Shown: positions 1 through 26,085 of the stretch, one piece after another | How positions within the stretch are numbered: the first letter of the stretch is position 1 | How the letters are laid out: each line of letters opens with the position of its first letter | NCBI GenBank assembly: GCA_050011875.1 | Contig: JBEKIG010000021.1 | Location: forward strand, 1 to 26,085 | Length of the DNA stretch: 26,085 bases | From: Nitrososphaeria archaeon | Lineage (GTDB): Archaea > Thermoproteota > Nitrososphaeria > JACIWG01 | Reading direction: 5' to 3' | The notes under the pieces: model-generated | Seen by the model: only the letters and a program-made list of their open reading frames with translations | Databases searched by the model: none | Told to the model about the DNA's origin: nothing | Made by a program: the position numbers and the translations under genes

Positions 1-117
1 ATGGAAGCTGCAGGCATAGACGTGTATGAGACAGCTAGAGCTAATGGATTCCCGATCAAGGTAGTCAAAGATAAAACATGTGAAGGCAACTATTACAGCC
101 TTATCTTAATAGAATAA
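1..117 (+). CDS. 3' end of a DUF2284-like predicted metal-binding protein (partial, continues left of window)
   Basis: Manual frame-1 translation MEAAGIDVYETARANGFPIKVVKDKTCEGNYYSLILIE*. The MEAxGIDVxxT...G...Y.LIL pattern is the characteristic DUF2284 C-terminus. Confidence 0.75.
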   Translation: MEAAGIDVYETARANGFPIKVVKDKTCEGNYYSLILIE

Positions 118-300
118 GCAGATGCAAACCAATAATGTCACTGTTGTGTTTTGTTTTATAGTAGGATTCGCAGCGGAGCCTTCAGGATTCTGATCATTGG
201 CTCTAATTCTGAGAAACTAATAAATTAGTCTATACTGTAACTGAATGTTGGGGTGTCAAATTTGGTTACTGAAAAAGTAATGCATTTTCACGGATGCCAG

Positions 301-1545
301 ATGGCAACCACTAATTCCGTGAAACAGCACAAACTGAGGAAGCTCATAGCGTGGCTATCAGACAAAGAGGGAAGGGGAATGGAGTTCGTCTCGCTCTACA
401 TACCTCGGGAGAAATCAATAGATGAGATAGTCGCAATCCTCAAAGAGGAGTCTGATTCTGCTGTCATGAAATCTGAGAGCGTTAGGGAACGCCTTCAAGA
501 CGCCCTCAAGAATATAATCCAGCATCTAAAGCTGCAGAAGGAAATTCCAGAGAATGGGCTCGCGATATTTGCTGGAACTTTCGTCGCGAACGATCCGGAA
601 AGCGAAGTTTTGAACGTCGAAGAGGTCATCCCACCAGAGCCGATTACCGCCTATCTTTACGAGGTCGACGACCATTTTCAGTTAGAGCCGCTAAGGGAAA
701 TGCTGAGAGCCCAAAGAGTTGTGGGGCTTATCGCCATGGATTCAAAGGAGGCTAGCTTCGGGATACTAGATGGTGAAAGACTCGAGTTAATTGAAAATAT
801 CACGTCGGGGATTCCAGGGAAGTCTGGGAAGGGCGGGGAGAGCCAGAGGAGGTTCGAGAGAGAACGCGATAGTGAAATCACGTACTATTTCCACAGGGTT
901 GCGGAGCATGCAACAAAGGCATTTCTCGAGAACCATAAAGTTACGGCGTTGATAGTTGGAGGACCGGGACCAACGAAAGAGGATTTCTCAAAGGGTGATT
1001 ACCTTCATTATGAGCTAAAGAATATGCTTCTGGGCATAGTTGACACGCAATCCGCCGGCAGAGAAGGGGTGAGAGAGGCGCTTGACAGATCATCTGAGAC
1101 ACTGAAGAATATATGTGCACCAGAGGAGAAGAGTACTGTGCAGCGCCTTCTGGCAGATATGGGCAAGCAAGACGGTTTGGCTATTTGCGGCCTAGATTCA
1201 GTGTTGAACGCGCTTAAGAAGGGTATCGCGGAAGTTGTACTAGTGACAGATAGTACAGATATGATTGAGATTGTTGTAATGTGCAAAAGATGCGAACTGT
1301 CAAGGGCGAAGATAGTGGATAAGGCGAAGAAGGTTCAAACTGTACAGGAAATGATATCGAGCCCATGCGAGAAGTGCAACGCGGTTGAATACGAGGTGGA
1401 GGAGAAGGACATAATAGACGTCTTAGAGGATGTGGCTTCACAGACAGACGCAAGGGTTGAGGTGATATCTACAGAGTCGGAAGAAAAAGCAAAGCTCACA
1501 GCTTTGGGAGGCTTTGCCGCTCTCTTGAGGTACAGACCTAAATAA
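301..1545 (+). CDS. Archaeal peptide chain release factor 1 (aRF1/eRF1 family) paralog with degenerate catalytic and decoding motifs
   Basis: SLYIP, IPENGLAIFAG, GKSGKGGESQRRFER, LIVGGPGPTKEDF, CxxC...CxxC minidomain and C-terminal LGGFAALLRY. The ORF track starts at GTG 253, but ATG 301 (MATTNSVKQHKLRKLI) fits normal aRF1 length better. Confidence 0.93.
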   Translation: MATTNSVKQHKLRKLIAWLSDKEGRGMEFVSLYIPREKSIDEIVAILKEESDSAVMKSESVRERLQDALKNIIQHLKLQKEIPENGLAIFAGTFVANDPESEVLNVEEVIPPEPITAYLYEVDDHFQLEPLREMLRAQRVVGLIAMDSKEASFGILDGERLELIENITSGIPGKSGKGGESQRRFERERDSEITYYFHRVAEHATKAFLENHKVTALIVGGPGPTKEDFSKGDYLHYELKNMLLGIVDTQSAGREGVREALDRSSETLKNICAPEEKSTVQRLLADMGKQDGLAICGLDSVLNALKKGIAEVVLVTDSTDMIEIVVMCKRCELSRAKIVDKAKKVQTVQEMISSPCEKCNAVEYEVEEKDIIDVLEDVASQTDARVEVISTESEEKAKLTALGGFAALLRYRPK

Positions 1546-1569
1546 AGTGGAATGAAAATCGCGAGAACC

Positions 1570-1577
1570 TTTTTTTT
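1570..1577 (+). terminator. Possible archaeal oligo-T terminator
   Basis: T8 run about 25 nt after the aRF1-like stop codon. Confidence 0.35.
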
Positions 1578-1619
1578 AGGTCATAAATTTTAAATAAGAG
1601 CAAATTTAAAATAGAGTTT

Positions 1620-2045
1620 GTGAAGGATAATTCTCTTATCGGAACATGGAAACTGAAATCGTTTGAATGGAGGGCGTCTGATGGGTCTGTGATCTATCCT
1701 TTTGGAAGAGATGTTCTGGGTTACCTTATCTTTAGCCCAGAAGGGTATTTTTCCGCCACATTATCGGCCGCTAATCGCAAGAAATTTACGTCCCAAGACT
1801 TAATTGGAGGCAGCTTGGAAGAGAAAGCAGGCGCCACAGAATTATACCTTTCGTATTGTGGTCCCTGTGAGATTGAGAAAGATAAGTTTCGAACAAGAGT
1901 GGAAATCAGTCTTATCCCTAACTGGGTCGGCGGGTACCAAGAGCGTTACTACAAGATTGATGGAAAAACGCTCTCAGTACGCTCTACTCCAATGCTTTTT
2001 GGTGGAAAAGAACAAGTAGCTTACCTGATTTTCGAACGCGTCTGA
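1620..2045 (+). CDS. Lipocalin-like domain protein (Lipocalin_5 type)
   Basis: LIGTWKLKSF, G-Y-L-I-F-S-x-x-G, YLSYCG, S..PNWVG..Q.R and L.FER. TATA-like TTTAAATA about 24 nt upstream. Confidence 0.8.
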   Translation: MKDNSLIGTWKLKSFEWRASDGSVIYPFGRDVLGYLIFSPEGYFSATLSAANRKKFTSQDLIGGSLEEKAGATELYLSYCGPCEIEKDKFRTRVEISLIPNWVGGYQERYYKIDGKTLSVRSTPMLFGGKEQVAYLIFERV

Positions 2046-2194
2046 AATTGATTCGAAAGCTGTGATAGCTCAAAGTTCATCCGAAATATATTGTTTCCAC
2101 TTTAAACTTGATAGATGAAGCTCAGGTCGACTTATCAGTTGGAGGAGAACCACAATAATTTAAAATTCCTAACAAAGAAGGTTCTAAGGAATTA

Positions 2195-3010
2195 TCAAGG
2201 GATGGAATAGATACAATATTTATAGTAACATTGCATAAGTTTTCCTAAGATCGTCAACTCATGTTTTCCTGATGAAGCTGATTCTGTTATTCCACGCTTT
2301 TTTAGTTCGCTAAGAAATTCTGTTACTCTAACCTGGTCTTCTGTTGTCTTAGCTTGTGCTATGTTGTACGCTTCTTGGCTTGTGATATTGCCTTTACTAA
2401 CTAAAACATCCCATACTGTCCCATACTTTGAATTTGTTACATAGTTTATGCCCTCCATTACTTCCGGAGAAATCTCACCAATCATCGATTTGCCGAATGC
2501 TCGAATGGTTATTACTGCTTGTTCAAGTTTACTTGTTGCATCTTCACTATTCTTCACCTCCTTTACTGTTATCTTGTCTCGCTCGAAAACTACATCCATC
2601 AATTCTAACTCTCCTTCTATTCCAATCAGTTTCTTAATAAAAGCCAAACCTTGTTCTACGTCGGTCTCTTCCAGTTCAAATATGGCAACCTTTCCCTCAA
2701 GTCGTGGGTCATGAGATAACTTGATGTTCAATTCAGAAAGCCCCTTAGCTATCTGATTCTCTAACTTATTCTTATTTTCAGTGCACTCTTTGATCTGTCT
2801 ACGCTTTTCTTCTAGTTTAGTTCTCATTTCGTCAAAGGATTTAGTAATATCATCTCCCGTTATATCTTCCATTACTTTATACCTTTCAATTGATTTCGTT
2901 GCTACTTGATATTTCGCTTCGAGTTCGTCCAATTCTTTTTTATTTGAAGCTATCGCTTCACCCATTTCATAAAATTCTTGAGCCAGTTTACTAATCTCTG
3001 ACAGATACAT
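2195..3010 (-). CDS. Hypothetical protein: N-terminal coiled coil and probable C-terminal winged helix
   Basis: 271-aa ORF with an E/K-rich heptad N-terminus. The C-terminal VWDVLVSKGNIT...FLSELKKRGITE....HELTILGK resembles a wHTH. Confidence 0.6.
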   Translation of the reverse strand: MYLSEISKLAQEFYEMGEAIASNKKELDELEAKYQVATKSIERYKVMEDITGDDITKSFDEMRTKLEEKRRQIKECTENKNKLENQIAKGLSELNIKLSHDPRLEGKVAIFELEETDVEQGLAFIKKLIGIEGELELMDVVFERDKITVKEVKNSEDATSKLEQAVITIRAFGKSMIGEISPEVMEGINYVTNSKYGTVWDVLVSKGNITSQEAYNIAQAKTTEDQVRVTEFLSELKKRGITESASSGKHELTILGKLMQCYYKYCIYSIP

Positions 3011-3386
3011 CTGACCACTTATTTATGTTAAAGCGTTATATTTTGTACTTGCATATAAAAGAATCTGTTTCATCCATCTGTCATATGCGTTTTAAGCAAC
3101 TTTTGACCTAAGCCCCAAAGGGTATAATGGAGTTTGGGTTAAGGATCCTAGTCTTTTCGGTAAAGTTAGTAGTATTGAAAAGGGGTTAGGACTAAAAGTA
3201 AAAATTCCGGATGAAGAAACACGTATCCCTAAGATTACAATTTTTAACTATGTACATGGATTGAAAAAGCTGACCCAAAGTTTGAAGAGTTGTTAAACGA
3301 ATTGGAATCAATTAGAGGGGAGCCTTCAACTTCCCATTAACCAGGTAATAGTCCCATCAAGCTTCCTCTTTTTCTGTTTAATCTGT

Positions 3387-3974
3387 TCAGGGATTAGCGG
3401 TTACAAATGGCTTTTCAGTCTCAGCATAAATATATTCTATTGTGCCATCTGGTCTAATTAATGCCCAGGGAAAGGAGTCTATCTCCCCTCGCTTTTCAAG
3501 GAGACTGACGTAGATTGTGACAGGTTCGTTCGTATCTTTTGCCTTTTTCTTTGCTTTATCGAATACTGGTTCCTCTTTTTCATCTTCGGCGTTGGCGACT
3601 CCAGCTGCACGGAAACGGGTGTAGTCCGTGGCATATCTCTTCTCCATATCCTTCAGCCAGGCAAATCGAAGGCGTATTTTTAACTTTGGATTTCTGAGAT
3701 CCTCACCGCAATCCGGGCAGAACTTTGCGGAGGCCGGGATCCTGCCCCCGCACCTTGCGCAGATTTTTAGTTCAGTTTTCGTGGCTTGCAGTCTATTTCC
3801 ACAGTAGCCGCAGTAGTTTGACGAACTTGGTACAATAGCCATACATTTCGGGCATGTCATCCAATTCCAATTTCCCCAACCAAACCAAGGTGAATAAAGG
3901 CCGCCCCATGCGAAGTAGGGATAATAAAATGGGCGTTGGACAAACAATATTTTTTCGCCTTTTATAACGCTCAT
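3387..3974 (-). CDS. Double zinc-ribbon (DZR) domain protein
   Basis: CPKC..YCGYCG..CARCG..FCPDCG, an aromatic/Gly-rich N-terminus and an unknown C-terminal domain. Confidence 0.75.
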   Translation of the reverse strand: MSVIKGEKILFVQRPFYYPYFAWGGLYSPWFGWGNWNWMTCPKCMAIVPSSSNYCGYCGNRLQATKTELKICARCGGRIPASAKFCPDCGEDLRNPKLKIRLRFAWLKDMEKRYATDYTRFRAAGVANAEDEKEEPVFDKAKKKAKDTNEPVTIYVSLLEKRGEIDSFPWALIRPDGTIEYIYAETEKPFVTANP

Positions 3975-4237
3975 AGCGCAGTTAAAAATTTTATTGTTCT
4001 GGCTACAAGGAAAGGATTTTCATTCAGATAGAGCTTTTGTTAACCTGAATCCCATCAAATTGAGGCTGATTGAGAATTGTATTTTTTGGATTATTCTTGG
4101 CAGCCTATCTACCTGAATACGGTGTGCAATTGAGATGATGCCAAAAGCGGTCGTTCAAAGCGGGTAGAGTAGAATCACGTCTTACCGGCGAAGACCACAC
4201 GCGCAACTTATAAGCAACCAAGCCGACCATCCGTTGA

Positions 4238-4552
4238 ATGACTATCAACACTGCGCGTGCAGTCAGGATTAATATCGGATACATCGGAGCGCACGCTTCG
4301 CTTCTCGTGGCAACGGTAGGATTGCTCTTCTTGCAACGGTACATCTGGCTCCTGAACATTGCCGAGCGAGGCTATGGACCATATCAAAGCGCCTCCTACT
4401 TGATAGGAGTGTCAGCGGTGATTGTCATAATTGACTTTTTCATATTGAGGTCAGCCCTAAAGGGTTCCCGACGCGACAGAATAATATCGGTACTAGCGCC
4501 TGCCGCGTTTCTTGGCATCGCACTTTTTATTCTCGTTGCCAACAACGCATAA
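4238..4552 (+). CDS. Small hypothetical membrane protein (about 3 TM)
   Basis: Three hydrophobic segments. TTATAA box about 25 nt upstream of the ATG. Confidence 0.55.
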   Translation: MTINTARAVRINIGYIGAHASLLVATVGLLFLQRYIWLLNIAERGYGPYQSASYLIGVSAVIVIIDFFILRSALKGSRRDRIISVLAPAAFLGIALFILVANNA

Positions 4553-4716
4553 TTCGTTCTCTACGAATTGGCGATGCTTCTCGCTTAGACTCGATGACCC
4601 AGATGGTTCATACAGTTCGGATATGATTTCGATCTTGGACTGAAAAGTGAAGCAGCACAAATAAAAAAATGAGCGGGCTTCCTAGCGATAACATCTAGTT
4701 CAAGGTTTAATTGCAC

Positions 4717-4815
4717 CTATTCTTTCTTCTTGATCTTTCTGTACGCTAATATTCCACCGACCGTTAGTCCGCTAACGACCGCTGTCCCTAATACTATCTT
4801 TTGCTTGTTGGTCAT
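4717..4815 (-). CDS. 32-aa single-TM microprotein (not in ORF track)
   Basis: MTNKQKIVLGTAVVSGLTVGGILAYRKIKKKE*. GGTGAG Shine-Dalgarno-like motif just upstream, with an AT-rich TTTTAATA box further upstream. Confidence 0.65.
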   Translation of the reverse strand: MTNKQKIVLGTAVVSGLTVGGILAYRKIKKKE

Positions 4816-4910
4816 TCAACTCACCGATTTCCATATATGGGAGCATACAATATTAAAATTTCCCGAATATTTACGGGATATTTTAACGCAATCCTTTTAT
4901 TAAAGCTGGA

Positions 4911-5435
4911 ATGGATTCAACTGGAATGGTCTCAATCTTCGAGCTGGTTATAGACGTCGCCGTTGGCACTGTCGTTACGGTTCTGATTGAAGAGTTCATA
5001 AGCTCCGTTATCAGGCGCGCGGCAAAGATTGCTGGATCAAGCCCCACCATAATTCGTGATATCGGAGCTGCAATGCGAATCATCGCGATTCTCGTGATCC
5101 TCGCAGAAATTCTCTCATTAACTGACATCGCATCGGAGTTCACAGTCCTCACCATATCTGGAATCGGCGCGCTTGCCGTTTCGCTCGCGTTACAGAATAC
5201 TCTCTCCAACATCATCTCGGGCATTCTCCTCTTATTTGACGGAGTGGTCCACCTGAACGACACAGTGGAGTACGGCAACGTTAAAGGAAGGGTCGTGCGC
5301 CTCGCCTTAAGAAACACTTGGATCAAGATGGACTCGGGCAAAATTGCCGTCATCAGCAATTCCACGCTCTACGGTGGTCCACTCATCAATCACTCCGCTA
5401 CAGCCCGCCTATCAAAAAAATATGCAATCGAATAA
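4911..5435 (+). CDS. mscS: Small-conductance mechanosensitive channel family protein (short form)
   Basis: GIGALAVSLALQNTLSNIISGILLL (TM3 motif), D.V....GRV..L.LRNT.I...G....I.NS beta domain. Confidence 0.88.
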   Translation: MDSTGMVSIFELVIDVAVGTVVTVLIEEFISSVIRRAAKIAGSSPTIIRDIGAAMRIIAILVILAEILSLTDIASEFTVLTISGIGALAVSLALQNTLSNIISGILLLFDGVVHLNDTVEYGNVKGRVVRLALRNTWIKMDSGKIAVISNSTLYGGPLINHSATARLSKKYAIE

Positions 5436-5550
5436 AATCAACGCTGTGAACAAGATCCATCTTATTATTTATTTATATGACTACTCATCTCACCTCTTTT
5501 TTTTAACTTAACGATAGAATAGAACGGAGAGGAGGTTTAATACTGAAAGG

Positions 5551-6546
5551 TCAGATGTGGAAAAGGAACGTTAACAGTACATAAGCGGCAAAGAATACTA
5601 ATCCAAAAGTTAGTCCATACCAAGGTATCTTTTTTCTTGAGATGAAGAAGAGCATGAGCAAGGACACTATTGAAGTTGATAAGACGCAGAGATACACATG
5701 AACGTCTACAATCCAAGCGGTTAGAAAAAGCCCGATTGCAGGGTATAATGTTGAGTAGAGGACTTTTTCTCCTACTAGCGAGCCTATGCTTAGGGTGTCT
5801 TTGCCTCTGAATCCCCAGATTAACGCGCTTGCGGTCTCCGGAACCACCGTTGCCGCTGGAATTATTATGATGGATAGTCCCAACAGGCTGGTTCCTAAGC
5901 CTGTGGCAATTTGGTTTACCAACGATACCAGTTGGCTAGCTCCTATGTAGAGTATAATCACCGAGATAACTAGTTGAATGAAACCTCCGATTTCTTTGCT
6001 CGGAATTATCCTGCAGAAATATGGGTGTTCCGCCTCGATGATTACCTCCAACGACCGCTGCCTGTACATTAAGGCAAGATAGACAAGGTAAGCAGCGAGA
6101 AACGTTATGCCGAAAAGGATTCGCACGTACCTTGCCGATATGAAAGATGGAACAAGCGCCACGGGTAGAAGAATGGTGACAAAAATGAACGGGATCGCTA
6201 GGGTCCTGCTGACTTCTAGATAGTTGCGCGCTCGCTTCTTCAGAAAGAACCCGACTAACGCAAAAACGCCAACTAAGCCGTAAGAAAGGCTTGAGGCCAT
6301 GAACGGCTCACCGAATATTGTTCCTACAGCAATTGCAGTTCCTATCGAACCTCCAGGTCCGAGAATCGCGATCAACAGCACGACAAGTTCGGGAAGTGAT
6401 GTGAAAAGCGGAGACAAGATGGCACCTACAAAAGAACCGCCCACATTAAATCGGTACCCGAGAAACTCGATTGAATTGACATATAGCAATGCTGAAATGA
6501 AGACAAGGATAACGCTTAGCAAAAGGAATAGTAGGGATTCTATCAT
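5551..6546 (-). CDS. Sodium:calcium exchanger (CaCA family) membrane protein
   Basis: Two alpha-repeat-like motifs (LFTSLPEL...GTIFGEP and AATVVPET...GSLVGEK), about 10 TM. Start uncertain (6546, 6555 or 6570). Confidence 0.85.
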   Translation of the reverse strand: MIESLLFLLLSVILVFISALLYVNSIEFLGYRFNVGGSFVGAILSPLFTSLPELVVLLIAILGPGGSIGTAIAVGTIFGEPFMASSLSYGLVGVFALVGFFLKKRARNYLEVSRTLAIPFIFVTILLPVALVPSFISARYVRILFGITFLAAYLVYLALMYRQRSLEVIIEAEHPYFCRIIPSKEIGGFIQLVISVIILYIGASQLVSLVNQIATGLGTSLLGLSIIIIPAATVVPETASALIWGFRGKDTLSIGSLVGEKVLYSTLYPAIGLFLTAWIVDVHVYLCVLSTSIVSLLMLFFISRKKIPWYGLTFGLVFFAAYVLLTFLFHI

Positions 6547-6553
6547 CGTTGAC

Positions 6554-7134
6554 ATGATTGACTTTCTCACATATATTATTTCTTGGGGAGGAATACTAGT
6601 AGCTGTGTTATATTTTCTTTGGTATAGTAAAGGTGTAACAAATCCAGAGACCTACGAACTGATTCAAACCGAAATAGAAGAAGTCGAACTGTCACTTGTT
6701 AATGGGCATGAAAATGCAGTTCTTATAGACTATCAAGAGACGAATAACGAGATAAAAAACAGAGGGCAGGTGACTCTTTTAGTAGGCTCGATCATGATCA
6801 CTAGTTCGTTTTTGATTCTTGCTGCCGGATATTTCATTCCTCCCATGTTTCCATATGCTCTTGTTCCAATTCTACTATTCGTATTATGGTTGCTTATCTT
6901 GCATTGGACAACAAAGAAAATAGATCAATATTTATTTCGTCATGTCAAGACTATCGAATTAGCGCTAAGACGGAGGACACTTTACAGATCCGGCCCTCAT
7001 CAATATATTCTTGATAATACTACTGACAATGGAAAGATTGCTTGTTGGCTTACTCTTAGAAGACTTTTCTCGGGTTTATCCTACTGCTTTTGAGTTGTGT
7101 ATGGGTGCTACTGCCTTTAAATATTTTTAAGTGA
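6554..7134 (+). CDS. Hypothetical membrane protein, probably frameshifted near 7068
   Basis: From ATG 6554: TM, helical linker, then 2 TM. The frame stops at 7093, but an alternative frame continues GFILLLLSCVWVLLPLNIFK* (stop 7132-7134), completing a further TM helix. Confidence 0.5.
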
Positions 7135-7192
7135 TCTTACAAGATCAGAAGATATGAAATAATAATAGGTATCTGCACCTAATTAAGGTCAG

Positions 7193-7258
7193 AAACCACC
7201 GGACCAACACCCAATTCTTCTCTGTTCATTATTTACCAGTAGATTAATGCTGAGATGC
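7193..7258 (+). repeat. Dispersed direct repeat, copy A (no tRNA-like tail)
   Basis: aaaCCACCGGACcaacACCcAATT...cattATTTACCAGTAGATTAaTGCTGAgAT aligns with the copies at about 10255 and 11040. Confidence 0.8.
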
Positions 7259-7593
7259 AAGGAGGGCTCAGTTAGCTGCGAAACTATCTAAGGGCAAAAA
7301 GGGGTTAAGTCCTCTCGGCATCCCATGGCAAGCGTACTACACTAAGCTGCTGACTCAGGGCAGGCCGCTAAATCTTGGAAGGAAAGATAACAGAAAGGTT
7401 TCATCTATTTTCCTGCTGGATGAGCTTAGAAAGATCGACGATTTCTTAAGAAAAATTTCAAAAATGCATGATAATACTCCTTTTAAGGCAAATTTGCCAA
7501 ATATTAAATATGTTAAAAAATCATAGATACCTTTTTGTAAAAAGGTTAACTGATCTACTTGTTCAAGAATAGAAGTATTCACTATATGAAAAT

Positions 7594-8544
7594 TCAAATC
7601 TCAGTAGTTTCGGTCTCGGGCTCAAACTTGTCCACCTTGTAATTGCAGAAGTCGCAACTGTAGACGTTACGATAAGTAATCTCTCTAGTTATTTTTTCAT
7701 CTGTCTTGTGAAGTATTTCAACTTGCATGCGTACATGCTTATTTCTACGGAAAGCAAATTGTCTACTACACTTTGGGCACCGCAATTTTGGTATCTCGAC
7801 ATCAATTACAAATAGTAAACCCCCTATGATGGCTAAGACGGTATATAATATAAGAACCCAATCTGAAGGAACAATGTGGGTACTCCAAATTTGAAACATT
7901 GAATAAGCTAAAGGAACAAAAAAGAGAAAACCGCATATACCGAGAGCTATCTTTTCTTTTCTTAGGGAAACGTCTAACTTTCCATAAGTTCTTTTCGTAT
8001 ACCATCTGCCAACTCCAATGAAGCTCTTCTGAAGTTGACTTTCTGGTTCCTCAGGAATCCCTTCTAATTCAAGTTTTTCCTCAAGCGTTCTTTTCCCTTT
8101 TTTTGCAGACATCTGCTCTCTCTCTTTTTGTGTTGCTCTGTCAGAAACTGGGCCTCTTCTAACCCAGACCTCTCTCGTCTGCACTATTTCGTGAGGCTTA
8201 AGATCACTTTCAGGTATTTCTACGACGATAAACCATTTCCCATTTCTCTTGATAAGTTCTGAATCAAAACTTGGTGGAGGATTGCATCTCTGAGCAATTA
8301 TTTGATGCATCTGATCCGCGTTATACGTATTTGGATCGATTCCTACGATTTTCCCGTCTTCGCTTTTGTCCTCTTTGCCGTAAACTATGAATCCTCCTAA
8401 AGTATTAGCGAAAGCGGAGACATCTTTAGCAAATTCATATTTATCGTTATCGGAGTATAGATGAATTTCACGTTTGAAGTCAAGTTTTGTACTTTCCTCT
8501 TGCTTAAGTAAATCATTGAGTATCTTTAGTCTATTATCCTCCAT
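7594..8544 (-). CDS. Schlafen/AlbA_2 domain protein with 2 TM helices and a C-terminal zinc ribbon
   Basis: EESTKLDFKRE, KDVSAFANTLGGFIVYGKED, IVGID, VVEIPES..KPH, VRRG. Two hydrophobic helices, then CPKC...CDFC. Confidence 0.85.
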   Translation of the reverse strand: MEDNRLKILNDLLKQEESTKLDFKREIHLYSDNDKYEFAKDVSAFANTLGGFIVYGKEDKSEDGKIVGIDPNTYNADQMHQIIAQRCNPPPSFDSELIKRNGKWFIVVEIPESDLKPHEIVQTREVWVRRGPVSDRATQKEREQMSAKKGKRTLEEKLELEGIPEEPESQLQKSFIGVGRWYTKRTYGKLDVSLRKEKIALGICGFLFFVPLAYSMFQIWSTHIVPSDWVLILYTVLAIIGGLLFVIDVEIPKLRCPKCSRQFAFRRNKHVRMQVEILHKTDEKITREITYRNVYSCDFCNYKVDKFEPETETTEI

Positions 8545-8569
8545 AAAACAAGAATTAGGCTATTCGTGC

Positions 8570-8704
8570 TTTAAAGATTTAATATTCTCAACAAATGCCG
8601 CTATCAACAAGCGAACTTAATAATCACCACTGTAACCTTCACTGATACCACAGGTATTTTTTTAAAAGATATAGAAAAAGGTAGTGGGGTGTTAACTTTA
8701 TATA
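8570..8704. promoter_or_regulatory. Divergent archaeal TATA boxes for leaderless transcripts
   Basis: CTTTAAA on the minus strand (8570-8576) lies 26 nt before the Schlafen ATG. TTTATATA (8697-8704) lies 25 nt before ATG 8729. Confidence 0.55.
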
Positions 8705-8728
8705 TAATATTAGTATATATCAAAATAT

Positions 8729-9049
8729 ATGCCATTATCAGATTATCTAATTCCAGGTGAAGAAATCAGATTTCAGAGTGGTTCAGCAATAAGTTTTGGT
8801 GGCAAAAATTATCGAATTTTAATTACTAGCAAAAGGCTTTTGCTTTATGCTGAACGCGGATTTTCATTTCTTAAACGTGATGATGTAGTGTCATTCAAAA
8901 TGGATGAACTTCAAGGAATTAAATATAGGGAGGAAGGTATTATTAATAAAAAGGGTATCTTAGAAATTCATGGTAAAACACTTGTTCAGCTATCTGGACG
9001 TGCAGCAGAAACTAAGGCTTTGTATCAGCAATTATTACAATTCCTTTAG
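8729..9049 (+). CDS. Bacterial-type PH (bPH) domain protein
   Basis: LIPGEEI...ILITSKRLLLY...G...DVVSFKMDELQGIKYREEGI....LEI, a typical bPH pattern. Confidence 0.75.
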   Translation: MPLSDYLIPGEEIRFQSGSAISFGGKNYRILITSKRLLLYAERGFSFLKRDDVVSFKMDELQGIKYREEGIINKKGILEIHGKTLVQLSGRAAETKALYQQLLQFL

Positions 9050-9060
9050 GCGTTTTTAAA

Positions 9061-9582
9061 TTGAAATTGGAAGATGCTAGGGCAGAAGTGTTAAATAGAA
9101 TTAGTTTAGCTTGTGGTTTCGAAGTCAAAGAAGAAGATTTATCACCTGGCCTTAGAAAATCTATCACAAGCATTTCGATGACACTTAGACAACTTATAGT
9201 AATTAAACAACTTCTTCTTGTTGAACAAACAAATTACAACCGTTTTAGTTCAAGATTATTAAGATCTGTGACTGGAAAGAAGGATGAAGAGTTAGCTAAC
9301 TATATTATGCAAGTGGATATTTTGCAACGAGATCTTAATGGCAAAATAGATTTAACTGCAAAATTAGTTTGTGAAGAAATAGAAGCTGGATGGGCTTCAC
9401 CAAATTCCCCTCAAAAAACTAATACTTCGAATATATTTATAGAACCTTTGAAATGTTTGAGTTGTGGAGCACCCTTAAACATTCCATCGTTTCCGTCAAG
9501 AATCGCTAAATGCGAACATTGTGGAACAGAATACGCTTTCTCTGAATATTTGGAAAGACTAGGAGCTTCAATTAAATCTTAA
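9061..9582 (+). CDS. Hypothetical helical protein with a C-terminal zinc ribbon
   Basis: TTG start 11 nt after the bPH gene. LKCLSCGAPL...KCEHCGTEY. Confidence 0.7.
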   Translation: MKLEDARAEVLNRISLACGFEVKEEDLSPGLRKSITSISMTLRQLIVIKQLLLVEQTNYNRFSSRLLRSVTGKKDEELANYIMQVDILQRDLNGKIDLTAKLVCEEIEAGWASPNSPQKTNTSNIFIEPLKCLSCGAPLNIPSFPSRIAKCEHCGTEYAFSEYLERLGASIKS

Positions 9583-9721
9583 TTCATTATTTGTGTAAGT
9601 ATCTGATACCCGATTATGCTGAATGAGCTTATCAAACAAAAAAAGTCGGTCTATGCTTAAACCAATAGATCGATTATAAGCCAAGTCGAAGTGCCAATGT
9701 AGTAAGTACATCCATGGGCAT

Positions 9722-10195
9722 CTGGGCGACTTCGCTACCATGTCCGCCTCTACCGACAACGTAAGGTATTCGATGAAGCCCGCTTCATTCGACGTCCCTT
9801 GGCTGTTCAGACTTGGGGCATCGCTGGGCTTGGCCAACACAGTCGAAGGAATTGCGCTCACTCTCTCCGGGATTGCGTTTCTTGGCTTGGGAGGAAATGC
9901 CGGTAAGATCTACATATTTGGCTTTGCCTATCTGGTTCTGGCAGGGGTGTTCAACCTCTTAATAGTGCGCGAGCGTCATCATTTCTGGGAGTCACGACCG
10001 AGCAATCTTCTAGTCATCACAGTAGCCGCTGAGATTCTGATCGTTTGCGCGGTCTCACTCGTAGGCTTTCTTGAGCTCTCACCCATTGGGGTTCTTCCAT
10101 TGGTTGTGTTGCTCGCCTTTTCCGCAGTTGCTTCGTTCGCCGTAAATAATCGGCTCAAGGTGTTTTTGCTGCGTAGATTCAGCGGTGGCCGATAA
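9722..10195 (+). pseudogene. C-terminal fragment of a plasma-membrane-type (P3A) H+-ATPase
   Basis: LGDFATMSASTDNVRYS.KP, VRERHHFWESRPS..L and VNNRLKV match the terminal TM region. No upstream catalytic domains. Confidence 0.8.
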
Positions 10196-10254
10196 GTCCA
10201 AGATATGACTTAGTTATGGCGTGAAATCTTTCTTCTTGACCGATATTGTATCCA

Positions 10255-10333
10255 ATCCCACCGAACTTGAACCTAATTGTCCTCCTAATAATTTACCAGT
10301 AGATTAGTGCTGAAATCCCAACCCCCCGCACCA
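10255..10333 (+). repeat. Dispersed direct repeat, copy B, ending in a tRNA-Leu 3'-end (att-like) sequence
   Basis: ATTTACCAGTAGATTAGTGCTG followed by AAATCCCAACCCCCCGCACCA. The typical archaeal tRNA-Leu 3' end is GGTTCAAATCCCACCCCCCGCACCA. Confidence 0.8.
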
Positions 10334-10577
10334 AGATTAAGCCTGAATATCGCTACGTTCATTACTCTTTGAGCAGATTTGAACTTCTTCCAATATAGCT
10401 CTAGAAAGTTCTAAATGTTAGAGCCCATTATTGGATAGGAGCTCTAATATGTCATACGCAAGATGGTCACGAAAAGGTTCGAGCTCCTTTCTTGCCCATC
10501 CGGCCTTCGAATTACTAGGATGACCCGAATAAGGAGTGATCGAAACGTATAATAACCGGTTCGAATTGTTACTCAGT

Positions 10578-10922
10578 ATGACTTCAAAACTCCTCAGCGT
10601 GGCGGTAATGGTCTCCGACGCGAAGAAATCGGCGAAGTGGTACGCCGAGAAGCTCGGCTTCGAAACCTCAACCGAGGATGACCACTGGGTGACCGCCTGG
10701 CCCAAGGGAGCAGGCTGGAAGCTGCACTTGTGCCAAGGAAAACTCGAACCTGGTAATACGGGAATAGGATTCTACAGCGACGACGTGGAGAAGACTGTGA
10801 TCGACCTCAAGAAGAAAGGAGTGAAATTCGCCCGGGATTACACCAAGACGGACTGGGGCGAGAATGCTCAGCTCGAGGACCCTGACGGCAACATCATCTG
10901 GATTAAGAAGGGTAGTCCATAG
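10578..10922 (+). CDS. VOC family (glyoxalase/bleomycin-resistance) protein
   Basis: VAVMVSDAKKSAKWYAEKLGF, F.SDDVE.....LKKKGVKF, WG..A...DPDGN. TATAATAA about 23 nt before ATG 10578. Confidence 0.9.
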   Translation: MTSKLLSVAVMVSDAKKSAKWYAEKLGFETSTEDDHWVTAWPKGAGWKLHLCQGKLEPGNTGIGFYSDDVEKTVIDLKKKGVKFARDYTKTDWGENAQLEDPDGNIIWIKKGSP

Positions 10923-11039
10923 AGTGTGTAAGAGGTAATCTCTCTCACAATCTACCATAACGAAAATGTTTGTTCGTCTTGTTAACGAGAAGAATTGACT
11001 CTTGCTCTGATGCCATCTCAAGCATCAAAAAGGCTTTGA

Positions 11040-11119
11040 TCCCCAACGGACTCGAACGCCGTTTTCTTCTTTGGCCATTATTTACCAGCAGAATAAGGTG
11101 CGAATCCACCCCCGCACTA
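11040..11119 (+). repeat. Dispersed direct repeat, copy C, ending in a degenerate tRNA-Leu 3' end
   Basis: CCAACGGACTCGAAC...CATTATTTACCAGCAGAATAAGGTGCGAATCCACCCCCGCACTA. Confidence 0.75.
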
Positions 11120-11314
11120 TAATTTATTTTCATCATAATACATTACGTTCAACTCTTTTCTTAGTAAAGTTTGATAATATCTTTCCATCTCATTACGTAT
11201 CTGGACTTCCCTTCTAACTGCAGCACTATCGATTTCCAACCTTATATTAAGAATCTTAGATGGCAACATTCCACCATATAGAAAAAGCCAATCCTTTATA
11301 AAAAATACTGTCAA
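11117..11314 (-). CDS. Small hypothetical protein (possibly from internal MLPSKIL)
   Basis: Helical-looking 50-65 aa ORF whose stop codon abuts repeat copy C. Confidence 0.35.
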   Translation of the reverse strand: MTVFFIKDWLFLYGGMLPSKILNIRLEIDSAAVRREVQIRNEMERYYQTLLRKELNVMYYDENKL

Positions 11315-11415
11315 ACTTTTTTAAAAAATATTTCTAAAGGATTATTTTTGATCTGCAGGAACTATCATATGCCTGCAATAATCATTAATATAGTGATAGC
11401 CATATTATGTTAGGC

Positions 11416-11575
11416 TTGTTCATATGTCTTGTTTATCGGTTAAGACCCTAAAAATATGCGAGTATGCCACTGGGAAAAGCCCCAAGGTGATGCCCCAGAA
11501 AAACGTCCTGCGACAATTTTGCAATCATATGAACAATTTTATGAACCAAATGAACAAAAAAATAAATATATGAAC
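11416..11575 (+). promoter_or_regulatory. ATGAAC operator-like array
   Basis: ATGAAC at 11529, 11541, 11550 and 11570. Perfect 11-bp inverted pair TTGTTCATATG (11416-11426) / CATATGAACAA (11526-11536). Confidence 0.6.
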
Positions 11576-11592
11576 ATTAATACTATTTGAAT

Positions 11593-12870
11593 ATGGTAAG
11601 AAAGATACCGCCCGACGTGGAGGATGCTGTTTTAAGGTATTGGCTAGAAGGCCACAACTATAGGGAAATATCAAAAAAAACTCTAGTCAGTGTAGGGAAG
11701 GTATCCGGGATAATAAACAGGAAGCGTACAGCAGCTCCTGATCTAGATGAATTGAGAAAATTCCTCCTTTCTGTAAGGACGCAGAAGTCATCATACATCG
11801 ATATGTTAAGGGGTGAAAAATTCCTCGAAAGGTTAGACCAGTTAGGTGTCAGTCTAGGGCAGGTGGATGCCTGTGTAAAACTGCTTAACCAGTATAGAAA
11901 AGAAGCTGGACATATACTGGCGCTCCTCGATAGACTGAATAGGCTTGAAGGAACATCTGGTAGAACATATCAACAAATAGTTGATGATTCATTTGAAAAG
12001 GCAAAAAGGCTAGAGGAAAGTGAGAAGCGAATAAGAGAGCTGAAGGCAAGGGAGGAGGATATCAGAACTCATTTGTACGAACTTGAACGCTTAAGGGAAC
12101 TCAGCCTTAAGATGCAGGATAACCAACTTACGCCATTAAACCTGGACGGGTTCATCGACCACAGCAGGAAGTTATCACAGTTTGGGTTCATGCTGTCCAC
12201 TGCAGAACTCCTTGCCGCTGAACTATCAAAAGTTGATCTTGATCCAAATAAGGCTGCCGCAATTTTAGCTGACGCCATAAATCAGTATCAAGAGCTGGAG
12301 AACGGTTTACGTATTTTGAGAGATGAAAAACGGCTTACAGAGCAAGCGGTCGAAGATGAGAAGATCAAGCTCAGAAGCCTTAATGAAGAGGTCGAAGACG
12401 CTGTTAAGCGTTATAACCTCCAAACAAATCTAATAGAAGAGAGCAGATCAGTATCGAAAAAGCTTGAAGAAACGTATGAAAAAATGAGTAAGCAACTTAA
12501 ACTAGATTATGTTGGAACAATATCATTGAAAACAGCTGAAATTGAAGATCTTAAGAGGAAAAAGGATCAGTTGGACGGAGAAATATTTAGTCTCAATATG
12601 AACAAGACTTTAGCTGAAACCGAGGCCGGAAAAGTCATGGACAAGGTAGTTCACATAAGGAAGTTGAACCTGTTATCTTGCTTGCTCAAAGACCCCAAGG
12701 TCGAGTATGACTTGCGTGAAGTCCTCGAACTGGCAAATACCTTCGTAAATGCAATATATGTTTACTTGGAAAAACATACAACCTACCCAGGTTACTTTAC
12801 GACTAAGGGTAAAATTAGAGACCTCAATTCTTCACTTTTAGGGTGGCTCAAGGTTGCAAGCGAAAGCTAG
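11593..12870 (+). CDS. N-terminal HTH plus long coiled-coil protein
   Basis: VLRYWLEGHNYREISKKTLVSVGKVSGII is a classic HTH, followed by extensive heptad repeats. ATG 11593 is preferred over TTG 11587. Confidence 0.8.
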   Translation: MVRKIPPDVEDAVLRYWLEGHNYREISKKTLVSVGKVSGIINRKRTAAPDLDELRKFLLSVRTQKSSYIDMLRGEKFLERLDQLGVSLGQVDACVKLLNQYRKEAGHILALLDRLNRLEGTSGRTYQQIVDDSFEKAKRLEESEKRIRELKAREEDIRTHLYELERLRELSLKMQDNQLTPLNLDGFIDHSRKLSQFGFMLSTAELLAAELSKVDLDPNKAAAILADAINQYQELENGLRILRDEKRLTEQAVEDEKIKLRSLNEEVEDAVKRYNLQTNLIEESRSVSKKLEETYEKMSKQLKLDYVGTISLKTAEIEDLKRKKDQLDGEIFSLNMNKTLAETEAGKVMDKVVHIRKLNLLSCLLKDPKVEYDLREVLELANTFVNAIYVYLEKHTTYPGYFTTKGKIRDLNSSLLGWLKVASES

Positions 12871-13318
12871 TGTAGGACGAGAACTGTTACGATTCTTTCA
12901 AGAATCGGAAGACATTTTAGAAAATTTCGAAGGATTTGATGAACTGCTGGAAAGGAGGCTAACGGAGTTGCTGAGAAATGATCTAACCGAAGGTCTTGAA
13001 GGTTACTTGAGATGGATGAAGAAACGAGCTGATAATATCTCGTTAGCGAACGAAACAGACAAAAACATGTGCGTCTGTTTCATTAAAGGAAAGAAAGGAT
13101 ACAACATCTACCCTATACACAGAATAGCGCTTCCTAATAATTTTGACATTGTTCTGCTTTATGATGAATTCGAACGGATTGTCAATGCTGCCATAGACGA
13201 CGTACAAAATGGGAGAGCCGACCATTCTCTGAGATTAAGTGTAGAAAAATTGGTGTACGATTTGGCAGAGTCAGATATTAATCAATGGGTAGGGGGAGCT
13301 GAACCTAAGAACGTGTGA
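12854..13318 (+). CDS. Hypothetical protein, overlapping and likely co-transcribed with the HTH-coiled-coil gene
   Basis: 154-aa ORF with a 17-nt overlap and protein-like composition. No family recognised. Confidence 0.55.
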   Translation: MQAKASVGRELLRFFQESEDILENFEGFDELLERRLTELLRNDLTEGLEGYLRWMKKRADNISLANETDKNMCVCFIKGKKGYNIYPIHRIALPNNFDIVLLYDEFERIVNAAIDDVQNGRADHSLRLSVEKLVYDLAESDINQWVGGAEPKNV

Positions 13319-13389
13319 TAAGTTTGAAATTAGGACTTGCCTTGTATCCTTTTACGAGTATATGCGGAAAAAATACTGTTTGGCGGGTA

Positions 13390-14142
13390 CTAATCCCCCC
13401 AGTGACCTATTTTGCAATCAGGGCAATTCGGATTTGCTTTTAACTCTATTATATCAAAACTTGTATATTTGCCATCGTAGACGAGCAATTTATTTTTTAA
13501 TAATCTTCCAATCCCCGTAAAATATTTGACGACTTCTGTCGCTTGAATCGTACCTATTAGGCCTGCTATAGAGCCTAAAATTGGAAACTTCTCTGGCGGA
13601 GGCGCTTCTTGAAATATGCATCTCAGACAAGCTGTTTCCCCAGGGACTATAGTGGTGACTTGCCCCATAAATCCACGGACAGCCCCGTGAAAAAATGGTA
13701 TTTCCTTCTTCAGTGCAGCTTTATTGAGAGCGAACCTTGTAGGAAAGTTATCCATGGCATCTACTATGGCATCTACATCGCTTACTAAATTAAGAACGTT
13801 GGTTTCGGTAATAGCCTCACCTATAGCCTCCACTTCCACGCGGGGATTTATCTGAATCAGCTTTTCACGGGCTGATTCTACTTTTCTTCTTCCCACATCC
13901 TTGTCCCAATGCAAAAGTTGCCGATTCAAATTGCTGAGTTCAACAACATCTTTATCCACAATTTTCATTTTCCCAATGCCAGCAGCAGCCAGATAAGCAG
14001 AAATTGGAAAACCTAAGCCTCCGGCCCCAGCTACAAGAACGCGTGCTTCCTTAAGTTTTTCTTGCCCCTCTTTGCCAAAACCAGATATCCTTATTTGTCT
14101 ATCGTACCTCTCAAGCTCATATTTTGTTAGCATATGACACAC
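13390..14142 (-). CDS. HesA/MoeB/ThiF family adenylyltransferase (E1-like)
   Basis: RYDRQI, VAGAGGLG, D.VELSNLNRQ, DAMDNF..R, ACLRCIF, CPDC. Confidence 0.95.
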   Translation of the reverse strand: MCHMLTKYELERYDRQIRISGFGKEGQEKLKEARVLVAGAGGLGFPISAYLAAAGIGKMKIVDKDVVELSNLNRQLLHWDKDVGRRKVESAREKLIQINPRVEVEAIGEAITETNVLNLVSDVDAIVDAMDNFPTRFALNKAALKKEIPFFHGAVRGFMGQVTTIVPGETACLRCIFQEAPPPEKFPILGSIAGLIGTIQATEVVKYFTGIGRLLKNKLLVYDGKYTSFDIIELKANPNCPDCKIGHWGD

Positions 14143-14399
14143 GCCATCTCCTAATTGTCAATACCATCTTTTATCTTTTAAAATGAAGAATGCTCCTCTG
14201 CAGAAATACTTGGGATTAGATCGCTGATTTTGTATTCGAACTCCTTATGAAAAAATCCGATGCTGAAGAAGCCACAGGATATGAGGCTATGGTTTACCTT
14301 TCGACAGCAGCAGTTGGTCCATAAATGTAAAATGTTTGTAGTTTCTGCCGTTGACCAAAAAGTAAAGAAGGGCACAAAGTGATCGGACAAACAGATTGC

Positions 14400-14977
14400 T
14401 TAGTGGTTTTGCCAAAGAAACTGCTGACTCCTGTTGCCGCGACGTATGCATCCATTTCTCCCTGTCGTACAATAGAACTGCTGTAAACAACGCCCTCAAG
14501 ATGTTTCTCTACGGGAAGAGATTCGCCAGTTAATGCAGACTGATCGACCAAGAGATATTCACCATCAATCAATTTAGCATCAGCTGGAACGATATCCCCC
14601 AAACGGATTCGAATGACATCATCTGGTACAAGTTCCCTAGCAGGAATTCCAGTCCATTTGCCGTCACGTAATACTTTCGCCTTGAGTGCTAACCTCTCTT
14701 TCAACAACTCAATTGCATTTTCAGCCTTGTTTTCTTCCCAAAATCTTATCGATGCATTTACCATTAACAGTGCAAAAATGACACCGAAGTCTTCCCAATG
14801 TCGAATTAAAAGCGAAAGGACAGCTGCTGCCTCAATCATCCAAGGAATAGGGCCCCAAAAATTCATAAGGAACTTTGATATAGCGCTGGCTTTTTTTTCG
14901 GCAATCTCATTCGGACCAAACTTTTGAAGGCGTTCTGTCACTTCAGAAGAAGAGAGACCGACCTTATTTGAAATCAA
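14400..14977 (-). pseudogene. N-terminal fragment of a P3A H+-ATPase, truncated before the phosphorylation domain
   Basis: GLSS.E...RL..FGPNE, FWGPIPWMIE, LVPDD...LGDIVPAD, DQSALTGESLPV, TGVSSFFGKT. Homology stops at about 14400 and there is no DKTGT motif. Confidence 0.85.
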
Positions 14978-15125
14978 AAAGCCTCATATAATTGAAAGCT
15001 TTATGTTGCTTATTAACTCACAATACTACACAAGGCGCAAGGCATCATGCATGGGAAATAATTTTCACTTAACCGGCAAAAGTATAGATATTGAGCTGCC
15101 AAGGAGAAATCAATTCTTTTTTTCA

Positions 15126-16409
15126 TTAAGAAACAAGTTGGACTACATCAGAGTAATCCTGCAAGAACTTATCAACGTAAACACTGTCAGGAGGGATGAC
15201 TAGATCGGGGCACACTTTGGTTCCTGTCAATTTACAGCCCTCTTTAATGCGTACCGCGTTCCCAATGACAGAAGTGGATTCTATAACTGTCGGCTTCTCA
15301 AGGCATGAATCGATAATAGTTTTCCTGCCTACAATGCTATCAGATATTTTAGCATGATCTCCTATTTTAACAGCGTCCATGATCGCAGATCTTTCTATCG
15401 TTACATTTTGTCCAATTATTGAATAGTTATCTATATTGGAGTCTGATATCCGAGTATAGTCGCCTATCGTAGTGTGCCTACCAATAAGAGCTGCTCCTTC
15501 GATTGAAATCTTTCCCTCTTTATGTTTTGCGATAATCTGTTGCCGTCTTATTTGAGATTCGTCGCTATATCCTTGTACCCAAACATTCTTATTTGGAAGA
15601 ATCCTTTCTTCCGTGACTCTTATGTCCAACTTTCCATGGAGAACATCGACCATAGCTTTAAGATAATTCTCTGGCGTTCCAACATCATACCATACATCCA
15701 GTTTATATCCATAAACTGGAAAGTCGTTTTCAACAAGGAAGGGTATGAAGTCGTATCCAAAGTCAAACCTTTTTTTCTCTTCTACCATCTTTCTGATCCT
15801 ATCACTACTTGCAATAGTTCGTACTTCTGGAGATAGGAGATAGATACCTGCATTGATCAAGTTACTTCTATTTTCTTTAATAGATGGTTTCTCTACAAAC
15901 TTCTTGACCCTCAAATTGTCGTCAGTTTCGACTACTCCATATGCTTCAGGATTATCGACTTTTACTAGTGCGATCGTCACCAGTGCCTTCTTCTCTTCAT
16001 GTTTTTTGACAAAATCTTCTAGGTCGATGTTAAAGAGGTTGTCACTTTGTACAACGATTACTGGGTCCTTGACGTCATAATATTCGATGTTTAATCTATA
16101 TGAATCGGCATTTCCTAAGTCATCAAGGTCGGTCTGGTGCTTAATATGAACTCTTGGGTGAATTCCATATTTTGCTGAAAACCCTACTCCCTCACCATAT
16201 TGATCAAAGATGTTTGTATAATTGGTAAAACCTTTTTCCCCAAAAATGAAATCCCTTATGCCCTGTTCTGCTAAAGTTGCCATCGAAAACTCAATTAAGG
16301 GTCTGTTCAAAAATCTTACAACTGGTTTTGCAACATCTTCGGATAGAGGCCTAAGTCTCATTGCTTGTCCTCCTACAGGGATAAAACATTTTATCGGAAG
16401 CAGGTTCAT
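15126..16409 (-). CDS. NDP-sugar pyrophosphorylase/nucleotidyltransferase with a left-handed beta-helix C-terminus
   Basis: GGQAMRLRPLS..VAKP, YGVVE, FVEKP, INAGIYLL, WYDVGTPENY, and hexapeptide repeats. Confidence 0.9.
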   Translation of the reverse strand: MNLLPIKCFIPVGGQAMRLRPLSEDVAKPVVRFLNRPLIEFSMATLAEQGIRDFIFGEKGFTNYTNIFDQYGEGVGFSAKYGIHPRVHIKHQTDLDDLGNADSYRLNIEYYDVKDPVIVVQSDNLFNIDLEDFVKKHEEKKALVTIALVKVDNPEAYGVVETDDNLRVKKFVEKPSIKENRSNLINAGIYLLSPEVRTIASSDRIRKMVEEKKRFDFGYDFIPFLVENDFPVYGYKLDVWYDVGTPENYLKAMVDVLHGKLDIRVTEERILPNKNVWVQGYSDESQIRRQQIIAKHKEGKISIEGAALIGRHTTIGDYTRISDSNIDNYSIIGQNVTIERSAIMDAVKIGDHAKISDSIVGRKTIIDSCLEKPTVIESTSVIGNAVRIKEGCKLTGTKVCPDLVIPPDSVYVDKFLQDYSDVVQLVS

Positions 16410-16807
16410 GCAGATATTGATTAAAATGCTTATTTTTTAATCTTCCTAGTAATCTTAAAAAATTAGAGACGAAAACCCTTTTACTGTGTTTTGAGTTTAG
16501 GAATTACCTGACCGAGGTTTGTTTGACATTTTTCTTCTCATTCAAGGCAGTCAAATACATTAGGTAAAATTATGTTGCCGTCTTTAAATATTAAAACTAT
16601 TTTATGGCTAAGTCTGATCTTGGAATTGTGGTTATGGTCTATCTATTTCTACCGCTAAGGTCAGCATCTGTCCACCAAATAATATAAAGAAAACCGCACG
16701 CGTCTCAAAACAGGGTGAATCTCAAGGGCCCATGCTCAAGCTTGAATTAATCGCCGTTAACCTTAACTTGGAATGCGTGGTGTTAAGATGCGTGAGGAGA
16801 TATTTTA

Positions 16808-18181
16808 TTGAAGAAAACAAAGATCATATGCACTCTGGGTCCCGCTAGCTCTTCAAAGCCGATTATTGAAAAAATGTTCCAAGCTGGCATGAACGGCGTA
16901 AGGATAAACACCGCTTACGGAAATCTCACTCAATATCAGTCAATTATAGAAGCGGTGAGGGAAATTGCGGATATCCCAATAATAATTGACATCAAAGGCC
17001 CAGAAATCAGAATCAAGACCTCTCAACGAAAGGTCTTCAGCAAAGGAGACGTTTTGGAAGTAGGCTTCGACGGAGAAGAAGTCCATTTCAATCACGATTT
17101 CTATGACAAAATGAAGGTTGATGACGAGGTATACATCGACAATGGAAAAATTAGAACACGAGTAGTTGAAAAGAAAGACCGAAAACTTCGCCTTCTGACC
17201 TTGGACAGCGGTGCCATAGAAGATGGAAAAGGAGTTAACATTCCCAATAAGCAGCTTTCAGTTCCAACCTTCACCGAGAAGGACTTAGAGATTATAAGGT
17301 TTGCAAAAAAACATGACGTCGAATACATTGCACTTTCATTCACAAGAAATGCAGAAGACGTGAAAAACTTGTCTCAGACCAATAGTTTTGAGGGCGGAAT
17401 AATCGCCAAGATTGAGAACACTGAGGGTGTTCAAAACGTCGAAGAGATTTTAGACGCCGCTAGTGGATTAATGGTTGCAAGGGGCGACCTGGGGGTTGAA
17501 ATCGAACCTGAAAGAGTGCCTCTGATTCAGAAATCATTCATCAAATTAAGCAATCAGAAGGGTAAACTGGTTGTCACCGCAACAGAGATGCTTGAATCGA
17601 TGATTCATCAACCCAATCCAACCAGGGCTGAAGTCAGCGACGTAGCAAACGCCATACTAGACGGGTCTGACGCTGTTATGCTTTCTGGCGAAACAGCGGT
17701 TGGTCAGTATCCCGTTGAATCCGTTGAGATGATGACTCGGATAGCGAATGAAGCAGAGAAAGCTGTCAAGAGCAACGTTGAAGATACTCCGTTCATCAAC
17801 ATTTCTGATACGGTGAGCAAGGCAATCCAGAGAATATGTCAGAGCATGCCCGTTCACAAAGTTATCCCTTTGACGCGGTCTGGCTACACTGCCCGAATGA
17901 TAGCTCGCTTCAAAATTGCTCAGCCGATAATTGCTGTCACTCCTGAAATTAAAGTTAAAAAACAACTTGAACTCACATTCGGCGTGTACCCAGTTCTGAT
18001 AAACTACCGCGAAGAAAAAGACCGAATATCAGCAGTTGCAAACCAACTCTATGAAATGCGTCTGGTTGATGATGAAGAAACTGTCTTGTTCACCGCGGCT
18101 ATGAGAACCACTATGGCACACGCTAGCAACTCTATAGAGATACATAGAATTAAGGAATTGAGAAAATTTGCGTCTTCCTGA
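16808..18181 (+). CDS. pyk: Pyruvate kinase
   Basis: KTKIICTLGPAS, DIKGPEIR, IAKIE, MVARGDLGVE, ATEMLESMI..P.PTRAEVSDVANAILDGSDAVMLSGETA. Confidence 0.97.
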   Translation: MKKTKIICTLGPASSSKPIIEKMFQAGMNGVRINTAYGNLTQYQSIIEAVREIADIPIIIDIKGPEIRIKTSQRKVFSKGDVLEVGFDGEEVHFNHDFYDKMKVDDEVYIDNGKIRTRVVEKKDRKLRLLTLDSGAIEDGKGVNIPNKQLSVPTFTEKDLEIIRFAKKHDVEYIALSFTRNAEDVKNLSQTNSFEGGIIAKIENTEGVQNVEEILDAASGLMVARGDLGVEIEPERVPLIQKSFIKLSNQKGKLVVTATEMLESMIHQPNPTRAEVSDVANAILDGSDAVMLSGETAVGQYPVESVEMMTRIANEAEKAVKSNVEDTPFINISDTVSKAIQRICQSMPVHKVIPLTRSGYTARMIARFKIAQPIIAVTPEIKVKKQLELTFGVYPVLINYREEKDRISAVANQLYEMRLVDDEETVLFTAAMRTTMAHASNSIEIHRIKELRKFASS

Positions 18182-18211
18182 GGGCTGGACATTCTTTGGT
18201 GAAAATGAGTT

Positions 18212-18901
18212 ATGTTCTGTAATCTGTTCGTCTTTAGACACGCTGAGACTACCGATAACAGCAACCAAATATTCTCAGGCTGGCGCGACCCAGACTTAAC
18301 CCCAAAAGGACTCTTACAGGCAAAGAAGGTTGCTCGACAGCTGAAACAAGAAAAGATTGATTATGCATTCACGTCACACCTTTTGAGAGCCAAAAGAACC
18401 CTGGAAATTGTCCTTAAACCACACCTCAACATTCCTGTTTTCATGGATGACCGCCTAATAGAACGTTGTTATGGTACGTTGCAAGGCAAAAGCAAGGTCG
18501 AGATTGCAGCCGAAAGACCAGAATGGTTTGCAAAAGTTCATCGAGGCTACGATTTTTCACCTCCTGAAGGTGAAAGCATGAAAATGGTTGAAAACCGCAC
18601 ATTGCCCTTTGTTGTGCAGCTTGAAAGGTGGCTTCGACAGAATCCTGGCAATGTGGCTATCTCATGCCATGGCAACTCTATGCGTCCTATTAGGAGAGTC
18701 TTTGAACACTTAAGCATTAAGCAGATGCTTCAGCTCGAGAACCCGCAGAACCAAGCCATGGAATATGCTCTTCACATACACCGAGTTAATTTTGATGAAG
18801 TTGAGGAACGCAGGCTCGAAACGGATTGGCACAGTATCGTAATTCCGTCGTCTGTAAAGTTGGCGACGGATCCACGAAACCCATTGAAAAAATATTATTA
18901 G
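18212..18901 (+). CDS. gpmA: Histidine phosphatase family, likely 2,3-BPG-dependent phosphoglycerate mutase
   Basis: RHAET..N....FSGWRDPDLT..G, TSHL.RA..T, ERCYG.LQG..K, PPEGES, HGNSMR. Lies directly downstream of pyk. Confidence 0.8.
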   Translation: MFCNLFVFRHAETTDNSNQIFSGWRDPDLTPKGLLQAKKVARQLKQEKIDYAFTSHLLRAKRTLEIVLKPHLNIPVFMDDRLIERCYGTLQGKSKVEIAAERPEWFAKVHRGYDFSPPEGESMKMVENRTLPFVVQLERWLRQNPGNVAISCHGNSMRPIRRVFEHLSIKQMLQLENPQNQAMEYALHIHRVNFDEVEERRLETDWHSIVIPSSVKLATDPRNPLKKYY

Positions 18902-19261
18902 GTTTAACCAAAGTTTTGTGGCTTTTGCTAGTTTCTGAAAGTTAGCCAACATCATAAAGCAAAGTGAAAATCTTACGACTTTTTTCTGAAACAGTGACAT
19001 ATCTTTTATAGGGGCACTATAGGAGAATTCTGGGATTTCGATATATTCTCTTCAGCGAGCTCGAGGCAGAATCGCGAAGCTGCCCATCGACGTGATATCC
19101 TTCAGGCCGACCCTATTCATCGACTTGAAGAAGTATGCAGAAGACGGAAAACTGCTCTTTTAAAAATTACTCCCCAATTGATTTATTTCCCCAGCCCTTA
19201 AGCCGGGGCGCGTTCACCTTTATATTAGGTATATTCATCTTTGTGAACTTGTTTTTGGAAA

Positions 19262-20686
19262 TTACTGCGACTCGAGACGGTTCCACCTTTGTCGTATCTT
19301 CCTGTATGCCGCCGCGAGTAGCCTTACGAGGTTCGCTAGGAATTTGTTCTGTCTCTGCAAGTTCCTGGAAAGAACAGCTTCTTCTGACGTGAACTCGCGA
19401 TTGAGTTCATGAACGTCCGTCTTCTTAGAAAAGTAGAGGTAGATAGGAATCCCCAGCAGGACTACTGCCAACCCAACAACCTTGTCAAGGAGAGAAGTGG
19501 AGTAGAGCAGGTAGAGACTAACCCCAACCCCCAGCCACGGAAGTATGTTTTGACCGCGAAGGCCATGCTCGCCACTCTTTTTCAAAACAGACAGGGCAAG
19601 GCAAACGAGGAGATAGCAGACCCCGAGATTGAAAACTGCAAATGATATGAGTGTTGATATTCCGGAAAAGGGCATGAGTGCCAAAGCAATCACAGCCTCA
19701 AAGATTATCGCGACATAAGGCGTCTTAAAACGAGGGTGAACTTTGCCGAGCGCTTTTGGGAGCAACCCATCGCTAGACATGGCATAAATCAAACGTGCCG
19801 TCTCCATAACCTCCGTCTCGTCCGTGCCAGAGACAGAAGCGAGAGCACCAAAGCCAGTGATGACGGCTCCGACTATACCGAGGAGGACCGTACTGACCAA
19901 TATGAGAGGTATGGGGCTTTTCGAGAGTTGAGCCCAGTTGACTACTCCGAAGACTGTAAAGTTAGTCATGACGTAGAAGAACATCACTATCGCCATGCCG
20001 GTGATCATTGCCCTCGGAATGTTCTTTTTCGGGTCGACAACTTCGCTGGAAGGAAGACTACCAAGCTCGAATCCGGCATAGGCCCAGAAGATTAACACAA
20101 AGACAGCGCCGAAGTTGTTCAGACCTACGGGTGCGAGTGGGGTGTAATTTCCAAGTAGACTGGGTCTCAACAGAATCGACCCAACACCAAGGAAGATTAT
20201 GAGAAGGAGAGGAGTAAGCTTTGCGAGAGTCAGGACATCGTTGAGTCGTCCGGCCGCTTTGACACCAACAATATTGATTGTGGTGAGGACTACGATGAAA
20301 ATAATTCGGACTAGCAGCTGTACCCAGTAAGACAAAGGAATGAAGTACTGAAGGTAGTTCGTAAACACTATCGCAAAGACAGGAAGCGCGATGACCTCCG
20401 CGATGCACATGCTCCATCCCGCGATGAACCCGTAGAAATCGTCAAAGGCCACGGATACGAAGGCGAACGAGCCTCCCGCATTAGGAACATAGTAGCTACA
20501 GTACCCAAATACCATCGCCAGAACCATCGCAAATGCCCCACCTATAATCCAAACCACTATTCCAGAAGGCCCGATCAATCCTGCGACGAGGCCGGGAACA
20601 ATATAGATGTCGCTCCCGACAATTGCACCAATTACTATGTTCATGAGGTCAAAATATGAAAGGTCCCGCTTTAGCCCCAAAAACAC
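19262..20686 (-). CDS. APC family amino acid permease
   Basis: IGAIVGSDIY, P.AGG...F, WAYAGFE, EV.DP.KNIPRA, HPRFKTPY, about 12 TM. Confidence 0.93.
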   Translation of the reverse strand: MFLGLKRDLSYFDLMNIVIGAIVGSDIYIVPGLVAGLIGPSGIVVWIIGGAFAMVLAMVFGYCSYYVPNAGGSFAFVSVAFDDFYGFIAGWSMCIAEVIALPVFAIVFTNYLQYFIPLSYWVQLLVRIIFIVVLTTINIVGVKAAGRLNDVLTLAKLTPLLLIIFLGVGSILLRPSLLGNYTPLAPVGLNNFGAVFVLIFWAYAGFELGSLPSSEVVDPKKNIPRAMITGMAIVMFFYVMTNFTVFGVVNWAQLSKSPIPLILVSTVLLGIVGAVITGFGALASVSGTDETEVMETARLIYAMSSDGLLPKALGKVHPRFKTPYVAIIFEAVIALALMPFSGISTLISFAVFNLGVCYLLVCLALSVLKKSGEHGLRGQNILPWLGVGVSLYLLYSTSLLDKVVGLAVVLLGIPIYLYFSKKTDVHELNREFTSEEAVLSRNLQRQNKFLANLVRLLAAAYRKIRQRWNRLESQ

Positions 20687-21271
20687 TACCTTACTGACTA
20701 CCCAGCCAATTTTGCCTTAAAAAAGTTTGCAAAGGATGAACGAGCAAGTCTGAATATTTTTAGGATAGTAGTTTTTCCAGCAATGTTCAGACCTAGAAGG
20801 CCTAAACACTTTTCATTAACTCTTCAACATGGTTTCGAATACCAAAATAAGATTTACTTGTTGCCTGGCTAAGGGTAAACTATATCTGAACTTTCAAATA
20901 CCTATTTAATTCAAACGTTTTCGTGCGGGTAGAGTATTTGATCTCAACATTGTTTGGTTTGGGATCAAGTTTTACGCCAACCAAACTAGCCCTTAACACG
21001 TTTTGGGGGCTACCCGCAGAAGATCAATAACTGACGAATCAGATAACAAGGCCAGACCACATTCGATTGGATCTAAGAAAGAGAAAAAAAGGTTATAAAA
21101 ATAGACAGAAAACAGGATAAATCCCTAATGTAACTTCATTAAGGATTCTTTCTAACAATGAATTCAATCGTCTTATTTAAGATTTCACAGATTGACACTC
21201 AACTTGATCATTTAAATTTCAAATAATCAGAATCTCATAGGCGATGCTACTGCAACCTCAGGTATTTCATA

Positions 21272-21571
21272 AGAACTTTAGGTAAAGAATTAGATGGGAC
21301 GTCCCTTATGAACCAAGTTTTTTCTGCTAAAAATCCAATGATTAAATTTAATGACATGAAAAATTTAACTGAAATTGACGAACAAACAGGTTTAATGGAA
21401 CTTTTTGCAGGCGCCGTTCTTGCGATTAGAAATGTTTCTCATCATAAATCTAGAGATAAACAAGAAGATCCCTATAGCACAATAGAGTACTTACAATTTG
21501 CTAGTTTTCTTATAAAGAAGCTTGATTCTGCAATAGTAGTTAAAAAAAATTCCCACTCAAACTACTTTTAA
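21272..21571 (+). pseudogene. C-terminal fragment of a TIGR02391-like protein
   Basis: ELDGTSLMNQVFS...P.I.FN......DEQ.GLM.LF.GA..AIRN...H, L..ASFL...LD. The N-terminal half is absent. Confidence 0.7.
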
Positions 21572-21574
21572 ATC

Positions 21575-23281
21575 ATGGGTCGTCCTGACTTAGGACATGC
21601 TCGGAATAGAAGAGGAGATGGAACCCTGAAGAGCAGGCTGACTGCAAGGGAGAAATCTAAACTCCGCACACTTTCCGAATCTTTGGTCGGGAAAGAGAAG
21701 ATATCTTCCATTTGTGCGTATGGATCTAAGGTTGCGGGCTACGCGAGAGAAGATTCTGGTTATGACATGATCATAGTTACGAAGGACCTCGATGGGAGCA
21801 TAAGGTACGTACAAAACCAAGAGCCCATCCAGTCATCAGCGCTCATCGTCGAGGAGACCGCTCTGCGAGAAGATGCAAAGCAATCTTCTCTTGGGGAGTT
21901 CGTCGTAGGCAGGCTTTTGAACATCTATGAACCCATAGTTAACCCAGAGTTCTTGCGAAGTGTAGAAGTCGAATACAAAAAAAGGGTCATAGCTGAAGAG
22001 CTGATCGAAATTCAGTCAGACTATGGTGACTTTTCTTCAAACTTGATCATTCCTTACGAGTACTTTCTTTTCGATAAGCTGCATAAAAGGGCTCTTGTCT
22101 ACCCACATGTGATTTACAGCTACGATCACACCTATACATGTGCTCGAAGGAAAGAGAACAAGGAGTTCACAGTTCGTGGGTTCCGAGAAGCGGCAGCATC
22201 TCTTGCTTCACAAGGGATAGTGGAAAGTACTAATGAATCGGTCAGGATCAACCGCAGTATGCCTAGTGCAAGCTTACTTTCCAAGATTATCTCAATGTTT
22301 TCGTCCACTAGTACAGACGTTGCCCAGTACGCAATTCATGGATCCGCTGGAGGAGTGGGAAGCGAAATCGTCAAGACTGGAGCTCTCTCTAAAGTTGGAA
22401 GGATGGGAGGAACGGTCGAACCTTTGGTTGAACTCAACCGGCCGAAGAGGCTGCTTTACCTTGAGGAAGGGCTTCTTTTTGATGATGCAAACAAGATAAC
22501 CGAAGAGCTCGCTCAGATGTCCGGCTTCGGCAAAACCTATAGCCATAAAGTGGAGAAAAAGGGGGAGATCTACACTTCCACCGAGCTGCTCGAAATTTCA
22601 GGTCATGGAAGGCACGTGTACTATATCCTCAAGCACTTCCCTGATCTCAAATCCATAAAGTGGGGATTGCTCAACCTGTGGGCTTTTACTGCCAAGAAAT
22701 TCGACATGAGCCCACTTTCAAGACTCCAGAGAGAGTACGAGGCTGTCAAACGAGTACGTAAACTTGGAATAAAAACTCACAACATAATCGGCATTGCCTT
22801 TCACGAAAGGATTCTGGTTACCGCATATGTCAAGGGAGTCTCACTCTCCAAGTTCGTCGAGGAAATAACGAATGGGAAAGGCACGGGGACGGAATACATC
22901 GAAAAGTATGGCCAAATATTGGGCAAGTTGCACAAGGCTGGCTTGGTATATGGGGACACGAAGGCAGAGAACGCAATCGTGTGCAAAGGTGAAATCTATC
23001 TTTTCGACCTCGAGCAGGCCGTGGAGAATGGTGATACGGCGTGGGATCTCGCCGAGTTTCTCTACTATTCCGCGAAAGACGCGGTTAAAGAGGAAGGGAT
23101 GAAGCTTGTCGCTGAAGCGTTCCTTACCGGATATCGGAGTGAAAATGACGGCCAAGCGATTGCAAAGGCGAAGGGCATAAGATATCTGGCTCCGTTCCAG
23201 CCATTCGTATCTGCAAGTATGAGAAGCGTTGTCAGAGACGCTCTTGGAAGGTACTCGTCTGCTGGTGAAGCTGACCTTTGA
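21575..23281 (+). CDS. Fusion of a minimal-nucleotidyltransferase-fold domain and a C-terminal protein-kinase-like (RIO/Bud32/Kdo-like) domain
   Basis: YGSKVAGYAREDSGYD in the NTase domain. LKHF, RLQREY, LHKAG..YGDTKAEN, LFDLEQA, WDLAEF in the kinase domain. Confidence 0.85.
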   Translation: MGRPDLGHARNRRGDGTLKSRLTAREKSKLRTLSESLVGKEKISSICAYGSKVAGYAREDSGYDMIIVTKDLDGSIRYVQNQEPIQSSALIVEETALREDAKQSSLGEFVVGRLLNIYEPIVNPEFLRSVEVEYKKRVIAEELIEIQSDYGDFSSNLIIPYEYFLFDKLHKRALVYPHVIYSYDHTYTCARRKENKEFTVRGFREAAASLASQGIVESTNESVRINRSMPSASLLSKIISMFSSTSTDVAQYAIHGSAGGVGSEIVKTGALSKVGRMGGTVEPLVELNRPKRLLYLEEGLLFDDANKITEELAQMSGFGKTYSHKVEKKGEIYTSTELLEISGHGRHVYYILKHFPDLKSIKWGLLNLWAFTAKKFDMSPLSRLQREYEAVKRVRKLGIKTHNIIGIAFHERILVTAYVKGVSLSKFVEEITNGKGTGTEYIEKYGQILGKLHKAGLVYGDTKAENAIVCKGEIYLFDLEQAVENGDTAWDLAEFLYYSAKDAVKEEGMKLVAEAFLTGYRSENDGQAIAKAKGIRYLAPFQPFVSASMRSVVRDALGRYSSAGEADL

Positions 23282-23656
23282 GTAATTCAGCTGAATTCTA
23301 TATGCATCACGGCGATTACACGTAAATGATCCCAAATAGCTCCACTTCAGGCATCTTATTACTTTCCATATTAACGTCTTGGTATATTAAATCCTATTTC
23401 TTTTAGGAAAGTTTCACATTTTTCTCCTGAAATGAAAAAGGTTGAGCCAAACGCCTGCAAGGGGAACATACCATATTCCCCATCTGATTAAAAACGTGAA
23501 TAACAAGTAGGTGTGCACAAGTGGCTTCTTCGCAAACTTACTTTATGACTATACGCCGTAAGAGCAGAGCATGAGTATCTAAACAGAGGAAAAAGCTTTA
23601 GGAATACAAAGTTACTGGGAAAATTACGATTTGCGCGAAAGTGCAAGAATGGCGTC

Positions 23657-23799
23657 TTAATCTTTGGCCTTTCTTTTTGCTTTCCCTATTTCCTCTTCGG
23701 CTTTCCCTTCAGCTTTCTCAATCTTACCTTTAAGCTGTTCCGTTTTGTTATCTGTCAATTTGCCTACTTCTTCACGAATCTTTCCTCTTCTTTGCTCAT
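23657..23799 (-). pseudogene. csbD: CsbD-family stress protein, frameshifted (not in ORF track)
   Basis: Body GKIREEVGKLTDNKTEQLKGKIEKAEGKAEEEIGKAKRKAKD*. The upstream ATG AGC AAA GAA GAG (MSKEE) is out of frame (span 143 nt). Confidence 0.7.
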
Positions 23800-24631
23800 A
23801 TATTTTGAGTACGCTTTGGGGTTAATAAACCCTTTTGTTAATGGAGTGAAGGATATTTCTTTTTTTTTAATATATGACTGAAAGCCTAAAAAAACCCTTC
23901 GTGATCCGGCTTAACCAAATGAAGTCTCCGGGAACAAAGATCCATGTCATCTATCAGCCTCAAGCACGTTTCTCGAGAGCAGCTCATTTCAAGACCTTCC
24001 GAAAATGCTACGATGCATGTAGTAAGTATCTACAGCATGTAGAGAATATGCACAGGTGAATAAATTTAAAAATCGCTTGAAAACAGAGGTGGGAGATAGG
24101 ATTCCATTACGACTGCCTTAGCAGAAGCAACGGCAATTACACACTAGCACGAACTCTGTTTCAGGCAGAACAGACAGAAATGGGGACGTTCTTCAACGTA
24201 ACTTCCACTCGTGCACATGGCGATGTTATGTATATACTATCACTTTCTAGTTCATCATATCCTACCATTAAATAAAAGGATTTATCATGAGTTACCATGA
24301 TTTAGGTTAAATCTCGAGCCATCATTAAAATTTAGAGAATTCTCATTGTTGACAATATATTAAATCTTAATTGTTCTCCATGTGAATTTACCTACTCGCG
24401 ATCCGTCAAGGAACTTAATCTGAGAAAGTCCAAGATTTTGCTCACCTTAGCCACGCGGATGTAAGCAATTGTACGCTGCAACTCCATATATTATTTTTAC
24501 GCGCACGCCGATATGGGGAAACACGCAACTCGGATTACGCTACATTTAAAGTGCGCGTGTGCTGGCGAATAGTTGCAATACACTTCGGACAAGGCTCAAC
24601 TGAGGGGCTCTTGCCGTGGCCGCTGAAGCGA

Positions 24632-25036
24632 TTATTTAGGAGCCTTAGGAGCGTCGGGAACGTTGGCATATCCGGTTGAAAAAGGTGCTTGGAATCTGCC
24701 CACATTCTCTCTGATGATGCCATACCCCTTTTCTGCAAGAGAGTTTGGTAACTTGCCCAACTCTAGTGGTTTTGCATCGTGCTTGAGCGTAAGTTTGATT
24801 GTTGATCTCATTATTCCCTTGTCCAATTGTACACTTGCGATTTCTGAGTAACTGTAATCGGTGTAGTCCTTCTTCAATCCGAGCGCGTGGGGGTGTCGCA
24901 TAATTATCCGTTGGTCCGTAATAATTAAGGAGTCGATGTTCATCTGAGGATGGTAGATTTTCTCCTTAATATAGAGCTCAACCTTTTCGTTCGGGCCAAG
25001 TATATTCTTTATATCATCAGGCATAGCCATTGCCAT
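24632..25036 (-). CDS. bPH domain protein
   Basis: ILGPNEKV...LIITDQRII.....LG....DYSYSEI.SV....GIM. Start is more likely MAMAMPDD (25036) than 25147. Confidence 0.8.
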   Translation of the reverse strand: MAMAMPDDIKNILGPNEKVELYIKEKIYHPQMNIDSLIITDQRIIMRHPHALGLKKDYTDYSYSEIASVQLDKGIMRSTIKLTLKHDAKPLELGKLPNSLAEKGYGIIRENVGRFQAPFSTGYANVPDAPKAPK

Positions 25037-25546
25037 CACAACTTGGTTATCGTGATCTGTTATATAATTTTTCATTAAATCAGAATCATTACAAGGGACT
25101 ATTATTTCAATTTTATCTCTTTGTAATTTTGATGAAAGAACGTCCATATATTCATGGAAAAGCCAAGTTTGATATAATAAATTTATGAGGGTTTAATCCA
25201 TCGTTATTCAGAAAAGTAATCAGAATCTATTCTCTTAATTTCATAACTTAAAACTCTTGAGACGCCAACATCATTTTAGATCACGAATATTACCATTTGT
25301 TCTCCGTCGATGAGCCAAGATTTTGTTCTTAAATCTATGATAGGTTTTCTCTTACGAACGCTAACTTCGCAGATGAACAAAATAATGCTAGGAAAAAGTA
25401 TTATGAAGAAAATACCAGTATATGAATTATATATTTTATATTATATAATTTAGCGGATAAGCCCCATCTAACCAAAATTAAAACTGCTCCTCCATTCAGA
25501 ATCCGAAAAGTCCCACTCGCACAGCTCACTGACAACTATGTCGAAA

Positions 25547-25924
25547 TCAATTTGATGATCCTGAGATCAATCCGCCTATGAGTCCGCCGATTGTTGCTGC
25601 GATCGCTCCGAATATGGCAAGTATAATTGCTATGATTCCAACTGCCAGCCCAGCCAAGCCGCCTAAAAGTCCGCCCATGATTCCACTCGTGACTCCCCCA
25701 AGCACTACAAGACCGAGGATTGCGAGTATTGCAATGATGATGCCGCCGAATATTCCGGCGAGGAAACCTGATATTGCTCCTCCTCCTATGCCTTCGTGAA
25801 CTATGACACCAGCTGCAAATCCACCGATGAACCCACCTATTACGTGTCCAATTCCCGGAAACAGCCAGCCCATAATCAGTGTTATGACGAAACCAAGGAA
25901 AGCTCCGGACCATATGCTACCCAT
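25547..25924 (-). CDS. Gly-rich small membrane protein (DUF5518-like)
   Basis: GGFIGGFAAG...GAISGFLAGIFGG...IGGLIGG, the pattern of archaeal DUF5518-type proteins. Confidence 0.75.
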   Translation of the reverse strand: MGSIWSGAFLGFVITLIMGWLFPGIGHVIGGFIGGFAAGVIVHEGIGGGAISGFLAGIFGGIIIAILAILGLVVLGGVTSGIMGGLLGGLAGLAVGIIAIILAIFGAIAATIGGLIGGLISGSSN

Positions 25925-26085
25925 AAAGTCACCTTTGTCCAGTTAAAGCCTTACGTCCCGTTCGCTAATTAGAGTAGAGCTCAGCTACTTTTCTGGTTTT
26001 AGGGGTTTTAGGTACATGTGAAGATTTTCTTTTGCGACCCTGAGATTAAGACCTCTATCAGTCCAGTTAGCTTCCCCTTTGTTCA

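What the first reader, a model, noticed from the sequence alone, without database searches (positions are those of the whole stretch)
301..1545. Full-length aRF1 paralog with GGE instead of GGQ and all stop-codon-reading motifs altered: candidate archaeal ribosome hibernation/rescue factor
Seen: GGC GGG GAG (GGE) at 832-840 where class-1 release factors have GGQ. The TASNIKS loop reads SAVMKS (VMKS at 463-474), YxCxxxF reads YEVDDHF (658-678), and the GT(E/S) loop reads GME. The ORF is intact and keeps the Zn minidomain and the C-terminal GGxAAxLRY motif used to bind aEF1A. Established: GGQ drives peptidyl-tRNA hydrolysis, the other motifs decode stop codons, and aeRF1-superfamily members lacking them (Pelota/Dom34, bacterial Balon) act in ribosome rescue or hibernation. 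Inference: this is a non-terminating, codon-independent A-site binder delivered by aEF1A. Its location among stress-type genes (MscS, CsbD, ion transporters) rather than in a translation operon fits this.
Basis: partly seen in the sequence, partly recalled or inferred. Interest (0 to 1): 0.8.

Follow-up and report, generated by a model that had tools for sequence, protein, structure and literature searches.

The report
Mobile aRF1 paralog with degenerate motifs
This is an intact, conserved extra copy of the archaeal translation release factor that moves between soil and peat archaea and no longer needs the "universal" catalytic glutamine or the stop-codon-reading loop, so it probably does a job on the ribosome other than ordinary termination.

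Summary
GGC GGG GAG lies at 832-840, with SAVMKS, YEVDDHF and GME in place of the canonical motifs. Contigs from two public runs match the codon exactly.

The gene most likely starts at TTG 262, not ATG 301. That adds a conserved 13-residue N-terminal extension.

The same genome holds a canonical aRF1 (TASNIKS, YRCDDHF, GGQ) and a Pelota.

The gene belongs to one well-supported clade: 144 distinct sequences and 47 genome loci, mostly from peat and soil Bathyarchaeia. The clade is under purifying selection, with median dN/dS 0.18.

GGE does not define the clade. GG and its flanks are invariant, but the third residue is Q, S, E, W, M, A or L, and the basal members have GGQ.

The loop positions matching N61 and I62 of NIKS, and the position matching T32, vary freely. 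The residues matching human E55, K63, Y125 and F131 are kept.

The gene moves as a single-gene cassette between distant archaea and has no conserved neighbours.

Best reading: an accessory A-site factor derived from aRF1, not the cell's terminator. Rescue-type release is favoured over Balon-like hibernation, but neither was tested.

The parts
196..1573 (+). Block of DNA shared at 82-96% identity with copies in other genomes that have unrelated flanks: a single-gene cassette of promoter, ORF and terminator
   Evidence: Homology of the window to 16 loci starts at 195-197 in 13 of 16 and ends at 1573 in 7 of 16. In 47 of 47 rows compared with L076 (46 other loci and the window), homology is confined to the gene plus at most about 215 nt of flank.
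214..228 (+). TATA-like element AAACTAATAAATTAG, conserved upstream of the gene and about 35 nt before the proposed start. It implies a leaderless or short-leader mRNA.
   Evidence: Read directly from the upstream alignment. The promoter function is an inference and was not tested.
262..1545 (+). Corrected ORF of the aRF1 paralog, 427 aa, TTG start, TAA stop
   Evidence: Start-type codon conserved at this position in 41 of 42 copies. The codon at 301 is not a start codon in 11 of 42. TIGR03676 scores 385.1 bits against a cut-off of 234.7. Pfam eRF1_1, eRF1_2 and eRF1_3 all match.
262..300 (+). Clade-specific N-terminal extension (M)VTEKVMHFHGCQ. The His, His/Tyr and Cys positions are conserved, also in the deep-branching copies.
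   Evidence: The segment is disordered in the AlphaFold2 model (residues 1-17, pLDDT below 50). It has no counterpart in the genome's canonical aRF1.
376..384 (+). GME in place of the GT(E/S) loop. The Thr position (human T32) is relaxed.
   Evidence: Canonical T in 96% of sequences. Paralog M in only 77%. Parsimony changes: 13 nonsynonymous, 2 synonymous.
457..474 (+). SAVMKS in place of TASNIKS: one residue shorter, N61/I62 equivalents variable, K and S kept
   Evidence: Alignment to solved eRF1. Entropy 2.0 and 2.3 bits at V55 and M56. Nonsynonymous:synonymous changes 21:2 and 18:3.
658..678 (+). YEVDDHF in place of YxCxxxF. Cys is fixed as Val; Tyr and Phe are kept.
   Evidence: C to V in 98% of paralogs. 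Y120 and F126 are kept.
832..840 (+). GGE in place of GGQ. GG is invariant; the third residue is free within the set Q, S, E, W, M, A, L.
   Evidence: Codon 180 has 8 nonsynonymous and 8 synonymous changes. G178, G179, Q182, R183 and R184 together have 0 nonsynonymous and 46 synonymous changes.
1282..1377 (+). Zn-knuckle minidomain CxxC...CxxC in domain C
   Evidence: C328, C331, C356 and C359 are kept in both the canonical and paralog sets.
1507..1533 (+). C-terminal GGFAALLRY motif
   Evidence: L409 and R410 are invariant in 144 of 144 paralogs; Y411 is kept in 142 of 144.
1570..1577 (+). T-run after the stop codon, at the 3' edge of the shared block. Likely a terminator.
   Evidence: Sequence. 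Contigs diverge at 1563-1573 in X1, X2 and X10 (table 7). The terminator function is inferred.

Best explanation
The gene encodes an accessory, horizontally transferred paralog of the archaeal class-1 release factor. It is not the cell's general terminator; the canonical aRF1 on another contig does that job.

The paralog keeps the three-domain aRF1 body, the Zn knuckle, the C-terminal GGxAAxLRY motif and an invariant GG loop with its basic flanks. It therefore most likely still enters the ribosomal A site and places that loop in the peptidyl-transferase centre.

Selection has been lifted from, or reversed on, the residues that make aRF1 a specific stop-codon reader: the positions matching N61 and I62 of NIKS, T32 of the GT loop, and C127. 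Selection has also been lifted from the Gln side chain.

My preferred mechanism is inferred, not shown. It is a codon-relaxed release or rescue factor that hydrolyses, or at least engages, peptidyl-tRNA on stalled ribosomes. It would use the GG backbone and not the Gln side chain. It would be expressed from its own promoter and carried as a single-gene cassette among peat and soil archaea.
For: Family and fold:
- TIGR03676 scores 385 bits, above the cut-off.
- The AlphaFold2 model has mean pLDDT 82.4.
- The best structural matches are aRF1/eRF1.

Second copy:
- Canonical aRF1 and Pelota are present in G000.
- Both were also found in 5 of 5 other carriers tested, including two complete chromosomes.

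Functional constraint:
- Median dN/dS is 0.18.
- 42 intact CDS were recovered.
- 34 of the 49 columns conserved in canonical aRF1 are kept.

PTC loop kept:
- G178, G179, Q182, R183 and R184 show 0 nonsynonymous and 46 synonymous changes.
- Codon 180 shows 8 and 8.
- The residues seen at 180 exclude P, G, K, R and beta-branched residues, although those are one nucleotide step away. This fits a residue packed in a pocket. A paper passage says the two Gly need glycine-only torsion angles and the Gln side chain has a packing role.
- Lineages that gave up hydrolysis, Pelota and Balon, lost the loop (passages).

Gln may be dispensable:
- Natural aRF1s keep NIKS and YxCxxxF but read GGW in 113 of 119 DPANN-labelled homologs. 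The W codon is TGG in 6 of 6 loci.

Decoding relaxed:
- There is a one-residue deletion in the loop, and positions 27, 55 and 56 vary.
Against: - No activity, binding or expression of this exact gene was measured.
- To my recollection, every experimentally characterised hydrolytic release-factor-type protein keeps Gln (RF1/2, eRF1, ArfB/ICT1, PrfH, Vms1), and eRF1 Gln mutants are impaired.
- The only aRF1 paralog with reported biochemistry is in Methanosarcina barkeri. [quoted passage not shown]
- I could not show that the DPANN GGW proteins are the only aRF1 in their genomes.
- Retention of the residues matching E55, K63, Y125 and F131 suggests some codon reading may persist.
- A Tyr that is probably needed for aEF1A binding is Ser in the paralog, so the delivery route is uncertain.
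Confidence: 0.4

Rival explanations
1. Hibernation or parking factor. The protein occupies the A site, decoding centre and PTC of idle ribosomes without catalysis. The Gln and the codon-reading tips are then simply unneeded.
For: - Gln and the NIKS-loop tips are unconstrained, while the scaffold is conserved.
- There is an aeRF1-superfamily precedent in Balon.
- A solved idle-ribosome complex contains eRF1 itself: the entry title '...CCDC124-80S-eERF1 ribosome complex' appears in the fold listing.
- Ion-transport genes recur near the gene in some loci.
Against: - Balon and Pelota lost the GG loop; here it is invariant.
- The NF052289 (Rv2629/Balon family) score is 32 bits against a cut-off of 320.
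- Fold similarity to Balon is much lower than to aRF1.
- E55, K63 and Y125 equivalents are retained although a vacant A site holds no codon.
- The neighbourhood is not conserved.
Confidence: 0.22
2. A true release factor with a changed or narrowed codon range, or one tuned to special contexts. It would work beside the omnipotent aRF1.
For: - It scores above the aRF1 equivalog cut-off.
- K63, S64, E55, Y125 and F131 equivalents and GG are kept.
- Basal clade members still have GGQ.
- From recall: ciliate eRF1s with variant NIKS and YxCxxxF read fewer stop codons.
Against: - A factor with one defined specificity should have a fixed decoding loop. Here positions 55 and 56 are among the most variable in the protein.
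- All three stop codons end long open frames in G000: TAA 661, TAG 461, TGA 447 of 1569.
- No PylS scored above the cut-off in 0 of 5 carrier genomes.
- Only 9 of 301 sampled Bathyarchaeia species genomes carry it.
Confidence: 0.2
3. A conflict or resistance gene. It would be a mobile ribosome-directed factor whose decoding-tip and PTC-tip residues diversify under an arms race, for example protection from inhibitors that target termination or the PTC, or from viral interference.
For: - Horizontal transfer is decoupled from host phylogeny.
- The gene is a single-gene cassette.
- Some MAGs carry two copies.
- Nonsynonymous:synonymous counts are 21:2, 18:3 and 13:2 at positions 55, 56 and 27. My rough estimate of the neutral ratio is about 3:1, from recall and not computed here.
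- In the crown group of 79 sequences, site 180 shows at least 24 changes and ranks 6th of 414 sites.
Against: - There is no link to defence islands, viruses or plasmids. The phage collection gave no match, and plasmid matches are haloarchaeal copies with canonical motifs.
- The parsimony counts are small, and recombination can inflate them.
- Across the whole clade, site 180 evolves like an average site (rank 102-123 of 414).
Confidence: 0.1
4. A decaying duplicate with no function.
For: - Canonical catalytic and decoding residues are lost.
- A few copies carry frameshifts or truncations: L072, L073, L077, L078 and L079.
Against: - dN/dS is 0.18.
- 42 intact CDS come from different genomes.
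- Motifs are invariant, with synonymous-only change.
- The start codon, promoter-like element and clade-specific extension are conserved.
- The frameshifted copies come from MFD- and Spart-labelled MAGs. From recall, the MFD assemblies are long-read, where indel errors are common; no call shows the platform.
Confidence: 0.03

Closest known systems
Canonical archaeal release factor aRF1 (TIGR03676; solved as 4af1, 3agk/3vmf)
   Same: - Three domains, GG loop with basic flanks, Zn knuckle and C-terminal GGxAAxLRY.
- 44% identity to the genome's own aRF1.
- Best sequence and fold match.
   Different: - The Gln of GGQ is not conserved.
- The NIKS loop is one residue shorter and variable.
- C127 is Val and T32 is variable.
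- A conserved M-domain Tyr is Ser, and G396 is Lys.
- It has a 13-aa N-terminal extension.
- It is an accessory, horizontally mobile gene present in few genomes.
Second aRF1 copies in archaea, e.g. Methanosarcina aRF1-2
   Same: An extra aRF1 gene beside the working one. [quoted passage not shown]
   Different: - I could not compare sequences with Methanosarcina aRF1-2.
- That paper attributes the Methanosarcina copy to lineage-specific duplication. This clade is spread by transfer and has altered motifs.
- The paper's table of genomes is a supplement that I could not open.
Balon / Rv2629 family (bacterial hibernation factors of the aeRF1 superfamily)
   Same: A member of the aeRF1 superfamily. 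Balon binds the A site with EF-Tu.
   Different: Balon lacks the NIKS and GGQ loops and has an HP motif, a lasso loop and a bL27 trap. This protein keeps the GG loop and the K-S of NIKS. NF052289 scores 32 bits against a cut-off of 320. TM-score is 0.34-0.45.
Pelota / Dom34
   Same: An aeRF1-superfamily A-site factor that acts without a stop codon.
   Different: Pelota lacks the GGQ minidomain and has a different N domain. TIGR00111 scores 68 bits against a cut-off of 177.65. The genome has its own Pelota.
ArfB / ICT1 and PrfH (bacterial and mitochondrial codon-independent release factors)
   Same: This is the kind of job I propose: release on stalled ribosomes without stop-codon reading. The resemblance is functional only and is from recall.
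   Different: They belong to an unrelated fold family (bacterial RF type). All keep GGQ.
DPANN-type aRF1 with GGW or GGF (seen here in passing)
   Same: A natural aRF1-family protein in which the Gln of GGQ is replaced.
   Different: Those keep NIKS and YxCxxxF and have one fixed replacement (W). They look like the ordinary terminator of their hosts, but this was not verified.

Membership tests
aRF1/eRF1 class-1 release factor (TIGR03676) | Sequence score above the curated equivalog cut-off | tested here: met
   385.1 bits against a cut-off of 234.7. The genome's canonical copy scores 475.6.
aRF1/eRF1 class-1 release factor (TIGR03676) | Three-domain eRF1 fold (N, M, C) | tested here: met
   Pfam eRF1_1, eRF1_2 and eRF1_3 match. 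AlphaFold2 mean pLDDT 82.4. Foldseek top hits: 4af1 aRF1, E 1.9e-38, TM 0.67/0.70; 1dt9, TM 0.69/0.74.
aRF1/eRF1 class-1 release factor (TIGR03676) | GGQ catalytic tripeptide | tested here: not met
   GGE in the window. Across the clade: Q 54, S 53, E 16, W 10, M 8, A 2, L 1 of 144. GG is invariant.
aRF1/eRF1 class-1 release factor (TIGR03676) | NIKS loop for stop-codon reading | tested here: not met
   SAVMKS, one residue shorter. N is replaced by V or A (V in 50%). I is replaced by M or others (M in 53%). K and S are kept.
aRF1/eRF1 class-1 release factor (TIGR03676) | YxCxxxF motif | tested here: not met
   YEVDDHF. Cys is Val in 98% of paralogs. Y and F are kept.
aRF1/eRF1 class-1 release factor (TIGR03676) | Stop-codon-dependent peptide release | not testable with these tools
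   Needs a release assay.
aRF1/eRF1 class-1 release factor (TIGR03676) | Binding to aEF1A-GTP through domains M and C | tested here: inconclusive
   - GLA and the GGxAAxLRY motifs are kept.
- A probable contact Tyr is Ser: canonical Y in 66 of 74, paralog S in 130 of 144. The residue was named; my mapping to A. pernix Y257 is by position only.
- The complex job gave no answer.
Balon / Rv2629 hibernation factor family (NF052289) | Sequence score above the family cut-off | tested here: not met
   32.2 bits against a cut-off of 320. The canonical aRF1 scores the same (31.6).
Balon / Rv2629 hibernation factor family (NF052289) | Absence of the GGQ-type and NIKS-type loops, replaced by a lasso loop and an HP motif | tested here: not met
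   The GG loop and K-S are kept. The family features are taken from passages.
Pelota / Dom34 (TIGR00111) | Sequence score above the cut-off, and a Pelota-type N domain | tested here: not met
   68.4 bits against a cut-off of 177.65. TM-score to Pelota structures is 0.26-0.37.
Ribosome hibernation factor (functional class) | Binds vacant or idle ribosomes under stress | not testable with these tools
   No expression or binding data for this gene. Only two metatranscriptome contigs of a relative about 94% alike.

The most novel reading that the evidence does not exclude
This is a horizontally mobile, ribosome-directed aRF1 derivative. Its two tips, the decoding loop and the PTC residue, are diversifying while the scaffold is frozen. 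It could be an archaeal 'alternative release factor' cassette that rescues or protects ribosomes when normal termination is blocked by stress, inhibitors or conflict. Together with the GGW release factors of DPANN archaea, it would show that the 'universal' catalytic Gln is dispensable on archaeal ribosomes.
Probability: 0.15. Interest if true: 0.85.

Novelty: new variant of a known kind. Interest (0 to 1): 0.62.

Why it matters
GGQ is treated as universal in release factors.

This clade is a natural experiment. More than 140 related, selected proteins hold GG and its flanks fixed, yet the Gln position takes seven different residues and the stop-codon loop drifts.

If the protein still releases peptides, the Gln side chain is not needed on archaeal ribosomes. 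Archaea would then have a rescue-type release factor distinct from Pelota. If it does not, it is a candidate archaeal A-site hibernation factor built differently from Balon. Either result fills a gap, since little is known about ribosome rescue and hibernation in archaea.

Its spread by gene transfer among abundant peat and soil archaea suggests an ecological benefit that could be tested with metatranscriptomes.

In my six searches of the held literature I found no description of this clade. Subscription journals and supplements were not covered.

Tried and rejected
- **Pyrrolysine link.** No PylS scored above the cut-off in 0 of 5 genomes (G000, G001, G041, G042, G045). The control rang in M. 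acetivorans. Rejected.
- **Stop-codon reassignment.** All three stop codons end long open frames in G000. Rejected.
- **Virus or plasmid origin.** The phage collection gave no match. Plasmid matches (16 records) are haloarchaeal aRF1 copies below 35% identity with canonical motifs. No link.
- **Conserved operon partner.** None. The commonest neighbour family is in 8 of 48 loci.
- **Partner GTPase.** A GTPBP1-like EF1A paralog (G000 C16) is present in 7 of 9 family relatives whether or not they have the paralog. Not linked.
- **Upstream ORF or structured leader at 245-300.** Dropped once the alignment showed that this stretch is the conserved N-terminus of the protein.
- **TAG (amber) intermediate at codon 180.** Not needed. 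The observed codons form a chain of single steps: CAG-GAG-GCG-TCG-TTG-ATG, with TCG-TGG as a branch (W seen only as protein).
- **Mis-binned contig.**
  - The window's composition is typical of G000.
  - Its NTP-transferase and ThiF are closer to family relatives (66% and 54%) than to Bathyarchaeia (51% and 40%).
  - Only the paralog and the pyruvate kinase gene are about 90% identical to G041.
  - Transfer is therefore more likely than mis-binning, though mis-binning is not fully excluded.
- **CsbD neighbour.** No Pfam hit in the 8 small ORFs tested between 4105 and 11314.
- **Paralog with aEF1A and GTP.** The complex job returned 'no answer' (score 0.00). This is no evidence either way.
- **Careful mixture-model tree.** It did not finish. 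The tree used is a quick LG+G4 tree, so where the clade sits among canonical aRF1s is unresolved.
- **Second aRF1 in DPANN genomes.** Could not be tested.
- **Metagenome run habitats** with small word shares were not interpreted.
Full report
**Observation**

The window holds an intact ORF ending at 1545. Its product reads GRGMEF, DSAVMKS, YEVDDHF, GKGGESQRRF, CKRC...CEKC and GGFAALLRY. GGC GGG GAG lies at 832-840.

Contig pieces from two public peat-metagenome runs in different studies cover the codon with no differences: X1 over 528-917 and X2 over 738-912. One run may be the source sample, and contigs hide rare variants.

**Gene model**

The start at 301 is probably wrong. I aligned 42 copies, 41 loci plus the window.
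- The codon aligned with 301 is ATA, CTG, ACG, TTA, CTA or ATT in 11 of 42.
- A start-type codon aligned with window 262 (TTG) is present in 41 of 42.
- The 13 codons between are conserved as protein, (M)V[ST]EK[VI]xHF[HQY][GA]CQ, including in the deepest branches.

A TATA-like AAACTAATAAATTAG at 214-228 is conserved upstream. The gene is therefore 262-1545, 427 aa. The genome's canonical aRF1 lacks this extension.

Residue numbers below count from 301. Add 13 for the full protein.

**Family and fold**
- NCBIfam aRF1_eRF1 scores 385.1 bits (cut-off 234.7). Pelota scores 68.4 (cut-off 177.65). The Rv2629/Balon family scores 32.2 (cut-off 320).
- All three Pfam eRF1 domains match.
- An AlphaFold2 model built from a 60-row alignment has mean pLDDT 82.4. 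Residues 1-17 fall below 50.
- Foldseek ranks aRF1 4af1 first (E 1.9e-38, TM 0.67/0.70), followed by eRF1 structures. Balon entries have TM 0.34-0.45 and Pelota 0.26-0.37.

**The genome also has the ordinary factors**

G000 (2.64 Mb, 97% complete) holds two further relatives:
- a canonical aRF1 on contig C10, with GRGTEL, TASNIKS, YRCDDHF and GGQ, 44% identical to the paralog;
- a Pelota on C15.

The five other carriers searched all have a canonical aRF1, the paralog and a Pelota-like match. Two of them are complete chromosomes. In G042 the canonical copy appears as two adjacent pieces.

**Clade and distribution**
- A search of the large protein collection listed 120 proteins at 80-100% identity.
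- In the 50%-identity representative library the clade collapses to one full-length representative plus fragments. The next full-length hits, at 50% identity or less, are canonical aRF1s.
- A scan of species genomes gave 47 loci. Most are in MAGs titled Bathyarchaeia or Bathyarchaeota from peat, palsa and soil. A few are titled Nitrososphaeria or Conexivisphaerales, and four are titled as bacteria, which probably reflects binning errors. Four MAGs hold two loci.
- On a quick LG+G4 tree of 117 rows, the 42 paralogs form one clade (SH-aLRT 99, stem 0.42). The clade is not nested in the Bathyarchaeia canonical clade, and its position among canonical aRF1s is unresolved.
- Among 40 relatives of G000, only the same-genus genome G001 has the paralog.
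- In an even sample of 301 Bathyarchaeia species genomes, 9 have a match of at least 51% identity. The next best matches are at 42% or less.

**Selection**
- Pairwise NG86 dN/dS over 42 CDS has median 0.18 (5th-95th percentile 0.13-0.29). This uses the 686 of 861 pairs with dS between 0.05 and 1.5.
- Five further loci show frameshifts or truncation: L072, L073, L077, L078 and L079.

**What changed and what did not**

Of the 49 columns conserved at 90% or more in 74 canonical aRF1s:
- 34 are kept in 144 paralogs. These include the residues matching E55, K63, Y125 and F131 of human eRF1, GG, S181, R184, PG, the four Zn cysteines and L409-R410.
- 3 are switched and fixed: L29F, C122V and G396K.
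- 12 are relaxed: T27, N55, I56, S58, T61, R62, V65, L76, Q180, G256, E276 and Y296.

The residue mapping to human eRF1 comes from the printed alignment. The TASNIKS loop is one residue shorter. A Tyr present in 66 of 74 canonical sequences is Ser in 130 of 144 paralogs.

**The Gln position**
- In 144 distinct sequences the third residue is Q 54, S 53, E 16, W 10, M 8, A 2 and L 1.
- Basal members have CAG or CAA. A large clade has TCN. The crown group mixes CAG, TCG, GAG, GCG, ATG and TTG.
- These codons connect by single steps, without passing through a stop or a proline codon.
- K, R, G, P, V and T are equally reachable but never seen.
- On the 42-taxon tree, codon 180 shows 8 nonsynonymous and 8 synonymous changes, close to the gene-wide ratio of 0.95.
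- G178, G179, Q182, R183 and R184 together show 0 nonsynonymous and 46 synonymous changes.
- Across the whole clade the site is of average variability (rank 102-123 of 414).
- Within the crown group of 79 sequences at 84% identity or more, it shows at least 24 changes and ranks 6th, against a median of 2. Short branches and recombination may inflate this figure.
- Positions 55, 56 and 27 show nonsynonymous:synonymous counts of 21:2, 18:3 and 13:2. This hints at more than neutral drift, but the counts are small.

**Mobility**
- For the same genome pairs, canonical aRF1s are 43-72% identical with saturated dS. The paralogs are 73-91% identical with dS 0.16-1.1.
- In one pair the canonical copies are 86% identical but the paralogs only 73%.
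- Homology between loci is confined to the gene plus at most about 215 nt of flank in 47 of 47 comparisons.
- Against 16 loci, the window's shared block starts at 195-197 in 13 and ends at 1573 in 7.
- On the window's own contig, the NTP-transferase and ThiF proteins are closer to family relatives (66% and 54%) than to Bathyarchaeia (51% and 40%).
- Pelota is 63% identical to a family relative but only 27-28% to G041 and G045.
- Yet the paralog DNA is 92% identical to G041 and G045.
- The pyruvate kinase gene at 16808-18181 shows the same pattern.

I read this as recent transfer between archaeal classes. Mis-binning is less likely but not excluded.

**Context**

No neighbour is conserved; the commonest family is in 8 of 48 loci. 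P-type ATPases, CLC channels and Na+/H+ exchangers recur. One subclade sits beside IF-2B-family, tRNA-intron endonuclease and methyltransferase genes. In the window the near neighbours are a lipocalin-like gene, a zinc-ribbon protein, an MscS fragment and a Na/Ca exchanger.

**Expression**

One peat metatranscriptome run holds two contigs over 327-649 of a relative about 94% alike. This is weak evidence, because DNA carry-over is possible.

**How it most likely works**

Shown:
- It is an accessory aRF1-family protein under constraint, present beside a canonical aRF1.
- Its GG loop is invariant.
- Its Gln and decoding-loop tips are free to vary.

Inferred:
- The two Gly need glycine-only torsion angles for the loop to function in the PTC, and the Gln side chain has a packing role (passage).
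- Pelota and Balon, which do not hydrolyse, lost the loop.
- The loop here therefore most likely still works in the PTC.

A side observation supports the idea that Gln is dispensable. aRF1 homologs labelled Aenigmatarchaeota, Nanoarchaeota or Micrarchaeota keep NIKS and YxCxxxF but read GGW in 113 of 119. The W codon is TGG in 6 of 6 loci. I could not check whether those genomes hold a second, GGQ-bearing copy.

The loss of constraint on the N61, I62, T32 and C127 equivalents argues against a single defined stop-codon specificity.

I therefore favour a codon-relaxed release or rescue factor (confidence 0.4). The alternatives are a catalysis-free hibernation factor (0.22), a specialised terminator (0.2), a conflict gene (0.1) and decay (0.03).

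**Comparison with what is known**
- Two aRF1 copies are reported in 4.3% of sampled archaeal genomes (n = 81). [quoted passage not shown]
- A 2008 survey states that NIKS, YxCxxxF and GGQ are universal in e/aRF1, apart from variant NIK residues in ciliate eRF1s, some variation at the S of NIKS, and YxTxxxF in a small archaeal subgroup (passages in PMC2613156).
- Six full-text searches found no description of this clade or of GGW release factors. One search, on 'baeRF1', also found nothing.
- The statements that all characterised hydrolytic release factors keep Gln, and that Gln mutants of bacterial RFs retain substantial activity, are from recall. The papers were not held.

**Limits**
- There are no raw reads, no activity data and no structure on the ribosome.
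- The tree is a quick one.
- Parsimony counts ignore recombination.
- MAG titles are the submitters' labels.

Noticed in passing
proteins P0136, P0172, P0175, P0154; loci L099-L104: aRF1 homologs labelled Aenigmatarchaeota, Nanoarchaeota or Micrarchaeota keep NIKS and YxCxxxF but have GGW in place of GGQ in 113 of 119. The W codon is TGG in 6 of 6 loci. Other cluster representatives read GGF or GGE. No paper holding 'GGW', 'release factor' and 'archaea' was found. Whether these are the only aRF1 of their genomes is untested.
   Followed up: partly
L097:4001-5077 (Haloferax mediterranei pHM100) and L098:4001-5077 (Halomicrobium urmianum plasmid): Haloarchaeal plasmids of different genera carry nearly identical 358-aa aRF1 genes with all canonical motifs (GTE, ANIKS, YRCAAEF, GGQ) and no Zn minidomain. 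16 plasmid records match. These are another case of mobile release-factor genes.
   Followed up: partly
proteins P0121-P0130 and others: Many canonical aRF1s of 500-1450 aa match the query in two or three stretches that break at query positions 118/119 and 179-181. This is consistent with inteins inserted at the YxCxxxF and GGQ sites.
   Followed up: no
window 16808-18181: The pyruvate kinase gene is 89% (protein) and 90% (DNA) identical to a copy in the Bathyarchaeia chromosome G041 that lies about 10 kb from G041's paralog. G041 also has a second copy at 66%. This looks like a second transferred gene.
   Followed up: partly
window 14294-14977 (-) and 9740-10195 (+); 4911-5435 (+): Only fragments of a P-type cation ATPase are present: an N-terminal part of 227 aa, and a weak below-cut-off match to the C-terminal domain in a 151-aa ORF about 4 kb away on the other strand. 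There is also a 174-aa piece of an MscS channel. These look like broken or rearranged genes.
   Followed up: no
window about 7157-7256 and 10251-10334: Short sequences of 40-90 nt recur at more than 20 places on many contigs of the same-genus genome G001, at 81-93% identity. They look like a dispersed small repeat, MITE-like.
   Followed up: no
G001:C17:7670-9244: The same-genus genome's copy of a GTPBP1-like EF1A-family GTPase carries 12 in-frame stop codons, while G000's copy is intact. It is either a pseudogene or an assembly error.
   Followed up: no
G042:C1:1038695-1039952 and 3042637-3043005: In this complete Bathyarchaeia chromosome the canonical aRF1 matches as two adjacent pieces, query residues 5-105 and 107-418, 14 nt apart. 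A separate 130-aa open frame also matches only the C domain.
   Followed up: no
G000 contig C10: The contig carrying the canonical aRF1 has the lowest GC of the large contigs (0.369 against 0.408 genome-wide). It is an outlier on one tetranucleotide axis (z = -2.15).
   Followed up: no
window 7594-8544 (-) and 2195-3010 (-): One gene has a Schlafen/AlbA_2 domain. A 271-aa coiled-coil-like protein has a weak, below-threshold match to MLKL_N.
   Followed up: no
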